In this document: positions 1 through 64,000 of the stretch, in pieces
How positions within the stretch are numbered: position 1 is the first letter of the stretch
How the letters are laid out: each line of letters begins with the position of its first letter
The notes under the pieces: model-generated
The model's database searches: none
What the model was told of the DNA's origin: nothing
Seen by the model: only the letters and a program-made list of their open reading frames with translations
Made by a program: the position numbers and the translations under genes
Assembly (NCBI GenBank): GCA_963707865.1
Contig: OY970175.1
Location: 144,748-208,747 of the forward strand
DNA from: an uncultured bacterium
GTDB lineage: Bacteria > Patescibacteriota > Minisyncoccia > UBA6257 > 2-01-FULL-56-20
Direction of reading: 5' to 3'
Length of the DNA stretch: 64,000 nt

Positions 1-462
1 GATTTTTACGCCTCGGTCCTCAAGCCAGAGGCCGTTTCCTTTTGAAGTACGTTTGCCGTTCAGGGCGCCGCCGATGTGTAAAAATTTTGTGATGCGCGCG
101 GGGCCGTGCACGTGACACAACGTGCCCGTCCGAGAATCTTCATAGGCACCGGCGCGGATGAGGACGGCCGCGGGATAGCCGCGCGGTCCCGTCACAATAT
201 TCACGAGCCAGTGCATCCCGTACGTGAAATACACGTAGAAATGGCCGGCCTCGTCGAACATGAGCTCATTGCGCGGCGTGCGGCCGCGGCTCGCGTGCGA
301 GGCCATATCGCGCGGTCCGTCGTATGCTTCCACCTCGGTCACCATGAGGGCGATCGTTTTCCCGCGATAGCGCCGCACGAGGTACTTGCCGAGGAGCGTC
401 TTCGCGACCACAACCGTAGGTCTATTAAAAAACGAAAGAGGGAGTGCTTTTTTTGTCGCCAT
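1..462 (-). CDS. DNA-3-methyladenine glycosylase (Mpg/AAG family), 5' part in window; gene runs off the left edge
   Basis: Reverse-strand translation from ATG (complement of 460-462): MATKKALPLSFFNRPTVVVAKTLLGKYLVRRYRGKTIALMVTEVEAYDGPRDMASHASRGRTPRNELMFDEAGHFYVYFTYGMHWLVNIVTGP... matches conserved Mpg blocks (EVEAY, ASHA, RNxxMF, YVYxxYGMH). Not in the ORF track because the stop lies outside the window. Confidence 0.8.
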   Translation of the reverse strand, partial: MATKKALPLSFFNRPTVVVAKTLLGKYLVRRYRGKTIALMVTEVEAYDGPRDMASHASRGRTPRNELMFDEAGHFYVYFTYGMHWLVNIVTGPRGYPAAVLIRAGAYEDSRTGTLCHVHGPARITKFLHIGGALNGKRTSKGNGLWLEDRGVKI

Positions 463-538
463 ACTATAATATTAGAGCACCTGCCTTACGTTTTTGACAG
501 CATCCATCTTCGCATGATGGCAAAAACGTAAGGCAGAT
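463..538 (+). promoter_or_regulatory. Divergent promoter region: TATAAT at 465-470 (+), and a perfect 15-bp inverted repeat (481-495 / 522-536, 26-nt spacer) that ends 2 nt before the zwf ATG
   Basis: ctgccttacgttttt ... aaaaacgtaaggcag are exact reverse complements. The spacer contains a nested CCATC...GATGG repeat. On the minus strand TAATAT sits 7 nt upstream of the mag ATG, which suggests a leaderless transcript. Confidence 0.4.
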
Positions 539-2971
539 GTGCACAAAATTATGATAGATGAGAGGAAACAAACCATTCCTACCATTCTCGTGGTCTTGGG
601 CGCCACGGGCGACCTTATGGCGAAAAAGATCGTGCCGGCGCTTTTTAACTTGCATACAAAAAAACATCTGCCGCCAAAGTTCAAACTCGTAGGCGTTTCA
701 AGGCGCGCGTGGGGCGACGACGATCTCCGTATACACCTCCGCACCATTCTTAAAGAGAGGGTATCGCGCGCCTCCGCCGCAACCGTACGATCATTCCTTA
801 ATCTCGCCGTGTATCATCGGTTGGCATTTGATTCGCCAAAGGACTACCTAGCGCTCAACGATCTTTTGAGTAAAATTGACGACACGTGGGGTATGTGTGC
901 GAACAAACTTTTTTATCTTTCGGTCCCGCCGCAGTTTTACTCGCTCATCCTTGCCCATCTGCACCGCAGCCATCTGACCGACGGCTGCGGTCCGAACGAG
1001 GGATGGACGCGCGTGATCGTGGAAAAGCCGTTCGGCAACGACGAGAAGAGTGCGAAGGCGCTTGACGCCCAACTTGTAAAGCTCTTCCGTGAGGAACAAG
1101 TTTATCGGATAGACCATTACCTGGCAAAGGAGATGTTGCAGAATATTCTGATGTTCCGGTTCGCGAACGATCTTTTTGAAAGCGAATGGACAAGCCGCAC
1201 GATAGAGCGCGTGCATATCCGCCTGTTTGAGCAGATCGGCGCGGAGGGACGTGGCGCGTTCTACGACCATGTGGGCGCTCTGCAGGACGTGGGCCAGAAC
1301 CATCTTCTGCAAATGCTCGCGCTCATCGCCATGGAGCGGCCCGCGCGGTACGATGCCCACGCGATCCGCCCGCTCCGCGCGGAGCTTTTGAGGTGTCTTG
1401 CCATTCAGACGCCCCGTGAAGCTGCGAAGAACTCGTTCCGTGCGCAATACGACGGCTACCGCTCCGTGCAAGGGATTGGTCCCCGTTCAAAAATCGAAAC
1501 GTACTTTCGGATCAAGGGGTTCCTCTCCGGCGCGCGGTGGGAAGGGATGCCGATCGTCATGGAAAGCGGGAAGCGCCTCGGCGAGCCGCAGAAAGAGATT
1601 GAGATCGTGCTGCGCCACGAACAGCCCTGCCTTTGCGGAGGGAAGGAGCACCATCACAACCGTATTTTCATCAACCTTGAGCCCACGGAGGGGATCACGA
1701 TCAGGTTCCATTCAAAGAAGCCGGGACACACGTTTGAGTTTGAAGAGCGGACATTGAACTTTGACTTCCGGAAATCGATCCGTCGTGCGCAATATACCGA
1801 GGAGTATGAGAAGCTGATCTTGGACTGCATCGCGGGCGACCAGACGCTTTTTGTTTCAAGCGAGGAGATCGCCGCGACGTGGAAGTTCATAGACCCGTTC
1901 ATCATTGCGTGGAAAAAGAACTTGGTCCCGCTACGGCACTATGCGCCGGGCGGCCGTAAGATTGTCGCCGAATCGGCGGCGTTTGATGATGCGGTGGAAA
2001 AAGATGGGATCCTAGCGCTTCCAAAGGAAATAGGAGTTTTTGGGCTTGGGAAGATGGGCGCGAACGTGGCGCGGCAGCTGCGCGATAAAGGATGGCGCAT
2101 CATCGCGGCCAATCGCTCGCCCGAGCCCTTGCAACAATTGGAGGACGAAGATTTTGAAGCGGCGTATTCTCTCGCGGAACTTGTGGCGAAGCTCACGGTG
2201 CCGCGAAGACATTCGCCGCGCGTGATCTGGCTCATGATCACTGCCGGAAAAGGAGTGGACGAATTTCTCTTCGGGACTCGCGGTAAGGACGGCCTTGTAA
2301 AGCATCTCCAAAAAGGTGACATTGTGATAGACGCCGGCAATTCGTTTTTTGAAGACAGCATGCGGCGCGCGAAGCTACTCGGCAAACATGGCATCCGGTT
2401 CATGGACGTGGGTTTCTCGGGAGGCCCGCGCGGCGCGCGCTACGGCGGCTCGCTCATGGTCGGCGGCGACCAGAAAACGTTTGAATATTTAGAGCCGCTC
2501 TTTGCCGACCTCTCCGTGCCCTTGGGCTATGCGTATTTCGGCGATGCGGGCGCAGGCCATTTTGTGAAGATGGTTCACAATGGCATTGAGTACGGCATGA
2601 TGCAGTCCTTAGCGGAAGGTTTCGCGCTCATGAAAAAGTCCCCATTCAAATTAGATCTCGCAAAAGTGGCGCGCGTCTATAACCGCGGCAGTGTCATAGA
2701 GTCGCGTCTTGTCGGGTGGATGGAAGACGCGTTCCGCATTTATGGCAAGGAACTGCATGCGGTATCCGGCACGGTCGCCGCGACCGGCGAGGGTGAATGG
2801 ACCCTAAAGACCGGCCGCAAGTGGCGCGTGAAACTACCTGCAATAGAAGACGCATTCAAATTCCGCATGCGTTCGCAACGCGCGCCGAGCTATATGGGCC
2901 GAATCCTCTCTGCGCTCCGCAACCGCTTCGGTGGTCATGCAGTGGGGAAAAGAAATAAAACAAAAAAATGA
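539..2971 (+). CDS. zwf: Fused glucose-6-phosphate 1-dehydrogenase (N-terminal ~480 aa) and decarboxylating 6-phosphogluconate dehydrogenase, short YqeC/GndA type (C-terminal ~320 aa)
   Basis: N-terminal part has the G6PD fingerprints LVVLGATGDLMAKKIVPALFNL and RIDHYLAKEMLQNILMFRFAN. C-terminal part has the 6PGDH fingerprints GLGKMGANVARQL, IVIDAGNSFFEDS, GFSGGPRGARYGGSLMVGGD and GAGHFVKMVHNGIEYGMMQSLAEG. Single uninterrupted 810-aa ORF. Start could be ATG 539 or ATG 551. Confidence 0.85.
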   Translation: MHKIMIDERKQTIPTILVVLGATGDLMAKKIVPALFNLHTKKHLPPKFKLVGVSRRAWGDDDLRIHLRTILKERVSRASAATVRSFLNLAVYHRLAFDSPKDYLALNDLLSKIDDTWGMCANKLFYLSVPPQFYSLILAHLHRSHLTDGCGPNEGWTRVIVEKPFGNDEKSAKALDAQLVKLFREEQVYRIDHYLAKEMLQNILMFRFANDLFESEWTSRTIERVHIRLFEQIGAEGRGAFYDHVGALQDVGQNHLLQMLALIAMERPARYDAHAIRPLRAELLRCLAIQTPREAAKNSFRAQYDGYRSVQGIGPRSKIETYFRIKGFLSGARWEGMPIVMESGKRLGEPQKEIEIVLRHEQPCLCGGKEHHHNRIFINLEPTEGITIRFHSKKPGHTFEFEERTLNFDFRKSIRRAQYTEEYEKLILDCIAGDQTLFVSSEEIAATWKFIDPFIIAWKKNLVPLRHYAPGGRKIVAESAAFDDAVEKDGILALPKEIGVFGLGKMGANVARQLRDKGWRIIAANRSPEPLQQLEDEDFEAAYSLAELVAKLTVPRRHSPRVIWLMITAGKGVDEFLFGTRGKDGLVKHLQKGDIVIDAGNSFFEDSMRRAKLLGKHGIRFMDVGFSGGPRGARYGGSLMVGGDQKTFEYLEPLFADLSVPLGYAYFGDAGAGHFVKMVHNGIEYGMMQSLAEGFALMKKSPFKLDLAKVARVYNRGSVIESRLVGWMEDAFRIYGKELHAVSGTVAATGEGEWTLKTGRKWRVKLPAIEDAFKFRMRSQRAPSYMGRILSALRNRFGGHAVGKRNKTKK

Positions 2972-3636
2972 AAATCGTCGTGTTGCATGGTTGGGGAGAG
3001 GATAAAAGGTTTTGGGATACCTTCGCCGCTTCTTTTCGGAAAGGGGACGTTGTGGTATTTGATCTTCCCGGCTTTGGGAGTGAACCGAGCACGGTCCCGG
3101 ATTGGGGCATCCCGGAATACGCCGAATGGGTGAGATCAAAAATAGAAAGCATTCCTCCGGAGGGGAACGATATTGTACTTCTTGGTCACTCCTTCGGCGG
3201 AAGGATCGCAAGTTATATCGCGAGCCAGAGTCCCTATTGGCTTAAAGGACTGGTCCTCTATGCCGCGCCGTCCATACGGCGGCCTAAGCTTTCCATTCGC
3301 CTCAAGATTGCAGGTGCACACGTTTTGAAAGCATTTGGTGTTCGTGGGCGGGGGGGCAATCCGGAGCTGCGGGAGGCCGAGCAAAAAGGAATGGGAAAAC
3401 TTTTTCGGAAAGCGGTCTCCTTTGATCAAACCGCCCTCTTGAAGAAGATTAAAGTCCCCACACTCCTTCTCTGGGGAGAGAAAGATGCCGTGGTCCCCTT
3501 GAGTATTGCGCGCGAGATGCAGCGATTGATTCCAAAGAGCGAGCTCACGACGATAGAAAGGGCGGGGCACAGTGCCCATCTCAAAAATCCTCATTTGTTC
3601 TATGGCATCGTCAAACGTTTTATTGAAGGCCTTTAA
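2968..3636 (+). CDS. Alpha/beta-hydrolase fold protein, translationally coupled to zwf-gnd (ATGA overlap)
   Basis: GHSFGG nucleophile elbow, and a length and topology typical of small esterases/lipases. The start overlaps the upstream stop by 4 nt. Confidence 0.75.
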   Translation: MKIVVLHGWGEDKRFWDTFAASFRKGDVVVFDLPGFGSEPSTVPDWGIPEYAEWVRSKIESIPPEGNDIVLLGHSFGGRIASYIASQSPYWLKGLVLYAAPSIRRPKLSIRLKIAGAHVLKAFGVRGRGGNPELREAEQKGMGKLFRKAVSFDQTALLKKIKVPTLLLWGEKDAVVPLSIAREMQRLIPKSELTTIERAGHSAHLKNPHLFYGIVKRFIEGL

Positions 3637-4957
3637 TATCCTTTTTCCCTTCGGAGATTTTCTCTATATCCTCCAGCAGGAGGATTATAGCAGTCGTCGG
3701 TATTTAAAATGGCTGCCGCGGTTTTTTTTGCGGCGCAACATTCAGGCACGGGATCACCTGCGTTACACGACACGCGCCGGCGCAATCCTTGTGATCGCTC
3801 TTCTGCTTTGGCTTGCGTCGCTTGCGGGAGTGTTTTTCAACCAGTATGCTTGGTCCGCGTGGACGGTCGCGGCAATAGTGTGGTTGCTTGCGGTGCCGAT
3901 GTTCGTACTCGCAGCAAATATTGTTTCTATGCCGCTCTATCTGCCATTCAGGTACGCGCGTATACGCCGGGCCGCAGAAAAGGTGCGTGCGGTGAATGGC
4001 CTGCGCATTGTAACGATCGCGGGAAGTTTTGGTAAGACGACGACGAAGAATTTCCTGTACGAACTTGTGCGGCACCATGCGGCGGTCCAGATGATATCGG
4101 GAAATGTGAACACGCCATTAGGCATTGCGGGATGGATCATGGAACATCTGCGTTCCGATACGGAGATTTTGATCGCGGAGGTAGATGCCTATCGGGCGGG
4201 CGAGATCAGGGAAGGTTGCCGCATTGTGCCTGCCGATGTCGCCATTCTTACAAGCATCGGGCATCAACATATGGAACGTTTCGAGAGTGTTCCGCGCCTG
4301 GCCGCGGCGCTCGGTGAGGTTTTTACCTACGCGAAGCCGGGAGCAAAGTTGCTCGCACCGCCCGACGTTGCGCGCATGTTGGATCCTCTACTCGGCGGGC
4401 GACAAGCGATCGTGGTGAACAAGGAGGATATGACGGGTACGGGTTTGCACCTCTCGACATCAGCCCGTTCCGACCTTGCGCTTGCCGCACGGGCTGCGGA
4501 GCTCTTGGGCGCGCCGGAAAGATTTGTTAAAGATGCAGCCCAAAAGCTCACACTTCCCGACCGCCGCCAAAAGGCGACCGTGTGGCATGGCTACGATTGT
4601 ATTGATGATTCCTATAATATCAGTTTCCCGACCGCGCAGGCGGGAATCGCAGCCGTGGAATCGTTGGCGCGCGAAAAAGGAAAAAAGCTTCTTACGGTCA
4701 CCGCGGGGATTCCGGAGCTCGGACCGGCGGACAAGAACGGGAACGAACGCTTGGGAATGCTGCTTGCAGAAAAAGCCGATCACGTCGTGGTACTCAAAAG
4801 TATATTTGCGCAGGACATCGCCCTCGGCATTCCGGATCAAGAAAAATACACGGTCGTCACAAACCTCAATGCTTTTATTGAAATGGCCCCGAAGCGCTTT
4901 CCGCCGGAGCGGTGGGCGCTTTTACTGGAACCAGAACTCACCGACCTCTATTACTGA
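3572..4957 (+). CDS. Mur-ligase-family protein with an N-terminal multi-pass membrane domain (MurF/CapB-like)
   Basis: About 130 aa of hydrophobic helices, then the Mur ligase P-loop GSFGKTTTK and a central-domain-like block (DAYRAGE...ILTSIGHQHMERF). The true start may be an internal ATG near 3602, because the 5' end overlaps the upstream gene. Confidence 0.65.
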   Translation: MPISKILICSMASSNVLLKAFNILFPFGDFLYILQQEDYSSRRYLKWLPRFFLRRNIQARDHLRYTTRAGAILVIALLLWLASLAGVFFNQYAWSAWTVAAIVWLLAVPMFVLAANIVSMPLYLPFRYARIRRAAEKVRAVNGLRIVTIAGSFGKTTTKNFLYELVRHHAAVQMISGNVNTPLGIAGWIMEHLRSDTEILIAEVDAYRAGEIREGCRIVPADVAILTSIGHQHMERFESVPRLAAALGEVFTYAKPGAKLLAPPDVARMLDPLLGGRQAIVVNKEDMTGTGLHLSTSARSDLALAARAAELLGAPERFVKDAAQKLTLPDRRQKATVWHGYDCIDDSYNISFPTAQAGIAAVESLAREKGKKLLTVTAGIPELGPADKNGNERLGMLLAEKADHVVVLKSIFAQDIALGIPDQEKYTVVTNLNAFIEMAPKRFPPERWALLLEPELTDLYY

Positions 4958-4970
4958 TACTGATCAGCGA

Positions 4971-6098
4971 TCACTGATTGACGAACCGTTCCACGATGTC
5001 GGTCTTGTAATCAAGGTGTAAACGGCTTGCATGTTCCGCGTCTTCCACCGCCTGCAGAATGAGCTCGGAAATCTGCTGTTTGAAGGGGATCCCGCTCGCT
5101 TCCCAAAGGTAGAACGCCATAGAGCCCGGGATGGGGTTCAATTCCGTAAGGTAGAGCTTATGGTCGCTCGCGTACATAAAGTCTGCCCGGATCATGCCTT
5201 TGCCGCGGCATGCGACGAACGCCTTCTTCGCCAGTTCCTGTATTTTTTGCTTCAGGTCATCGTCAATTTTCGCGGGAAGTTCGCGATTGAGGGACGCCAT
5301 GCCTCCCTGCATCTTTTTTCCTCCGCGCTCGTATTTGTCCGCGAAGCTTAAGATTTCCTCGTTTGAAAAAGGCCGTTCTACTTCACTCGCCTCAATATTG
5401 CCGTGCAGGAGCCGCACCGCGCAGTTGTATTCCACGAAAGAGGACAAGTATTTTTCCACAAGGATCTCCTTGTCCATCGCGGCCGCTTCAAGGAGGGATT
5501 TTTCCAGCTCCACCTCCGCGCGGGCGATTTTGATGCCGATGCTTGAACCGAGATGCGCGGGCTTCACGATGACGGGAAGGCCAAGGCGGCCAGTAATTTT
5601 TTTTGCGCACTGTTCGGAACCTGCTTTGATCTCGGACGAAAAAAGGTCCATCCCCGGCACGACGTCAATGCCGGCCCTGCTCACCGTCTCCTTCGTGAGT
5701 TCCTTGTTCATCATGACGACCGATGCTTCCTGGCCGGGGGAGGTGAAGGGGATGCCCACGGCTTCAAGCAGCCCTTGCATGGGGCCGGATTCCCCCTGTC
5801 CGCCGTGCAGCGCGAGGTATGCGGCATAGGGATAGATCTTCCGCAACGTACCTTTTATTTTTATAAAACCTCCGTTCGTGTCCCTGCTAAATGTGAAAGC
5901 CCTCCGCGCCGCAGTGAGAAACTTTCGGCGGTCCCGGAGGCCAGGGATGCAAAGGAATTTCCCCGCCTTGTCTATATAGACCGCAAGCGGTTCATACATT
6001 TCCGTGTCAATGTTTTCTAGGGCTTGAAGGCCTGTCACGACCGAGACCTCGTGCTCCGCCGATACGCCGCCGAAGACCACGAGCACCGATTTTCTCAT
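4971..6098 (-). CDS. ddl: D-alanine--D-alanine ligase
   Basis: N-terminus VLVVFGGVSAEHEVSVVTG and ATP-grasp architecture. 375 aa. Confidence 0.9.
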   Translation of the reverse strand: MRKSVLVVFGGVSAEHEVSVVTGLQALENIDTEMYEPLAVYIDKAGKFLCIPGLRDRRKFLTAARRAFTFSRDTNGGFIKIKGTLRKIYPYAAYLALHGGQGESGPMQGLLEAVGIPFTSPGQEASVVMMNKELTKETVSRAGIDVVPGMDLFSSEIKAGSEQCAKKITGRLGLPVIVKPAHLGSSIGIKIARAEVELEKSLLEAAAMDKEILVEKYLSSFVEYNCAVRLLHGNIEASEVERPFSNEEILSFADKYERGGKKMQGGMASLNRELPAKIDDDLKQKIQELAKKAFVACRGKGMIRADFMYASDHKLYLTELNPIPGSMAFYLWEASGIPFKQQISELILQAVEDAEHASRLHLDYKTDIVERFVNQ

Positions 6099-6135
6099 AA
6101 TTTCAGTATAACTAAGAAAGCGCTATACTGAAAGC

Positions 6136-7110
6136 ATGATGCTGGATGACATAAAAAATTATGCGAAGCAGTTTGCATACGAACCGAAGGTAGAAAATGC
6201 CGCGAAGCTGAAGTGGAAGTTCACCAAGTTCGTGGTAATAGGTATGGGCGGGTCACACCTTGCGGCAGATATCATAAAGGCGTGGCACCCGGGGATGGAT
6301 ATCGTTGTTTGGTCAAATTACGGCCTCCCGCCGTTCCGCGAGAAGGATCTTAAAGAGCGGCTCGTCATCGCAAGTTCATACTCCGGCAACACCGAAGAAG
6401 TGATTGACGCCTTTCATGCGGCGCGGGCGAAGCGTCTCTCGGTAGCCGTCATCGCCTCGCGCGGGAAATTGATCGCGCTTGCGCAGAAGTTCAAGCTACC
6501 CTATGTGCAAGTCCCCGATTTTCACGCACAGCCGCGGATGTCCACGGGGCTTATGCTCATGGGAACACTCGCGCTTATAGGAGAGAAGACCTGGATTTGG
6601 GAAGCGCAGGAACTTGCGACCATGCTGCATCCCGTACGAGAGGAGTATCGCGGCCGCGAACTCGCGAAGCGGCTGCACGGATCAGTGCCGGTGATGTACG
6701 CCTCGCTTCGCAACGCCACGGTCGCGTATAACTGGAAAGTAAGGTTCAACGAAACGGGAAAAATTCCCGCATTTTGCAATGTGGTTCCCGAAATGAACCA
6801 TAACGAAATGACGGGTTTTGACGTCAAGGAGCGCACCGCGTCGCTTTCACGCAATCTCCACTTTGTATTTTTAAAAGACGGCGGCGACGATCAACGCATC
6901 ACAAAGCGCATGAGCGTTTTGGAGAAGCTCTACAAAGACCGCGGCTTCAAGGTGGAGGTCGTCCTCCTCCAGGGCAAGAATGAGCTCCATAAGATATTCA
7001 CCGCGCTCAACCTCGCCGACTGGACGGCGTACTACACCGCGAAGCTCTACGGCGTTGAACCCGAACAGGTGCCGATGGTGGAGGAATTCAAGAAGCTCAT
7101 CGGGCGGTAG
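6136..7110 (+). CDS. Bifunctional phosphoglucose/phosphomannose isomerase (SIS-domain, archaeal-type PGI/PMI)
   Basis: IGMGGSHLAADII SIS motif, 324 aa, typical size for PGI/PMI. Confidence 0.7.
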   Translation: MMLDDIKNYAKQFAYEPKVENAAKLKWKFTKFVVIGMGGSHLAADIIKAWHPGMDIVVWSNYGLPPFREKDLKERLVIASSYSGNTEEVIDAFHAARAKRLSVAVIASRGKLIALAQKFKLPYVQVPDFHAQPRMSTGLMLMGTLALIGEKTWIWEAQELATMLHPVREEYRGRELAKRLHGSVPVMYASLRNATVAYNWKVRFNETGKIPAFCNVVPEMNHNEMTGFDVKERTASLSRNLHFVFLKDGGDDQRITKRMSVLEKLYKDRGFKVEVVLLQGKNELHKIFTALNLADWTAYYTAKLYGVEPEQVPMVEEFKKLIGR

Positions 7111-7131
7111 GGCGGTAAGATTCGCGCCGGT

Positions 7132-7695
7132 TCAAGCGAGATTTTTTTCCGAATAGGCCTTTCGGTAAACGTCGCGGAGTTTCAACGCCATCACAAAAAG
7201 AATATCGGAATAGGTGAGTGGACTCCCTTGAAATATCGGATACTCAAACGCAAAATTCTGCACCCTTTTGAATTCAGGCCTGTCCCTCGCTTCCATGAGG
7301 ACGTTCAGGCACTGTCGTTCCAATTCAAGGAGCGAGTTAAATTGCTTCTCGCGCAACGCGTTCATGAAATCGGGTTTCAGGGTTTCAAATAGAAGCCCGG
7401 CTCCGCTTTCTTTGAAGAGCTTTTCGCCGAGGGAGTTTACGGTTCTCGGGCTGTCCGTTCCCGAATAACAGGATTGCTTGATAATTTCCCTTTCTAGGAG
7501 AACGTTATTGAGCGTCATGAGGCCCATATTGATTCTGCGAAGCATTCTTTCAATTTTCGGGAAGGCACTATTCGTATGGTTCGTTCTTACCACGAACTTT
7601 GTGACCAAAGCACTTAAAGCGGCAGCCAAAATCACCGCTCCGATGAGCGGATAGTTCTTGTTGATTTCCTCTGCGATAATGACCAAGAATTCCAT
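7132..7695 (-). CDS. Hypothetical protein, N-terminal transmembrane helix
   Basis: 187-aa ORF with a hydrophobic N-terminus and lower GC than its neighbours. Divergent from the E1/GNAT operon across an AT-rich intergenic region. Confidence 0.5.
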   Translation of the reverse strand: MEFLVIIAEEINKNYPLIGAVILAAALSALVTKFVVRTNHTNSAFPKIERMLRRINMGLMTLNNVLLEREIIKQSCYSGTDSPRTVNSLGEKLFKESGAGLLFETLKPDFMNALREKQFNSLLELERQCLNVLMEARDRPEFKRVQNFAFEYPIFQGSPLTYSDILFVMALKLRDVYRKAYSEKNLA

Positions 7696-7905
7696 GCGCG
7701 TTTGTTAGATTTTATTTCTGCGCTGCCCGCGACCATTCCATGTTTTCATTCCCGAGCATTATACTCTTTCTACATTAAATAATTGTTAACTACAAGTTTC
7801 TTTTAATAAAAATTTAATCTTTATTTGGGAGGATTTTAATGGGTGTTGTGCCATTCTCCGAGGAGCACCTTAAATTTCTGGTTTATGTCAAACAAGGAGA
7901 AACGT

Positions 7906-8886
7906 ATGGCAGATCAAACAAACATAATAGATTGTTACGATATTCCGGAGACAACGCACGAAGGGATTGTATATCGGCTCTTGCCAAGGCAATTCAATGA
8001 AAGCCGTTACCGCGAGCGCACGGACCGCAACATCGGATGGATCACGCAGGATGAACAAGATATCATCCGGAACACCGCCATCGCCATCGCGGGCTGCGGC
8101 GGTATGGGTGGCGAGCTCGCGGAAACATTCCTACGCCTCGGTGTGGGCGAGATTCGCATTGCCGACAACGAGTTTTTTGAAACCTCAAACATTAACAGGC
8201 AATTCGGAGCAACTCGGTTTACCGTCGAAAAATCAAAAGCGCTTGAAACGGCGAGGATGATGCGCGCGATTGCTGACGACACCATCGTGGTTGCGTGTCC
8301 CACGGGTATTTCTGAAGGTAACGTTTTCGATTTTCTGCATGGCTGTCACGTGCTCTGCGACGAAATTGAATTTTGGTGCATCGGTTCGCGGATATTGTTG
8401 CACTGCGCCGCACGGGAGCTCGGCATCCCCGTCTTCGTCTGCAGTGCAGTTGGCTTCGGTGCACGACTTTTCCTTTTCATGCCGCGCGGCATGACCGTGG
8501 AGGAATGCCTCGGTTTTGAGTACGAGGAAGCGGTTGATCTTGAGCGAAGGATACGAAGCCGGAATGCGCGGCCGGAAGAAGTAATGCGAGTTATGCGCGC
8601 GGTCGCGCGGAGCTTTTGCTGTGAATGGCCGGAATATTGCGCAGACGATTCGCCGGTAAAAAACCGCGATTTCACAGAAAGGCGGTTGCGTGAAGAGGGG
8701 TGCGGCTCGGTCGTTGCAACCAACCCGCCGTTCGCCTGCGGTTTCGCCGCCAATCGCGTACTGCTCAATCTCATCGCGCATTCCGGAATAAAGCGCGTTG
8801 TTGCGGAAATTCCCGAGATGCCGGGCTACTGCTATTTCGACGCTGCAAAGATGGAAGCAAAGGTTGTAAAAGGGAGGTGGTGGTAA
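7906..8886 (+). CDS. ThiF/MoeB/HesA-family E1-like adenylyltransferase
   Basis: Rossmann dinucleotide loop IAIAGCGGMGGELAETFLRLGVGEIRIADNEFFETSNINRQ, and a C-terminal Cys-rich region (CxxC-like FCCEWPEYC ... GCGS ... FACGF) typical of MoeB/ThiF. AAGGAG lies 6 nt upstream of ATG 7906. An alternative GTG start at 7843 follows GGGAGG. Confidence 0.75.
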   Translation: MADQTNIIDCYDIPETTHEGIVYRLLPRQFNESRYRERTDRNIGWITQDEQDIIRNTAIAIAGCGGMGGELAETFLRLGVGEIRIADNEFFETSNINRQFGATRFTVEKSKALETARMMRAIADDTIVVACPTGISEGNVFDFLHGCHVLCDEIEFWCIGSRILLHCAARELGIPVFVCSAVGFGARLFLFMPRGMTVEECLGFEYEEAVDLERRIRSRNARPEEVMRVMRAVARSFCCEWPEYCADDSPVKNRDFTERRLREEGCGSVVATNPPFACGFAANRVLLNLIAHSGIKRVVAEIPEMPGYCYFDAAKMEAKVVKGRWW

Positions 8887-9468
8887 ATGATTATGATACG
8901 CCGAATGAATGAATATGAAAGAAACGAGGTTGCCTTGTTCGTCCGGCAAGTGATGCGCATACAATATCATTGCGATCCTCACGAATTGCCGGAGATCATG
9001 TTTGTGGGATGGCGCGAGGGCAAATTTGTGGGAGCCATGGCGCTTTCTTTGAGTGCGGGGGAGCCGCTTCCCCTTGAAGAAACGTACGCGCTGGATTACG
9101 GATCGTTCCCTGGTGTATTCAATCGCGCAAGGATCGCGCAATTGGGGCGTTGGGTTGCCACAGTGTCGGACCTTTCCGAGGCACTCGTATATGCCGCAAT
9201 TCAGTACGCTATTCATAAAAACCGCGAATGGGGTATAGGGGAGATCAAACCGCAGGTTGCGCGGCGATTTTCGCGCATGGGCATCCGGATTTTCAGGCTT
9301 TCGGGAGGGCCTCTTCTGGGACATATCCCCGAGAGTGTTCGTCCTTACTATCTTCTGCCTCCTGTTCCTATCCCTGCCGCCATTGCGCTTCTTCCCGCGG
9401 AACGCGTGCTTCGTGAAAGAATGGAAGCGCTCATCGCACAAGGGAAGATTCGTTTTTCTCCGCCATAA
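8887..9468 (+). CDS. GNAT-fold acyltransferase-like protein (uncharacterised), translationally coupled to the E1-like gene
   Basis: NREWGIGEIKPQVARRFSRMGIRIF resembles GNAT motif A (R/Q-x-x-G-x-G/A ... G). ATG 8887 immediately follows the E1 stop at 8884-8886. 193 aa. Confidence 0.5.
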   Translation: MIMIRRMNEYERNEVALFVRQVMRIQYHCDPHELPEIMFVGWREGKFVGAMALSLSAGEPLPLEETYALDYGSFPGVFNRARIAQLGRWVATVSDLSEALVYAAIQYAIHKNREWGIGEIKPQVARRFSRMGIRIFRLSGGPLLGHIPESVRPYYLLPPVPIPAAIALLPAERVLRERMEALIAQGKIRFSPP

Positions 9469-9473
9469 TAATC

Positions 9474-9503
9474 AATCGGCTCCGGCACGCGTCGGAGCCG
9501 ATT
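9474..9503 (+). terminator. Hairpin (11-bp perfect stem AATCGGCTCCG / CGGAGCCGATT) after the E1-GNAT operon, putative intrinsic terminator
   Basis: Perfect stem with an 8-nt loop, followed by a TTTG tract. The U-tract is weak. Confidence 0.4.
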
Positions 9504-9531
9504 TGCCAATCAATTTGGTATCTTTAATACA

Positions 9532-11655
9532 ATGCTTTTGGAACTTATCGCACACATCGTCATAGACGGCCTCAATCTCGGCGTCGGCATATATGTATTC
9601 CTGAAAAATCCGCGGGGGATCATCCATCGTTCGTTCTTCATTTTCACGCTCGGCATCGTAGGATGGAGCGCGAGCATGATGCTCGTTTCTCTCACGGGAC
9701 AATTTTGGCCTGCGATCGCCGCATTCTGGAGCGGCGAGATCGTGGTCCTGGGTTTTGTTTTGCTTGCGGAAGTTTTCCCTGAAAGCAGGCATCTTCGTAA
9801 GCGCTTTTTACTTTGGCTCTTGCCATGGTGCGGGCTGGCATTACTCACACCGTTCGGCGCGTTCATTCGCGACGCGCGGTTCAATGCCGCGGGATATCTG
9901 GAACCGCAGCACGGCCCACTCTTCCCGCTTTTCGGGCTCGTGGTCGGCGCTTACATCTTATGGAGCATCATTACGATGGTCCGGAAGTATCGGCGTCTCC
10001 GCGGCATTCATCGCGTGCAGATGCGCTATTTTGCGGCAGGCGCGTGCACATTCCTTTTCCTCGCGTTCCTTTCCAACGCACTCCTTCCTCTTTTTGGCAT
10101 CGTGGAGTTTAATCTTCTCGGCCCGCTCTTTTCCGTCGTTTTCATTGCGAGCACGGCGTACGCCATCGTGCGGCATCAGTTCATGGATATCCGCATCGTT
10201 GTCCAGCGCGGGCTTCTGTACGCGCTTTCCATTGGCCTCATTGCGTGCATCTTCTTCGGGATAGATTTTGTAGTGAGGACGTTCACGCAAACCAACGGAT
10301 GGGCCGACGACGTCGCGGCAGCCATCGTGGGCGCATTCGGCTTTGTATGGTTCCGGCGTTTCTTTGAGCGCGTGACCGACCCTTTCTTTTTCCGCAACGA
10401 TTACGATTATGCAGCTGCGGTTCGGGAGCTCGGGCTCCTTTTGCATTCAACCATTGACCTTGCGGTTCTCTTGCAATCCCTGGATACGTTTCTTATGCAG
10501 ACGATAAAACCGGAAAGAAGCGTATTTTTATACGATGCCCCCGATAAGCGAAAGATCCGTGCGTTCTTTCACGGAGCCGATGAATCGTTTCTTGAGGGGG
10601 AATACGAAGATGTTTGCGTGAATATTTTTGAGAAAAAAACGGATCAGTTTCTTCTCCAGGAATGGGAAGAGAGATTGGAGAGTGGACAAGGCGTGTCGGA
10701 GGCCGACCACCGCGCGGTGATTGCGTGCGCGGAGAAGCTTAAAATCGGTGCCGCCGTACCGTTTATGGTGCGAGGCAAAGCGGTGGCCGTGATGCTCTTG
10801 GGAAAGAAGCTTTCCGGCGATATCTTCAGATTGAAAGATATTGAGTTTCTTGGGGTTCTTGCCCACCAGGCCGGGATGGCGATAGAAAACGCCCGACTTT
10901 ACGAAGAGGCGCGGCGCTATGGTGAGGAGCTGGAGATGCGCGTCGCGGAGCGCACGGAAGAGGTGCGCGTCATGCAGGAAGCGCAAGCAAAGTTCATCAC
11001 CGACGCGTCGCACGAGCTACAGACCCCGGTTGCCATCCTCAGGGGCAATTTAGAAGTCTTGGAGGGGAAGCGGAAGGGGGACCGCAAGACAGCGTTCGGA
11101 GTGATGTCAAAGACCATTGAACGGATGTCGCGGGCGACCAATAACCTTCTTACCATCGCGAGATTAAATTTTTCTAAAAAGAAACTTCACAAACAGGAAA
11201 TTATAGTGGAAGATCTTTTGGGGGAAGCGTACGACGATTGCATTGTCCTCGCAGAAAATAAAGGAGTACTTCTTTCCTATGCGAGCGATCCCGCGCACGT
11301 TGCGGGCGACAGGGACAAGCTCAAAGAGGTGATCCTGAACTTCGTGAGCAACGCGCTTAAGCACACGCCGCGCGGCGGGCGGATAACGCTCTCGGGAAAA
11401 ACGGACAGCGGCAATATTCTGATCGTTGTTGAAGACACTGGCTCGGGCATCGCGCCGGAGAACCTACCGCATATTTTCGAGCGTTTTTATCGGATCAAAA
11501 CGGACGACGCTTTCGGCACGGGCCTTGGATTAGATATCTGCCGGCAGATTATAGAGGCGCACGGCGGCACCGTCCGTGCAGAGAGCGAACTTTCGAAAGG
11601 CAGCCGCTTCATAGTTTCCCTGCCCGCGCTCCAATCCTCGGGACATGATGCCTAA
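9532..11655 (+). CDS. Sensor histidine kinase with N-terminal 7TM (7TMR-DISM-like) domain, GAF domain, HisKA and HATPase_c
   Basis: About 280 aa of multi-pass membrane region, a GAF-like block (KLKIGAAVPFMVRGKAVAVMLLG...ENARLYEEA), the H-box FITDASHELQTPVAI, and N/G boxes (NALKHTPRGG, EDTGSGIAPE, GTGLGL). No adjacent response regulator. Confidence 0.85.
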   Translation: MLLELIAHIVIDGLNLGVGIYVFLKNPRGIIHRSFFIFTLGIVGWSASMMLVSLTGQFWPAIAAFWSGEIVVLGFVLLAEVFPESRHLRKRFLLWLLPWCGLALLTPFGAFIRDARFNAAGYLEPQHGPLFPLFGLVVGAYILWSIITMVRKYRRLRGIHRVQMRYFAAGACTFLFLAFLSNALLPLFGIVEFNLLGPLFSVVFIASTAYAIVRHQFMDIRIVVQRGLLYALSIGLIACIFFGIDFVVRTFTQTNGWADDVAAAIVGAFGFVWFRRFFERVTDPFFFRNDYDYAAAVRELGLLLHSTIDLAVLLQSLDTFLMQTIKPERSVFLYDAPDKRKIRAFFHGADESFLEGEYEDVCVNIFEKKTDQFLLQEWEERLESGQGVSEADHRAVIACAEKLKIGAAVPFMVRGKAVAVMLLGKKLSGDIFRLKDIEFLGVLAHQAGMAIENARLYEEARRYGEELEMRVAERTEEVRVMQEAQAKFITDASHELQTPVAILRGNLEVLEGKRKGDRKTAFGVMSKTIERMSRATNNLLTIARLNFSKKKLHKQEIIVEDLLGEAYDDCIVLAENKGVLLSYASDPAHVAGDRDKLKEVILNFVSNALKHTPRGGRITLSGKTDSGNILIVVEDTGSGIAPENLPHIFERFYRIKTDDAFGTGLGLDICRQIIEAHGGTVRAESELSKGSRFIVSLPALQSSGHDA

Positions 11656-11667
11656 CTATCTGCTATA

Positions 11668-12444
11668 ATGAAACCAAAGCCTAAAACCATGACTACTTCC
11701 ACCGGCCTGCGCGGCAATCTCTACGTTCAACGTGCGGATGATTTGATTTTGGATGGAGGAGAGAAACAATACGTGCTTCGGCTGCGCGATCTCCCTATAG
11801 AAGAAAAACCGCGCGAAAAACTTCTGAAATATGGGCCGGCGGCCCTTTCTGTTACGGAGCTTCTTACCATTGTGCTGAATACCGGAACTACGAAAGAGGG
11901 TGTGCTCGCAATGTCGCGCCGGCTTCTTAAGGAATACGGCGAGAGCGCCATCGTGCATCAAAAAGACCCCAAGAAGATACAAGACGCCCTCGGTATCCCG
12001 TTTGTGAAAGCGTGCCAGGTGGTGGCGTGCTTTGAGCTCGGGAGGAGATTTTTCCGGGCCGACGGGAAAAAGCCGGTCATCATACGGACCGCAAACCAGG
12101 TCTACGAATATCTAAAGGATATGCGCGACCTGCCGAAGGAGCATCTGCGGGGGCTCTATCTTGATGGCCACTACCAGCTGGTTCACGACGAAGTGATCTC
12201 CATTGGCAGTTTGACCTCCAACATCATCCATCCGCGCGAGGTGTTCCGGCCTGCAATTGAGTATTCCGCCTCCGCCGTGATCCTTGCACACAATCACCCG
12301 TCGGGCGTGTCAAAACCCTCCGAAGCTGATCTTACGATCACGCGCCAGATCGTGGAAGCGGGAAAAATCGTGGGTATTAGCCTTCTGGACCACGTAATCG
12401 TGACGAAAGCTAAGTATGAAAGCATTCCGGTGGAATACAATTGA
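11668..12444 (+). CDS. radC: RadC-family protein (JAB/MPN metallo-domain, UPF0758)
   Basis: C-terminal HNHPSGVSKPSEADLTITRQ JAMM motif, and an HhH-like N-terminal region. Confidence 0.85.
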   Translation: MKPKPKTMTTSTGLRGNLYVQRADDLILDGGEKQYVLRLRDLPIEEKPREKLLKYGPAALSVTELLTIVLNTGTTKEGVLAMSRRLLKEYGESAIVHQKDPKKIQDALGIPFVKACQVVACFELGRRFFRADGKKPVIIRTANQVYEYLKDMRDLPKEHLRGLYLDGHYQLVHDEVISIGSLTSNIIHPREVFRPAIEYSASAVILAHNHPSGVSKPSEADLTITRQIVEAGKIVGISLLDHVIVTKAKYESIPVEYN

Positions 12445-12454
12445 CGCGGTACCG

Positions 12455-12500
12455 GTATGTTAACCATTGACACGATAGGTTAACATAGGTTAACCTATAA
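12455..12500 (+). promoter_or_regulatory. Operator-like cluster of three GTTAAC(C) motifs with a TTGACA -35-like box upstream of the HTH/Doc pair
   Basis: atgttaaccattgacacgataggttaacataggttaacctataagcc. GGTTAAC-ATA-GGTTAAC is near-palindromic. Confidence 0.4.
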
Positions 12501-12503
12501 GCC

Positions 12504-12758
12504 ATGGAGCAAACCTTACTTTCAGTGGGAGAGGCTGCAAAGATTTTGGGAATCAGCCGGATCGCGGTGTTCAAGAAGATAAAATCCGGCAAGATAAAAG
12601 CCGTCAAAACGGGACGCAATTTTGTGATTCAAAGGAATGATCTTGCGGAGGCATTGGGCGAGAGTATCGGGGAAGATAAAAAACGCGAAATAGAGAAGGT
12701 GGTGAATAGGGCCGTGAGGGAATACAAAGAAGTTTTCAGGCGATTGGGCAAGGAATGA
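12504..12758 (+). CDS. Helix-turn-helix DNA-binding protein (excisionase/MerR-type), putative antitoxin
   Basis: LSVGEAAKILGISRIAVFKKIKSGKIKAVKTGRNFVI HTH. The 4-nt overlap (ATGA) with the downstream Doc/Fic gene is typical of a type II toxin-antitoxin pair. Confidence 0.7.
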   Translation: MEQTLLSVGEAAKILGISRIAVFKKIKSGKIKAVKTGRNFVIQRNDLAEALGESIGEDKKREIEKVVNRAVREYKEVFRRLGKE

Positions 12759-13177
12759 GGACACAGCGCATCACCATTAAGGAGGTTGAATATACCGCTC
12801 ATAAATTGGCGAGAAAGTTTATGACATGGGATGAACCGATCCCAGATTTTGGTTCGCGTTTTCCAAACGTGCTTGAGAGTTGCCTCGGCGTTCCATTCCA
12901 GACATTTCGGAAAAAGTCTCTCTACAAAGGCATTGAGGGAAAGAGTGCTATCTTGTTCTATCTGATGGTAAAAAATCACCCTTTTGAAAATGGGAACAAG
13001 CGGATAGCGGTTATGACGCTTCTATTATTTCTATATAGAAATGGGAAATGGCTTAAGGTGAGCAATGAATCGTTATACTTTTTTGCCAAAGACATTGCCG
13101 AAAGCGATCCGAAGCGAAAAGAGCTGGCGATTTTTTCAATACAAGGTTTTATAAGAGAATACATCGTCAATTTCTGA
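12755..13177 (+). CDS. Doc/Fic-family toxin
   Basis: Active-site motif HPFENGNKR, which is Doc-type (HxFx(D/N)(A/G)NKR). 140 aa, in a locally AT-rich segment. Confidence 0.8.
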   Translation: MRTQRITIKEVEYTAHKLARKFMTWDEPIPDFGSRFPNVLESCLGVPFQTFRKKSLYKGIEGKSAILFYLMVKNHPFENGNKRIAVMTLLLFLYRNGKWLKVSNESLYFFAKDIAESDPKRKELAIFSIQGFIREYIVNF

Positions 13178-13205
13178 TTTTTTTGCTATCATTTGGTATG
13201 TTCCT

Positions 13206-13916
13206 ATGATCCAGTTTTCCCACCTCACAAAGACCTACAAGAAGCGGAACGTAGTGGACGATTTTTCGCTCGCGGTGGACGTGCCTATTTTCGGATTTCT
13301 CGGCCAGAACGGGGCGGGGAAGACGACGGTCATGAAAATGATCGTGGGATTGCTCCAGCCGACCGCAGGGGCGATCATGCTGGACGGGAAGGCCTCGTGC
13401 GATGTGGCCTCAAAGCGGCGGATGGGATATATGCCGGAAACGCCATATTTCTACGAACGGATGACGGGGCTCACATTCATGCGTTTTTGCGACGAGCTTG
13501 TGGGCGCGCACAAGGGAAATCGCACGGCGCACTACGAGGCGCTCCTCAAACGCACGGGCATCTACGAGGCGCGGAACGCGGAAGTGCGGACGTATTCAAA
13601 GGGCATGCGCCAGCGGCTTGGCTTTGCGCAGGCACTGGTGGGCGATCCGGAATATCTTTTTTTGGATGAGCCGCTGGACGGGCTTGATCCTCTCGGCCGG
13701 CGCGAGATGAAAGAGGTGATGCGTGAGCTCAAAAAAGAGGGAAGAAAGATCTTTTTGAACACGCACATCCTCTACGACGTCGAGGAAGTGTGCGACGAGA
13801 TGGGCGTGATCCACGAGGGAAGATTGCTCTATGCGGGGTCGGTGAAGAAATTCTGCGCCGGGAAGCCGCTCGAAGAGCAATTCGTCGCGACCGTCATCGC
13901 ACAAGGGAAGACATGA
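13206..13916 (+). CDS. ABC transporter ATP-binding protein
   Basis: Walker A GQNGAGKTT, signature YSKGMRQRLGFA, Walker B LFLDEPLDGLD. Confidence 0.85.
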   Translation: MIQFSHLTKTYKKRNVVDDFSLAVDVPIFGFLGQNGAGKTTVMKMIVGLLQPTAGAIMLDGKASCDVASKRRMGYMPETPYFYERMTGLTFMRFCDELVGAHKGNRTAHYEALLKRTGIYEARNAEVRTYSKGMRQRLGFAQALVGDPEYLFLDEPLDGLDPLGRREMKEVMRELKKEGRKIFLNTHILYDVEEVCDEMGVIHEGRLLYAGSVKKFCAGKPLEEQFVATVIAQGKT

Positions 13917-14677
13917 AGAACATTTTCGTCGTCGCAAAAAATACGTTCAAGCTTGAGCTTCGCGACAAGATTCTCTACGGCATCATCGTGTTCGCCCTGC
14001 TTTATATCTTCTTTGAACTTTTCCTTGCGAATCTGGTGCTCAGGGAGCTCCCAATGGTGAAAAGCTTCGGCCTCACCGGCATCTATTTCTTCAACGCGAT
14101 CATCGCGCTTTTCTTGGGTACTACGTCGTTCTTCAAGGACGTGGACCGCAAGGTGGTCTATTTCATCCTTTCAAAGCCGGTTTCGCGGGCGCAGTTCCTG
14201 CTCGGCAAGTTCGTGGGGCTCTGCGCGGTGCTCCTGCTCACGACCGCCATCCTTGGCGTCGCGTACCTTGGCCTCATCGCCTATAATCATGGCGGGTTTG
14301 ATGCGTTGGGTCTCGTCGCCATCATCATGCAATACCTTGAAATGGCGCTCTTCATCGCGTTCGCGCTTTTCGTTTCCACGTTCTCCAGCTCGCTCTTGTC
14401 CATCGTGTATACGTCCGCCGTGTTCTTCCTCGGCCACGTCGTAAGCTCACTCATTGCCGATGCGCAGGCAATCGGCGTCATGGGCATACAATATCGTCTC
14501 GTCCAAGTGTTCTATTACGTATTCCCGAACCTGGAAAAGTTTGACGTCCGCGCGCTTGCCATTCACGACGTCGCGACACCCTTTCTTTCCTTCGCTTTTG
14601 CGCTGGCCTATGCGCTCGCATACATCATTTTTCTCCTTGCAGCCTCCGTGTGGATTTTCAACCGGAAGGAAATTTAG
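13913..14677 (+). CDS. ABC-2-type transporter permease
   Basis: ATG 13913 overlaps the upstream stop (ATGA). Six predicted hydrophobic helices. The ORF-track start at 13790 is an in-frame upstream extension. Confidence 0.7.
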   Translation: MKNIFVVAKNTFKLELRDKILYGIIVFALLYIFFELFLANLVLRELPMVKSFGLTGIYFFNAIIALFLGTTSFFKDVDRKVVYFILSKPVSRAQFLLGKFVGLCAVLLLTTAILGVAYLGLIAYNHGGFDALGLVAIIMQYLEMALFIAFALFVSTFSSSLLSIVYTSAVFFLGHVVSSLIADAQAIGVMGIQYRLVQVFYYVFPNLEKFDVRALAIHDVATPFLSFAFALAYALAYIIFLLAASVWIFNRKEI

Positions 14678-14686
14678 ATTCTAGTC

Positions 14687-15556
14687 ATGCGATCGCTCTC
14701 GACCGGCGCGGTTTCCAAAACACTCTTTCTGCTTTTAATGCTCGGCTTGGTGATCGTTGCCCAATATGCGTACGATGCGACGCGCTTCGCGCCTTCCGCC
14801 GTGATTCTCGGGACATCCTCGCCCGAGATGGTGCGGATGGTGGATATGGGTTTCCATGCAGCAGTGGGGTCGTTCCTCTGGGCCGGAACGCTGCCGGAGA
14901 TTTTGGATTTTTTCCATGGGCGATCGGAGTATTTCCCAGACCTCGCTTTTCTGAATGGCGTGGATCCCAAACTGAGCTATCCCTATGCGTTCTCGGTGAT
15001 TACGCTTCCGGTGGTACCAAAACAGTTACTTCCCGACGCCGTGCAGCGGGCGCAGGCAATAGGGCAAGAGGGCATCGCGAACGCCGATCCCGATTGGCGT
15101 ATTCCGTACTACATGGCGATCAATTATTATCTGGAACTCAAGGATTTGAAAGACGCTACATGGTATTTTAATGTGGCCGCGAATACCCGAGGAGTTCCTT
15201 CGTACGCCGAGCGCTTCGCGTTGAACTTTGGTATCAGCCAAAAAGAGCGCGATCGCGTGCGGAATCTTTGGGCAACGGTGTACGAGAGTACCAACGATCC
15301 CGATACGAAGGCACGTGCCGCGGCGTACGTCACGCGGCTGAACGACTTTGATTATCTTGAGGCGGCGGCGAAAACGTACCAGCAAAAATACGGTTCATAT
15401 CCTACCTCCACCGATGCGCTCGTCGCGAAGGGTATCATCCCTGCGGTGCCGCAGGACCCGTTCGGATTCACGTTTACGATTGACAGTCAGACCGGCGTCG
15501 CGGGGTTGGACTACACGAAACTGCCGGCATACGTCACCGCCCTGCCGCAGCAATGA
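14687..15556 (+). CDS. Hypothetical membrane-anchored protein, third gene of the ABC operon
   Basis: 289-aa ORF with an N-terminal signal/anchor helix and no recognisable catalytic motif. Confidence 0.5.
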   Translation: MRSLSTGAVSKTLFLLLMLGLVIVAQYAYDATRFAPSAVILGTSSPEMVRMVDMGFHAAVGSFLWAGTLPEILDFFHGRSEYFPDLAFLNGVDPKLSYPYAFSVITLPVVPKQLLPDAVQRAQAIGQEGIANADPDWRIPYYMAINYYLELKDLKDATWYFNVAANTRGVPSYAERFALNFGISQKERDRVRNLWATVYESTNDPDTKARAAAYVTRLNDFDYLEAAAKTYQQKYGSYPTSTDALVAKGIIPAVPQDPFGFTFTIDSQTGVAGLDYTKLPAYVTALPQQ

Positions 15557-16424
15557 AGTCCCTTATTTTATTAACGACACTGGTCTCTTTGCCACGAAAG
15601 CCGTGCAGAGCGTTCGGGATGATTGAAATGATGGTTTGTTTTGATTGAACATTTTTTGTGAACCATCGGGCGATTTCTTTGGTATCGCGGTCACGGAATT
15701 CGTCGTTCCCCGCAAAAACGACAAGTAAGGGGATTTTTATTTTTCGGAGTGTCCGTGGCGTTTTCTTGGGTTGCGCGTAGGTAAAGATTTCTTCCTTGCT
15801 GTCCGGAGTGTTCAGACTCAGGAATCGTTGCGCGTCCAAAAGATTGGGCCAGATATTTTTCGGCATAAATTCATGAAGCCGCTTCTGTTTGACGAGCTGT
15901 TTGGCAACAGCCTGCGCACGTGCGAGCTTTCTTGGATCGGTGAATTTTTTGCTGTATGAATAATCGCTGATCGGGCAGAGAAGCGCCGCTCCTCGAATTT
16001 TTCTCTGTTTGTTTCTATGGCTCAAGTAATAGGCGATCTTCTGGCAGCCCGTAGAATGGCCGACAAGGTAAATTTCCTTCACGCTTTTCTTTAAAAGGAA
16101 GTTTACTGCTCCCTGGATATCATCAGTGCAGTCGGTAAATACTTCGTGGGTTTCGCCGGCGAGTTTCCGCGTATAACCTTTCTTCGAATTTCTTTTGATC
16201 TTCTTTATCCCCGTCACCTTGTCGTGCCCGCGATTGCTAAAAAAGATGATCGCGGTATTTTTGTCTGCGAGAGGGACGAGAAAGTCGTGGTTCGCAAAGG
16301 CGGTTGAAGCTAAACCATGTACGAAAACAATACCGCGTCGTGGCCAGTTACCGCCGAACCAAAGGCCGTCCAGAAGAAATTTCTTCGGCGTGACGATTGT
16401 GATTGGCAGACAGCGCTTTTCCAT
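15534..16424 (-). CDS. Alpha/beta-hydrolase fold protein
   Basis: GHSTG nucleophile elbow and FVHGLAST oxyanion-region motif. 296 aa. Confidence 0.75.
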   Translation of the reverse strand: MEKRCLPITIVTPKKFLLDGLWFGGNWPRRGIVFVHGLASTAFANHDFLVPLADKNTAIIFFSNRGHDKVTGIKKIKRNSKKGYTRKLAGETHEVFTDCTDDIQGAVNFLLKKSVKEIYLVGHSTGCQKIAYYLSHRNKQRKIRGAALLCPISDYSYSKKFTDPRKLARAQAVAKQLVKQKRLHEFMPKNIWPNLLDAQRFLSLNTPDSKEEIFTYAQPKKTPRTLRKIKIPLLVVFAGNDEFRDRDTKEIARWFTKNVQSKQTIISIIPNALHGFRGKETSVVNKIRDFIAAAGR

Positions 16425-16476
16425 ATCAAAATCTTACGGCATGCCCTGTGGATTGACAAACCCACACTTCCGCGCC

Positions 16477-16611
16477 ATGCTGGAGGTAATGGCAATATTT
16501 GGAATACAAGCGGTTCTCGCACTTTCCCTGGGCCTTCTCCTCGTGCTTTTGCTTATCCTTTCACAAAAAAGGCGGGGAAGTGTCGCGTACGCAAAAATAA
16601 GAAAAAAGTAG
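16477..16611 (+). CDS. Possible small hydrophobic peptide (44 aa: one TM helix plus a basic tail), followed by an intrinsic terminator
   Basis: MLEVMAIFGIQAVLALSLGLLLVLLLILSQKRRGSVAYAKIRKK. No clear SD. Called only because a strong + strand terminator follows 23 nt after the stop. Confidence 0.3.
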   Translation: MLEVMAIFGIQAVLALSLGLLLVLLLILSQKRRGSVAYAKIRKK

Positions 16612-16633
16612 AAAGAACCAAACGAAGACACCG

Positions 16634-16660
16634 AAACCTCCCCGCCAGGGGAGGTTTTTT
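16634..16660 (+). terminator. Rho-independent terminator
   Basis: CCTCCCC-GCCA-GGGGAGG stem-loop followed by TTTTTT. Confidence 0.65.
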
Positions 16661-16785
16661 GGTCATCCGGCCTGAAAATTGATTGATGTGGGGAGCGATA
16701 CTGACGCAGGAATCCAACAATTAATTTTCAGACCAGAGTGAATCCTCTGATCTGAAAACCCATTTTAGTTCTTTGGGAGGTTAAT

Positions 16786-17004
16786 ATGGACGACCGCAAT
16801 AAACTTGCGAATAACAGGAGGGAATTCGTTCGAGTTCAAAATGTCTCTCGAGAAGAGGCGGGCAGGATGATCGATCTTATCCCGCTTGGTTATAAGGAGG
16901 AGAGAGAATTTTGGCGGGAATGGTTCTCTGGGCAAATGGAGAGATTGCCACCAGATTACCCTCTTATTCTCCCTGCCGATTTTGGGCGTGGACCGGGAAT
17001 CTGA
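16786..17004 (+). CDS. Hypothetical small protein (72 aa)
   Basis: Strong RBS GGGAGG 6 nt upstream of the ATG. Charged, Trp-rich sequence. Confidence 0.5.
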   Translation: MDDRNKLANNRREFVRVQNVSREEAGRMIDLIPLGYKEEREFWREWFSGQMERLPPDYPLILPADFGRGPGI

Positions 17005-17069
17005 TTCTCCAGGATTGAGTCGTGTTTGATTTCATAACCAGTTTCGAAGGAAAAGGAGGCAAGAAAGAC

Positions 17070-17237
17070 ATGAATGACAAAACCCCTAAGGTTGATCCGC
17101 GTCCTGAGCCACAACCGGAGCGGAAAATCACGCGAGTTGCGGCAATGAATAAGAAGGCGATAGCAACGGCATTGCCCGGTCCTCGTCGTCCGGAGAACGA
17201 AACTCGCAGTTCGTTCGATCTGTGGGCAAGATTTTAA
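17070..17237 (+). CDS. Hypothetical small Pro/Arg-rich protein (55 aa)
   Basis: AAGGAGG RBS about 10 nt upstream of ATG 17070. The ORF-track start at 17022 lacks an RBS. Confidence 0.45.
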   Translation: MNDKTPKVDPRPEPQPERKITRVAAMNKKAIATALPGPRRPENETRSSFDLWARF

Positions 17238-17264
17238 GATTTGTCCACAAACCGAACATCCCTG

Positions 17265-17298
17265 GCGGGAGCTAGTCAGCTCCCGCCTCCACTTTTTA
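17265..17298 (+). terminator. Rho-independent terminator
   Basis: GGCGGGAGCT-AGTC-AGCTCCCGCC perfect 10-bp stem followed by TCCACTTTTTAT. Confidence 0.6.
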
Positions 17299-17302
17299 TA
17301 TC

Positions 17303-18805
17303 CTAGTTCTGTGTATTCGGTGTCCCGCTTGCGGTCGGCGGAAGGGGACCACTACCTTGGATACGGAGCATGCCCGACGCCGGGAGCGGAACGGGGGTGG
17401 GCGGTATGGTAGTGCTGCCGGTTATGATGCTTGTCACTTGCGACAGAACATTCGCGAGGCGGTCAAGGACGCCAGTCAGCTGTAGCGTCGCGCCGACTTG
17501 GATGGGGCTTTGCACGGTGATCGTGCGGCCATCGCTGGTTTGAATAACAAACGATCCGTCGCTCGTCACTTGCGTCACGGTGCCGCCGTAGGTCTGCGCC
17601 ACGGGAGGAATAGAGATATCGCGCACAATGTCGGCATTCAGGGTCTGCCCGCCGTCGCTCGTTTCCCCGTACACATTCAGCTCGTCGCCGACCTGAAGAT
17701 CGGAGAGCTGAAGCTTGGTCCGATTGCTGTCCAAAAGAATGGTCTGTGCGTCAACGTTCACCACGTATTTTCGTGCGACGTTCCATATCGGCATGAGCGC
17801 CGACGGCACTTGAATGTTTTGCAGTGCGGAGTTCGGCGCGGAGGACGGGGAGGACTGTACGCCCATCGGGCAGGCAATAGATTGCTTCGCGTTGCCGCTC
17901 GCTCCGAAACCGTAGCAGGGATAGACGGACTGCTGCGCAACCACGAGCGTGGCGCCCGTCGCTGAGGCCGAGATGGATACGAGATCAACATTGTTCAATT
18001 GCAGGAACTCGCTCTGCGCCGGTTTTGAAAGATCGCGGACGAGGTAGGCTTGGATGCTGCCGTCCGCGTTGTAATAGCCGAAAAGGTTGATCTGATCTCC
18101 TGCAGCAAAATTGTTCAAGGTTGCGGGCGTGCGGTCGCGCAGATACAGTTTTGTGGAAGCATCAACTTCAATTCGGTACGCCGCGGTGCGGATAGGATAT
18201 GGATAAGGATAAATGGCCGGCACGGTGCCGCTCGTTGCCGGCATCATAGGCATGGCAGTTGCCGTAGACGGCGTCATGGCGGGGGGCGCTGCGTCGGATG
18301 ATGGTGTGGAAGTAACCGTAGGCGGGACGGCGGTGGGAGGGATGGGACACGCGATGGCCTGTCCGGTCGCGGAATTCTCGGAATCAAACCGGTAGCACGT
18401 TGCCGAAGATGCCGAAAGCCCAGTGGGGGCCGCGGACGGAGCCACGGTCGCGGAACCCGCGCTTGCGCCCGCGCTTCCGGGAGTACTCGCCCCGGCCGCG
18501 CCGTTGTATATCATCGGGACGATGACAGGGGTAGGATATGTCGCGAGAATCTCCGCCGGCGGATTAGTCGCCGAAACGCTCTCTACGGTCAAGTCATTGA
18601 ATTGAATGAAACCGGATTCGATCATCGGCGGCGGGGCAATCGGCATCGGCGGTGAGACGATGATGGCTGGTGAGGCCTGCCCCCCACCGCTTTGGCCGAC
18701 GCCTACACCTACACCGATACCCGTTGTTTGTGCTCCTGCGAGCGGCACCATAAGCGCCACCACTGCAATTTGACCGATTGCTGCAAGTATCGCATTTTTT
18801 TTCAT
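17303..18805 (-). CDS. Secreted Pro/Ala/Ser/Thr-rich repeat protein with three ~50-aa beta-rich repeats (DUF5666-like)
   Basis: Signal peptide MKKNAILAAIGQIAVVALMVPLAGAQ. Three internal repeats: (T/A)xLxL...LxxxDLxVGDxLNVYG...xADIVRDIS, T(V/I)TQVTSDGSFVIQTSDGRTITVQS, and RIEVDASTKLYLRDRTP...INLFGYY. Long low-complexity linkers. Confidence 0.75.
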   Translation of the reverse strand: MKKNAILAAIGQIAVVALMVPLAGAQTTGIGVGVGVGQSGGGQASPAIIVSPPMPIAPPPMIESGFIQFNDLTVESVSATNPPAEILATYPTPVIVPMIYNGAAGASTPGSAGASAGSATVAPSAAPTGLSASSATCYRFDSENSATGQAIACPIPPTAVPPTVTSTPSSDAAPPAMTPSTATAMPMMPATSGTVPAIYPYPYPIRTAAYRIEVDASTKLYLRDRTPATLNNFAAGDQINLFGYYNADGSIQAYLVRDLSKPAQSEFLQLNNVDLVSISASATGATLVVAQQSVYPCYGFGASGNAKQSIACPMGVQSSPSSAPNSALQNIQVPSALMPIWNVARKYVVNVDAQTILLDSNRTKLQLSDLQVGDELNVYGETSDGGQTLNADIVRDISIPPVAQTYGGTVTQVTSDGSFVIQTSDGRTITVQSPIQVGATLQLTGVLDRLANVLSQVTSIITGSTTIPPTPVPLPASGMLRIQGSGPLPPTASGTPNTQN

Positions 18806-18858
18806 ATTCTTATAGTATATAGAACGAGCGTGCGGCCTCCCGCGTTACATTTATTTTT

Positions 18859-19875
18859 ATGAAACTATCCATCGGCATTGTGGGGCTTCCAAATGTTGGG
18901 AAATCAACGCTGTTCAAGGTTTTGACGAAACAAAACATTGTGATCGCGAACTATCCGTTCGCGACGATCGATCCGAATGTGGGTGTTGTCGCGGTTCCCG
19001 ACGAACGGCTGGAGAAACTGAACGCGCTGAGCAAATCCAAAAAAAAGATCCCAGCGGTTGTGGAATTTTATGATATTGCAGGACTCGTGAAGGGTGCCTA
19101 CAAGGGCGAGGGGCTCGGCAACCAGTTCCTTTCGCACATTCGCGACACGCAAGCGATCGTGGTCGTTCTCCGGGTATTCCAGGATTCGGAGATCATCCAC
19201 GTGGAAAACTCCGTGGACCCTCTGCGCGATCTGGAAATTATAAATTCGGAATTGATGTTGAAGGATCTGGAAACCGTTCAAAAGCGGCTCGTGAGGGCGG
19301 AAGCGGAAGCGCGAAGTGGTCAAAAGGAAGCGGCGCGGGACAAAGAAATCCTTACGCGTCTAAAAAAATGTTTGGAGGAAGGGAATTTGCCGATAGGGGA
19401 CGCGGCACTCATGCACAACCTCGCGCATGATGGCCGCATGAACGATCTCAATCTTTTAACGCTCAAGCGGCAGATATATCTTTTGAACGGCGAAGAGAAT
19501 GATGTTTCTGCGGAACTCACGGCAAAAATAAAATCGCTCGGCGCCGATTACCTCATCGCTGATCTCGCAGGCACGGATGCGGTGCCAGAACTTATTAAAA
19601 AAGCATACCAAGTGCTTGGTCTCGTGAGTTTCTTTACGACGGGGGAGGACGAAACGCGCGCGTGGACGATCGTGCATGGCACGAAGGCGCCGCAGGCGGC
19701 TGGCGTCATCCACACCGATTTTGAGGAGAAGTTCATCCGACTTGAAGTGGTCGGTTATGAAAAGCTTATGGAAGCCGGCGGTTGGAACCAAGCGAAGCAA
19801 AAAGGATGGATACGGATAGAGGGAAAGGAGTACGAGGTAAAAGACGGCGACGTCCTCGTCGTCCGCCACGGGTAG
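18859..19875 (+). CDS. ychF: Ribosome-binding ATPase YchF
   Basis: GIVGLPNVGKSTLF P-loop and the ~100-aa C-terminal extension typical of YchF/OLA1. Confidence 0.9.
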   Translation: MKLSIGIVGLPNVGKSTLFKVLTKQNIVIANYPFATIDPNVGVVAVPDERLEKLNALSKSKKKIPAVVEFYDIAGLVKGAYKGEGLGNQFLSHIRDTQAIVVVLRVFQDSEIIHVENSVDPLRDLEIINSELMLKDLETVQKRLVRAEAEARSGQKEAARDKEILTRLKKCLEEGNLPIGDAALMHNLAHDGRMNDLNLLTLKRQIYLLNGEENDVSAELTAKIKSLGADYLIADLAGTDAVPELIKKAYQVLGLVSFFTTGEDETRAWTIVHGTKAPQAAGVIHTDFEEKFIRLEVVGYEKLMEAGGWNQAKQKGWIRIEGKEYEVKDGDVLVVRHG

Positions 19876-19971
19876 GTTTACAAAAAGATTTTTTTGTGGT
19901 AAGATACCACGCGGTATCGTCGGGGTGGGGCAATTACACCCGACGAAATTTTGGGAGATATGGAGGCTATA

Positions 19972-20438
19972 TGAATAGTGATTTTCGGAACGGCATGGAA
20001 TTCGCTTTTTTTCTAGACCGACTACGAGAGGCCGTTGGAAATTATATTTCCGAGGGAGTGGTTCAAGATGCCGAAAGGGTCACCCTACAGGAATTCAGAG
20101 CGGAGCTGGAACAGACGCTCGACTATTTCGAAAAGCTTTCAGAGAACGTTGGAGGCTGGACGTCCCAGTTCATACCCACGGCGCTCAACGCTAAGGCGGC
20201 TGGTTGTCGCCTTACGGACAGGGTCAAATACCTCCTTTTTTGGGTCCAAGATTCTTTTGAGGTTCGGCTGACCCATTCCGGGTTGATCAACGTTAGTGAA
20301 ACGCTGCGTGCCGGCAGGGAAGCCCTTAACTACTTCGATTTGTTAATTGATGGGCGGCTGGGTGAGAAAATCGCTGCCCGTCTCTGCCTGCATCTTCAAA
20401 GCAGGGCGAGGAAGCCAAGCGAGGCTTTAGCCTCGTGA
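19972..20438 (+). CDS. Hypothetical protein
   Basis: GGAGG RBS upstream of ATG 19972. The ORF-track start at 19782 overlaps ychF and is unlikely. Confidence 0.45.
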
Positions 20439-21047
20439 CCTTCTCTCCAGTGCGGACGCGAGGGTTTCATCGTCCGCAAACTCTATTTCACCACCGGTTG
20501 GGAGCCCTCGCCCCAACCGGCTTAATTTTTTTGTGAGCGGTGCGAGTTCTTTCGTAAGGAGCGATGCTTGGAGGTCGCCGAGGGATGTGGGATTGAAGGC
20601 AAGGATTACCTCTTCCGCCTTGGCGCCGAGACCCACGGGCGGCTTCTTTTCAATAAAACTTTTTAAGCTTTGGAGGCGCAGCTTCTGCCAATCCTCAAGA
20701 AATCCGGTCTTGGGAATTTCGCCAATGATAAAATAACGCCCGGAGAATTTTCCGGTGTTTTCCAAAGAAACAAGATCGGTTTCTTTTTCCACGATCATGA
20801 CGATGTTCTGTGCGCGGTGGGGATTCTTGCAGATATCGCAAAGTGCGCCATCGTTTTGATGGATGAAAAAGCAGCGTTCGCAGATTTTTATGTCTCCGAG
20901 TTCGGCAATGCTCGTCGCAAGACCGCGGATGTTTTGTTTTCCCTCGTTGATTAAGTGGAACGCGAGCCGAATCGCTTGACGCGGCCCAATGGAGGGAAGC
21001 TCGGAAAGTTCATCAACGACTTTTTGGATCGGCGCAGGAAGCTTCAT
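20427..21047 (-). CDS. recR: Recombination protein RecR
   Basis: HhH N-terminus ELPSIGPRQAIRLAFHL, C4 zinc finger CERCFFIHQNDGALCDIC, and a Toprim domain. Confidence 0.9.
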   Translation of the reverse strand: MKLPAPIQKVVDELSELPSIGPRQAIRLAFHLINEGKQNIRGLATSIAELGDIKICERCFFIHQNDGALCDICKNPHRAQNIVMIVEKETDLVSLENTGKFSGRYFIIGEIPKTGFLEDWQKLRLQSLKSFIEKKPPVGLGAKAEEVILAFNPTSLGDLQASLLTKELAPLTKKLSRLGRGLPTGGEIEFADDETLASALERRSRG

Positions 21048-21115
21048 GCAGAAATTGTAGCACGGTTTCGGTGCGGTGTGGCACGTGGTATTGCGCGGGC
21101 GGGGCTCTACGGTTC

Positions 21116-22510
21116 TTATAATGCCGGAAGTTCACTGTACCGCTTTTCAACGCTTCTGAAGGTAACCCGTTCCGGATCAAAGGCGACTTCCACCTCGCCG
21201 ATGGGGCCGTTCCTGTGTTTTGCGATGAGAAGCTGCGTGACGTTCTCGGTGTCGCCGCTCCCGCTGCTCGTATTGCTCTCGCCGCCGATGTCAAACGTGT
21301 CGGCACTGCGGTCCTTGCGGTAGATGAACATTACGACGTCCGCATCTTGCTCAATGGAGCCGCTATCTCTCAAATCCGAGAGCCGTGGGACTTTGCGATC
21401 GCGCTGCTCCACGCCGCGCGAGAGCTGCGAGACGGCGAGAACCGGCACTTTAAGTTCACGCGAAAGTGCCTTCAGGCCGCGCGAGATCTCTGTGACCTGC
21501 TGGACCATGTTATCGGAATTCGTGCGCGGGCGAATGAGCTGGAGATAATCCACGATTAAAAGATCCAGGCCGTGTTCCACCTGCAGGCGCCGCGCCATGG
21601 AACGCATTTGCATAATGTTCAACGACGGACTGTCGTCAATAAAAAGTTTCGTTCCAGAAAGGCGGTCCAGCGCTTGCTGGATCATGCCGAATTCCGTATC
21701 GCTCTTGATGCGGCCGGTGAGGATGTTCCAGAGCGGTACCTGTGATTCCGCAGAAATGATGCGATCAATGACCTGTTCGCGCGACATTTCAAGCGAGAAA
21801 GTGCCTACGGTATGGCCCGCGAGCGCGGCATGGCGCGCAATGTCCAAGGCGAATGCGGTTTTGCCGGTTGACGGCCGCCCGCCGAGAATGATGAGATCGG
21901 ATTTTTGTAAACCGGACAGTTTGTTATCAAGCGCAGTGAAACCGGTGGGGACCCCGCGGAGCTTGTCGCCGCCCTCATGGAGCTTCGCCATACGCTCCGC
22001 GGCGTTTTTCAATTCGTCCTTTACGGCAAGAAAATTCTGCGGAGTGGATTTTTGCGAAATGGACAAAATCTTCTGTTCAATGTTGTCCATTAGGTCTTCA
22101 AGCTCCTGCGTTGGCCCGAACACATCCTCCGTGATTTCGGCGGATGCTTTGATAAGATCGCGCAGCACTTTTTTTTCTTTCACGATGCCTGCGTAATGTT
22201 GCACGTGTGAGGCCGTCGTTACCTGATTCGTGAGGTCTGCAAGATAGCTTGAGCCGCCGATCTGCGTGAGCAAATCCCTTTCTTTGAGGTAGTTCGTCAA
22301 GCTTAACACATCAATCGGTTGCCGCTTTTCATAGAGCGCGAGGATCGCTTCGTAGATCTTTTCATGGGCCGGCGAATAGAAATCCTCCGGCGCGATCACG
22401 TCCGCCACGCGGAAAATCGCGTTCTTATCTATCAGAATGCTTCCCAAAACCGCCTGTTCGGCTTCAAGGTTCTGTGGCGGGATTTTTAGTTGTGATTTTT
22501 TTGTTGCCAT
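21116..22510 (-). CDS. dnaB: Replicative DNA helicase DnaB
   Basis: N-terminal PPQNLEAEQAVLGSIL, Walker A GGRPSTGKTAF, and RecA-fold C-terminus. Confidence 0.9.
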   Translation of the reverse strand: MATKKSQLKIPPQNLEAEQAVLGSILIDKNAIFRVADVIAPEDFYSPAHEKIYEAILALYEKRQPIDVLSLTNYLKERDLLTQIGGSSYLADLTNQVTTASHVQHYAGIVKEKKVLRDLIKASAEITEDVFGPTQELEDLMDNIEQKILSISQKSTPQNFLAVKDELKNAAERMAKLHEGGDKLRGVPTGFTALDNKLSGLQKSDLIILGGRPSTGKTAFALDIARHAALAGHTVGTFSLEMSREQVIDRIISAESQVPLWNILTGRIKSDTEFGMIQQALDRLSGTKLFIDDSPSLNIMQMRSMARRLQVEHGLDLLIVDYLQLIRPRTNSDNMVQQVTEISRGLKALSRELKVPVLAVSQLSRGVEQRDRKVPRLSDLRDSGSIEQDADVVMFIYRKDRSADTFDIGGESNTSSGSGDTENVTQLLIAKHRNGPIGEVEVAFDPERVTFRSVEKRYSELPAL

Positions 22511-23948
22511 GAGGGAAGAATATTTTTACGACTTCAGTAGTGTTCACCTTATCCCTTACGGAGAAGTTTAAAGCTTTTATTTCTTTTCTCAAGGCGTCGG
22601 ACTGCATAAACTGTTTATTATCTCTTAATGTTTTATATTCTTTCATTTTCCTTGCAATTTCCTCATCTTTTTCGGGAGAATAATGCATTGGGACGTCCAA
22701 GCGGAGACCCAATACCTCATCAAAGCGTTTCACGAGCTCTAATTTTTTCATGGGATCTCCATGATCGCCGAGCATATCGTGCAGTACACTGAGAGCTTTG
22801 GGGATGTTTAAATCGTCATCAATAGCTTCCAGGAACGCTTCTTCGTATTCCTTAAGGCTTTTCGTCTCTTTCCCACCAACAAGGTTCTTTCCGTCGTAAT
22901 TCGGCTGAATAGCTTGCGCATGACAATCATAGATCGTTCTATAAAGCCGTTCCATTGCATTTCTCGCGGAGTCCAAACTCTCCCATGTGAAATTGATCTT
23001 GGTCCTATAGTGCGCACCAAGAACAAGATAGCGAAAAAGAATGGGTTGATATCCTTTCTTTTCGAGCTCGGAGAGCGTAATGAAGTTGCCCTCCGATTTT
23101 CCCATGCGTGCGTCATTAATGATTAGATGCTCTCCATGCACCCAGATGTTCGCGAGCGGTACCCCGTAGGCCGCCTCGGACTGTGCGATCTCATTCGTAT
23201 GATGTGTGCCGATATGGTCCACGCCGCCGGTGTGGATATCAAATGGTTGTCCGAGAAAATGCCGCGAGATAGCGGAGCATTCAACATGCCAACCAGGGAA
23301 ACCTTCCCCCCACGGTGACGGCCAGTGCAAAAGATGTTTTTTGAATTTACCCGTGAGCTTGAACCAGAGCGCAAAGTCGGCGGCATTGCGCTTTTCTTTG
23401 TCCACGACTATTTCGTCGCGTGCGCCAACTACCTTTTCTTCCAGTGACTGACCGGAAAGTTTGCCATATTGTTTAAATTTGCTTACGTCGAAATAAACGG
23501 CGTTCGGCGTTTGGTAGGCGAACCCTTTTTCAAATAATGTTTGAATGATGGCGATCTGCTCGCCTATGAATTTCGTTACCGGCGCAATGATGTCCGGTTT
23601 TTTGATGCTCAGTTTTTCAAGATCATTGAAGAAAGCATCGGTGTAGAACTGTGCAATTTCTTCAGTGGATTTTTTCTGCGCTTGTGCCGCCTTGTCCATC
23701 TTATCGTCGCCGGCGTCGGAATCGTTGGTAAGATGTCCCACATCCGTGATGTTCATCACACGGCGCACGGCATAGCCATTGTATTCAAGCGTTCTTTGGA
23801 GAATATCCTCAAAAATGTACGTGCGGAGGTTGCCGATATGCGCGAAATTGTAGACTGTCGGTCCGCAGGTGTAGAGCCCGACCCATTCTTTGTGGATCGG
23901 CGTTAACGTCTCTTTTTCTCGTGTGAGCGTATTAAAAAGCCGGAGCAT
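22464..23948 (-). CDS. cysS: Cysteine--tRNA ligase
   Basis: YTCGPTVYNFAHIGNLRTY (HIGH region) and the KMSKS-equivalent KMGKSEGN. Confidence 0.9.
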   Translation of the reverse strand: MLRLFNTLTREKETLTPIHKEWVGLYTCGPTVYNFAHIGNLRTYIFEDILQRTLEYNGYAVRRVMNITDVGHLTNDSDAGDDKMDKAAQAQKKSTEEIAQFYTDAFFNDLEKLSIKKPDIIAPVTKFIGEQIAIIQTLFEKGFAYQTPNAVYFDVSKFKQYGKLSGQSLEEKVVGARDEIVVDKEKRNAADFALWFKLTGKFKKHLLHWPSPWGEGFPGWHVECSAISRHFLGQPFDIHTGGVDHIGTHHTNEIAQSEAAYGVPLANIWVHGEHLIINDARMGKSEGNFITLSELEKKGYQPILFRYLVLGAHYRTKINFTWESLDSARNAMERLYRTIYDCHAQAIQPNYDGKNLVGGKETKSLKEYEEAFLEAIDDDLNIPKALSVLHDMLGDHGDPMKKLELVKRFDEVLGLRLDVPMHYSPEKDEEIARKMKEYKTLRDNKQFMQSDALRKEIKALNFSVRDKVNTTEVVKIFFPHGNKKITTKNPATEP

Positions 23949-23960
23949 GACTCAAAACGT

Positions 23961-24842
23961 TTAAAACCATCCCTTCCGTTTGAAATAGATTGCGAGAATT
24001 ATCATCGCGGCGGCCATGGCGCCGGCCACGATCCAAAAAGCGCCCGGAAGACCTATGATGGGGGTGTCCTGCGTCCTCATGCTGAAGAGCCCGGCGAGGA
24101 GCACGAAAGGGAAGGTGAGGAACGAGAGCGCGGTGAACGTTTTCATCACGTTAGAAATTTTCAGGTTCATCAGTTGGTTGTTGGTTTCCTCAAAGTCAAC
24201 GATGGTCTCGCGGTAGTCCTCCAGCTGGTTCACCACTTTCAGTTGGTCCCCGATGAGGTCGTTCAGGTATATTTCCGCATCGTCTCCCCAGAATTTTTTT
24301 CCTTTGGCAAGGAGCGAGCGGAGGATCGGCTCTTGAAGGCGTACGATGATGCGGTATTCCGATACGTCGCGCTTCAGGTACATGATGCGCGCGAGGACTT
24401 CCTGCTCTTTCCCTTTGAAGATATTCCGGCCGACGTCTTCCACTTTTTCTCGGACGTGGCGCAGCTGCCGTTCTTCATAAGCAATCAGGTGTTCCACGAT
24501 GTGGCACATGAGCTCCAGGGAGTTTTTTTCGTGCCGCACTGCAAAGTGATCCAGTGCTTCCGTGATCGGTTCGTAATGGACGGTGGCGACGGTATCCTTT
24601 GCGACGATGAAATCTATTTCCGTCCGCACCGACGTTTCATCGTCCGTATCGTACTTCGGGAAGTAATAAACAAAAAAGAGATAGTCCTTATAGACCTCCG
24701 CGTGCGCCCGCGCGGAGGGACCCTTAAGCTCATCCACGATGACCGGGTGCAATCCGAATTTCTTCTTGAGCCATGCAAGATCGTTTCTCGTCGGCCGCGC
24801 GATGTCAATCCATTCCACGTGTGTGTTCCTCTCGGTATCCAT
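23961..24842 (-). CDS. corA: Magnesium/cobalt transporter CorA
   Basis: C-terminal two TM helices with the GMN-like loop (FSMRTQDTP), and a cytoplasmic funnel domain. Confidence 0.8.
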   Translation of the reverse strand: MDTERNTHVEWIDIARPTRNDLAWLKKKFGLHPVIVDELKGPSARAHAEVYKDYLFFVYYFPKYDTDDETSVRTEIDFIVAKDTVATVHYEPITEALDHFAVRHEKNSLELMCHIVEHLIAYEERQLRHVREKVEDVGRNIFKGKEQEVLARIMYLKRDVSEYRIIVRLQEPILRSLLAKGKKFWGDDAEIYLNDLIGDQLKVVNQLEDYRETIVDFEETNNQLMNLKISNVMKTFTALSFLTFPFVLLAGLFSMRTQDTPIIGLPGAFWIVAGAMAAAMIILAIYFKRKGWF

Positions 24843-24869
24843 TGAAAATATTGTACCATACCGTGCGTA

Positions 24870-24896
24870 TTAGCACTCTCTTGACATGATTGCTAA
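24870..24896 (+). promoter_or_regulatory. CIRCE element (HrcA operator) TTAGCACTC-N9-GATTGCTAA, overlapping a sigma-70-like promoter (-35 TTGACA 24881-24886, -10 TATAAT 24903-24908)
   Basis: One mismatch to the consensus TTAGCACTC-N9-GAGTGCTAA. 16-nt promoter spacer. The -10 box ends 7 nt before ATG 24916. Confidence 0.75.
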
Positions 24897-24915
24897 TCGC
24901 GCTATAATGGCCTTG

Positions 24916-25587
24916 ATGAATGAGCGGACGTTGCAAATCCTTGAAGCGGCAGTGCAGGGTTTCATTGCGACAGGGGAGCCCGTGAGCTCGGGATGGCTTT
25001 TTGACCATTACGATTTCGGTATCAAGCCGGCGACGATTCGGTTGGAGCTTGACGCGCTGGAGGACGCGGAATATTTGGAGCAGCCGCATCATTCGGCCGG
25101 ACGCGTGCCCACGGATGCGGGTTACGAATTTTTCGCAAAGCGGCTTTTGGGCACAGTTTTGGAATCGCGCGAACCGACCCTTGCCGAACTTTTTCACGAG
25201 CGCGCGTGGCCGGATCTTTTGGGCCATCTTTCTGCGGAATTGCGGCTCGTGAGCGTGGCTGCGGACCTTGCGCACGAAGCGGTTTATAAGGCCGGCCTTG
25301 AGGAGCTCGTGGACTGCCTGGATTGGGAAAATCGTGACGAGATCCGCTCGGTGATTCGCGATTTTGAAGATGTGGACGAGCGTTTGCCGCGGGCGGCGGA
25401 GAAAATTGGCCCGGCGGGCGAAGCGCCGAAGGTCTTCATCGGCAGGAAAAGCCCGCTTACGAAAAGTGAGAACCTTTCCGTGATCGGCGGGAATTACCGC
25501 GTGGGCGGTACCACCATTTCTATGTTTGCCATTGGCCCGAAGCGGATGGATTATAAAAAGGTCATAAGAATTTTCAAAAGTTTGTAA
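24916..25587 (+). CDS. hrcA: Heat-inducible transcription repressor HrcA
   Basis: N-terminus MNERTLQILEAAVQGFIATGEPVSSGWL matches the HrcA winged-helix start. ATG 24916 sits at the predicted transcription start, so the transcript is probably leaderless. The ORF track begins earlier at 24886. Confidence 0.85.
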   Translation: MNERTLQILEAAVQGFIATGEPVSSGWLFDHYDFGIKPATIRLELDALEDAEYLEQPHHSAGRVPTDAGYEFFAKRLLGTVLESREPTLAELFHERAWPDLLGHLSAELRLVSVAADLAHEAVYKAGLEELVDCLDWENRDEIRSVIRDFEDVDERLPRAAEKIGPAGEAPKVFIGRKSPLTKSENLSVIGGNYRVGGTTISMFAIGPKRMDYKKVIRIFKSL

Positions 25588-25596
25588 TATATAATC

Positions 25597-26124
25597 ATGG
25601 CAGAGGAGGAAAAAGATAAAAACACGAAACCTGACGTAATGGATGCAACGTCAGGCGTAGCCGCAACAGACGCGCTCACGGAAAAGCTCGCCGAGGCGGA
25701 AAAACAGCGCGACGAGTATCTCGCTGGTTGGCAACGGGCGAAGGCGGACTTCATCAATTACAAAAAAGAGGAATTCGCGCATTTGGAAGAGGTGGCGCGG
25801 TACGGGAGCGAGGATCTGATCGGGGATCTCATTACGGTGCTTGATAATTTTGATCTTGGGCTGCGGGCGTTTGAAAAGAACGGCACCGTAGAAAAGGGCG
25901 TTTACCTCATCCGGTCGCAGATAGAAGATATTTTGAAAAAGCGCGGACTTACGAAGATAATCATTAAGCCGGGCGATCCGTTTAACCCGGCGGTCGCCGA
26001 GGCGATGACCGAGGTGGAATCGGAACAATCGCCCGGGACGATCGTGGAAGAGATAGAGCCCGGATACAAATTACATGACAGGGTATTGCGGGCCGCGCGC
26101 GTCATTATAGCAAAAAGCAAATAA
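25597..26124 (+). CDS. grpE: Nucleotide exchange factor GrpE
   Basis: EYLAGWQRAKADFINYKKEEF and a C-terminal beta domain. Confidence 0.9.
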   Translation: MAEEEKDKNTKPDVMDATSGVAATDALTEKLAEAEKQRDEYLAGWQRAKADFINYKKEEFAHLEEVARYGSEDLIGDLITVLDNFDLGLRAFEKNGTVEKGVYLIRSQIEDILKKRGLTKIIIKPGDPFNPAVAEAMTEVESEQSPGTIVEEIEPGYKLHDRVLRAARVIIAKSK

Positions 26125-26166
26125 AACCAGTCGAAAATAGAAATTAAATAATTTTAAACAAGAACA

Positions 26167-28053
26167 ATGGCAAAAATTTTGGGAATTGATCTGGGGACGA
26201 CAAACTCTGCGGTGGCGGTGACTGAAGGCGGCGAACCGCGCATCCTGGAGAACACGGAAGGGAACCGCACGACGCCCTCCATCGTTGCGATGTCAAAATC
26301 AAACGAGCGATTGGTGGGGTTGCTCGCGAAGCGGCAATCGGTGACAAATCCGAAGAATACTATTTTTTCGGTGAAGCGGCTGATGGGACGGAAGTTTACC
26401 GACCCCGAGGTGCAGCGGGATAAGGCGTGGCTTCCGTACGATATCCAGGCGAGTGCGACCGGCGGTGTGGAAGTGAAAATGGGCGACAAGTGGTATTCGC
26501 CGGAAGAGATCTCTGCGTTTATCCTTGGCAAATTGAAGGCCGACGCGGAAGCGAAGCTTGGCGAGAAGGTAGAAGAGGCTGTGATCACGGTGCCGGCGTA
26601 TTTTGACGACTCGCAGCGGCAAGCCACGAAGAATGCCGGCGAGATCGCAGGCCTCAAGGTGCGCCGCATCATCAACGAGCCGACGGCAGCCGCACTTGCG
26701 TACGGTTTGAACAAGCAGAAAAGCGAAAAGATCGTCGTCTACGACTTCGGCGGCGGGACGTTTGATATTTCCGTGCTTGAGGTGGGCGACGACGTCGTGG
26801 AAGCGAAAGCGACCGGTGGTGACACGCACTTGGGCGGCGACGATTTTGATAAAGAGATCCAGGAATACCTCGTTGCGGAGTATAAAAAGCAGCAGGGGAT
26901 TGATATTTCAAAGGACCCGCTTGCACTCCAGCGCCTGAAGGAGGCGGCTGAAAAAGCGAAACACGAACTTTCAACGGCGGTGGAAACCGAGATCAATCTG
27001 CCGTATATCAGCTCCGATGCGAACGGCCCGAAGCACTTCCTGATGAAACTTTCGCGCGCGAAACTGGAATCGCTCGTGCAGAAATACATTGACCGGTCCA
27101 TTCAGTTGACAAATGAGACTGTCACATCGCCCGCGCCGAAGGGTGCCGGGTTCAAAATGGAGGACATCAACGAAGTGATTTTGGTGGGCGGGCAGACGCG
27201 GATGCCCGCGATGCAAGAAGCCGTCAAAAAACTATTTGGAAAGGATCCGCACCAGGGCATCAACCCCGACGAAGTGGTGGCGGCCGGCGCCGCGGTGCAG
27301 GCTGGTATCCTGCAGGGCGATGTGAAGGACATCCTGCTTCTTGACGTGACACCGCTTACGCTTGCGATTGAGACCTATGGATCGGTCGCGACACCCATGA
27401 TCCAAAAGAACACGACGGTGCCGACCGCGAAGACGCAGATTTTTAGCACAGCCGGGGACAATCAGACGTCCGTGGAAGTGCATGTGGTCCAGGGAGAACG
27501 CCCGATGGCGGGGGACAACAAAACACTCGCGCGCTTCATGCTGGACGGCATCCCCCCTTCGCCGCGCGGCATGCCGCAGATAGAAGTGATATTTGACATT
27601 GACGCGAATGGGATCCTGAATGTTTCTGCGAAGGACAAAGCGACCAGTAAGACACAGTCGGTGAAAATCCAGGCATCAACAAACCTCTCCAAGGACGAAA
27701 TTGAAAAATTAAAAAAGGAAGCTGCCGAGCATGCGGTGGAGGACGCGAAGAAGAAAGAACTGATAGAGGCGCGTAACCAGGCCGAGGCGCTTATTTACAC
27801 AACGGAGAAGGCTATAAAGGATGCCGGGGAAAAATTGCCGGCCGACGTGAAGGCCAGCGTGACCGAGAAGCTTGAGGCGCTAAAAAAGGCGAAGGACATG
27901 GAAGATATCGCGGCGATCCAGTCGGCCACTGCATCGCTTTCGGCCGAGATTCAAAAAATCGGCCAGGCGTTCTATAATAAGAATGATGGAAATCAATCCG
28001 GCGACGCTCACGGGACCGAGAACCCAGAGCCAAAACCTGATCAATCCCACTAA
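26167..28053 (+). CDS. dnaK: Chaperone DnaK (Hsp70)
   Basis: [22 protein letters not shown] and [11 protein letters not shown] signatures. 628 aa. Confidence 0.95.
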
Positions 28054-29014
28054 GAGATTACCCTCTGCGGGGACGGAAGGGTTTTGGAGGTCCCTCATAA
28101 TTGATCTTTTGAGCGTCGCCTCCGCGCTCTGTTTCGGCTGGTTCTATTTCCACTATCTCTCTGTCGCTTCCTCGCCGTGGTATCTCTTCGCCGCGTTTCT
28201 CCTTTTCTCCGCGTGTTCCACGTCGCAGGTTTTTCTTGCGAAAAAGCTTGGGCGGCGAACACTCGTTATCTTGGGCGAATCGGTGGCGCTCGTCGCGTGC
28301 TTTTTGTTTTATGATAGCTGGTTGATTGCTGGCATCGCGGGACTCGTTGCGTTCGCGGTGCTCCTCTGGGGATGTCTCACGAGCCGTTCGGCGCTGCGCG
28401 GCAGTATTGAGATCCAATTCTTTAGGATAGCGCGAAGTGTGTTAGGGAAGGTAGTGACAGCCCTCGTTTTGGTCATGATTCTTGTGTATGTGCCGCAGGC
28501 AGAGAGTCAGGGGCAGCCGGTATTCGTGGCGCGCGGGGATTTTCATGTATTCTTTGATTGGGCCGAGGGCGTGGTGAATGGTTTCTATCCCAACGTTCCG
28601 CTCGCGGGTTCCTTCGGGGCGTTTGCGGAGAACATTGCAAGGACAGAGCTTGAGAAAAATCCGGCGTTCGGATCGCTAAGCCAATCGGAGCAGGATGGGG
28701 CGGTCGCGCAGGCAGCGGCGCAATTGACGGGGAGCGTGACGCAGATAACCAAGGTGGCGCCGGCGCCCGGCGAAACGGTGAGTGACGTAGCGTATGACTA
28801 CCTTGTCGCCACTCTCGTCGCGTTGCGGGACCATTTTCAAACTCAATTCATTGTGGTTTGGGCAATCATGTTGTTTTGCATTCTCCGCATGATCGGCATT
28901 GCATTCGTTTGGGTCGCTGAGTTTGCATCGCTTATCGTCTACGAAATCTTGCTCGCAACCGGATTCATGCATATAGATAAGATTACGCAGACCCAAGAGG
29001 TCATTGTGTATTAA
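27983..29014 (+). CDS. Hypothetical multi-pass membrane protein between dnaK and dnaJ
   Basis: 343-aa ORF with at least 6 hydrophobic helices. The start is uncertain: the ORF overlaps the dnaK 3' end by 70 nt. Confidence 0.5.
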
Positions 29015-29058
29015 TATTAATGGATTTTTAATGTCCGTGTAGTATCATAGAAAGTACT

Positions 29059-30174
29059 ATGAAAGATTATTATCATATTTTGGGGATTGCGAAGAATGCT
29101 TCCGACGAGGAGGTGAAAAAAGCGTACCGCAAGCTCGCGCACCAGTACCACCCGGACAAGCCGGGCGGCGACGAAAGCAAATTCAAGGAGATCAATGAAG
29201 CGTACCAGATACTCTCGGACGGGACGAAGCGAGCCCAGTATGACCGTTTCGGCACTGCGGAGCCGGCGGGCGCGGGATTTGGCGGCGTCCAATGGGGCGG
29301 TTTTCCGGGAGGAACTCCCAATTGGGAAGGGTTCGGTTTTGATCCGCAGAACTTTGGCGACATGGGGGACCTTAACGATATTTTTGAGAGCTTTTTTGAG
29401 GGGATAGGCGTGCGTCCTGCGCGGAAAACGTACGAGCGGGGCTCGGACCTTGAACTACACGAGGAAATCACGCTTGAGGAAGCGTTTCGCGGCGTGACGA
29501 AGGCCCTGCACCTGCGTACGCTTGTGCAATGCGCGAAGTGCGGCGGCAAGGGCGCCGAGGCAGGGAGCGGCTTTGAAAAATGTTCCACCTGTGATGGGCG
29601 CGGCGAGATCCGCGAACAGCGCAGGACGTTTTTCGGCAGTTTCTCGCAGGTGAAGACCTGCGCGAAATGCCACGGCACGGGTGAAGTTCCAAAGAAAGCA
29701 TGCGGTGCATGTAAGGGAGCTGGCCGGGTTGAGGCCGCGCGCGAGGTGAGTGTAGAACTTTTACCGGGCATTGAGGATAACCAATTGATCAAGGTTAAGG
29801 GGATGGGCGAAGCAGGCGAGCGCGGTACGGCGGCGGGCGACCTTTATGTCCGCGTGCGCGTAAAACCGCATCACCTTTTTGAAAGGCACGGGAACGATCT
29901 CGTTGTCTCGCAGGAATTGAACGTTGTTCATCTTCTCCTCGGTAAGAAAATTGAGGTGCCGACCATCTCGGGCGGGAAGATCACCGTGGAGATTCCCGCG
30001 CATTTCAACCTGAAAGAGAACTTGCGGATCCCGGGCGAAGGCATGCCGCGTTTCGGCGCCTCGTCTTCCTTCGGCGGCCGCGGCGATCTCTTTGTAAACT
30101 TCATCATCAAAGCTCCGAAGAAATTGGGCGCGAAGGCGAAGAAATTACTGGAAGACTTGGAGGGAGAAGAGTAA
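29059..30174 (+). CDS. dnaJ: Chaperone DnaJ
   Basis: J-domain with HPD (AHQYHPDKP), a Gly/Phe region, and four CxxCxGxG zinc repeats. Confidence 0.9.
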   Translation: MKDYYHILGIAKNASDEEVKKAYRKLAHQYHPDKPGGDESKFKEINEAYQILSDGTKRAQYDRFGTAEPAGAGFGGVQWGGFPGGTPNWEGFGFDPQNFGDMGDLNDIFESFFEGIGVRPARKTYERGSDLELHEEITLEEAFRGVTKALHLRTLVQCAKCGGKGAEAGSGFEKCSTCDGRGEIREQRRTFFGSFSQVKTCAKCHGTGEVPKKACGACKGAGRVEAAREVSVELLPGIEDNQLIKVKGMGEAGERGTAAGDLYVRVRVKPHHLFERHGNDLVVSQELNVVHLLLGKKIEVPTISGGKITVEIPAHFNLKENLRIPGEGMPRFGASSSFGGRGDLFVNFIIKAPKKLGAKAKKLLEDLEGEE

Positions 30175-30207
30175 TCAGGGGTTTCTACTGCCGGTGTTTG
30201 CTCCGAG

Positions 30208-30759
30208 CTATCTGATAAAAAAGAGAGCGCATACGGCAGCGAGGAAAACAAGTAACTCGACGATCGCATATGAATGGCATCTGAGGTAGATGTTCCGTAT
30301 CCAATCCTTATCTCCATATTGCATTGAGAGTCTGCGAACCTCTTCGGGACTCCAGGAATAAAATACTTTTTGCGGTAACCCGTTTTTGGATGTGTCGTAG
30401 TGATAGAAAAATGCATAGTGATTTTTGGAAAATGGATATAACCACTGAATGCCCCACCCTATGCCGATTGAGTCGTGCACGAAATGAAGGAGCGTTGTTA
30501 TGCCGAACAAGAGCGCGTAGGGCAAATCAAAAAAAGAAATAATGATCATTCCAAACAGGATGAAGGGGAGGGGATAATGAAGAAGATACCTGTGTTCGTG
30601 AGCGAGCACGGTCCCTCGTTTTCGAACGGCAAAAAGGAAATCGATATCAGGCAAAAGAGAAAATAAAATTCCCGCTCCAATGAGAACGGGGCCGCCGATT
30701 CCGAAAAGGCGGCGTACAAAAAGCGCAGAGAGAATCCCAATTCCAACATCAAGCAACAT
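30208..30759 (-). CDS. Membrane-bound metal-dependent hydrolase-like protein (YdjM/DUF457-like)
   Basis: Polytopic 183-aa protein with conserved His residues in a DUF457-like arrangement. Confidence 0.55.
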   Translation of the reverse strand: MLLDVGIGILSALFVRRLFGIGGPVLIGAGILFSLLPDIDFLFAVRKRGTVLAHEHRYLLHYPLPFILFGMIIISFFDLPYALLFGITTLLHFVHDSIGIGWGIQWLYPFSKNHYAFFYHYDTSKNGLPQKVFYSWSPEEVRRLSMQYGDKDWIRNIYLRCHSYAIVELLVFLAAVCALFFIR

Positions 30760-30796
30760 AATCCTATTATAGCTTGAGAGGGATGATGTCCATTTG

Positions 30797-31060
30797 TGCC
30801 CCCGTGAGGATTCGAACCTGCGACCATCTCCTTACCATCGGCAGCGAATTGAAAATAAAAGCGTAGCCATTTTGTGTGGGGCATAGTGCCCCCACCAGGA
30901 TTCGAACCTGGGACCATCTCCTTAAAAGGGAGCTGCTCTGCCAACTGAGCTATAGGGGCACTCTGCCCAAAATAGCTACACTTTTATTTTCAATGAGCGA
31001 ACCAATGGGCGAATTCTTATTCGCAAAGGGAGTCAGCTCTCATAACTGAGCTATAGGGGT
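30797..31060 (-). pseudogene. Split, degenerate tRNA-Lys-like gene. Its 5' half (31060-31025) and 3' half (30834-30797) are separated by ~190 nt that contains the intact tRNA-Lys flanked by a 27-bp inverted repeat (30848-30874 vs 30968-30994)
   Basis: 5' half ACCCCTATAGCTCAGTTATGAGAGCTGACTCCCTTT and 3' half TAAGGAGATGGTCGCAGGTTCGAATCCTCACGGGGGCA are near-copies of the inner tRNA-Lys, but with A-C mismatches in the acceptor stem and a 3-bp T-stem. On the minus-strand RNA the flanking repeats pair as 27 bp, and both mismatches become G-U. Confidence 0.45.
30886..30958 (-). tRNA. tRNA-Lys (anticodon UUU), no encoded CCA
   Basis: Minus-strand sequence GCCCCTA-TA-GCTC-AGTTGGCA-GAGC-A-GCTCC-CTTTTAA-GGAGA-TGGTC-CCAGG-TTCGAAT-CCTGG-TGGGGGC-A. 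The acceptor stem is 7 bp including one G-U, the T-arm is canonical, and the anticodon loop is CUUUUAA. Confidence 0.85.
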
Positions 31061-31121
31061 ATTTCGTTGTTATTGTACGGGAAATGTGGGATAGTTTCAA
31101 CTTGTGATAGAATAACAGGAA

Positions 31122-31496
31122 ATGGACAACGTACCGGTTCCGTCACTTCCTATCTGTCCCACGTGCCATCAGTCGGTGCAGCCGGAGTTTTATTTTTGTC
31201 CGAACTGCGGAGGGGCGCTCAAAGAGAAACCACTTTCCACGACGCAGGCAACGCAGGCGTGGATTTATGCGTTGAGCATTGTTATGCCGTGGATCGCGTT
31301 CTTGGCGTTACATTATTGGCCGGGAGTCAAATATATCAGATCCGATGATGAAAACGCGAAACAGATCGGCATCATCGCTTCCGTGCTTATGGGAATCTCC
31401 ACGATTGTCATGATATGGCTTTTGATCGTATGGACACAGCAATTAGTCCAGTCATCGGTGAACGATATCGGGAATCTCGGAGGCTTGGGCGGATAG
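31122..31496 (+). CDS. Hypothetical zinc-ribbon (CxxC...CxxC) membrane protein
   Basis: N-terminal CPTCHQ...CPNCGG followed by two TM helices. 124 aa. Confidence 0.5.
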   Translation: MDNVPVPSLPICPTCHQSVQPEFYFCPNCGGALKEKPLSTTQATQAWIYALSIVMPWIAFLALHYWPGVKYIRSDDENAKQIGIIASVLMGISTIVMIWLLIVWTQQLVQSSVNDIGNLGGLGG

Positions 31497-31505
31497 TAAC
31501 AGAGC

Positions 31506-32156
31506 ATGAGATGGATCGTTGGCATAGATGAGGTTGGCCGCGGAGCGCTTGCGGGACCGGTCGTGGTCGCTGCCGCAGCGGTGCCCGCCGGATTTAAACC
31601 GTACAATCGCACACTCGGCACGTTAAAAGATTCCAAGAAATTGAGCGCGAAGAAACGCGAAGCGTGGTGCGCGTATTGGAACGAACATCAGATCGTAGAA
31701 TTTGCCTTAGCGCGGGTGTATCCGCGCCAGATAGAGAAACGAAATATATCAAATGCCGCCAATCTTGCTGCAGAACGTGCATTCGTGAAGCTGATGAAGG
31801 GAAAGCAGCTGCGAAGAAGCAAGCAGCAGCATGACGGCAAAAGTGGCCGCGCGCACAAGTGGCCGCACATTTTCCTTGACGGCGGCCTTTTTTTGGGCAA
31901 GGGCGAGCAGCCGAAGGGTGCAAAGACAATCGTGAAGGGCGACGAAAAGATAAACGCCGTAAAGATTGCCTCGGTTGTGGCGAAGGTTCATCGCGACCGC
32001 CTGATGCGGCGCCTTTCGAAACGGTATCCCGCATACGGTTTTGAAAGCCACAAAGGATATGGGACGAAAGCGCATCGAAACGCGATCCAAACGCACGGTC
32101 CCTGTCCCGCGCACCGTTTGACGTTCGTCACAAAATCATTTATCATGGACGCATAG
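31506..32156 (+). CDS. rnhB: Ribonuclease HII
   Basis: GIDEVGRGALAGPVVVAA N-terminal catalytic motif. Confidence 0.9.
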   Translation: MRWIVGIDEVGRGALAGPVVVAAAAVPAGFKPYNRTLGTLKDSKKLSAKKREAWCAYWNEHQIVEFALARVYPRQIEKRNISNAANLAAERAFVKLMKGKQLRRSKQQHDGKSGRAHKWPHIFLDGGLFLGKGEQPKGAKTIVKGDEKINAVKIASVVAKVHRDRLMRRLSKRYPAYGFESHKGYGTKAHRNAIQTHGPCPAHRLTFVTKSFIMDA

Positions 32157-32171
32157 ACACACGGCAAGGCA

Positions 32172-32324
32172 ATGGGAGGCGTACCAGTCAAACATCACTC
32201 AAAAGGGAAAGTGGGTCGGCGGCGGTCGCATTTGGCGATGAAAAAGCAGCGCCTGTTTGTCTGTAAAAATTGCGGCGCGCCGAAATTGGCGCACCGCGCC
32301 TGCGCGCAATGCGGAGCAAAATGA
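32172..32324 (+). CDS. rpmF: 50S ribosomal protein L32
   Basis: 50-aa ORF MGGVPVKHHSKGKVGRRRSHLAMKKQRLFVCKNCGAPKLAHRACAQCGAK, matching the L32 pattern (basic N-terminus, CxxC...CxxC). Below the ORF-track length cutoff. Confidence 0.8.
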   Translation: MGGVPVKHHSKGKVGRRRSHLAMKKQRLFVCKNCGAPKLAHRACAQCGAK

Positions 32325-32365
32325 AGGCGCGCGGATAGCGGGGCGGTCAGTTCTTTAGAAACACA

Positions 32366-32824
32366 ATGGCAACCAGACACTTAATTCGGACCGTGATTCT
32401 CCAGACCCTCTATGAGTGGGATTTTTACAGCCACAAAAAGGACGTGACGGAGATTTTGGAGCGGAACCTCGCCGAATTCGCCCCCGGCATTGATGAACCG
32501 GAGTTCGCGTGGAAAATTTTGAAGGGCGTCGTGGAGCACATAAAGAACATTGACAGTGTGATCACGAAAGCCGCTCCCGAGTGGCCATTGGATAGGATCG
32601 CCATCATTGACCGCAACATCCTGCGTATCGGCCTCTATGAGCTTTTGTATGCTGATCCCGAAGAAGTGCCGCCAAAGGTGGCCATCAACGAATCGATTGA
32701 GCTTGCGAAGAACTACGGTGGGCCGAACGCAGCGCGGTTCGTGAACGGCGTTTTGGGAACGATCTACCGCGAAGTGGGGGAGCGAAAGGCGGTGGACGTA
32801 GAACGTTCCACGCAAAAAAAATGA
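32366..32824 (+). CDS. nusB: Transcription antitermination factor NusB
   Basis: ILQTLYEWDF ... ILRIGLYELLY blocks. 152 aa. Confidence 0.85.
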   Translation: MATRHLIRTVILQTLYEWDFYSHKKDVTEILERNLAEFAPGIDEPEFAWKILKGVVEHIKNIDSVITKAAPEWPLDRIAIIDRNILRIGLYELLYADPEEVPPKVAINESIELAKNYGGPNAARFVNGVLGTIYREVGERKAVDVERSTQKK

Positions 32825-33510
32825 TGGATACTGCATCCTTACAGAAAAAACTCGGAATTTCATTCAAGAACGAAGACCTGTTGACCGAAGCGCTGACTCA
32901 CCGTTCGTACTTGAATGAGTTCCCGAGATGGCGGTTGCCGCACAACGAGCGCCTGGAATATCTTGGCGACGCGGTTTTGGAGTTGCTCGTTTCGGAAGAG
33001 CTTTTCGCAAAATTTCCTGATTATCCCGAAGGGAAGTTGACCGTGCTCCGTGCGGCGCTCGTGAACTATCAGATTTTGGCGCGCATCGCGGAGTCCATCG
33101 ACTTGGATGATTTCATTTTGATGTCGCGCGGTGAACGGAGGGACACTGGCAAGGCGCGCGAGGTCATTCTCGCGAATGCAATTGAGGCCGTGATTGGCGC
33201 GATGTACTTGGACCAGGGGATCGAGAAAGTCCTCGCGTTCGTGAAAAAAAACATTATGAGCAATTTAGAGGATGTGATGAAGACGAAAAGCTACCGGGAC
33301 GCGAAGAGCGAACTGCAGGAAATAGTGCAGGAGAAATTGCGCGTTACGCCGACCTATCGCGTGATAGAAGAGGCAGGCCCCGCGCACAAGCGCGTGTTCA
33401 AAATGGGAGTGTATTTTGGCGAAAAATTCGTGGCTGATGGAGAGGGAGCATCCAAACAGGAAGCCGAGCTTGCGGCGGCGAAGAACGCGCTTAAAAAACG
33501 CCTCCTGTAA
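32821..33510 (+). CDS. rnc: Ribonuclease III
   Basis: RNase III signature ERLEYLGDAVLEL and a C-terminal dsRBD. 229 aa. Confidence 0.9.
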   Translation: MMDTASLQKKLGISFKNEDLLTEALTHRSYLNEFPRWRLPHNERLEYLGDAVLELLVSEELFAKFPDYPEGKLTVLRAALVNYQILARIAESIDLDDFILMSRGERRDTGKAREVILANAIEAVIGAMYLDQGIEKVLAFVKKNIMSNLEDVMKTKSYRDAKSELQEIVQEKLRVTPTYRVIEEAGPAHKRVFKMGVYFGEKFVADGEGASKQEAELAAAKNALKKRLL

Positions 33511-33515
33511 CGCAA

Positions 33516-35758
33516 TGGCGCATTTTTTGAAACGGCTTGAATTAAACGGGTTCAAATCCTTCGCAGGGAAGACGGTTTTGGAATTTCCGGCGGGGATCGT
33601 TGCGATCGTGGGGCCGAACGGGTCAGGGAAATCGAATCTAGTCGATGCCCTGCGATGGCTCCTTGGGGAACGCGATGCGAAAAACCTGCGCGGCGGTAAA
33701 GTGGAAGACCTTATTTTCGCCGGAACCCAAAGGCGTCCGCGCGTCGGGATGGCGAACGCCAGTTTGCACTTTGAGAACCGGAACAAGTTTTTCCCGGTGG
33801 ATTTTGAGGAGGTTATGATCACGCGGCAGGTTTCGCGCGGCGGCGACAGCAAGTATTTTTTGAACAAGGCGGAAGTGCTTCTCCGCGACCTTGTTGATTT
33901 CTTTGCAAAGGCGCGCATGGGCTCGCGCGGGCTCATCATTATAGGCCAAGGCGACAGCGATCTTTTTGTCCGCTCAACGCCCATGGAACGTCGCGAGATG
34001 ATAGAGGAACTTTTGGGCCTCCGCGAATATCAGCTTAAAAAGGCGGATGCGGAGCGGCGACTGAAGAACAGCCGGATAAATTTGGATAAAACGAAAGCGC
34101 TGGTTGAGGAAATCCTACCGCACTTGCGGTCACTGAAGCGGCAGACAAATCGTTGGGAAAGACGCGGCGCGCTTGAAGAGGAATTGCGCGGGCTTGAGGC
34201 GGTTTTTTTTGGCTTCCAATTGAAGGAACTTGCGCGGCAGGGCAGGGAAGTGGAAGAAAAGATTGCGGTAAGTAAGAAGCAGTGGGAGGTTTTGGACCGC
34301 GCGCGGCGCGGGGCGGAAGCGCGGCAGGCGGAGATTGAAGCAAGCCAGCCGGCGGAGCAGAAGAGTCTTGCGGCGATACGCGCCGAGATCGGGTCGTTGG
34401 GAGAGAGACGGAGTGCTTTGCAGAAAGATCTCGGGCGCCTGGAGGCGCAGATTGAGCTTGCAGGATCGGGAAAAGCTAGCGTGAAGGGCAGCAGTCCCAC
34501 CACAGAGCGCCTTTTGAGTCTGGTTCGCATGGTGAAGGAGGAACTGGAACGCGCGCTTGAGGAAGATGCGCTTGAACTGCATGCGACGGCGGAAAATATC
34601 CTGGAGGAAATTAGGGACGTCCTTGTAGAGAAAGAAAAAGAAGACGGAAAATCGGAAGACGCGGAGGGTGGGCTTAAAGCGCAATTTGAGAAAATTTCCC
34701 GCGACCTCGCTCACATGGAGAAAGAAATTCTTGCGCTCCGTGAAAAAGAAAAATCCTTTGAGCAAAATCAGGAAAGCTTTTACAATATTTTCAAGGCCGC
34801 GGTTGCGGGTGTGCAGGCGGCGAAGGACCGGATAGGAGAGTGGGAAAACGAACATCGGGAGCACGTGCTCCAGAAAGAGCGGGTGGATTTGCGGCGCGGC
34901 GAGGTATTACACCAAATTGAGCAGGCAGGGCGGCGCGCGGAGGAATTCGCGCACGCAGAGGTTCCGGAAGCAATACATGAGGGCGATCTTCATACAATGG
35001 AGCAGCGGATTTTCCGACTACGTGGCGATCTCGCATCCATCGGTGAAATTGATCAAGCACTGATGAAAGAAGCGCGCGACACCGAAGCGCGGTATGCCTT
35101 CCTCACGAAGGAATCCGAGGATCTTCTAAAAGCAGTTGCAGACCTCATGCACCTCATGCAGGAATTAAGCGAAAAGATAAAAACGGAATTTGATAAATCG
35201 CTCGCGAAGATCAACGAGGAATTCGGCAAATTCTTCGCGCTTATGTTCGGTGGCGGCATGGCAAAACTGAAGGTGGAAAAGCCCAGGTTGGCGAAAGTTG
35301 AGGAAGGCAACGCGGAGGAGAGCGATGCGGGCGAAGGAACGACGCGTGACGAAGGAGAGAAGGCCGAGGAGGAAACGGCGATAGAAAAAGACGGCGGCGT
35401 GGAGATCGACATCCGTCTGCCGCGGAAAAAGGTTACGACGCTTGACATGCTCTCGGGTGGCGAGCGGAGCTTGGTCGGCATCGCCGCGCTTTTCGCGATG
35501 GTGGCCGTAAGTCCGCCGCCGTTTCTTGTATTGGACGAGGTTGACGCGCCGCTTGACGAGCGCAATGCCCGCCGCTTCGGCGATATGCTCAAGGACTTTT
35601 CAAAGCGGACGCAATTTATCATCGTGACCCACAACCGCGCGACGATGGAGGTGGCAGACATCCTCTATGGCGTGACGCTCGGCGAGGACGGGACGTCAAA
35701 GATCGTTTCCCTGAAGTTGGAACCGGCAACGGCTCACGCCGCTGCCAGTTCCTCTTAA
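33516..35758 (+). CDS. smc: SMC-family chromosome segregation ATPase, short form (747 aa); no recognisable hinge
   Basis: N-terminus FLKRLELNGFKSFAGKTVLEFPAGIVAIVGPNGSGKSNLVDALRWLLGERDAKNLRG matches the SMC head. C-terminus has the signature LSGGERSLVGIAALFAMV plus Walker B LVLDEVDAPLD. About 450 aa of coiled coil between them. Conserved rnc-smc gene order. The ORF-track start at 33416 is an upstream extension into rnc. Confidence 0.8.
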
Positions 35759-35788
35759 AATCTCAGGTGGTCGTGTTAACATTATCTC

Positions 35789-36685
35789 GTGAGCCCGCGC
35801 CTCTTTTTCCTTTTTCACGTTCATTCGGAAAGATCCCATGATAGCTCGACCACAATTCGCGAGTATGTGGCATATTTGGAAAAAACCCTGAAGGAAAAAG
35901 AATATGCGGTTTTGGGCATATCGGACCATAACGTAATTCCATTATTGGTAAGCCAAGCGATAAGTTTTTCTACCAAAAAGGTGCTGGTCATCCCGGGCAT
36001 CCAATGGAAAATCAAAAAGAGGGTAGCCGACGCCATCCTAAAGCTAGTTGCGAGAAGAGAGTTGCTGACTTTCGGCAATCATGATGACCTGAGGGGTTAC
36101 ATCGGGAAGCTTCATTACCGAATTCTGCCTAACGAAGAGATCTTCGCTAATCTTACCGAAGAAGAGTTTTTAAAGTACGTCGCGCACAAACGGGAAATGA
36201 TGATCATCGTCCCGCACCCGAAGCATTTCGCCGTCGATTACTATGGAAAGAAACAAATCAAACATCTAAAGGGAGAGTTGGATGAGCGCAACGTCCGCCT
36301 CCCATTTTTGATAGAGGACAAGACCGGATATGATCCCTTCCCGAGAATCCTTTATGCATACAAAGGGAAATATCTAACCATTGGCGATCCGGATGCACAT
36401 GAAATATTCAGCATATTGGGGACGAGATCTCTCTTCTCCGCAGAAACGTTTATCAACGTCCCCGAGAACGAAAGAGTAATTAATCTATGGCGAAAGACTC
36501 TGTGCACAAATAGCCACGAGTACTATCAAGAAACCATTTTAGCGATATTTAAGCTATTAACCGAGCACAATGAGAACATCTATGTTAAAAAACACTATCT
36601 TAGGGCATGGCTCCAGTTCTTTCATTCCGTACCGATGTTCGTCAAGAGAAGATTCAGCAACTTTCCCTATAATTTCCTGAAATGA
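35789..36685 (+). CDS. PHP-domain (polymerase/histidinol-phosphatase-like) metal-dependent phosphoesterase, AT-rich gene
   Basis: FHVHSERSHDS ... LGISDHN His/Asp metal-ligand pattern of the PHP fold. GTG start. Visibly lower GC than the flanks. Confidence 0.55.
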   Translation: MSPRLFFLFHVHSERSHDSSTTIREYVAYLEKTLKEKEYAVLGISDHNVIPLLVSQAISFSTKKVLVIPGIQWKIKKRVADAILKLVARRELLTFGNHDDLRGYIGKLHYRILPNEEIFANLTEEEFLKYVAHKREMMIIVPHPKHFAVDYYGKKQIKHLKGELDERNVRLPFLIEDKTGYDPFPRILYAYKGKYLTIGDPDAHEIFSILGTRSLFSAETFINVPENERVINLWRKTLCTNSHEYYQETILAIFKLLTEHNENIYVKKHYLRAWLQFFHSVPMFVKRRFSNFPYNFLK

Positions 36686-36686
36686 G

Positions 36687-36716
36687 TTGAAACACTTTTT
36701 GTTAGGTGCTATTATC
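36687..36716 (+). promoter_or_regulatory. Promoter for tRNA-Ala: -35 TTGAAA, extended -10 TGCTATTAT
   Basis: 17-nt spacer. The motif GTGCTATTATCCTCT recurs at 52961-52975 upstream of the mreB-operon ORF. Confidence 0.5.
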
Positions 36717-36733
36717 CTCTGAAGAGAAACACA

Positions 36734-36804
36734 GGGCCCATAGTAAAGTGGCATTACGCCGCATTCGCATTGCGGAGGCGGGAGTCCGATTCTCCCTGGG
36801 TCCA
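36734..36804 (+). tRNA. tRNA-Ala (anticodon CGC)
   Basis: GGGCCCA-TA-GTAA-AGTGGCA-TTAC-G-CCGCA-TTCGCAT-TGCGG-AGGCG-GGGAG-TCCGATT-CTCCC-TGGGTCC-A. The G3-U70 Ala identity pair is present. No CCA. Confidence 0.8.
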
Positions 36805-37056
36805 CATGCAGAGCATTTGGAATTTTCTGAGATACATCACGAACAATGAGGAGAGGTCGCGGCACGAGGAGATCTTTGACGCGATCTTTTGGGTGATTGA
36901 AACACTGGCGCTTATTTTTGGCACATGGATCCTTATTGCGCTGCGCGACCCGCAGTGGATAGCTTTTTTGTTCATTGAATATTGCTGGGCGATGGACAAC
37001 TTGCGGCATAACCGGCCGTAGCCTGCCGGGAATTTTCTGGTATACTATAAGTCCTA

Positions 37057-37748
37057 TGGATAAAATTACACTTTGGTTCATTGTGGGGTTTGTGGTGCTT
37101 GCGGTCACGGTCGTGATTGTGGCGGGCGTGATGTCGGGTGGATTTTCCACGGCGGTAAACAGTACGACGACGCCCGCGGGGTTCGTGGCGACGACAGTGC
37201 CCGCGATCGCTTCCGTGGATTGGACGCGCGGCAATCCGAAGGCAAGCGTGACCGTAGTTGAATATGCCGACTATGAATGCCCGGCGTGCGCCACATGGGC
37301 GCCGATCATGAGCCAGCTTGTGCAGAATTTCAGCAGCACGGTCCTTTTCGCGTTCAGGAATTTCCCGTTGTATTCCATTCACCCCGATGCGCAAATTTCC
37401 GCGCAGGCGGCGGAAGCGGCGGGACTTCAGGGAAAGTATTGGGAGATGCACGACTTGCTATATCAAAAGCAAAACGAGTGGGTGACCGCGTCGCTGGACA
37501 CGGTCGTGAGTCAATATTTTGACGGCTATGCTGCCTCACTCGGTTTGGACGTGAACAAATTTAACCAAGACATTCGTTCAAGCACGGTGACCGCGAAGAT
37601 TGCTGTCGACGTGGCGAGTGGGAATGCCGCTTCTGTTGGTCACACGCCGACCTTTTTCCTTAACCTCGAACAGATTCCGAATCCGAACAGCTACGATGAT
37701 TTCAAAGCAGTGCTTGACCGAGCCTTGGCGTCATCCACAGCCGGCTAG
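37057..37748 (+). CDS. DsbA-family thiol:disulfide oxidoreductase (thioredoxin fold), membrane-anchored
   Basis: N-terminal TM anchor, CPAC active site (EYADYECPACATW), and a length typical of BdbD/DsbA. Confidence 0.75.
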
Positions 37749-37813
37749 GCTGAATCGGTTATAATAATAAGGTACCTAAAGGTCGACAGTTTTGGGGGAT
37801 TTGTCATGAAATA

Positions 37814-38497
37814 ATGATAATACAGAGTTGGACGGAATTTGTGGTGGCGTCGCTCCAGAGCGTATGGCTCCAGTTCGCGAGTTTTGTGCCGAATCTGATA
37901 GGAGCAATCATCGTTCTTATCCTCGGCCTTATCGTTGCTGCAGCGCTCGCAACGCTCGTGGAGAAGATCTTTGAAGCGCTTCGCCTGGACACGTTTCTTG
38001 AAAAGCTTGGTCTGAAGCCCTATTTTGAACGTGCCGGCCTGCGCCTTCGGGGATCGTATTTCCTCGGCCGCTTGGTCTACTGGTTCATTGTGATCGCGTT
38101 TCTGCTTGCGGTGTGCGGCAGCCTGGGGCTCTATGCACTCTCAAACTTCTTGGGCGCGGTGCTCACGTATATTCCGAACGTGATCGCGGCAGTGCTCATC
38201 ATGCTCGCAGCGGTGATCGTGGGGCATTTCATGCGGCGGGTCGTGATGGCGTCGGTTTTGAGTGCGAAGCTCCACGCGGCGCATTTCTTGGGGACGCTCA
38301 CGTGGTGGGCAATCGTGGTTTTCGGATTCCTTGCTGCGCTTTCGCAGCTCGAGATTGCCGTGTCTATCATCCAGAGTATCGTGACGGGATTTATCGCGAT
38401 GCTTGCCCTGGCCGGCGGTTTGGCCTTCGGCCTCGGCGGGAGGGAATACGCGGCATACCTTTTAGGAAAGTTGCGCGATCGCACGGAAGCGCGATAG
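37814..38497 (+). CDS. Membrane protein with repeated conserved TM-helix units (MscS-associated TM_helix-like repeats)
   Basis: Three similar ~60-aa units, each with an amphipathic segment followed by a TM helix (LxxFxPNLIGAIIVLILGLIVA...). 227 aa. Confidence 0.5.
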   Translation: MIIQSWTEFVVASLQSVWLQFASFVPNLIGAIIVLILGLIVAAALATLVEKIFEALRLDTFLEKLGLKPYFERAGLRLRGSYFLGRLVYWFIVIAFLLAVCGSLGLYALSNFLGAVLTYIPNVIAAVLIMLAAVIVGHFMRRVVMASVLSAKLHAAHFLGTLTWWAIVVFGFLAALSQLEIAVSIIQSIVTGFIAMLALAGGLAFGLGGREYAAYLLGKLRDRTEAR

Positions 38498-38570
38498 ATC
38501 GCCTTCTTGCATTAAAGGATTCTAAAGCCCCGCTTGACGCGGGGTTTTGGATTTTGCTACACTGTTCCCT

Positions 38571-38927
38571 ATGTTGGCGATCAAGTTACAGCGTATTGGC
38601 AAGAAGCATCATCCCAGCTATCGGTTGGTTGTTGCCGAGAAGCGATCCAAAATGGCAGCGCCGCCCGTGGAAGACTTAGGTTCGTACAATCCGCTTACAA
38701 AGGTGGCGGCATTGAGCAAAGAGCGTGTTGCGCATTGGATGAAAATGGGCGCGCAGCCGACGCTTACGGTGCATAATTTGCTTGTGGTGCACGGGGTGCT
38801 TTCCCTTCCGAAGAAGATGGTGAAGATGAGAAAGAAAGCAAAAGCGGGGGAAGGGGCGGCAGTCGGTGCTGCGGCAACTTCTGCAGACAAAGAGAAAACG
38901 GCTGAAACCGCTGCGGCGGCACAATAG
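38571..38927 (+). CDS. rpsP: 30S ribosomal protein S16
   Basis: MLAIKLQRIGKKHHPSYRLVVAEKRSK matches the S16 N-terminus. C-terminal Ala/Lys-rich tail. The ORF-track start at 38547 is upstream. Confidence 0.85.
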   Translation: MLAIKLQRIGKKHHPSYRLVVAEKRSKMAAPPVEDLGSYNPLTKVAALSKERVAHWMKMGAQPTLTVHNLLVVHGVLSLPKKMVKMRKKAKAGEGAAVGAAATSADKEKTAETAAAAQ

Positions 38928-38957
38928 CGAAAGGTCGAAAGCACAAACAGAAGTTCA

Positions 38958-39287
38958 ATGGCGAATTCATCTACTGCAGATCAGGAATTCCTTGAGTATC
39001 TGGTGAAGTCTCTCGTGGACCATCCCGAGGACGTGAAGGTTGACCGAAAGGTTGACGAGATGGGCGTTTTGCTCTCTCTTCGCGTGAACGCGATGGACAT
39101 GGGCCAAGTGGTCGGCCGGCAAGGCGCGACCGCAAAGGCCATCCGCTCGCTTTTGAGGATCGTGGGCGTCAAAAACAACGCCCGCGTGAATCTGAAGATC
39201 GAAGAGCCGGAAGGCAGCACGCGGCCCCCGAGGACCGAACGGCCGAGAAGCGAAGGAAGACCGGAAGGACAGCGCGACGGGTACTAA
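38958..39287 (+). CDS. KH-domain RNA-binding protein (YlqC/UPF0109 type)
   Basis: VGRQGATAKAIRSLL GxxG KH motif, in the conserved position after rpsP. Confidence 0.75.
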   Translation: MANSSTADQEFLEYLVKSLVDHPEDVKVDRKVDEMGVLLSLRVNAMDMGQVVGRQGATAKAIRSLLRIVGVKNNARVNLKIEEPEGSTRPPRTERPRSEGRPEGQRDGY

Positions 39288-39359
39288 ACTAGTTTACTTT
39301 CGCACAAAAGCCGCCAGGAATTGCATCCCGGCGGTTTTTGGTTTATAATCCTATCCGAC

Positions 39360-39923
39360 ATGGCACTTGCCTACACGGATCTCACCAAGGGGATTCTTTT
39401 TATTATGGACGGGGCGCCGTACGAGGTGCTTGAGTCCCATTTTTTGCGCATGCAGCAGCGGAAGGCCGTGGTGCAGACGCGCATCAAGAACCTGATCACG
39501 GGCAAGCTTTTGGACCGTAACTTCCAGGCGAGTGACACCTTTGAGGAAGCGGAGATCGAAAAGAAAAATGCGATATTCATCTATGCAAGCAAAGGCGAGT
39601 ATTGGTTTCACGAAGGGGGGAATCCGAAGAACCGCTTCGCGCTTTCAAGCGAGCTTTTGGGGGACCGGGGGCGATTCTTGAAACCGAACACGAAGGTGAC
39701 GACCGTGGTGTTTGACGAAAAAGTGATTACCCTTGACCTGCCGGTAAAAATGGACTTTAAGGTAATTGAGGCGCCGCCGTCCATCAAGGGCAACACCGCG
39801 CAGGGCGGTACAAAGTCCGTGGTCATAGAAGGAGGAGCGAGTGTTAATGTGCCGCTCTTTATCAACGAAGGCGATTTGATTCGAATTAATACCGAAACAG
39901 GCGATTACGTGGAGCGGGTGTAG
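39360..39923 (+). CDS. efp: Elongation factor P
   Basis: MALAYTDLTKGILFIMDGAPYEVLESHFLRMQQRKAVVQTRIKNLITGK matches the EF-P domain I. 187 aa. Confidence 0.9.
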   Translation: MALAYTDLTKGILFIMDGAPYEVLESHFLRMQQRKAVVQTRIKNLITGKLLDRNFQASDTFEEAEIEKKNAIFIYASKGEYWFHEGGNPKNRFALSSELLGDRGRFLKPNTKVTTVVFDEKVITLDLPVKMDFKVIEAPPSIKGNTAQGGTKSVVIEGGASVNVPLFINEGDLIRINTETGDYVERV

Positions 39924-40525
39924 TGAGAACTCTGAGCTGCCGCGCGCTTCTCCTTTCTCCAGAGAACGAGATACACCACAATAAGAGCAGAATAGTTCGC
40001 GATTATGAACCATGGTGCGGCCCACGAGAAGCCATAGAGAAATCTCCAGTGGGAGATAGGCCACAAGAGCGGCGCGGGAAAGAATTGCGCCGAGTGGGTG
40101 GGGATATCTATAATGATGTGCAAGAGCCAACCGCCGAGCTCCCAAATGGGCCGCCGGAAGATGAGCCACACAAGGAGAAATATCATCCCGAAAACAATCA
40201 AGCTGTGACTCACGTCGTAGAGATTATAGGCGAGTTGGAGGATGGGGATCTGCGTTGCAAGTGTTCCCGCGGGAGTGCTTTGGGGATGGGGGATTTGTCC
40301 AGGGGACATATTGCCCGAGAGCACGCCGAACGCAATCACAAAGAACGGGATCGTGAATGCAAAAAGATCGGGGAAAATCCCCCAGAAGGTCGTGTGCCAG
40401 ATGTTCAATGGCCGACGGATCAAGCGGGGGTGCTCGGCTTCCGGCTTTTTCCCGAGCTTCAAGTTTACGGCGCGCGCTGCGGCGGCCGTCCAGAGTCCGT
40501 GCGCGAGAATATCCATACGCTTCAT
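39905..40525 (-). CDS. Hypothetical polytopic membrane protein
   Basis: 206-aa ORF with 5-6 hydrophobic helices and several conserved His residues. Overlaps the efp 3' end by 19 nt on the opposite strand. Confidence 0.5.
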   Translation of the reverse strand: MKRMDILAHGLWTAAAARAVNLKLGKKPEAEHPRLIRRPLNIWHTTFWGIFPDLFAFTIPFFVIAFGVLSGNMSPGQIPHPQSTPAGTLATQIPILQLAYNLYDVSHSLIVFGMIFLLVWLIFRRPIWELGGWLLHIIIDIPTHSAQFFPAPLLWPISHWRFLYGFSWAAPWFIIANYSALIVVYLVLWRKEKRAAAQSSHYTRST

Positions 40526-40551
40526 TATATGCTATCCTTTCGGCTAAAATT

Positions 40552-41670
40552 ATGAAGATGGAGAAAAAGACCGTTTTTGTCGCCATGTCAGGCGGGGTGG
40601 ATAGCTCCGTTGCGACAATGCTTTTGCGGGATGAGGGCCACGATGTGGTCGGAGTTTTTATGCGTTGTTACAACCTGGACGGTTGCGCCGAGCGGGATGC
40701 AGAGGATGCGCGCCGCGTGGCGGAGCATTTAGGGATCCCGTTCTATGTCTGGGATTTTGAAGAAGAATACAAGCGGCGCGTGGTGGATTACATGATAGAG
40801 GGCTACCGCGCGGGGGTGACGCCCAATCCGGACGTGATGTGCAACCGCGAGATCAAATTCGGAATATTTTTGGAAAAGGCGCTTGCCGCGGGGGCGGATT
40901 ACGTGGCGACCGGGCATTACGTCCGGCGCAGCGAAAAGGAAACTCCTTCGGGTGGAAAGAGTTTTCCGCTTTTTATTGCGAAAGACGAGAACAAAGATCA
41001 GTCCTATTTTCTTTGGACGCTCACCAAGGAGCGGATCGCGCACTGCCTTTTTCCGATCGGCGATTATTTGAAGCCCACGGTGCGCGCGATGGCCCGTGAA
41101 GCAGGATTGCCCACGGCCGCGAAGAAAGATTCACAAGGGATCTGTTTTTTAGGGAATATTTCACTCGCGGATTTTTTGAAGCGATACATCCCCGAACGGC
41201 GCGGGGCGCTCGTTACGGTGGCGGGCGAAAAAATAGGGGAGCACGCGGGTGCAGCATTCTATACAATCGGGGAACGGCACCTGAACGCCAATTTTAAATT
41301 TCCGAAGACCGGCACTGCAAAAGAGCGCAAGCCGTTTTATGTCGTTACAAAAAATATTGCGGAGAACACAGTCACGGTCGCAGAAGGAAACGAAAATCAG
41401 GCCCTTTATAGGAAGGAGATTAAACTCGTGAATCTGAATTTTATCTGCGGAGAAGGAATAGCGGAAGTCCCGCCAGGCGCCCCGGTGCGGGTTTTTGCGC
41501 GCGTTCGCTACCGGCAGCCGCTCGCGGCAGCAAAATTGTCAAAAGCGGGAGGCGATGGTTACCTGTTGGAATTCGCAAAACCCCAAAAGTTTGTGGCGCC
41601 GGGTCAGTCCGCGGTTTGGTATTCCAAAGAGGGCGAAATGCGCGGCGGCGGAATTATTGACGTTAGCTAA
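40552..41670 (+). CDS. mnmA: tRNA-specific 2-thiouridylase MnmA
   Basis: PP-loop VFVAMSGGVDSSVAT, catalytic Cys region, C-terminal beta barrel. Start at MKMEKK. Confidence 0.9.
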   Translation: MKMEKKTVFVAMSGGVDSSVATMLLRDEGHDVVGVFMRCYNLDGCAERDAEDARRVAEHLGIPFYVWDFEEEYKRRVVDYMIEGYRAGVTPNPDVMCNREIKFGIFLEKALAAGADYVATGHYVRRSEKETPSGGKSFPLFIAKDENKDQSYFLWTLTKERIAHCLFPIGDYLKPTVRAMAREAGLPTAAKKDSQGICFLGNISLADFLKRYIPERRGALVTVAGEKIGEHAGAAFYTIGERHLNANFKFPKTGTAKERKPFYVVTKNIAENTVTVAEGNENQALYRKEIKLVNLNFICGEGIAEVPPGAPVRVFARVRYRQPLAAAKLSKAGGDGYLLEFAKPQKFVAPGQSAVWYSKEGEMRGGGIIDVS

Positions 41671-41735
41671 TTTTTATGTTACACTGTTTTCGTTTCTAAG
41701 AGGTACAACGCACATTTACAAAGGAGGAATGGAAC

Positions 41736-42614
41736 GTGCATCGCAAAACCTTGCTTGGATTGTTGGGCATCGTGGGGATATGGCTTACGGCTGGGTTTGC
41801 CCTGCCGTTCGTCAACGTCCTCCGAATGTTCACTCCTGAACAGCTTATGGTGTTCCGGGGATTTCTCACGGCCCTCATGGCGTTCATAGGACTTCGCGGA
41901 TCCGTAGGCCGCGTTGATCGGTACACCTACTTGATCGCTCTGACGCTTCCCTTCGCCACCCTCGGATTGTTTGAGGGCATCCGGCATTGGGGCGCGGGAC
42001 CGACGATTATTATCATTACGGCCACGCCCATTGTGAATTTCTTCATCGCGTATTTTATCGGGAAGAGAATTCCCCGGGCTTCAGTCATCGGACTGGTGCT
42101 CATGCTTGGAGGGGTGGTCATGGCACGATGGAGTGGACATTTCCAGTTTGCTGGGTTCGCATGGACTGTTTTCGGCACTATCATGAACGGGATCCTCTAT
42201 GAGTTATTCGCTCGTGCCTTGCCTGCCTTGGAAGAAGATTCGCCGCGAGAGAAGTTGAGAAAAAAACTGGCGAAGTGCTTCTGGGCATGTTTCGGAATGG
42301 GCGTCCTGGGATTGATCTTGAGTCTACGCGCCTCGTGGGGCGAGATCGCCCAACCGAAGCTCATTGCTCTCGTTGTGGGATTCGCTTTCGTCGGCGGCTT
42401 TCTCTATTGGATCGCGAATTTCATCGCGTTTGAGAACCTGTCGACCACCGAGGCGAGCGTGTTGGCGCAAGGGGAGACGCCTGCCGTAATCATCGGCGCA
42501 GCCCTCATGCTTCGTGAACGCCTTGGATTAGTGCAATGGATCGGTGTGGTGATCGCTCTCTATGGGGCGTGGCAGCTCACCCGCTATATCCAGAGGAGCT
42601 CACGGTCAACGTGA
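41736..42614 (+). CDS. EamA/DMT-family transporter
   Basis: Ten predicted TM helices in two 5-helix halves. GTG start preceded by AAAGGAGG. Confidence 0.75.
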   Translation: MHRKTLLGLLGIVGIWLTAGFALPFVNVLRMFTPEQLMVFRGFLTALMAFIGLRGSVGRVDRYTYLIALTLPFATLGLFEGIRHWGAGPTIIIITATPIVNFFIAYFIGKRIPRASVIGLVLMLGGVVMARWSGHFQFAGFAWTVFGTIMNGILYELFARALPALEEDSPREKLRKKLAKCFWACFGMGVLGLILSLRASWGEIAQPKLIALVVGFAFVGGFLYWIANFIAFENLSTTEASVLAQGETPAVIIGAALMLRERLGLVQWIGVVIALYGAWQLTRYIQRSSRST

Positions 42615-42633
42615 TCGATTACTATTGTAGTAT

Positions 42634-42662
42634 GCCCCCTCGCTTTTTGAGGGGGCTTTTTT
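42634..42662 (+). terminator. Rho-independent terminator
   Basis: GCCCCCTC-loop-GAGGGGGC stem followed by TTTTTT. Confidence 0.7.
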
Positions 42663-42693
42663 GCCCATTGTAACGTTGCGTTCCTTTGGCCAT

Positions 42694-42721
42694 TTGACAT
42701 TATACCCCGCTCGGCTATAAT
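42694..42721 (+). promoter_or_regulatory. rRNA promoter: -35 TTGACA, 16-nt spacer, -10 TATAAT
   Basis: ttgacattataccccgctcggctataat. The same CGGCTATAATAG -10 context recurs at 63745-63755. Confidence 0.6.
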
Positions 42722-43113
42722 AGAACCCGTGCGGAAATGACCGCTGTTTTACAACTGAATAGCAGTAGAGAGTTTTTTAGTTGTCCCAATTTATTCTTTT
42801 TTGGCAACGTTTTTGAGTGATCAAACAATGTTGCGTGGAATTCGTTCGAACCCCTCTATAGAGGGTTTGAATGAAAATTCAAATTCTTTTTAAAGAGGAT
42901 TTGATCCTGGTCCAGGATGAACGCTGGCGGCGTGGATAAGGCATGCAAGTCGAGCGCTTTATTTTTTGAAATTGTTTGCGATTACATCAAGAGCAGTGGA
43001 TGTTAATAAGGAGCGGCGAACGAGTTAGTAACACCTTGGTACGTACCTCAAAGACGGGCACAGCTCGCCGAAAGGCGGGGTAATTCCCGATATTGTCGCA
43101 AGACGAAAGTCGG

Positions 43114-43374
43114 TCCTCTCATTCAGATACTGTTTCGCTTTGGCGTAGCGAATTCTAACCAGATTCGCGACGCGAGGAGCGAAGTGTGCTGCATGTACAC
43201 GAGCGACGAGTAACAAAGAAGCTGGTTAGAATTCGCTACGCCCGAAGGGAAGCTAGCGAATAGCCGATTTCTTTGTCGCTCCTCCTCGAAGTGCACGTGC
43301 ACATCTTCGTCGTCGCTTCGCGAACTCGGCTATTCGCTAGCTTCCAAAGCTGAAACAGTATCTGAGTGAGAGGA
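43114..43374 (+). repeat. 261-nt highly self-complementary expansion segment inside the 16S V2 region
   Basis: Outer stem TCCTCTCATTCAGATACTGTTTC (43114-43136) pairs with GAAACAGTATCTGAGTGAGAGGA (43352-43374). Inner arms include the 19-bp pair CGTAGCGAATTCTAACCAG / CTGGTTAGAATTCGCTACG and the 20-bp pair GGAAGCTAGCGAATAGCCGA / TCGGCTATTCGCTAGCTTCC. No ORF. Confidence 0.6.
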
Positions 43375-44202
43375 CAGACGCTTTGAGATCGGCCTAGGCC
43401 CGATCAGCTAGTTGGTAAGGTAACGGCTTACCAAGGCTATGACCGGTAGGGGAGGTGAGAGCCTGACCCCCAACGACGAGACTGAGACACGGCTCGTACT
43501 CCTACGGGAGGCAGCAGTCAAGAACATTCGACAATGGGCGCAAGCCTGATCGAGCGACACCGCGTGCAGGATGAAGGCCTTCGGGTTGTAAACTGCGGTA
43601 ATATAGTAACAATGCAAATGAGTGCTATATGGAAAGAGGTGGGTAACTACGTGCCAGCACCAGCGGTAAAACGTAGACCTCGAGCGTTATCCGGATTTAT
43701 TGGGCGTAAAGAGCATGTAGGAGGTTTTGCGCGTCTTCTGTTAAAGCCCGGGGCCTAACCCCGGAAGTGCAGGAGATACGGCAGAACTAGAGGAGGTTAG
43801 AGGTGCATGGAACGCACGGTGTAGGGGTGAAATCCGTTGATATCGTGCGGAACACCAAAGGCGAAGGCAGTGCACTGGGACCTTCCTGACTCTGAGATGC
43901 GAAAGCGTGGGGAGCAAAAAGGATTAGATACCCTTGTAGTCCACGCCCTAAACGATGCCTGCTTGGTGTTTCGAGTATCGACCCTCGGAGTGCCGTAGCT
44001 AACGCGTTAAGCAGGCCGCCTGGGAAGTACGAGCGCAAGCTTAAAACTCAAAGGAATAGACGGGGACTCGCACAAGCGGTGGAACATGAGGTTTAATTCG
44101 ACAATAAGCGAGGAACCTTACCAGGGCTTGAAATTCTTGCTGACAGGTGTCCGAAAGGATGCCCTTCTCACAAGGACAGCAAGGACAGGTGTTGCATGGT
44201 TG

Positions 44203-44499
44203 ATTGAATCGACTCCTCTAGGGTCTAGAGGTAACACCCTTCAGTTCGTTCATGTTATGGACTGAAGAAAACTGGCTCATAACGGTGAAGTCCTATTTAA
44301 CAAAGAGTTAATCTTTGAAGAGTAGGATAATACCGTGGGAAGTGTGAACACTGAAATCAGCGTTCGCACCCCGTAGAGACTTTTTCCAAAAGGAAAAGAC
44401 GATAGCTTTTTAGTTGTCGTGAAACGCCAGCCCCAGCGTAATTTAAAAAATTACGGTTGGGTGAAGGTATAGTCCGTACCATTAGTAATAATGGAGTTA
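44203..44499 (+). other. ~297-nt insertion in the 16S between GCATGGTTG and TCGTCAGCTCGT (E. coli position ~1057); intron or expansion segment, no ORF
   Basis: The conserved flanks are contiguous in standard 16S sequences, and here they are separated by ~300 nt of non-rRNA-like sequence. A further ~50-nt extension lies at 44596-44655 in the helix-41 region. Confidence 0.5.
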
Positions 44500-45094
44500 T
44501 ATGGTCGTCAGCTCGTAGTTTGAACCGTTCCCTTAAGTGGGGTAACGAGCGCAACCCCTATCGAGTGTTACAAGTGTCACTCGGAACTGCCCAGCCCTGA
44601 GATGGAGAAAAAATTTCTTAGGTCAATTAGAAATTATTTCGCCTTTTCCGGGCTGGGAGGAAGGAGGGGATGACGTCAAATCCGCATGGCCCTTTGATGC
44701 CCTGGGCTACACTCGTGTTACAATGGCAGCGACAATGGGTCGCCAACCCGCAAGGGGGAGCTAATCCCATCAAACGTTGCCTCAGTTCGGATTGAGGGCT
44801 GCAACCTGCCCTCATGAAGCCGGAATCGCTAGTAATCGCGAATCAGCCACGTCGCGGTGAATACGTTCTCGAGTCCTGTACTCACTGCCCGTCACTGCAA
44901 GGAAGCCGGGAATATCTGAAATCTCCTTTTGGGGATAAGGGTAAGCTCGGTGACATGGCAGAAGTCGTAACAAGGCACGCGTAGCGGAAGCTGTGCGTGG
45001 ATCAATTAAACTAAGTCGATAACGCGCGGTTGCGCGTTAAGGTTGGGGCAACTAAAAAGCTCTTTGTGAATGTGATATAATAAGTATTACGAGC

Positions 45095-45469
45095 ATGCCG
45101 CAGGGAAAGAAAGTTATGGTGATTGAGGACGACAAATTCTTGTCTTCCTTGATCAAGGCGCGCCTTGAAAAGGACGGTTATACGATCATCCAGGCGTTTG
45201 ACGGCGATGAGGCGATCCAGTCTTTACGGAAAGAAAGGCCAGATCTCATTACTCTTGACCTTGTCATGCCGCGTGTGACCGGGTTTGAGGTACTGCAGGC
45301 GATCGCCATCACGCCGGGACTTGAAAAAATCCCCATCGTGATTCTTTCCAACCTCGCACAAGATTCGGATGTGGAAAAAGCGCGGCAGCTGGGTGCACAG
45401 GAATATTTCGTGAAAGTGAAAATTTCCATTGACGATCTTATCGGAAAAATAGAATCGTTGGCGCATTAA
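45095..45469 (+). CDS. Single-domain response regulator (CheY-like receiver)
   Basis: KVMVIEDDKF...D(54)LVMP...KIPIVILS...K pattern. 124 aa. TATAAT at 45077-45082. Confidence 0.8.
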   Translation: MPQGKKVMVIEDDKFLSSLIKARLEKDGYTIIQAFDGDEAIQSLRKERPDLITLDLVMPRVTGFEVLQAIAITPGLEKIPIVILSNLAQDSDVEKARQLGAQEYFVKVKISIDDLIGKIESLAH

Positions 45470-45470
45470 T

Positions 45471-45773
45471 ATGATTACAGAAGATATTATGAAAAAAATA
45501 AAGTCCGGAGCCAAGGTCCGGGTGTATGAAGGCAAAACCCCTTTTGAGGGGCTTGTGATCGCGCGCAAACACGGCGTGGAGCCGGGAGCGACCTTCACGG
45601 TCCGCACGATCGTTGCCGGAGTGGGCGTGGAGAAAGTTTATCCGCTGCATTCGCCCTCCATACAGAAAATACAGATTGTTTCCGGCCCGAAGAAAGTGCG
45701 GCGTTCCAAATTGTATTTTGTCCGTGGCATCTCCGGCGCGCGCATCCGGGCAAAGCTCGACGTGTCGGTGTGA
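45471..45773 (+). CDS. rplS: 50S ribosomal protein L19
   Basis: FEGLVIARKHG...TFTVRTIVAGVGVEKVYPLHSPSIQKIQIV...VRRSKLYFVRG matches L19 blocks. Confidence 0.9.
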   Translation: MITEDIMKKIKSGAKVRVYEGKTPFEGLVIARKHGVEPGATFTVRTIVAGVGVEKVYPLHSPSIQKIQIVSGPKKVRRSKLYFVRGISGARIRAKLDVSV

Positions 45774-45884
45774 TACGCACCTAAAACTTGTTCGCTCCTG
45801 CGGGGACGAAGTCGCTCACAGGCTCCGCAGCACTTAGAGCTTCTTTTTAATATTTATTTAATGTCTGCGTGCTAGGATGAGATC

Positions 45885-46541
45885 GTGAAACCACTCAGGA
45901 AGGTCAATGTCAGATGGTCGCCCGAATTCGCATATGCGATCGGGCTTTTGGTGACCGACGGGTGTTTATATTCTGACGGAAGGCATATCAACCTCACCTC
46001 AAAAGACGAGGAGCAGGTGAAGAATTTCATGAAATGTCTTGCCTTGGATAACAAAATCGGCAAGAAAAGCAGGGGAGGAGAATTGGAAAAGAAATATTTT
46101 GTAGTGCAGTTTGGAGACGTGTTATTTTATAAATTTCTTGGCTCTATTGGTGTCACTTCTCATAAATCAAAAACTTTAGGAGCAATCAAGGTACCGGATG
46201 AATTTTTTTTTGATTTTCTCAGGGGGCATTTTGACGGCGACGGAACTTTTTATTCCTATTGGGATCCGCGTTGGCGTTCGAGTTACATGTTTTACACTGT
46301 TTTTCTTTCAGCAAGCGGTTCTCATATTGCGTGGATCAGAACTGCGATTTTCAAAAAATTACATCTCAAGGGTTATATGACGGTAACAGGTAAAACTCCC
46401 ATGTATGAGGTAAAATATGCCAAGGCTGAATCATTGAAATTATTGCCGAAATTGTATTATAATGCCGATGTGGTTTGTTTGTCCCGCAAGCGAGAAAGGA
46501 TCGAGAAAGCACTTGCGATAGCGAACAAAACCTTGACATGA
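45885..46541 (+). CDS. LAGLIDADG-family homing endonuclease (two-motif, monomeric type), AT-rich
   Basis: Motif 1 YAIGLLVTDGCL and motif 2 LRGHFDGDGTF, spaced ~100 aa apart. GTG start. Lower GC than the flanks. Confidence 0.85.
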   Translation: MKPLRKVNVRWSPEFAYAIGLLVTDGCLYSDGRHINLTSKDEEQVKNFMKCLALDNKIGKKSRGGELEKKYFVVQFGDVLFYKFLGSIGVTSHKSKTLGAIKVPDEFFFDFLRGHFDGDGTFYSYWDPRWRSSYMFYTVFLSASGSHIAWIRTAIFKKLHLKGYMTVTGKTPMYEVKYAKAESLKLLPKLYYNADVVCLSRKRERIEKALAIANKTLT

Positions 46542-46543
46542 AC

Positions 46544-46627
46544 GCGCGGGTGTCGTAACGGTAGCCGAGCACGCTTGAGGTGCGTGTGCCGAAAGGCGTG
46601 GAGGTTCGAATCCTCTCCCGCGCACCA
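46544..46627 (+). tRNA. tRNA-Leu (anticodon GAG), class II with long variable arm, CCA encoded
   Basis: GCGCGGG acceptor pairing with CCCGCGC-A-CCA. Anticodon arm CACGC-TTGAGGT-GCGTG. Variable arm GCC-GAAA-GGC. T-arm GGAGG-TTCGAAT-CCTCT. Confidence 0.85.
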
Positions 46628-46833
46628 TAATCAAACTAGCAGGAATTTTCAAAATCAAAAATTCCTGCTAAAATAGGTGTAAGCGGTGTCGTAAATACTC
46701 ACACATAAAAAACAGAAAGGCTCCCAAACAGAGGATGTCCTTTCTGCGGGAGCCAGCGCGATCCCAGTTGAACACATCACTTAAATCTTTCGAAGACTGT
46801 TCGGGCCCGCGCACAAATTGGTATGATGAAAGA

Positions 46834-47367
46834 ATGCAGGAATATGTGACCGAGGCCGTCGTGTTGGAGAAGGGGCCGCTCCGGGATTTTGACGCCCGCT
46901 ATTCTTTTTTTGCGAGGAGGTGCGGGAAGATCGTCGGAAAAGCAACGAGCGCAAGGAAGATCACGTCCAAGCTTGTGGGACATCTGGAACCGGGCACGCT
47001 CGTCAGGGTACGTTTCTTGGCACGGAATGGTGGGAACGGCAATGGCGTGCAGATCGCGGATGCCTTAAAATACGGCAAGCTTGCCGCGTCGCTCACCGAT
47101 CTCCATTTTTTGAACAAGATGCTTCTAGAGGGGGAACCCGATGCCGCGCTGTGGAATGAACTCACGCGGGAGCACAGGGAGCAGCGCTTCCCCTGGGGAA
47201 GCGTGCTGCGGATTCTCGGCTGGGACCCGCGAGAAGCGGTTTGCGAAGAATGCGGCAAGGACAGAAAGGCCGCCGCGTTTTATATCCCGAAGCAGGAATT
47301 TTTCTGCGCCTCATGCGCTTCAAAATTGGAGCGGGATGCGCTACTATTACTAGGAGATGAGCCCTAA
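46834..47367 (+). CDS. recO: DNA repair protein RecO (short form)
   Basis: N-terminal OB-fold-like TEAVVLEKGPLRDFDARYSFFARRCGKIVGKA, and C-terminal CxxC...CxxC (CEECGKD...CASCASK). An alternative upstream start exists at 46735. Confidence 0.6.
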   Translation: MQEYVTEAVVLEKGPLRDFDARYSFFARRCGKIVGKATSARKITSKLVGHLEPGTLVRVRFLARNGGNGNGVQIADALKYGKLAASLTDLHFLNKMLLEGEPDAALWNELTREHREQRFPWGSVLRILGWDPREAVCEECGKDRKAAAFYIPKQEFFCASCASKLERDALLLLGDEP

Positions 47368-49243
47368 GTATAACCCAAACGCGATTTGGCAGAGCAAAAA
47401 GAAGAAATTTGAATACGAGGCGCCGGAGCCCATGCCGCCCAGGTCTGCGCCACCGAAATCCGTGCCACCACGGCCTCCGGAGCCTGCCGAGGAGTTTGAC
47501 GAAGGAGAGCCGGCGAAGAGCCACGCCCTCGTTTGGTTTTTAGTTGTCTTTGTCGTCCTCGTGAGCGGGGGTATATTGTACTTTTTTCTTTTTAAACCGC
47601 CAGGAGGTCCCAACGTGAGCATCGGATTTACAAAGCCCAATCAGGTACTCGTGGGCGATCCTTTCCCTCTTACCGTTTCACTCTCCAATTATTCTTCCAA
47701 CATTTTAAAGAGCGCGTCGCTTTCGATCACCCTGCCGGATAATGTTTCCTTTGTCGGGCAATCTCCTACCCAACGGACACTGGAGGAAACCCTCGGCGAT
47801 CTTGACCCCGCGAGTATAAAAAACGTTACTTCCACACTTATCGTGACGGGCGATCCAAAGAGTGTGAAGCGCGTTGACGTCAAGCTTACCTACAGCACGG
47901 ACGCCGCCGCAAAGACGCAGTTTGCGACCAATGGGGGGGCGGATCTCGTCGTGGGTGACTTCGCGATCAGCGTGAGCGTCGTCCCTCCGGGGAACGTGTT
48001 CAGTGGCCAGGATTTTGATACTGCGGTGACCTACACCAACAATACCTCAGACAATTTTCTGAACGTGAAGCTTGCGCTCCAATATCCGCCGGTTTTTTCG
48101 TTCACGCGGAGTAGTATGTCGCCTGCAAGCGCAGGCAACAACTCGTGGGATTTGGGAACTGTCCCCGCGATGGGAAGCGGGACGTTGACGATCACGGGCA
48201 ATGTCGTGGGACCGCAGAACGCGACCTATCAGCTGATAGGAGGTTTGAAGGAGGAGGTGATGGGCGAAACCTATGCCCTGAACGAACAGACGGCAAACCT
48301 TGCGATCAGCGCCTCGCCGCTTTCGCTTACTCTCACGCTTAACAATACTTCCGATTACGTGGCGCAGCCGGGCGATACGCTCACCTACGTTCTTTCCTAT
48401 GCCAATAATTCAAATACGACCTTTCAAAACATAGCACTCAAGGCGGCACTTACGGGTGAGATGTTTGATTTCGCGACGCTTCGGACGAACGGCGCGTTCA
48501 ATTCCCTCACTGACACCGTTACGTGGTCGGCCGCCAATACGCCGCAGCTTTTGACGCTCGCGCCGGGGCAGTCGGGATCGGTGAATATTCTTGTGAGGGC
48601 CGCATCGTCGTATCCCATCCGGCTTTTGAGCGACAAGAATTATTGGCTCAAGGTGAACGCCCAGATTTCGTCGCCTACGGTGCCGCCGGACACGGCGGCG
48701 AGTTCTACGGTCTCTGCCGCAAGTATAGAGAACAAAGTAGGCGGGAACATTTCCATTGCCGCGGAGGGCTATTGGCGAGACGCGAGTTCCGGTATTCTGA
48801 ATTCAGGACCGTACCCTCCGATCGTGAACCAGGCGACGCAATATACGATTCATTGGGCTATTGTGAATTACGCCACGGATGCACAAAACGTGACCGTATC
48901 GGCCTATCTCCAGTCGGGGACTGCGTGCACGGGCGTGATCCAGAGCAACATGACGACAGCACCATCTTGCAACGCGGCAACCGGCTTTGTCTCGTGGACT
49001 ATCCCTACGATTCCTGCGACGACCGGCATCGTGGGCCAGCCCGCCGAGGCGGTTTTTCAGGTGGCGAATACGCCGGCGGTCAACCAGGTGGGAAGCGCAG
49101 TGACATTGCTTGGCCCAACCACGCTCCAAGCGGCGGATGCGTTCACGAGCTCAACACTCACGGCCTCCGCGCCCGCGGTTACGACCGATCTGCCCAACGA
49201 CAAAACCATCAGTCCGGGTCAGGATCGCCGCGTCACACAATAA
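47357..49243 (+). CDS. Large membrane-anchored surface protein with repeated beta-rich (DUF11/CARDB-like) domains
   Basis: Pro-rich cytoplasmic N-terminus, one TM helix (LVWFLVVFVVLVSGGILYFFLF), then ~550 aa of Thr/Ser/Asn-rich repeats with recurring xLTYxLSYxNN and VTWSAxN motifs. Confidence 0.6.
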   Translation: MSPKYNPNAIWQSKKKKFEYEAPEPMPPRSAPPKSVPPRPPEPAEEFDEGEPAKSHALVWFLVVFVVLVSGGILYFFLFKPPGGPNVSIGFTKPNQVLVGDPFPLTVSLSNYSSNILKSASLSITLPDNVSFVGQSPTQRTLEETLGDLDPASIKNVTSTLIVTGDPKSVKRVDVKLTYSTDAAAKTQFATNGGADLVVGDFAISVSVVPPGNVFSGQDFDTAVTYTNNTSDNFLNVKLALQYPPVFSFTRSSMSPASAGNNSWDLGTVPAMGSGTLTITGNVVGPQNATYQLIGGLKEEVMGETYALNEQTANLAISASPLSLTLTLNNTSDYVAQPGDTLTYVLSYANNSNTTFQNIALKAALTGEMFDFATLRTNGAFNSLTDTVTWSAANTPQLLTLAPGQSGSVNILVRAASSYPIRLLSDKNYWLKVNAQISSPTVPPDTAASSTVSAASIENKVGGNISIAAEGYWRDASSGILNSGPYPPIVNQATQYTIHWAIVNYATDAQNVTVSAYLQSGTACTGVIQSNMTTAPSCNAATGFVSWTIPTIPATTGIVGQPAEAVFQVANTPAVNQVGSAVTLLGPTTLQAADAFTSSTLTASAPAVTTDLPNDKTISPGQDRRVTQ

Positions 49244-49245
49244 CA

Positions 49246-50606
49246 TGCCGAAGAACGACCTCATGGAAAAAATCGTCTCACTCGCGAAGCGCCGCGGGTT
49301 CGTGTTTCCCGGATCGGAGATTTACGGCGGACTTGCAAACTCGTGGGATTACGGGCCGCTTGGGGTTGAATTAAAAAATAATATCAAAAGTTTTTGGTGG
49401 GAGCGATTTGTGCACCGGCGCGACGACATGGTCGGTCTGGATTCCGCGCTCATCATGAATCCGCAGGTGTGGATGGCGAGCGGGCATCTTTCGGCGGGTT
49501 TCGCCGATCTGCTGATTGAATGCAAAAAATGCCATAACCGTTATCGTGCAGATGATATCGGTTATGCGGTTCCGAAATCAGGCGAGGTTGATTCCTCTAA
49601 ACTCCCCGAGTGCCCTAATTGCAAATCAAGACAGTGGACGGAGGCACGCCAGTTCAATTTAATGTTCAAAACGTTCGTCGGGCCGGCGGAGGAGCAGGCG
49701 AATGTGGCGTATTTCCGGCCGGAGACCGCACAGGGGATATTTGTGGATTTCAAAAACATTTTGGATACCACGCGGCGGCAGCTGCCGTTCGGCGTCGCGC
49801 AGATGGGGAAGGCGTTTCGCAATGAGATCACGCCGGGCAATTTCATTTTCCGCACGCGCGAGTTTGAACAGATGGAAATTGAATATTTTATTCCGCCGCC
49901 CGCACGCAACGAGGACTGGAAGGATTATTTTGAGATGTGGCGGAAAGAAATGGTCGCGTGGATCAAAGATGTCGGTATTGATACGAAAAAGTTGCACGAA
50001 GTGGAGATCGGAGAGGGTGACCGCGCACACTATTCCAAGCGCACCATTGATTTTGAATTTGAGTATCCTTTCGGTCAGAAGGAACTCTATGGCCTGGCTT
50101 ACCGCACAGACTTTGACCTCAAAAACCATTTCAAGGAGCCGCCATACCACGACGCGCAGACAGGCGAGGCGTTCTGGCCGCACGTGGTTGAGCCGTCTCT
50201 TGGCGTTGATCGCACGGTCCTTGCCGTGCTTTTAAGCGCCTTTGCGGAGGACGGCGATCGCGTGTTTCTGAAGCTCAAGCCTCATCTCGCGCCGTACAAG
50301 GCAGCCGTGTTCCCGTTGCTTGCGAACAAGCCGAAGCTTGTGGAAGCGGCGAGGGAGATCTATAACGATCTTCGCAAACAATTTACAGTGGCGTGGGACG
50401 ATCGCGGCAATATTGGCAAACGCTATTACGCGCAGGATGAGATCGGAACGCCATTCTGCATTACGGTTGATTTTGATACGGTCGGTGAGGGCAACATGGA
50501 ACTCAAAGGCACTGTGACCGTGCGCGACCGCGACACAGCGAAGCAGGAGCGGATTGCGGTTGATACGCTGGCCGACTTTATTACAAAAAAGGTTTCGGTT
50601 TCATAA
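49246..50606 (+). CDS. glyQS: Glycine--tRNA ligase (dimeric alpha2 type)
   Basis: FVFPGSEIYGGLANSWDYGPLG N-terminal signature, class II motifs, C-terminal anticodon-binding domain. Start MPKNDL at 49246; the ORF track begins upstream. Confidence 0.9.
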
Positions 50607-50631
50607 CGCGCGGGCGGTGAACGAACAAACC

Positions 50632-51936
50632 ATGGCGGAAAAATTCGTAATTAAAGGAGGCAAGCCGCTTTTCGGCGAGATCAAGCTCGCCGGCGCGAAG
50701 AACGCAGTCTCCAAAATGATGATAGCGTCGCTCCTCACGGACGAGCCGTGCATTTTGGAGAACATGCCGCAGATAGGCGACGTGGACATTGTCGTTGAGC
50801 TTTTGAAAACGATCGGGAGCGAAATAGAAATTGTGGGCTCCACAGCGAAGATTGAAACACGCGAGATCAAGAACAGCCGCGTTTCGGAGCTCACGCGACG
50901 GAACAGGATTCCCATCCTTGCTTTGGGGCCGCTCCTTGTGCGCGCGGGAGAAGCGGAAGTGCCGGTGTTGGGCGGCGACAAAATAGGCGCGCGGCCCGTG
51001 GACATCCATCTGGAAGCGCTTGCAAAATTCGGTGCGCAGCTCGCGATCACAAAGAACAGTTATCATGCATGGGCGAAGCATGGGCTCCACGGCGCGGAGA
51101 TTGAACTTCGGTTCCCGAGCGTGGGTGCCACGGAAAATACCATCCTCGCGGCGGTACTTGCAAAAGGAAAGACGGTCATCAAGAATGCGGCGCTGGAACC
51201 GGAGATTGTGGACCTCATAAAAATGCTCCAGAAAATGGGAGCTATTGTTGAGCTTGCGCCGCCGCGTACGATTACGATTGAGGGCGTGAAGCGCTTGCAC
51301 GGCGTGACACATCGGATCATACCGGACAGGAACGAGGCGGTTTCGTTCGCATGCCTTGCGATCGCGACGAACGGAAGGATTCTTGTGAAAGAGGCGCGGC
51401 AGGATGAGCTCATTACTTTTTTGAACGTCGTGCGAAGGCTCGGCGCCCAATACGAGGTGACGGATGGCGGCATTGCTTTTTGGCGGAAAAATTCATTGAA
51501 AGCACTTTCGGTGCGGACCGACGTGCATCCCGGATTTATGACCGATTGGCAGCAGCCGCTTTGCGTGCTCCTTACGCAGGCAAAGGGCATCTCAACGATC
51601 CACGAAACCATTTGGGAAGATCGCTTTGCCTATGCGCACGACCTGAACGAGATGGGCGCGAAGATCGTCGTGGGAGCAGAGTGCCCGCAGGGAGAAGAGT
51701 GTCGCTTGGCCGGAAAGGGATTTCTCCATTACGCGACCGTAGAAGGGCAAACCCCGCTTCGGAGCGCGAACCTTACTGTGCACGATTTACGCTCCGGGAT
51801 ACTTGACGTTCTCGCTGCGCTCATCGCCGACGGCGTTTCCGAGGTGGAAGGCATTCACGAAATAGACCGCGGCTACGAACACATTGACGGCCGTCTGCGC
51901 CAGCTCGGCGCGGACATAAGGAGGGTTTTGTTTTAG
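50632..51936 (+). CDS. murA: UDP-N-acetylglucosamine 1-carboxyvinyltransferase
   Basis: MAEKFVIKGGKPLFGEIKLAGAKNAVSKMMIASLL (EPSP-synthase fold) and the active-site Cys region. 434 aa. Confidence 0.9.
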   Translation: MAEKFVIKGGKPLFGEIKLAGAKNAVSKMMIASLLTDEPCILENMPQIGDVDIVVELLKTIGSEIEIVGSTAKIETREIKNSRVSELTRRNRIPILALGPLLVRAGEAEVPVLGGDKIGARPVDIHLEALAKFGAQLAITKNSYHAWAKHGLHGAEIELRFPSVGATENTILAAVLAKGKTVIKNAALEPEIVDLIKMLQKMGAIVELAPPRTITIEGVKRLHGVTHRIIPDRNEAVSFACLAIATNGRILVKEARQDELITFLNVVRRLGAQYEVTDGGIAFWRKNSLKALSVRTDVHPGFMTDWQQPLCVLLTQAKGISTIHETIWEDRFAYAHDLNEMGAKIVVGAECPQGEECRLAGKGFLHYATVEGQTPLRSANLTVHDLRSGILDVLAALIADGVSEVEGIHEIDRGYEHIDGRLRQLGADIRRVLF

Positions 51937-51937
51937 G

Positions 51938-52922
51938 CACACACATATGGCGGACTAGGTTTTGAACTCGGCAAGCGCTTCGTTCGGCGTCTTGCCATTC
52001 AGGCCACAGTGTTCAAGGTTGTTGTACTCAGTATTCCACCATCGTACCCTTTGGCGCAAATCCTTTGCCGAAGCAAATGTTGTTTCGTGGTAGAGCGTTC
52101 TCTGGTCCGACCCATGCGAGCGTTCGACCTTGCCGTTCTGCGCGGGCTTCCCCGGATCGATGAGGTAGTGCACGATGCCGCGTTCGGCGCAGAAGCGGTC
52201 CAAAGCGTGTTGATGGGCAGGCGAAAGATCCGCCCGCTTGTACGTGCCCGTGTACCGGTTGGTGAAGGTCGCATGGTTGTCCGTCTTCACGCCGGTGATC
52301 CGATATTCAAATCGCCGGATGACATCCGCAAGAAAGAGGAGGGTGTTCTGCGTGGACTCTTCCTCGAAAATCCGGAGGTAGCGCCAGCGGGAGGCACAAT
52401 CGATCGCCGTATATTGAAAATATGCACGTCCCGCAACGGTTCCCGGCACATGCTTCACGTCGATCTCCATGAGGTCGCCAGGCTTCCAGGTGGCTTTGAT
52501 ATATTTGTACGTGATCTTTTTGGTACGATACTTCCGCACGAGCCTTTCTGTCTTCAAGATTTTTCCGATGGTGCGCTCATGGATATGGATGCCCACCTTT
52601 TCGAGCTTCCAATGCAGTTTGAGCGCGCAGACCTTTCTCTTCTTGCGCAACGCGATGATTGCTTCCTTGATGCTGATCGGTGTTTCCTTGGGCGAGGTCT
52701 TCGGCCGGGTGGAACGCGGTTCAAGCGCTGATTCACCGCCACGCCGGTATGCCTGCAGCCACCGCTCCAAGGTCCGCTTCCCATACGGAAACACCTTCAT
52801 CACTTCGGTGGTGCTTGTGCGACCTTTTACAATGGGTTCCACCCACCGCACCCGCTCTTGTTTGATATTCTCAGCCATATGGATCGACATTCCCCGATTG
52901 TACGGGAGTCCGCCATATGTGT
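51938..52922 (-). mobile_element. Intact insertion sequence (~985 bp) with perfect 20-bp terminal inverted repeats GCACACACATATGGCGGACT, encoding one DDE transposase
   Basis: Left end 51938-51957 and right end 52903-52922 are exact reverse complements. The transposase ORF fills the interior. Inserted 1 nt after the murA stop. Confidence 0.75.
51955..52890 (-). CDS. DDE transposase (N-terminal HTH plus rve/integrase-core domain; IS481/IS3-like)
   Basis: HTH-like N-terminus, then a D...D...E core (DVKHV..., TDNHATF..., ...E) spacing. 311 aa. Confidence 0.85.
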   Translation of the reverse strand: MSIHMAENIKQERVRWVEPIVKGRTSTTEVMKVFPYGKRTLERWLQAYRRGGESALEPRSTRPKTSPKETPISIKEAIIALRKKRKVCALKLHWKLEKVGIHIHERTIGKILKTERLVRKYRTKKITYKYIKATWKPGDLMEIDVKHVPGTVAGRAYFQYTAIDCASRWRYLRIFEEESTQNTLLFLADVIRRFEYRITGVKTDNHATFTNRYTGTYKRADLSPAHQHALDRFCAERGIVHYLIDPGKPAQNGKVERSHGSDQRTLYHETTFASAKDLRQRVRWWNTEYNNLEHCGLNGKTPNEALAEFKT

Positions 52923-53003
52923 GTGCACATTACCGTTTCAGCTTGACAAAATATCTGGTTGTGCTATTATCCTCTTTGGGGGGTAATTGACACGGAGGTG
53001 GAA

Positions 53004-53381
53004 ATGAGAGATAAGATCCTTTGGGCAGTGACGGCAATATTTTTCGCCGTTGTGATCGGCGTGGTAACGAGGCATGACGAACCTCAGACTCTCAAGTTAA
53101 GGTGCGTCGAGGGCGGCTGCGTCGGGGTAGTAATTGCCCCCGACGTGGCAAGAGCAGAGAAAGCCCCCACTTTCAAGTATTTAAAAGAAAGTTCAGATTT
53201 GGAAGTGGATTACTGTTTCGAAGAGAGAGGAGAACAGGCATGTCCTTCATTGCTCTTCGACCATGATGGCGTTGATGAGCGAGGCATGTCTCGCCCGCTC
53301 GCTCTCAACCTTCAGCAGATTTCATTCCAAGACGAGGCGGGACGCGAGGTAGGTGGCATCGCAGTATGGCCGCCTCGTTAG
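53004..53381 (+). CDS. Hypothetical membrane-anchored protein
   Basis: GGAGG RBS about 5 nt before ATG 53004. N-terminal TM helix. Promoter -35 TTGACA at 52943-52948 with extended -10 TGCTATTAT. Confidence 0.45.
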   Translation: MRDKILWAVTAIFFAVVIGVVTRHDEPQTLKLRCVEGGCVGVVIAPDVARAEKAPTFKYLKESSDLEVDYCFEERGEQACPSLLFDHDGVDERGMSRPLALNLQQISFQDEAGREVGGIAVWPPR

Positions 53382-53454
53382 GGTTCAGGGGCGGGAGTCG
53401 CGGAATATCGCGATTCCCGCCGCTTTACTTTTTGGGCCCCTTCGCGTTAAATGT

Positions 53455-54468
53455 ATGGGTATGTTCCGCAAGAAAATTGGCATTGATTTGGGGACGGCCA
53501 ATACCGTCGTTTTTGTACCTGGGAAGGGCTTTATTATCAACGAGCCGACCATCGTAGCACTCACGCAGCCGGATAATTCGGTATTGGCGGTGGGGAGCGA
53601 AGCGAAGGAAATGATTGGCCGGACCCCGGACGAGATCGTGGCCTACCGCCCGCTCAAGGACGGCGTGATCGCCGATTATTACATCACGAAGGCGATGCTT
53701 ACGTATTTCATTTCAAAAGCCGTGGGCTGGTTCAATTTGGTAAAGCCGGACGTGGTGATCTCCGTGCCTGCGGGCATCACGCAGACCGAGCGGCGCGCGG
53801 TGATGAACGCGGCGCGCGAAGCGGGCGCGGGGAATGCGTTTATCGTGCGCGAGCCGATCCTTGCGGCGTTGGGCGCCGGCATTCCCATCAATGCGCGTTC
53901 GGGGAACATGATCATCAACATCGGCGGCGGCACATCGGAACAGGCGGTGATTGCGTTGGGGAGTATCGTGTCATGGAACAGTTTGCGCATCGCAGGGAAC
54001 AAATTTGACCAGGCGATCATGGATTACGTGAAAAAGAAATACGGCCTCGCGATTGGCGAACAAACTGCCGAGAACGTGAAGATCGAGATCGGTTCTGCGA
54101 TGCCGACGAAGGAAAAAATGGAATATCAGATCCGCGGGCGGGACCTCGTGACCGGACTTCCGAAGGACATCACAATCAATTCAAACGAAATTGCGGAGGC
54201 GCTGAATCCCTTCCTTATTGAGATCGCGAGTGCCATCCAAAATGTCTTCAACGTGACGCCGCCGGAGCTTGTGGCAGACATTATGGAAAAGGGCATCATC
54301 CTTTCGGGCGGCTCGGTGCAGCTTCACCACATGCCCGAGTTTTTTGAGCGTTTCTTGGGTGTGCAGGCCTATGTGGCCGAGGATCCGCTCTTTTGTGTCG
54401 CGAAGGGCACCGGCCTCATCCTGAACCATCTGGATACCTATAAGCGTACGTTGCTCAATAAGCGGTAA
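53455..54468 (+). CDS. mreB: Rod shape-determining protein MreB
   Basis: IGIDLGTANTVVFV, the actin-fold phosphate loops, and NIGGGTSE. Confidence 0.9.
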   Translation: MGMFRKKIGIDLGTANTVVFVPGKGFIINEPTIVALTQPDNSVLAVGSEAKEMIGRTPDEIVAYRPLKDGVIADYYITKAMLTYFISKAVGWFNLVKPDVVISVPAGITQTERRAVMNAAREAGAGNAFIVREPILAALGAGIPINARSGNMIINIGGGTSEQAVIALGSIVSWNSLRIAGNKFDQAIMDYVKKKYGLAIGEQTAENVKIEIGSAMPTKEKMEYQIRGRDLVTGLPKDITINSNEIAEALNPFLIEIASAIQNVFNVTPPELVADIMEKGIILSGGSVQLHHMPEFFERFLGVQAYVAEDPLFCVAKGTGLILNHLDTYKRTLLNKR

Positions 54469-54472
54469 AACG

Positions 54473-55348
54473 ATGCCACGGGTGCTTGGGCATGAAAAGA
54501 TAATCGGAGATCTTACGCGGCTTGCTCAAGATGGCAAGCTTTCGCACGGGTATATTTTCTACGGACTTCCTATGGTTGGGAAGCGCACGACGGCACTCGC
54601 TCTCGCGCATGGCTTGGAGAAAGGCGCATTCGAAGCGCCTTCGGAAAGCGAAATCCTGCAGGATGCTAAGGTGATCGACGTAGCATTTGCGAAGCAGTTG
54701 GATCCCAATTTGAAGGATTCCATCAGCATTGATGCGGTCCGCGAGATCAAAAATTTCCTTTGGCAGAAGCCGAATGTGAGCACGAAGCGCACGCTTGTCA
54801 TTGATGATGCGGAATTTTTGACGAATGACGCACAGAATGCGCTTTTGAAAATCACCGAGGAACCGCCAGTGTCCTCGCTTTTGATTGTTATCACCTCCGA
54901 TTTGGAAAGCATTATGCCGACCATCCTTTCGCGGCTGCAGAAGATTTACTTCGGTGCGGTGCCGGAAGCGGCGCTCGCGGCATGGATGGAAAAAGAGCAG
55001 GGGGTTCCGAAGGCGAAGGCGGCGTTGCTTACGAAGAAAGCGCGGGGTTTGCCGGGGCTTGCATGGCGGTTGCTCAATGACGAGGTGTTCCAAAAAAATC
55101 TTGCGTTGGCAGAAACATTCTTGAAAACCCTGCCCGCCGGACGGCGCGATGTTGTGAAGAGTTTGTTGGAGCCCGAGGAGTTCAACTTACGGAAATTTCT
55201 GGACGCGGTTATAATAATCCTTGCGTGGGAGAAGCCGTCCAAAGCGAACGTTGCGCTTTGGCACAAGGCGCTCGCGCTGTATCAGAACATCACCAATTTC
55301 GGTTTGAATCCGCGTTTGCAGTTGGAAAATCTTATTGCGCAATCATGA
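54473..55348 (+). CDS. holB: DNA polymerase III delta' subunit (clamp-loader AAA+)
   Basis: HGYIFYGLPMVGKRTTALALA P-loop-like region, then ...LVIDDAEFLTNDAQNALLKITEEPP and SRLQKIYF (SRC motif). Confidence 0.8.
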   Translation: MPRVLGHEKIIGDLTRLAQDGKLSHGYIFYGLPMVGKRTTALALAHGLEKGAFEAPSESEILQDAKVIDVAFAKQLDPNLKDSISIDAVREIKNFLWQKPNVSTKRTLVIDDAEFLTNDAQNALLKITEEPPVSSLLIVITSDLESIMPTILSRLQKIYFGAVPEAALAAWMEKEQGVPKAKAALLTKKARGLPGLAWRLLNDEVFQKNLALAETFLKTLPAGRRDVVKSLLEPEEFNLRKFLDAVIIILAWEKPSKANVALWHKALALYQNITNFGLNPRLQLENLIAQS

Positions 55349-55905
55349 CCACAGGAGAACAATTCATCAAAGATCTTGAGGCAGGGCTTTCGGCCGCCGT
55401 CCAAAAATTGAGACAAGATTTCGGGCAGATCCGCGGTAACCGGCCGTCGGTGGAGCTTGTGCAAGACATCAAAGTGAACCTGTATGACCAAACGCTTTCC
55501 GTCAGGGAGCTTGGCTCGTTAAGTATTCTCCCTCCGCGCACCATCCAGGTCGCCGTGTGGGATCAAAACGCCCTCGCCGCCGTGATGAAGGCGATTGAAA
55601 GCGCGCACCTCGGACTTTCTACAACGAACAACGGCAATAACATTTTGGCGACGCTTTCGCCCCTTGGCAACGAGCGGCGCGAGGAGATGGCGAAACTTGT
55701 GAAAAAGACCGCGGAGACGGCGAGGATCCAGATCCGCGCGAAACGCGATGAAACAATGAAGCGACTAAAAGAAGCGGAGAACAAAAAGGAAATCACCGAA
55801 GACGAAGCGTTCAAGTCAAAAGAAAAGGCCCAGAAAGCAGTGGACAAGGCGAACGGGGAAGTGGAGACGCTCGTGAATGCAAAACTGCAGGAGCTGGGAG
55901 CGTAG
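55345..55905 (+). CDS. frr: Ribosome recycling factor
   Basis: RGNRPSVELVQDIKVNLYD...LSILPPRTIQVAVWD blocks. The ATG overlaps the holB stop. Confidence 0.9.
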   Translation: MTTGEQFIKDLEAGLSAAVQKLRQDFGQIRGNRPSVELVQDIKVNLYDQTLSVRELGSLSILPPRTIQVAVWDQNALAAVMKAIESAHLGLSTTNNGNNILATLSPLGNERREEMAKLVKKTAETARIQIRAKRDETMKRLKEAENKKEITEDEAFKSKEKAQKAVDKANGEVETLVNAKLQELGA

Positions 55906-55982
55906 TCCGGTATGAGCATTCCGCATTACATTTTAATTTTGTCAACTACCTTTGGTGGTGATTTGCGTATATATTAGAGAGT

Positions 55983-57224
55983 ATGCTTATCGTCATACTC
56001 GTCATAATCGGCCTTTCGGTTCTCATCTTCGGCCACGAAGCCGGCCATTTTTTTGCGGCGAAGGCATTCGGCCTGCAGGTGGATGAATTCGGTTTCGGTT
56101 TTCCGCCGCGGATTTTCGGCATCCGGCGCTACCGTGGAACAAACGCCGTACCAATTGCCGTGGAGCGGGAAACTGCTGATATTGTGGAGCGGGATGCGGC
56201 AGGAGGCATCGTTGAAGAAACGATTACGGTTGAGCGCGAGATTGACGCCGCTGCGCCGGTTGCAAAATGGCGTTTTTTTTGGGGGGACGAACCGGCAGAA
56301 GGTATGGAAGGGTTGACGCCGAACGATACGGCATACTCGGTGAACTGGCTGCCCTTCGGGGGTTTCGTGAAGATAGCGGGGGAACGGGGAGAATTTGAAA
56401 TGGTGGAGCCAAGTGGCGCCTACAGAAAGGCCCCCGACACATCGCGCTTCCTTTATGCGCAGCCTATGTGGAAAAAGAGCATCATCATGCTGGCGGGGAT
56501 TTTCATGAATTTCCTTCTTGGATGGTTCTTCCTCTCGCTTACCTTGATGATCGGGGCACCGCAGGCGCTCGTCGTGAGCGGGGTGCAGCCGGATTCGCCT
56601 GCGACACAGGCGGGCATCATGGCGGGGGACGTGGTGAAAAATTTTACGAGCGCGCAAAGCTTTATTGATTTCATTAACATACGGCGCGGCGAATCAACCA
56701 CGATCACCGTGTTGCGCAACAACAAGGAAATTGATTTCAGCGTCGTGCCGCGGGTAAAGACGGCGCCGGGTGAAGGCGCGGTGGGCGTGGCACTTGCGGA
56801 GGCCGGCACCCCGCGTGAGGGATTCTTTTCCGCGTTCAAGGATGGCCTTGTGGATGCTGGGATCATTGCGTGGCTCACGCTCCAGGCGTTTTACCAGTTG
56901 ATCGTGCAGCTTCTTTTTCATGCCTCGCTCTTACCGGGCGTTGTCGGGCCGGTAGGCATCTTTGGGCTCGCGGAGGAAACAGGGAAGATCGGTCTCGTGT
57001 ATTTGCTCCAGCTCTTTGGGGTAATTTCGCTTAATTTGACCGTGGTGAACCTCATCCCGTTCCCAGCACTTGACGGCGGCAGGTTCCTCATGGCGATTCT
57101 TGAGAAAATAAAGGGCTCGGCGATTTCATATCGCACAGAAGCATGGGTGAACAGCCTCGGCTTCGCCCTACTCATTGTATTGATGGTCCTTCTTACCATT
57201 CGCGACGTCGGCGGTTTGATATGA
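55983..57224 (+). CDS. rseP: RIP (site-2) zinc metalloprotease RseP
   Basis: HEAGH zinc motif at the N-terminus, a PDZ-like insert, and C-terminal [17 protein letters not shown] (LDG motif). Confidence 0.85.
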
Positions 57225-57234
57225 TACGGTAACA

Positions 57235-57663
57235 TTGTTGGCACAGCATAAGCCGATGGACAAGAACAAAAAACTTACCCCGGAGCAGTACCGTGTGATA
57301 CGCGAAGGCGGTACGGAGGCGCCGTTCAGCGGCAAATATGTGAACGAACACGCGAAAGGAATGTACAAGTGCGCAGCGTGCGGCGCGGAGTTTTTTTCTT
57401 CCGATACGAAGTTTGACTCCGGCACCGGCTGGCCAAGCTTCACCGAACCCGCGAATTTAGCGCATATTGAACTCCGCCCCGACGACGGCCACGGCATGCG
57501 CCGCACCGAGGTCGTTTGTAAGAATTGCGGCGCGCATTTGGGCCATGTTTTTGACGACGGACCCAAGGAGAAAGGCGGCAAGAGGTATTGCTCAATTCGG
57601 TGTGCTTGGAATTGGAAAGGACGGACAAAGAGAAAGATTAAATTTTTGTTAAAGGTTTATTGA
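57235..57663 (+). CDS. msrB: Peptide-methionine (R)-S-oxide reductase MsrB
   Basis: [24 protein letters not shown] ... [16 protein letters not shown] ... RYC. The last ~25 aa are atypical. Confidence 0.8.
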
Positions 57664-57673
57664 CCTTTTTATT

Positions 57674-58027
57674 TTGAACGTTACCATGGAAGCTACAATG
57701 GAAAAAATTCCAACGGGCATGTTGAGTCCCGAGGCCGAGCGCTATTTCGGCACTCTTTTAGAGCAGCTCAACGGAAAATTTGATCAACTTTTGGAAGGGT
57801 TTTTTACCTTGGAAGCTGCGATGAAGCGACTTGAAGTCCGCATAGATCGACTTGAAGCGCGCATGGAATTTTTGGAGACGCGGATGGATTATGTTGAAAT
57901 ACAGTTGGAAAAGATCGGAAAAGAATTGAAGGAAATAAGAGTAGAGTTAAAATTGTGCGTCCGTCGTGATGAATTTTGCGCGTTGGAAAAGCGTGTGACA
58001 AAGATTGAGCAGGCGCTCGCGCAGTAG
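57674..58027 (+). CDS. Hypothetical coiled-coil protein
   Basis: Heptad-repeat-rich sequence (RLEVRIDRLEARMEFLETRMDYVEIQLEKIGKELKEIRVELK). Confidence 0.45.
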   Translation: MNVTMEATMEKIPTGMLSPEAERYFGTLLEQLNGKFDQLLEGFFTLEAAMKRLEVRIDRLEARMEFLETRMDYVEIQLEKIGKELKEIRVELKLCVRRDEFCALEKRVTKIEQALAQ

Positions 58028-58078
58028 AATCGCCCCTTACCCCTTTCCATATTTTGAAGTAGGCGGGATAATGAGGGT

Positions 58079-59260
58079 ATGATCCAGCGCGGGGTTGCTT
58101 CTTTTGGGCTTGATTACGGCCGTTGTCCGCCATGGCTTTTTGAGCGGATGGTGAAGCTTGGCCGCGAGATGGCGTATGTGCTCATTGCGGAGTATGGGCC
58201 GGATGAGTTTATCAAACGGATCGCCGATCCCGTGTGGTTCCAGTCGCTTGGTACGGTGCTTGCGTTTGATTGGAACGCGTCGGGGCTTACGACCATTCTT
58301 ACGGCAGCACTTAAAGAGGCTATCCGCGGCCATGAAAGGGACTGGGGCGTGTTCATTTGCGGTGGGAAGGGGAAAACCTCGCGAAAGACGCCGGAGGAAA
58401 TTGCGCAATGGGGCGAGCGCCTCGCGCTTCCCGTAGCCGCGGCGAACAATCTGGTTTACAACTCAAAAATGAGCGCAAAGGTGGACAGCGCACTCGTGCA
58501 GGATGGTTTCCAGCTGTACCATCATTCGTTCTTTTTCTCGCGCCGCGGCGCGTGGGCGGTCGTCCAGCAGGGGATGAACAAAGAAAAGCGCTCGGCGCGC
58601 CGCTATCATTGGTTCTCGGAAAATATAAATGATCTGGTTTCCGAGCCGCATTCCGGAATTTCCTCGCCGGTGGTCCTGAACCGCGTGCTGGACCTTACGG
58701 CAAAACGCAGTGCCGAGACGCGGCAAATTTCCACTGAGCTTGTACAGGCCGGCTACGCGACACTCATGAAAGATATCAAGCTCCTGCGTAAGTATTCCTC
58801 GCCGCTCTCGCAGATGGCAAAGTTTGAGAATAGCCGAGGGGAGCAGCTTACCTTGATGAACCTTGCAACGCGCGAGTTCAAATATCATCCGATGGTGCAC
58901 GAGAATTTTGCACAGAGCAAATATTTGGAAAAGATTCTGGCGAAGGTGACGGATCGGAAGCCCGCAAATTACGAAAAATTGATTGCCATTGAGGGCGTGG
59001 GGCCGAAGACCGTCCGGGCGCTCGCGCTCGTGGGCGAGGTGATCTACGGTGCAAAGCCATCCTACGAAGACCCCGCACGCTACAGTTTCGCGCACGGGGG
59101 CAAGGACGCGACGCCCTATCCTGTGGACCGAAATACCTACGACCAGACGATTATGATGCTTGGTAATGCGGTGCGGAAGACGCGGCTTGCGCCGGATGAA
59201 AAAAGGCGGGCGCTTGCACGGCTCGGGAAGAGAGCGGGGAGTGCGGGGCGGATGCTATAA
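58079..59260 (+). CDS. Hypothetical protein (DUF763-like), contains an HhH motif
   Basis: 393-aa ORF with IAIEGVGPKTVRALALVGEVIYG, a helix-hairpin-helix. No catalytic motif recognised. Confidence 0.5.
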   Translation: MIQRGVASFGLDYGRCPPWLFERMVKLGREMAYVLIAEYGPDEFIKRIADPVWFQSLGTVLAFDWNASGLTTILTAALKEAIRGHERDWGVFICGGKGKTSRKTPEEIAQWGERLALPVAAANNLVYNSKMSAKVDSALVQDGFQLYHHSFFFSRRGAWAVVQQGMNKEKRSARRYHWFSENINDLVSEPHSGISSPVVLNRVLDLTAKRSAETRQISTELVQAGYATLMKDIKLLRKYSSPLSQMAKFENSRGEQLTLMNLATREFKYHPMVHENFAQSKYLEKILAKVTDRKPANYEKLIAIEGVGPKTVRALALVGEVIYGAKPSYEDPARYSFAHGGKDATPYPVDRNTYDQTIMMLGNAVRKTRLAPDEKRRALARLGKRAGSAGRML

Positions 59261-59366
59261 TTGAGTTATTCAAGAGTCCCAATCAAAAAGCTGTGCGTAT
59301 TGCAACAGTTTGTAGTAACGGTGGGGCAATGGATACTGGAAAATATATGATATATAATGAAAGCAC

Positions 59367-59645
59367 ATGGACACTTTGATCCACGCCGACATTTTCTTTT
59401 TCGTGACGACGATTGCGGTGGTTGTCGTGGCGGTAGTCCTCACGGTAGTGCTCATTTATCTTGCTAAAGTTTTGAGCGACATCAAGAAGATTACGGCACA
59501 GGTGCACGAAGAAACCGTCTTGTTCCGCGAGGACTTAGGCGATCTGCGGACAGAGGTGCGGCGCGATGGATTCAAGCTACGGCATTTTATGGAATTTCTT
59601 GCGCGGTTCCGCCGCAAGAAGACAACCCCAAGGTCGAGAAAGTAA
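59367..59645 (+). CDS. Hypothetical small membrane protein (N-terminal TM plus coiled coil)
   Basis: 92-aa ORF with a hydrophobic N-terminus (FFFVTTIAVVVVAVVLTVVLIYL). Confidence 0.45.
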   Translation: MDTLIHADIFFFVTTIAVVVVAVVLTVVLIYLAKVLSDIKKITAQVHEETVLFREDLGDLRTEVRRDGFKLRHFMEFLARFRRKKTTPRSRK

Positions 59646-59670
59646 ATCAAAAAAATAATACAACATTGTC

Positions 59671-60078
59671 ATGAAGAAACGAACGAGAAGAATGGCGATG
59701 GAGGCCGGCGCGGGCGTTCTGACCGCCGCCGCACTCACTGCCGCGGCCGCGTATCTTTTGTCCAATAAGAAACAGAGGACAAGGGCGAAGGCATGGGTTG
59801 TGAAGGCAAGGAAAGAAGTGGCGAAGAACGTGAAGAAGGCTCGCCGGATGGGCGAAAAGGATTATCATCGCGTGGTTGCACGCGCGACGAAGCGTTATGC
59901 AGGATTGCACAATGTGAACACCGCGGAGCTCATCAAAGTGACCTGCGACATGAAGGATGAATGGAAGCGCTTGCAGAAGGACGCCAAGGTGCTTGCGAAA
60001 ATGGTGGGTGCAAAGGGTGCAAAGAAAGCGGTGAGGCCGAAAAGGGCTCACCGCGGGAAGAAGCACGACAAGAGGTAG
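59671..60078 (+). CDS. Hypothetical basic protein with N-terminal hydrophobic segment
   Basis: 135-aa Lys/Arg/Ala-rich ORF. Confidence 0.45.
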   Translation: MKKRTRRMAMEAGAGVLTAAALTAAAAYLLSNKKQRTRAKAWVVKARKEVAKNVKKARRMGEKDYHRVVARATKRYAGLHNVNTAELIKVTCDMKDEWKRLQKDAKVLAKMVGAKGAKKAVRPKRAHRGKKHDKR

Positions 60079-60103
60079 GAGAAGAGAAATGCAAGAAATA
60101 AAT

Positions 60104-60138
60104 CGCCCCGACATTCCGCCGGGGCGGTTTGTTTTTCA
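60104..60138. terminator. Bidirectional Rho-independent terminator between convergent genes
   Basis: CGCCCCG-loop-CGGGGCG 7-bp GC stem, with T-rich tracts on both sides (GTTTGTTTTTC on +, ATTTATTTCTT on -). Confidence 0.6.
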
Positions 60139-60142
60139 TCAC

Positions 60143-61381
60143 CTATTCGTACCGCAAGGCCTCTATGGGGCTCTTTTTTGATGCCTGGTTGGCAGGATAG
60201 ATGCCGAAGATGAGCCCTATGCCGGACGAGACACCGAGGCCGAGCGCCACGGCACTCCAGGGCAGAATGAATTGCCAGTTAAGTCCGTATACGTGACTTA
60301 AGAGGAAGGCCACCGCAAAAGAAATCAGGCCGCCGAGCGTGATGCCGATCACGCCGCCGATCGCAGTGAGGATAACTGCTTCAAGGAGAAATTGGGAAAG
60401 GATGTTGCGGTCGGTCGCGCCGAGCGCTTTGCGCAATCCTATCTCGCGCGTGCGCTCGGTGACCGAAACGAGCATGATGTTCATGATGCCGATGCCGCCC
60501 ACGACGAGCGAGATGGCCGCGACCGCGGCAAGGAAAAGCGTGAGAACGGTGAGGATCGTGCTTACGGTTTGCATGGCGCTTTCCTGGGTTTGAATGTAGA
60601 AGTCGTCCTTCGCGGGGTCAATGATGCCGTGATCGTTACGGAGCGTCGCCGTGATGTCGTCCGCGGTCTCGTTCACGGTTGTGTCACTGTCCGCTTCCAC
60701 GACCATTCGGTTGAAATAATTAATGCCGAAAATGTAGGTCTGCGCCGTCGTGTAGGGTACGAAAACCGACTCGTCAAAGTTTAGGAATGAAAGTTGTCCG
60801 GTGCTTTTTAAGACGCCGACCACGCGGAATGTGGTGTTCCCGACGCGTATTTTCTCGCCAATCGCCGAACTGCCGTCAAAGAGCTTCTGTTCCACAGTTT
60901 TCCCGATCACGGCGACGCTCGCCCGGCTTGCCACGTCGTCCACCGTGAACATTTCTCCCTCGTCGGCCGTGACGTTATAGAGGTCGCCGAAGAGTTCCGT
61001 AGAACCAAAGAGGGTCGCCTGGTACGTGTTCGTTTGCCACGAAATCGCTTCACTGCCGAAGACGATGGGCATCACGACCGCCGCGTGCGGGACGTTCGCC
61101 TTGTTTTCAAGCGCCGTAAGATCGCTGTCTTTCAGTGAGTTAGTGAAAGAGGAAAGAAAATCGGTAGGACTCGTTGGCTGCTTGCCCGGCACGATCGCGA
61201 TCGTGCGCGAGCCGATGCTCTGGATCTCCCCGAGAATAAGCCCCTGCGCGCCCTGGCCCAGGGACATCACAATGATGATGGCGGTGATGCCGATCACAAT
61301 CCCGAGGATCGTAAGAAACGCCCGTGACTTGTTGGTTGCAAGGCCCGCGACAGCCGTATGAGTGAGTTGGCGTAACTTCAT
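60143..61381 (-). CDS. ABC transporter permease, MacB/FtsX-like
   Basis: N-terminal TM, large periplasmic domain, C-terminal three TM helices with an FtsX fold. 412 aa. Confidence 0.85.
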
Positions 61382-62097
61382 TTTTCAAAGGTATCGGTCG
61401 CGCGACGGCGCTTTGCGACCCTTTCATCGAAGTCCAGCCGGCCGTCCAAAATATGGAGGATGCGCTCCGCATGTTCGGCCGTGTGCGTTTCGTGCGTGAT
61501 GAGGATGATCGTGTGGCCTTGTTCTTCGTTCAGCCGTTGGATCGTTTGCATGATGGCCTGTCCCGATTTTGAATCCAGGTTGCCCGTCGGTTCATCGGCG
61601 AAGATCACCTGCGGCGAGAGGATGAGCGCCCGGGCGATCGCGACGCGCTGCCGTTCGCCGCCGGAGAGCTGGGACGACTGGTGATGGAGGCGGTGGGCGA
61701 GACCCACCGTTTCTACGGCTTTCGTCGCCATCTCGTCCCACTGCGCTTCGGGGATGTCGGAGTAGAGCAGGGGAAGCTTCACGTTGTCCAATACGGTTGA
61801 GCGCGCGAGCAGGTTGAATGCTTGGAACACGAATCCCATTTTATGATTGCGGATGTGCGCGAGCTCGTCCTCGGAATACGCGGACATTTCTTTCCCGTCA
61901 AAAAAATAGGTGCCGCTTGTGTAGCGGTCAAGAAACCCGAGGATGTGAAGCAGGGTTGATTTGCCGGATCCGGAAGGTCCCATGATGGACACGAATTCTC
62001 CCGCTTTGATGGAAAGCGAAACGTCTTCTACGGCAACGGTTTCCGACCCTTCCTCGCCGTACACCTTTCGGAGTGACTTGGCTTCAATGAGTGCCAT
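61378..62097 (-). CDS. ABC transporter ATP-binding protein (MacB/LolD-type)
   Basis: Walker [10 protein letters not shown], signature [15 protein letters not shown], Walker [12 protein letters not shown]. Confidence 0.9.
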
Positions 62098-62114
62098 GGG
62101 CCATGCGCCGGCGC

Positions 62115-63683
62115 TTATGATGACGTGGGCGACCGGAGCACGACCTCTCCTTCGTTCAACCCCGAAGCGATTTCAATATTGCCTTGCGTGTCGCGGATGC
62201 CGACCGTCACGGCGCGCGTTTCAAGCGGCTGGTTCGCGCCGTGATAGACCTGGACCGTGCGGCTGCCGTCGGCGTTCGTCACGACCGCTCGCTGGGGGAC
62301 GTAGATCACGTTCTCGTGCGTCGCAGTCGTGATGTCAATGTTCGCGGTCATGCCGGGTTTTACGTCCGCGCTAAGGGAGAATTGGAACGTGGTCTTATAC
62401 GTCGGCACGCCCTCAATCACGGTTTCACCGGGATCAATATACGTTACTTTTCCCGAGAAGGTTTGACCCTGAAAAGCGTCAAGAGTCATGGTGGCGGCGT
62501 CGCCCACGGTCACTTTGCCAATATCAGCTTCGGGGATATCCGCGTCTACTTCAAGGCCTTGGTCGGAAAGAAGAGAGACGAGCACGACCCCCGGCGTCGC
62601 GATTTCGCCGATCTTCGCACTTTGCGTCGTCACTATGCCGGCAACGGGCGCCATGAGGGATGCCTTCGCGATCTTCACTTGTATTCCTTGGACGGTCGCC
62701 TGCGCTTGTTCCACTTGCGCCTGTTGCGCCTGGATATCCTCCGTGGTCGGGCCGGCAATCGTTTTCTCACGCGCGGCTTGCAGTCCCTGGATTGTGATTT
62801 TTTGCGAAGCGATTTTTTGCGCGGCATTATTGACGCCATTCACCGCGCTCGTGGTTTCCGTAAGCGCCGCGGTGAGCGCGGTCTTGTAGGCATTAAGCGT
62901 CGCCGTGGGAAGTCCCGTCTGTTCCACGACGGCGGCGCTCGCCGTCGTGAGAAAATTGTTTACGACAGAAAGGTGTGCGGCGCCGCGCTGGAGCGCGGCC
63001 TCAAGCGTTGAGGTGGGGGAAGCGGCGTTGATGCCGCCGAGCTCCGTCTGCCACGTATTGAGCTCGGCACTTGCTTGGACTCTCTGGAATTGGACGAGGT
63101 TCATCGTTTGAGAGTCGTTGAGAATGAACGTGAGTTGCGGGTTCACGCTTTCGGGGTTGGAGAAAAAGGGAGCGAGTTGGTTGCGGACGGCGTCATTTGC
63201 CTCTGCATACGCACTCGTGAGTGCGCCCTCCACGTTCCCGTACATATTCACGAGGTCTTGTTCCGCCCCGTTTAGATTGGCCTGCGCGGTTTGAATGTCC
63301 TCCGGCCGTGATCCAATCTGGAGCGATCGAAGATTCGCGGTCTGGGTATCCACGTCTGCTTGTGCCTGGGCGAGCTGCGCTGCAAGGTCGCTCGTATCCA
63401 AACGCGCGATGGCACCGCCTGCGTTCACGTGATCGCCTACGTCGGCATTGACCGCCGCAATCGTCCCGCCGATTTCAAAAGCAAGGTCCACGCTGTGGAC
63501 CGGTGCGGTATTGCCCGTCACGCTTACAATTTGGACGATCGTGCCACGCGCGGCCGTCGCAAGCTGGTAGTCGGGATTTTTCGGAACAAACCACAGTTCA
63601 TAAACGCCCCATCCGAGAAGTAGGACTATCACTGCCGCCACGATTTTTTTGGTGGTGCTTAGCCGCGCAAGGAACGATTTCAT
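62115..63683 (-). CDS. Efflux periplasmic adaptor subunit (HlyD/MacA family) with extended coiled coil
   Basis: N-terminal TM anchor, biotinyl/lipoyl-like hairpin halves flanking a long Ala/Gln-rich coiled coil, C-terminal beta-barrel. Confidence 0.8.
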   Translation of the reverse strand: MKSFLARLSTTKKIVAAVIVLLLGWGVYELWFVPKNPDYQLATAARGTIVQIVSVTGNTAPVHSVDLAFEIGGTIAAVNADVGDHVNAGGAIARLDTSDLAAQLAQAQADVDTQTANLRSLQIGSRPEDIQTAQANLNGAEQDLVNMYGNVEGALTSAYAEANDAVRNQLAPFFSNPESVNPQLTFILNDSQTMNLVQFQRVQASAELNTWQTELGGINAASPTSTLEAALQRGAAHLSVVNNFLTTASAAVVEQTGLPTATLNAYKTALTAALTETTSAVNGVNNAAQKIASQKITIQGLQAAREKTIAGPTTEDIQAQQAQVEQAQATVQGIQVKIAKASLMAPVAGIVTTQSAKIGEIATPGVVLVSLLSDQGLEVDADIPEADIGKVTVGDAATMTLDAFQGQTFSGKVTYIDPGETVIEGVPTYKTTFQFSLSADVKPGMTANIDITTATHENVIYVPQRAVVTNADGSRTVQVYHGANQPLETRAVTVGIRDTQGNIEIASGLNEGEVVLRSPTSS

Positions 63684-63723
63684 ATTGTTAATTATACCAC
63701 ATTCCGATTGTCCACAAGGTCAC

Positions 63724-63753
63724 TTGACGCGCGCGGCTGCCATCGGCTATAAT
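63724..63753 (+). promoter_or_regulatory. Promoter: -35 TTGACG, 18-nt spacer, -10 TATAAT, followed by direct repeats TAACCATTTA x2 (63766-63775, 63783-63792)
   Basis: cacttgacgcgcgcggctgccatcggctataatag, then ttaaccatttaagcatactaaccattta immediately before the ATG. Confidence 0.5.
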
Positions 63754-63791
63754 AGTTAAGTATATTAACCATTTAAGCATACTAACCATTT

Positions 63792-64000
63792 ATGGATAAG
63801 ATTATTGAGGTGAAGAATCTCACGAAGCAATTCGGCGGTTTTACTGCAGTGAACCATATTTCCTTTGATGTAAAAAAAGGGGAAATTTTCGCCTTTTTGG
63901 GGCCGAACGGAGCAGGGAAGTCCACCACTATTAAGATGCTCACCACGCTTCTGCATCCTACGAGCGGCGTGATCACGCTCGCCGGCCACAGCCCAATCAC
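63792..64000 (+). CDS. ABC transporter ATP-binding protein, N-terminal part; continues beyond the window
   Basis: MDKIIEVKNLTKQFGGFTAVNHISFDVKKGEIFAFLGPNGAGKSTTIKML, including Walker A. Confidence 0.8.
   Translation, partial: MDKIIEVKNLTKQFGGFTAVNHISFDVKKGEIFAFLGPNGAGKSTTIKMLTTLLHPTSGVITLAGHSPI

Follow-up and report, generated by a model that had tools for sequence, protein, structure and literature searches.

Results

The 16S rRNA gene and its 3' end

The window, that is, the whole 64-kb stretch of DNA analyzed here, belongs to a genome of ~0.9 Mb and contains one 16S rRNA gene (Rfam), with a receiver gene, rplS, a LAGLIDADG gene and a tRNA-Leu(GAG) gene downstream. The 16S rRNA gene (42889..45012, + strand; 2124 nt) matches the full bacterial model (RF00177, SSU_rRNA_bacteria, positions 1-1533; 1251.9 bits), and in a pairwise alignment it is 89.4% identical to the 16S gene of a relative, L004, from which it differs by three insertions (42971-42999, 43112-43372 and 44202-44503). 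Helix 45 is intact (CACGCGUAGC-GGAA-GCUGUGCGUG; 44976..44999, + strand), the GAUCA at 45000-45004 matches the model, and the posterior probabilities of the Rfam alignment are maximal across both. The 3' tail that follows is non-canonical: it reads AUUAAACU (45005..45012, + strand) opposite the anti-Shine-Dalgarno (anti-SD) sequence CCUCCUUU of the model. The gene has the helix 45 and the GGAUCA of a canonical bacterial 16S rRNA and lacks the CCUCC core of its tail, just as the first-pass annotation had observed, and an exact search of the whole 64-kb window found no CACCTCCTT.

The same tail is present in L002, L004, L006, L008, L165 and L166, relatives that were picked through their LAGLIDADG protein, independently of the tail. 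Moreover, a pattern scan returned the tail GAUCAAUUAAAC from 72 further species genomes, which come from many studies and are labelled Harrisonbacteria, Liptonbacteria, Paceibacterota and others; because the pattern itself required the tail, this count measures breadth and not conservation. Helix 45 is identical in 65 of the 72, and the six variant types depart from it at a few positions of the stem. Since the variant tail is common to related species, it is no sequencing error. Metagenomic rRNA genes are often mis-assembled, and the odd tail could in principle be an assembly artefact or a chimera of this contig; that reading is refuted by the identical tail in independent ENA, NCBI, JGI and Logan assemblies, from different species and with conserved flanking synteny, and we give it virtually no weight. 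Tsurumaki et al. (2022, PMC9297842) detected the anti-SD motif in just 48% of Parcubacteria, a Wolfebacteria tail reads GATTAATTAAATATT in a genome with ~2% SD genes (PMC10783764, tail in supplement), and CCUCC is missing in this part of Parcubacteria, complete genomes included (PMC9297842; PMC10783764). The loss of the 16S anti-SD is a lineage trait, largely already published, and for this reason the suggestion that this copy is unusual finds no support. The host is a Parcubacteria/Paceibacteria-type CPR bacterium, in the lineage of which a tail AUUAAAC(U) after GGAUCA replaces CCUCC, and the mature 16S would be expected to end in ...GGAUCAAUUAAAC.

Directly 3' of the tail, the sequence forms a hairpin (AACGCGC-GGUU-GCGCGUU; 45021..45038, + strand); in the downstream sequences of the 72 loci, the hairpin of the relatives differs in sequence and precedes a GTCGA motif. 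Between the 16S and the receiver gene, sequence comparison identifies a conserved 22-nt element (GGGGCAACTAAAAAGCTCTTTG; 45045..45066, + strand), nearly unchanged in L002, L004, L006, L020, L031, L044, L046, L064, L075, L079, L081 and L166. A predicted extended -10 promoter (TGaTATAAT; 45073..45081, + strand) lies 13 nt 5' of the ATG at 45095 of the receiver gene, which codes for a single-domain response regulator (45095..45469, + strand; Pfam Response_reg, 2.3e-22), and a homologous TATAAT is found 7 nt 5' of the receiver ATG in L004. The rplS gene, for ribosomal protein L19, comes next (45471..45773, + strand, with an alternative start at 45489; Pfam Ribosomal_L19, 1.4e-21), and the order 16S, receiver, rplS is kept in relatives.

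Shine-Dalgarno motifs and translation starts

With crude gene calls (longest ORF, first start), SD 4-mers are found at 7 of 60 window starts (12%) and 5-mers at 4 of 60 (7%), values that equal background (10-12% and 5-6%, respectively); the identical pipeline applied to a 49-kb E. coli control gave 45% and 16%. SD motifs are also at background in three 20-kb relatives and in the 550 ORFs of the 72 loci (9%). Motifs of at least 6 nt at canonical spacing precede 4 of 59 window genes (starts 7906, 8887, 41736 and 53004), against ~1.6 genes expected from the control rate of 2.7%, and a mild excess of AGGAG (9 vs 2.9 expected) and GGAGG (8 vs 3.4) is seen upstream of 109 pooled starts. GGAGG-type pentamers are simply frequent in this sequence of 53% GC, at 402 sites in the window. 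The assertion that many genes use strong SDs is contradicted by these figures, and the paradox that the first-pass annotation built on it dissolves because this premise is wrong; a lineage-wide non-CCUCC tail together with compensating SD statistics, which the annotation itself had named as grounds for abandoning the paradox, is what we find, in agreement with the literature (PMC9297842; PMC10783764). Both the shared variant tail and the low SD fraction of the SD-scarce lineages without CCUCC are present here. The window genes would thus appear not to rely on SDs and, with the CCUCC anti-SD replaced, the ribosomes would be unable to form an SD helix.

A canonical anti-SD could lie elsewhere, either in a CCUCCUU exon beyond a 3'-terminal intron or intervening sequence or in a second, canonical 16S gene (GGAUCACCUCCUU/GGATCACCTCCTT), in which case some of the SD-like motifs would be functional. 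The four genes with long SD-like motifs at canonical spacing and the slight AGGAG/GGAGG excess are in line with this possibility, as are the three insertions in the window 16S, CPR rRNA genes being often insertion-bearing, and the window covers 64 kb of ~0.9 Mb. However, SD frequency is at background, CACCTCCTT is absent from the window and the published surveys find the motif missing from complete genomes as well. The specific proposal that a 3'-terminal intron displaces the anti-SD exon is rejected, since in relatives a hairpin comes directly after the tail, with a promoter and then the conserved genes for the receiver and rplS behind it, since CCTCCT is found within 300 nt 3' of the tail in only 2 of the 72 tail-sharing genomes (70 are without it), and since Rfam returned no intron match. 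We consider an anti-SD located elsewhere to be very improbable.

Among the 5-mers 5' of the 109 pooled starts, TATAA and ATAAT have the highest enrichment (z 11-13), and the profile by position has T at -12, A at -11 and T at -7. The spacing between the -10 box and the start, with promoters defined solely as consensus matches, peaks sharply at 6-8 nt (75 of 609 starts, the controls giving ~0.2-0.5 per 100 at each spacing), and the start codon is ATG in 66 of the 77 cases with a box so placed. TANNNT is found 4-9 nt upstream of 40% of window ORFs vs 7% in E. coli, and divergent gene pairs lie only 37-53 nt apart, with a -10 box for each gene. The -10 element at a fixed distance of ~6-8 nt from starts is the arrangement associated with leaderless initiation, and because a TATAAT-like box lies 6-8 nt 5' of so many ATGs, most mRNAs are probably leaderless, and transcription would begin at or beside the start codon; a leaderless mRNA is decoded through direct recognition of its 5'-terminal AUG. 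For the remaining genes, initiation may depend on short leaders rich in A or on coupling to the gene upstream.

Possibly, the tail AUUAAAC could serve as a replacement anti-SD that pairs with an A/U-rich, GUUUAAU-like motif upstream of starts. The tail is identical in the six relatives named above, and TTAAT, TTTAA and TAATT are overrepresented 5' of starts. These pentamers, however, are generic AT-rich words of the -10 box, and the complements that contain G are not enriched (GTTTA, 0 vs 1.2 expected; AATTG, 1 vs 2.7). Moreover, the signal fits TAnnnT at -12 to -7 and not the spacing of a ribosome-binding site, and leaderless mRNAs would offer no upstream RNA for pairing. We regard such a replacement as highly unlikely.

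The LAGLIDADG gene and the adjoining tRNA-Leu(GAG)

The LAGLIDADG gene (45885..46541, + strand) is a double-motif ORF of 218 aa with a GTG start (Pfam LAGLIDADG_3, its only match, 25.4 bits vs a cut-off of 22.5). A predicted extended -10-like element (TGcTAGGAT; 45870..45878, + strand) is found 6 nt 5' of the GTG, in a leaderless-type layout, and homologous elements (TAGGGT, TATGGT and TAGAAT) are found 6-7 nt 5' of the ATG in L004, L006 and L009. In two alignments (A1 and A2; 20 and 31 sequences), D25 and G26 of motif 1 (AIGLLVTDG; 45936..45962, + strand) and D117, G118, D119 and G120 of motif 2 (FLRGHFDGDG; 46215..46244, + strand) are invariant. The predicted fold (AlphaFold; pLDDT 89, pTM 0.88) has I-Tsp061I as its best Foldseek match (PDB 2DCH; E 3e-10, TM 0.67-0.71), followed by inteins, I-AniI, WhiA, I-DmoI and I-SceI; all 50 listed matches are of the LAGLIDADG fold, and 131 matches have E <= 0.001. 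The protein has the two acidic-ended motifs and the pseudo-dimeric alpha-beta-beta-alpha-beta-beta-alpha fold of monomeric double-motif LAGLIDADG enzymes. The family counts 4049 homologues, the best 120 of which are 61-83% identical, and nearly all the top named database matches bear the name "hypothetical protein". With a dN/dS of 0.07-0.11 among homologues, the gene is, by this measure, under strong purifying selection. The homologous gene lies ~8 GC points below its flanks in 43 of 43 related loci (flank >= 3 kb), and the GC of this putative homing endonuclease gene (HEG) tracks that of its host (rho 0.84).

The tRNA-Leu(GAG) gene (46544..46627, + strand; ARAGORN, and Rfam tRNA at 45.6 bits), with CCA encoded, follows the TGA of the ORF, which ends at 46541, after a gap of 2 nt, and in 71 of 71 metagenome loci with room the end of the ORF adjoins or overlaps a tRNA-Leu. 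A palindromic, terminator-like hairpin with a 16-bp stem (46636..46671) is found 3' of the tRNA. On this side of the locus the first-pass annotation, which had placed the receiver gene, rplS and an AT-rich, two-motif (GLLVTDG, HFDGDG) LAGLIDADG ORF downstream of the 16S on the same strand, with the ORF free of any host intron and ending just short of a complete tRNA-Leu(GAG), is upheld by the Pfam matches, the alignments, the GC of the homologues, ARAGORN and Rfam. The ORF has its own start and predicted promoter between rplS and the tRNA, and Rfam found no intron family at E <= 10 in 45000-46750, so that the intron or intein location usual for such genes is not what is seen. The LAGLIDADG puzzle looks to be resolved as a free-standing homing-endonuclease cassette at a fixed site and not an intron or intein passenger, and the gene itself appears to be a free-standing homing endonuclease not described before, always 5' of tRNA-Leu(GAG).

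The tRNA gene differs between loci with and without the HEG. Its segment from the D-loop to the anticodon stem reads GGTAGCCGAGCACGC in the window (46560..46574, + strand) and GGCAGACGCACTACC in the canonical form of HEG-less relatives. The canonical 15-mer is found in 17 of 19 HEG-less loci of the clade, in none of its 12 HEG-bearing loci, and in none of the 76 distinct HEG-bearing loci overall (Fisher p = 4e-5 for the association of allele and HEG, in a test that ignores phylogeny). Three loci break the pattern: L069 and L046 lack the HEG and carry variant alleles, and the remnant L047 has the canonical one. The segment 46560-46574 is a candidate for both the resistance and the target region. 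In addition, a predicted sigma-70-type promoter, TTGAAA-18 nt-TATAAT (46434..46463, + strand; 11/12 consensus match), is embedded in the 3' coding region of the ORF (codons L184 K185 ... Y192 N193), 80 nt upstream of the tRNA-Leu. Both hexamers are kept in 53 of 78 distinct homologues, and L184 is encoded by TTG in 54 of 77, vs 23% of Leu codons elsewhere; because the hexamers overlap conserved amino acids, this conservation is partly at the protein level. We propose that TTGAAA-18-TATAAT may be the promoter for tRNA-Leu.

Distribution of the HEG

The HEG lies immediately 5' of tRNA-Leu(GAG), usually with rplS upstream of it, and its presence is patchy: 12 occupied loci, 9 clean empty sites, in which rplS and tRNA-Leu are 89-215 nt apart, and 3 deletion remnants (L020, L047 and L046), all of which keep the embedded-promoter segment, are interleaved on the host tree. 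HEG and host are also incongruent. The host proteins of the window and of its closest relative, L031, are 91% identical and the HEGs 70%; the corresponding values are 79% and 82% for the window and L165, and 80% and 85% for L004 and L031. Overall, L19 and HEG identities correlate (rho 0.59). In the DNA comparison with L031, the divergent block (45815..46825, + strand) comprises the HEG, tRNA-Leu and the downstream spacer, and is a candidate exchanged cassette: most of the sequence upstream of 45815 is 85-100% identical (one 60-nt block, 68%), identity falls to 47-83% across the HEG and tRNA-Leu, with the spacer 3' of the tRNA largely unalignable, and is again mostly 80-97% from 46826 (one block, 70%). 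The presence/absence polymorphism with decay products and the incongruence of element and host are both as found for free-standing HEGs. Because HEG GC tracks host GC and dS is ~1 or more even in the most similar HEG pairs, any transfers would be old or between near relatives; long vertical residence with repeated loss is possible.

Discussion

The reading that we favor, and which we think probable, is that two independent features adjoin at this locus: a lineage that has lost its anti-SD and has leaderless mRNAs, and a free-standing HEG at tRNA-Leu(GAG) that forms an "intronless homing" cassette. For free-standing HEGs, intronless homing is an established route (PMC3984707). Here, the LAGLIDADG enzyme would act on genomes without the HEG, cleaving their canonical tRNA-Leu(GAG) gene in the region of the D-loop and anticodon stem, and repair from HEG-bearing DNA would copy the HEG along with the linked, diverged and structurally intact tRNA allele. 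The insertion parts the native promoter from the tRNA, and the cassette would therefore bring a replacement, the TTGAAA-18-TATAAT within its own 3' coding end. More tentatively, and with confidence somewhat short of even, we suggest that a very large, unannotated Patescibacteria LAGLIDADG family may behave as a gene drive directed at an essential tRNA, cutting the canonical gene and spreading a compensated, resistant allele with its promoter, while remnants persist as the tRNA promoter; this would be the first case of intronless homing by a chromosomal bacterial LAGLIDADG, and of a selfish element that diversifies a tRNA gene.

In a different scenario, the LAGLIDADG protein is not mobile but a domesticated host protein, a WhiA-like regulator or a maturase for rRNA insertions, inherited vertically at a fixed locus and repeatedly lost. 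The very strong purifying selection (dN/dS 0.07-0.11), the 61-83% identity among the best 120 of the 4049 homologues, the invariable position, the host-style promoter, a GC that follows that of the host, the overall positive correlation with L19 identity, and the presence of WhiA and the I-AniI/bI3 maturases among the fold matches can all be cited in its favor. However, many close relatives lack the gene and are mixed with carriers on the host tree, three deletion remnants are found and the incongruences between host and HEG are clear. Moreover, both catalytic Asp residues are invariant in a protein with no extra HTH domain, the gene shows no tie to 16S insertions (L004 has the gene and an insertion-free 16S of 1530 nt), and domestication leaves the association with the variant tRNA allele unexplained. 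We therefore consider domestication unlikely, at perhaps one chance in a few.

On the 16S side, what is new is a concrete proposal for initiation in CPR bacteria, in which promoters that abut start codons lead to leaderless mRNAs; gene-calling programs that favor SD motifs will set starts wrongly in these genomes. If the homing model is right, the HEG cassette may account for the unusually diverse tRNA-Leu(GAG) sequences of this group. A compact bacterial homing cassette would then combine a nuclease with a resistant allele of the tRNA and an embedded promoter, the family would be a natural source of new meganuclease specificities, with a ~20-bp target guessable from the tRNA-Leu gene, and the locus would indicate that homologous exchange of DNA is frequent among uncultured CPR bacteria.

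The closest counterparts of the 16S tail are in the Parcubacteria subgroup (PMC9297842) and the SD-scarce class iv (PMC10783764; Ca. Wolfebacteria GW2011_GWB1_47_1, GATTAATTAAATATT), which likewise have no CCUCC after helix 45 and SDs at a few per cent of genes, as a trait common to related species; the Wolfebacteria tail is homologous to that of the window (AAUUAAA). Neither study gives a mechanism for CPR initiation (PMC9297842; PMC10783764), whereas here the spacing from promoter to ATG points to leaderless mRNAs. The anti-SD is also gone in Nanoarchaeia (PMC10783764). As for the promoters, the leaderless-rich Mycobacterium, Deinococcus, Streptomyces and archaea likewise have the -10 box at a fixed 6-8 nt from the start, a preference for AUG and minimal divergent spacers. 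Mycobacterium, Deinococcus and Streptomyces retain a canonical anti-SD, and SDs serve their leadered genes; in the window lineage, unlike in these bacteria, the anti-SD itself is gone.

As for the LAGLIDADG protein, its best match by both sequence (E 4.5e-6) and fold is I-Tsp061I (2DCH), which with the I-DmoI group represents the monomeric double-motif endonucleases of archaeal rRNA introns and likewise has ~200-216 aa, two motifs and acidic catalytic residues; identity, however, is only ~20%, and the window ORF is bacterial and located outside an intron, between rplS and a tRNA gene. WhiA (DUF199), a domesticated LAGLIDADG transcription factor, has the same bipartite LAGLIDADG fold (3HYI, 8DY7) and is likewise chromosomal and conserved. 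WhiA has lost the catalytic residues, has a C-terminal HTH and is, as far as is known, universal in its lineages. In contrast, the window protein (218 aa) keeps both Asp residues, has no HTH and is patchy, which sets it apart from the WhiA type. In their genetics, the T4 Seg/Mob endonucleases and F-CphI come closest (PMC3984707; PMC6083498), as intergenic ORFs with their own expression signals, presence/absence polymorphism at one locus, apparent co-conversion of flanking markers and a linked variant of a conserved neighbor gene. The known free-standing cases of intronless homing are mainly phage enzymes of the GIY-YIG, HNH or Endo VII type (PMC3984707; PMC6083498). Unlike Seg/Mob and F-CphI, the window LAGLIDADG gene is chromosomal and bacterial, is tied to a tRNA and appears to provide the promoter of that tRNA.

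The 16S rRNA tail and its distribution

The 16S rRNA gene (42889-45012, + strand) is the only match to the Rfam bacterial SSU rRNA model and covers the whole of it (1251.9 bits). In the residue-level Rfam alignment the model is matched at helix 45 (44976-44999) and at the GAUCA that follows (45000-45004), but in the eight bases after that AUUAAACU stands in place of the model's CCUCCUUU; the mature 3' end would be ...GGAUCAAUUAAAC(U). The canonical anti-Shine-Dalgarno (anti-SD) word is GGATCACCTCCTT, and exact CACCTCCTT is absent from the whole 64-kb window. The covariance-model alignment and the window search thus confirm the first-pass annotation, which had described an intact helix 45 without the CCUCC tail.

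That the tail is conserved rests on six loci of relatives reached through the LAGLIDADG protein encoded downstream, and hence independently of the rRNA. These loci (L002, L004, L006/L007, L008, L165 and L166), from ENA, NCBI, JGI and Logan assemblies of different species, encode receiver and L19 proteins 73-79% identical to those of the window; in all six, the 16S gene terminates ...GCUGUGCGUG-GAUCAAUUAAACUA and the order 16S, receiver gene, rplS is retained, as it is across the clade sharing the tail (L002, L004, L006 and many of L012-L083). The same tail in independent assemblies of different species rules out an assembly artefact. When each GTDB species was represented by one genome, a pattern of universal sequence, unconstrained helix 45 and GATCAATTAAAC matched 72 genomes (Ca. 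Harrisonbacteria, Liptonbacteria, Paceibacterota, Parcubacteria, Minisyncoccia and others), a count that measures breadth and is no proof of conservation, since the tail is built into the pattern. Helix 45, free in the pattern, is identical in 65 of the 72, the remaining 7 having a few changes in the stem; past AAAC[U/A] the 72 sequences diverge into a hairpin and a GTCGA motif. CCTCCT occurs within 300 nt downstream of the tail in only two of these genomes, and this, together with the lack of CACCTCCTT in the window and of any Rfam intron, leads us to reject a 3'-terminal intron with a displaced anti-SD exon.

Nor is the loss new. An anti-SD motif was detected in only 48% of Parcubacteria, and in those without it SD helices are presumably not formed (Tsurumaki et al., 2022; PMC9297842). 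A 2024 survey (PMC10783764), which also names Campbellbacteria, SR1 and Peribacter, gives for Ca. Wolfebacteria GW2011_GWB1_47_1 the tail GATTAATTAAATATT, clearly homologous to that of the window's clade, and about 2% SD genes. Since the tail is found in the relatives reached by protein search, and two papers report the loss, both an assembly error and the earlier suggestion that this copy is unusual are excluded: that the anti-SD is missing is confirmed, but is known biology.

The surroundings of the 16S gene have features of their own. No 23S or 5S gene follows it; the receiver-domain gene and rplS lie directly downstream (window 45013-45095). Relative to the 1530-nt 16S of L004 it holds three insertions, at 42971-42999, 43112-43372 and 44202-44503 (29, 261 and 302 nt), none with a long ORF, which look like typical CPR rRNA insertion sequences; the 261-nt one is, by eye, a long inverted repeat and has a copy in the relative L078 (89% identity). 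Between the 16S 3' hairpin and the -10 box of the receiver gene lies a 22-nt element, GGGGCAACTAAAAAGCTCTTTG (45045-45066), nearly invariant in a dozen relatives within a spacer that is otherwise not conserved. Such conservation exceeds what a promoter spacer would need, and the element could be a processing or regulatory site.

Shine-Dalgarno usage and a probable leaderless architecture

The first-pass annotation had set the missing anti-SD against strong SD sequences before many genes. Counting does not bear out the latter. With ORFs called crudely (longest ORF, first start) and SD words sought 4-14 nt upstream, SD 4-mers precede 12% of the starts in the window and 5-mers 7%, equal to internal-ATG and random controls, whereas the identical pipeline returns 45% and 16% in 49 kb of E. 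coli K-12. The figures are 9% and 5% for 550 ORFs of 72 tail-sharing loci, and 2/22, 4/26 and 3/20 for the annotated genes of L002, L004 and L006, respectively; AGGAG and GGAGG are mildly over-represented upstream in the pooled start set. Because SD frequency is at background, the conflict between tail and SD usage disappears. When any candidate start within the first 30 codons was allowed and at least 6 nt of TAAGGAGGTGATC at canonical spacing were required, only four genes of the window passed, a number still compatible with chance (about 1.6 expected at the control rate of 2.7%). They are a ThiF-like gene (start 7906; AAGGAG-6-ATG), an acyltransferase-like gene (start 8887; GGGAGGTG-7-ATG), an EamA transporter gene (start 41736; AAAGGAGG-8-GTG) and a hypothetical gene (start 53004; ACGGAGGTG-3-ATG); the first two are adjacent, and Pfam places them on the + strand at 7.8-9.5 kb. 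The four are probably what the annotation had seen, and could reflect chance or be relics of acquired genes. Very probably, then, this is a lineage that has no anti-SD and does not use SDs.

Upstream of the genes, TATAA and ATAAT are the most enriched pentamers (z 11-13), and in the position profile T stands out at -12 and -7, and A at -11. Of 609 ORF starts, 34 follow a near-consensus TATAAT at a spacing of 6 nt, 16 at 7 nt and 25 at 8 nt (internal-ATG controls, about 0.2-0.5 per 100 at each spacing); where a hexamer lies 5-8 nt upstream (77 cases), 66 of the starts are ATG. Divergent gene pairs only 37, 43 and 53 nt apart (6098/6136, 24842/24886 and 18805/18859) each contain a pair of -10 boxes that face one another at 6-8 nt from their respective ATGs. 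Transcription would start at the AUG or beside it, and most mRNAs are probably leaderless; such starts would also account for the tolerated loss of the anti-SD. A replacement anti-SD role for the new tail was rejected: G-containing complementary words are not enriched upstream, and no enrichment diagnostic of pairing between the tail and upstream words was found in the pooled starts. In the much more distant Paceibacteria of the metagenome loci L084-L163 and of L009, which carry the LAGLIDADG gene and whose 16S tails were not seen, the SD frequency is likewise that of the background (9%) and -10 boxes adjoin the starts (31%), so that SD-independent initiation may extend beyond the AUUAAAC-tail clade. 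We found no description of leaderless initiation in CPR in the literature searched; the architecture is a plausible extension of the known loss of the anti-SD.

A free-standing LAGLIDADG gene at tRNA-Leu

Pfam matches and tRNA calls bear out the gene order reported earlier, all on the + strand: a single-domain receiver gene (45095-45469), rplS (45471-45773), a 218-aa LAGLIDADG ORF (45885-46541; Pfam LAGLIDADG_3) and, 2 nt after its stop, tRNA-Leu(GAG) (46544-46627). An Rfam scan of the whole window at the gathering threshold missed this tRNA, which a 1.75-kb scan recovers at 45.6 bits; the miss was a filter effect, so Rfam results without a hit need care. Rfam gave no group I intron or other structured RNA around the LAGLIDADG gene even at E <= 10, in agreement with the earlier remark that no host intron is evident. 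An extended -10-like TGcTAGGAT lies 6 nt upstream of the GTG start, a layout repeated in homologues.

At E <= 1e-3 a database search gives 4049 homologues of the protein; among the best 120, identity is 61-83% and length 214-271 aa, and few of them bear a source name, mostly 'hypothetical protein'. The motif aspartates D25 and D117/D119 are invariant in the homologue alignments. The closest PDB match of its AlphaFold model (pLDDT 89, pTM 0.88) is I-Tsp061I (2DCH), also the top sequence match, followed by intein endonucleases, I-AniI, WhiA, I-DmoI and I-SceI; as modelled, the product has the structure that defines the family. A WhiA-like domestication was rejected, as its defining features were not found. 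In L031, the closest relative of the window, the homing endonuclease gene (HEG; 4148-4792) likewise starts with GTG, and its motif 2 reads HLDGDD instead of HFDGDG (G120D); this copy may be an inactivated variant.

The 3' end of the HEG lies at tRNA-Leu in every context examined, close relatives included, and also in Ca. Staskawiczbacteria, whose L19 is only about 51% identical to that of the window. All 71 metagenome loci with sufficient room have tRNA-Leu at the HEG end (anticodon GAG in 70, AAG in one; offset -35 to +17 nt), and 59 of the 68 with room for it have L19 upstream on the same strand. Other genes occupy this site as well. L002 (9533-9922) and L006 (9524-9922) carry a second variable gene between rplS and the HEG (129-132 aa, good SD upstream, no Pfam family), and in L012, which has no HEG, the rplS-tRNA spacer is filled by a homologue of this gene (32% identity). 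The interval between rplS and tRNA-Leu is a hot spot of small accessory genes. In L008, an assembly whose HEG protein is that of L006, tRNA-Leu is abutted by a gene for a large serine recombinase (2206-3951, - strand; Resolvase/Recombinase/Zn_ribbon_recom); this suggests that the tRNA also serves another element as integration site.

Probable mobility of the gene and its association with tRNA alleles

Within the tail-sharing clade, 12 loci have a full HEG, nine are clean empty sites, in which rplS is followed by 89-215 nt (terminator and -10 box) and tRNA-Leu(GAG), and three (L020, L047 and L046) keep only the last 17-42 HEG codons directly before the tRNA. These states are interleaved on a neighbour-joining tree of receiver and L19 proteins, on which L002, with the HEG, pairs with the empty L022 at 88%. 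HEG similarity conflicts with host similarity: host proteins and HEG are 91% and 70% identical between the window and L031, 79% and 82% between the window and L165, and 80% and 85% between L004 and L031. Aligned as DNA, the window and L031 agree mostly at 85-100% up to about 45814 and at 47-83% over the HEG and tRNA-Leu; a largely unalignable spacer follows the tRNA, and from 46826, at recO, identity is mostly 80-97% again. L002 against L022 defines no exact insertion ends, the whole rplS-secD spacer being unalignable. There is thus evidence that the HEG is, or was recently, mobile. Against this stand the strong purifying selection (dN/dS 0.07-0.11), synonymous sites saturated even between the closest pairs, and a GC content that follows that of the host, though in all 43 of 43 loci it is lower by about 8 points; any exchange is therefore ancient or among near relatives. 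A domesticated host gene that is often lost is a rival reading, which we consider unlikely. A mobile homing cassette is the reading to which the distribution and the conflicting similarities point with reasonable confidence.

The state of the site is linked with the tRNA allele. Among HEG-less genomes of the clade, the 5' half of tRNA-Leu(GAG) is almost uniform, and 17 of 19 carry the 15-mer GGCAGACGCACTACC, which runs from D-loop to anticodon stem; it occurs in none of the 12 clade genomes with the HEG and in 0 of 76 distinct HEG-bearing loci overall, which have many different alleles, altered in the D-arm and anticodon stem (canonical GCGCGGGTGGCGAAATGGCAGACGCACTACCTTGAGGTGGTAGCG vs ...GTGTCGTAACGGTAGCCGAGCACGCTTGAGGTGCGTGTGC in the window). 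For clean empty sites against HEG-bearing loci, Fisher's test, which ignores phylogeny, gives p = 4e-5. This association would be expected if the HEG cut the canonical tRNA-Leu(GAG) gene and travelled together with a cleavage-resistant allele; tentatively, the tRNA gene may be the target.

In this region the sequence closest to a sigma-70 promoter, TTGAAA-18-TATAAT (46434-46463; 11/12 consensus), lies inside the 3' end of the HEG, 80 nt before the tRNA, its hexamers being codons L184-K185 and Y192-N193. Both hexamers are kept in 53 of 78 distinct homologues. L184 is encoded by TTG in 54 of 77, whereas TTG accounts for 23% of the other Leu codons in these genes; AAA and AAT codons are likewise favoured at the hexamer sites, and where residue 193 varies (N, D or H) the hexamer remains TAnnAT. 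The promoter segment is exactly what all three remnants keep. On balance these features favour a genuine promoter, and from the retained hexamers, the codon bias and the remnants the cassette appears to supply the promoter of the tRNA. Its insertion would have separated the tRNA from the native promoter, which the embedded one would replace.

Homing by free-standing endonucleases, or 'intronless homing', is an established category (PMC3984707), into which the LAGLIDADG gene described here fits; a paper on CPR rRNA insertions mentions no free-standing or tRNA-linked LAGLIDADG genes (PMC11270868). The gene departs from its own family in being neither intron- nor intein-borne. Three of its features are, to our knowledge, new among cases of intronless homing: the endonuclease is of the LAGLIDADG type and encoded on a bacterial chromosome, its site at tRNA-Leu(GAG) does not vary and is linked with variant alleles of that tRNA, and a putative promoter for the tRNA lies within the gene.
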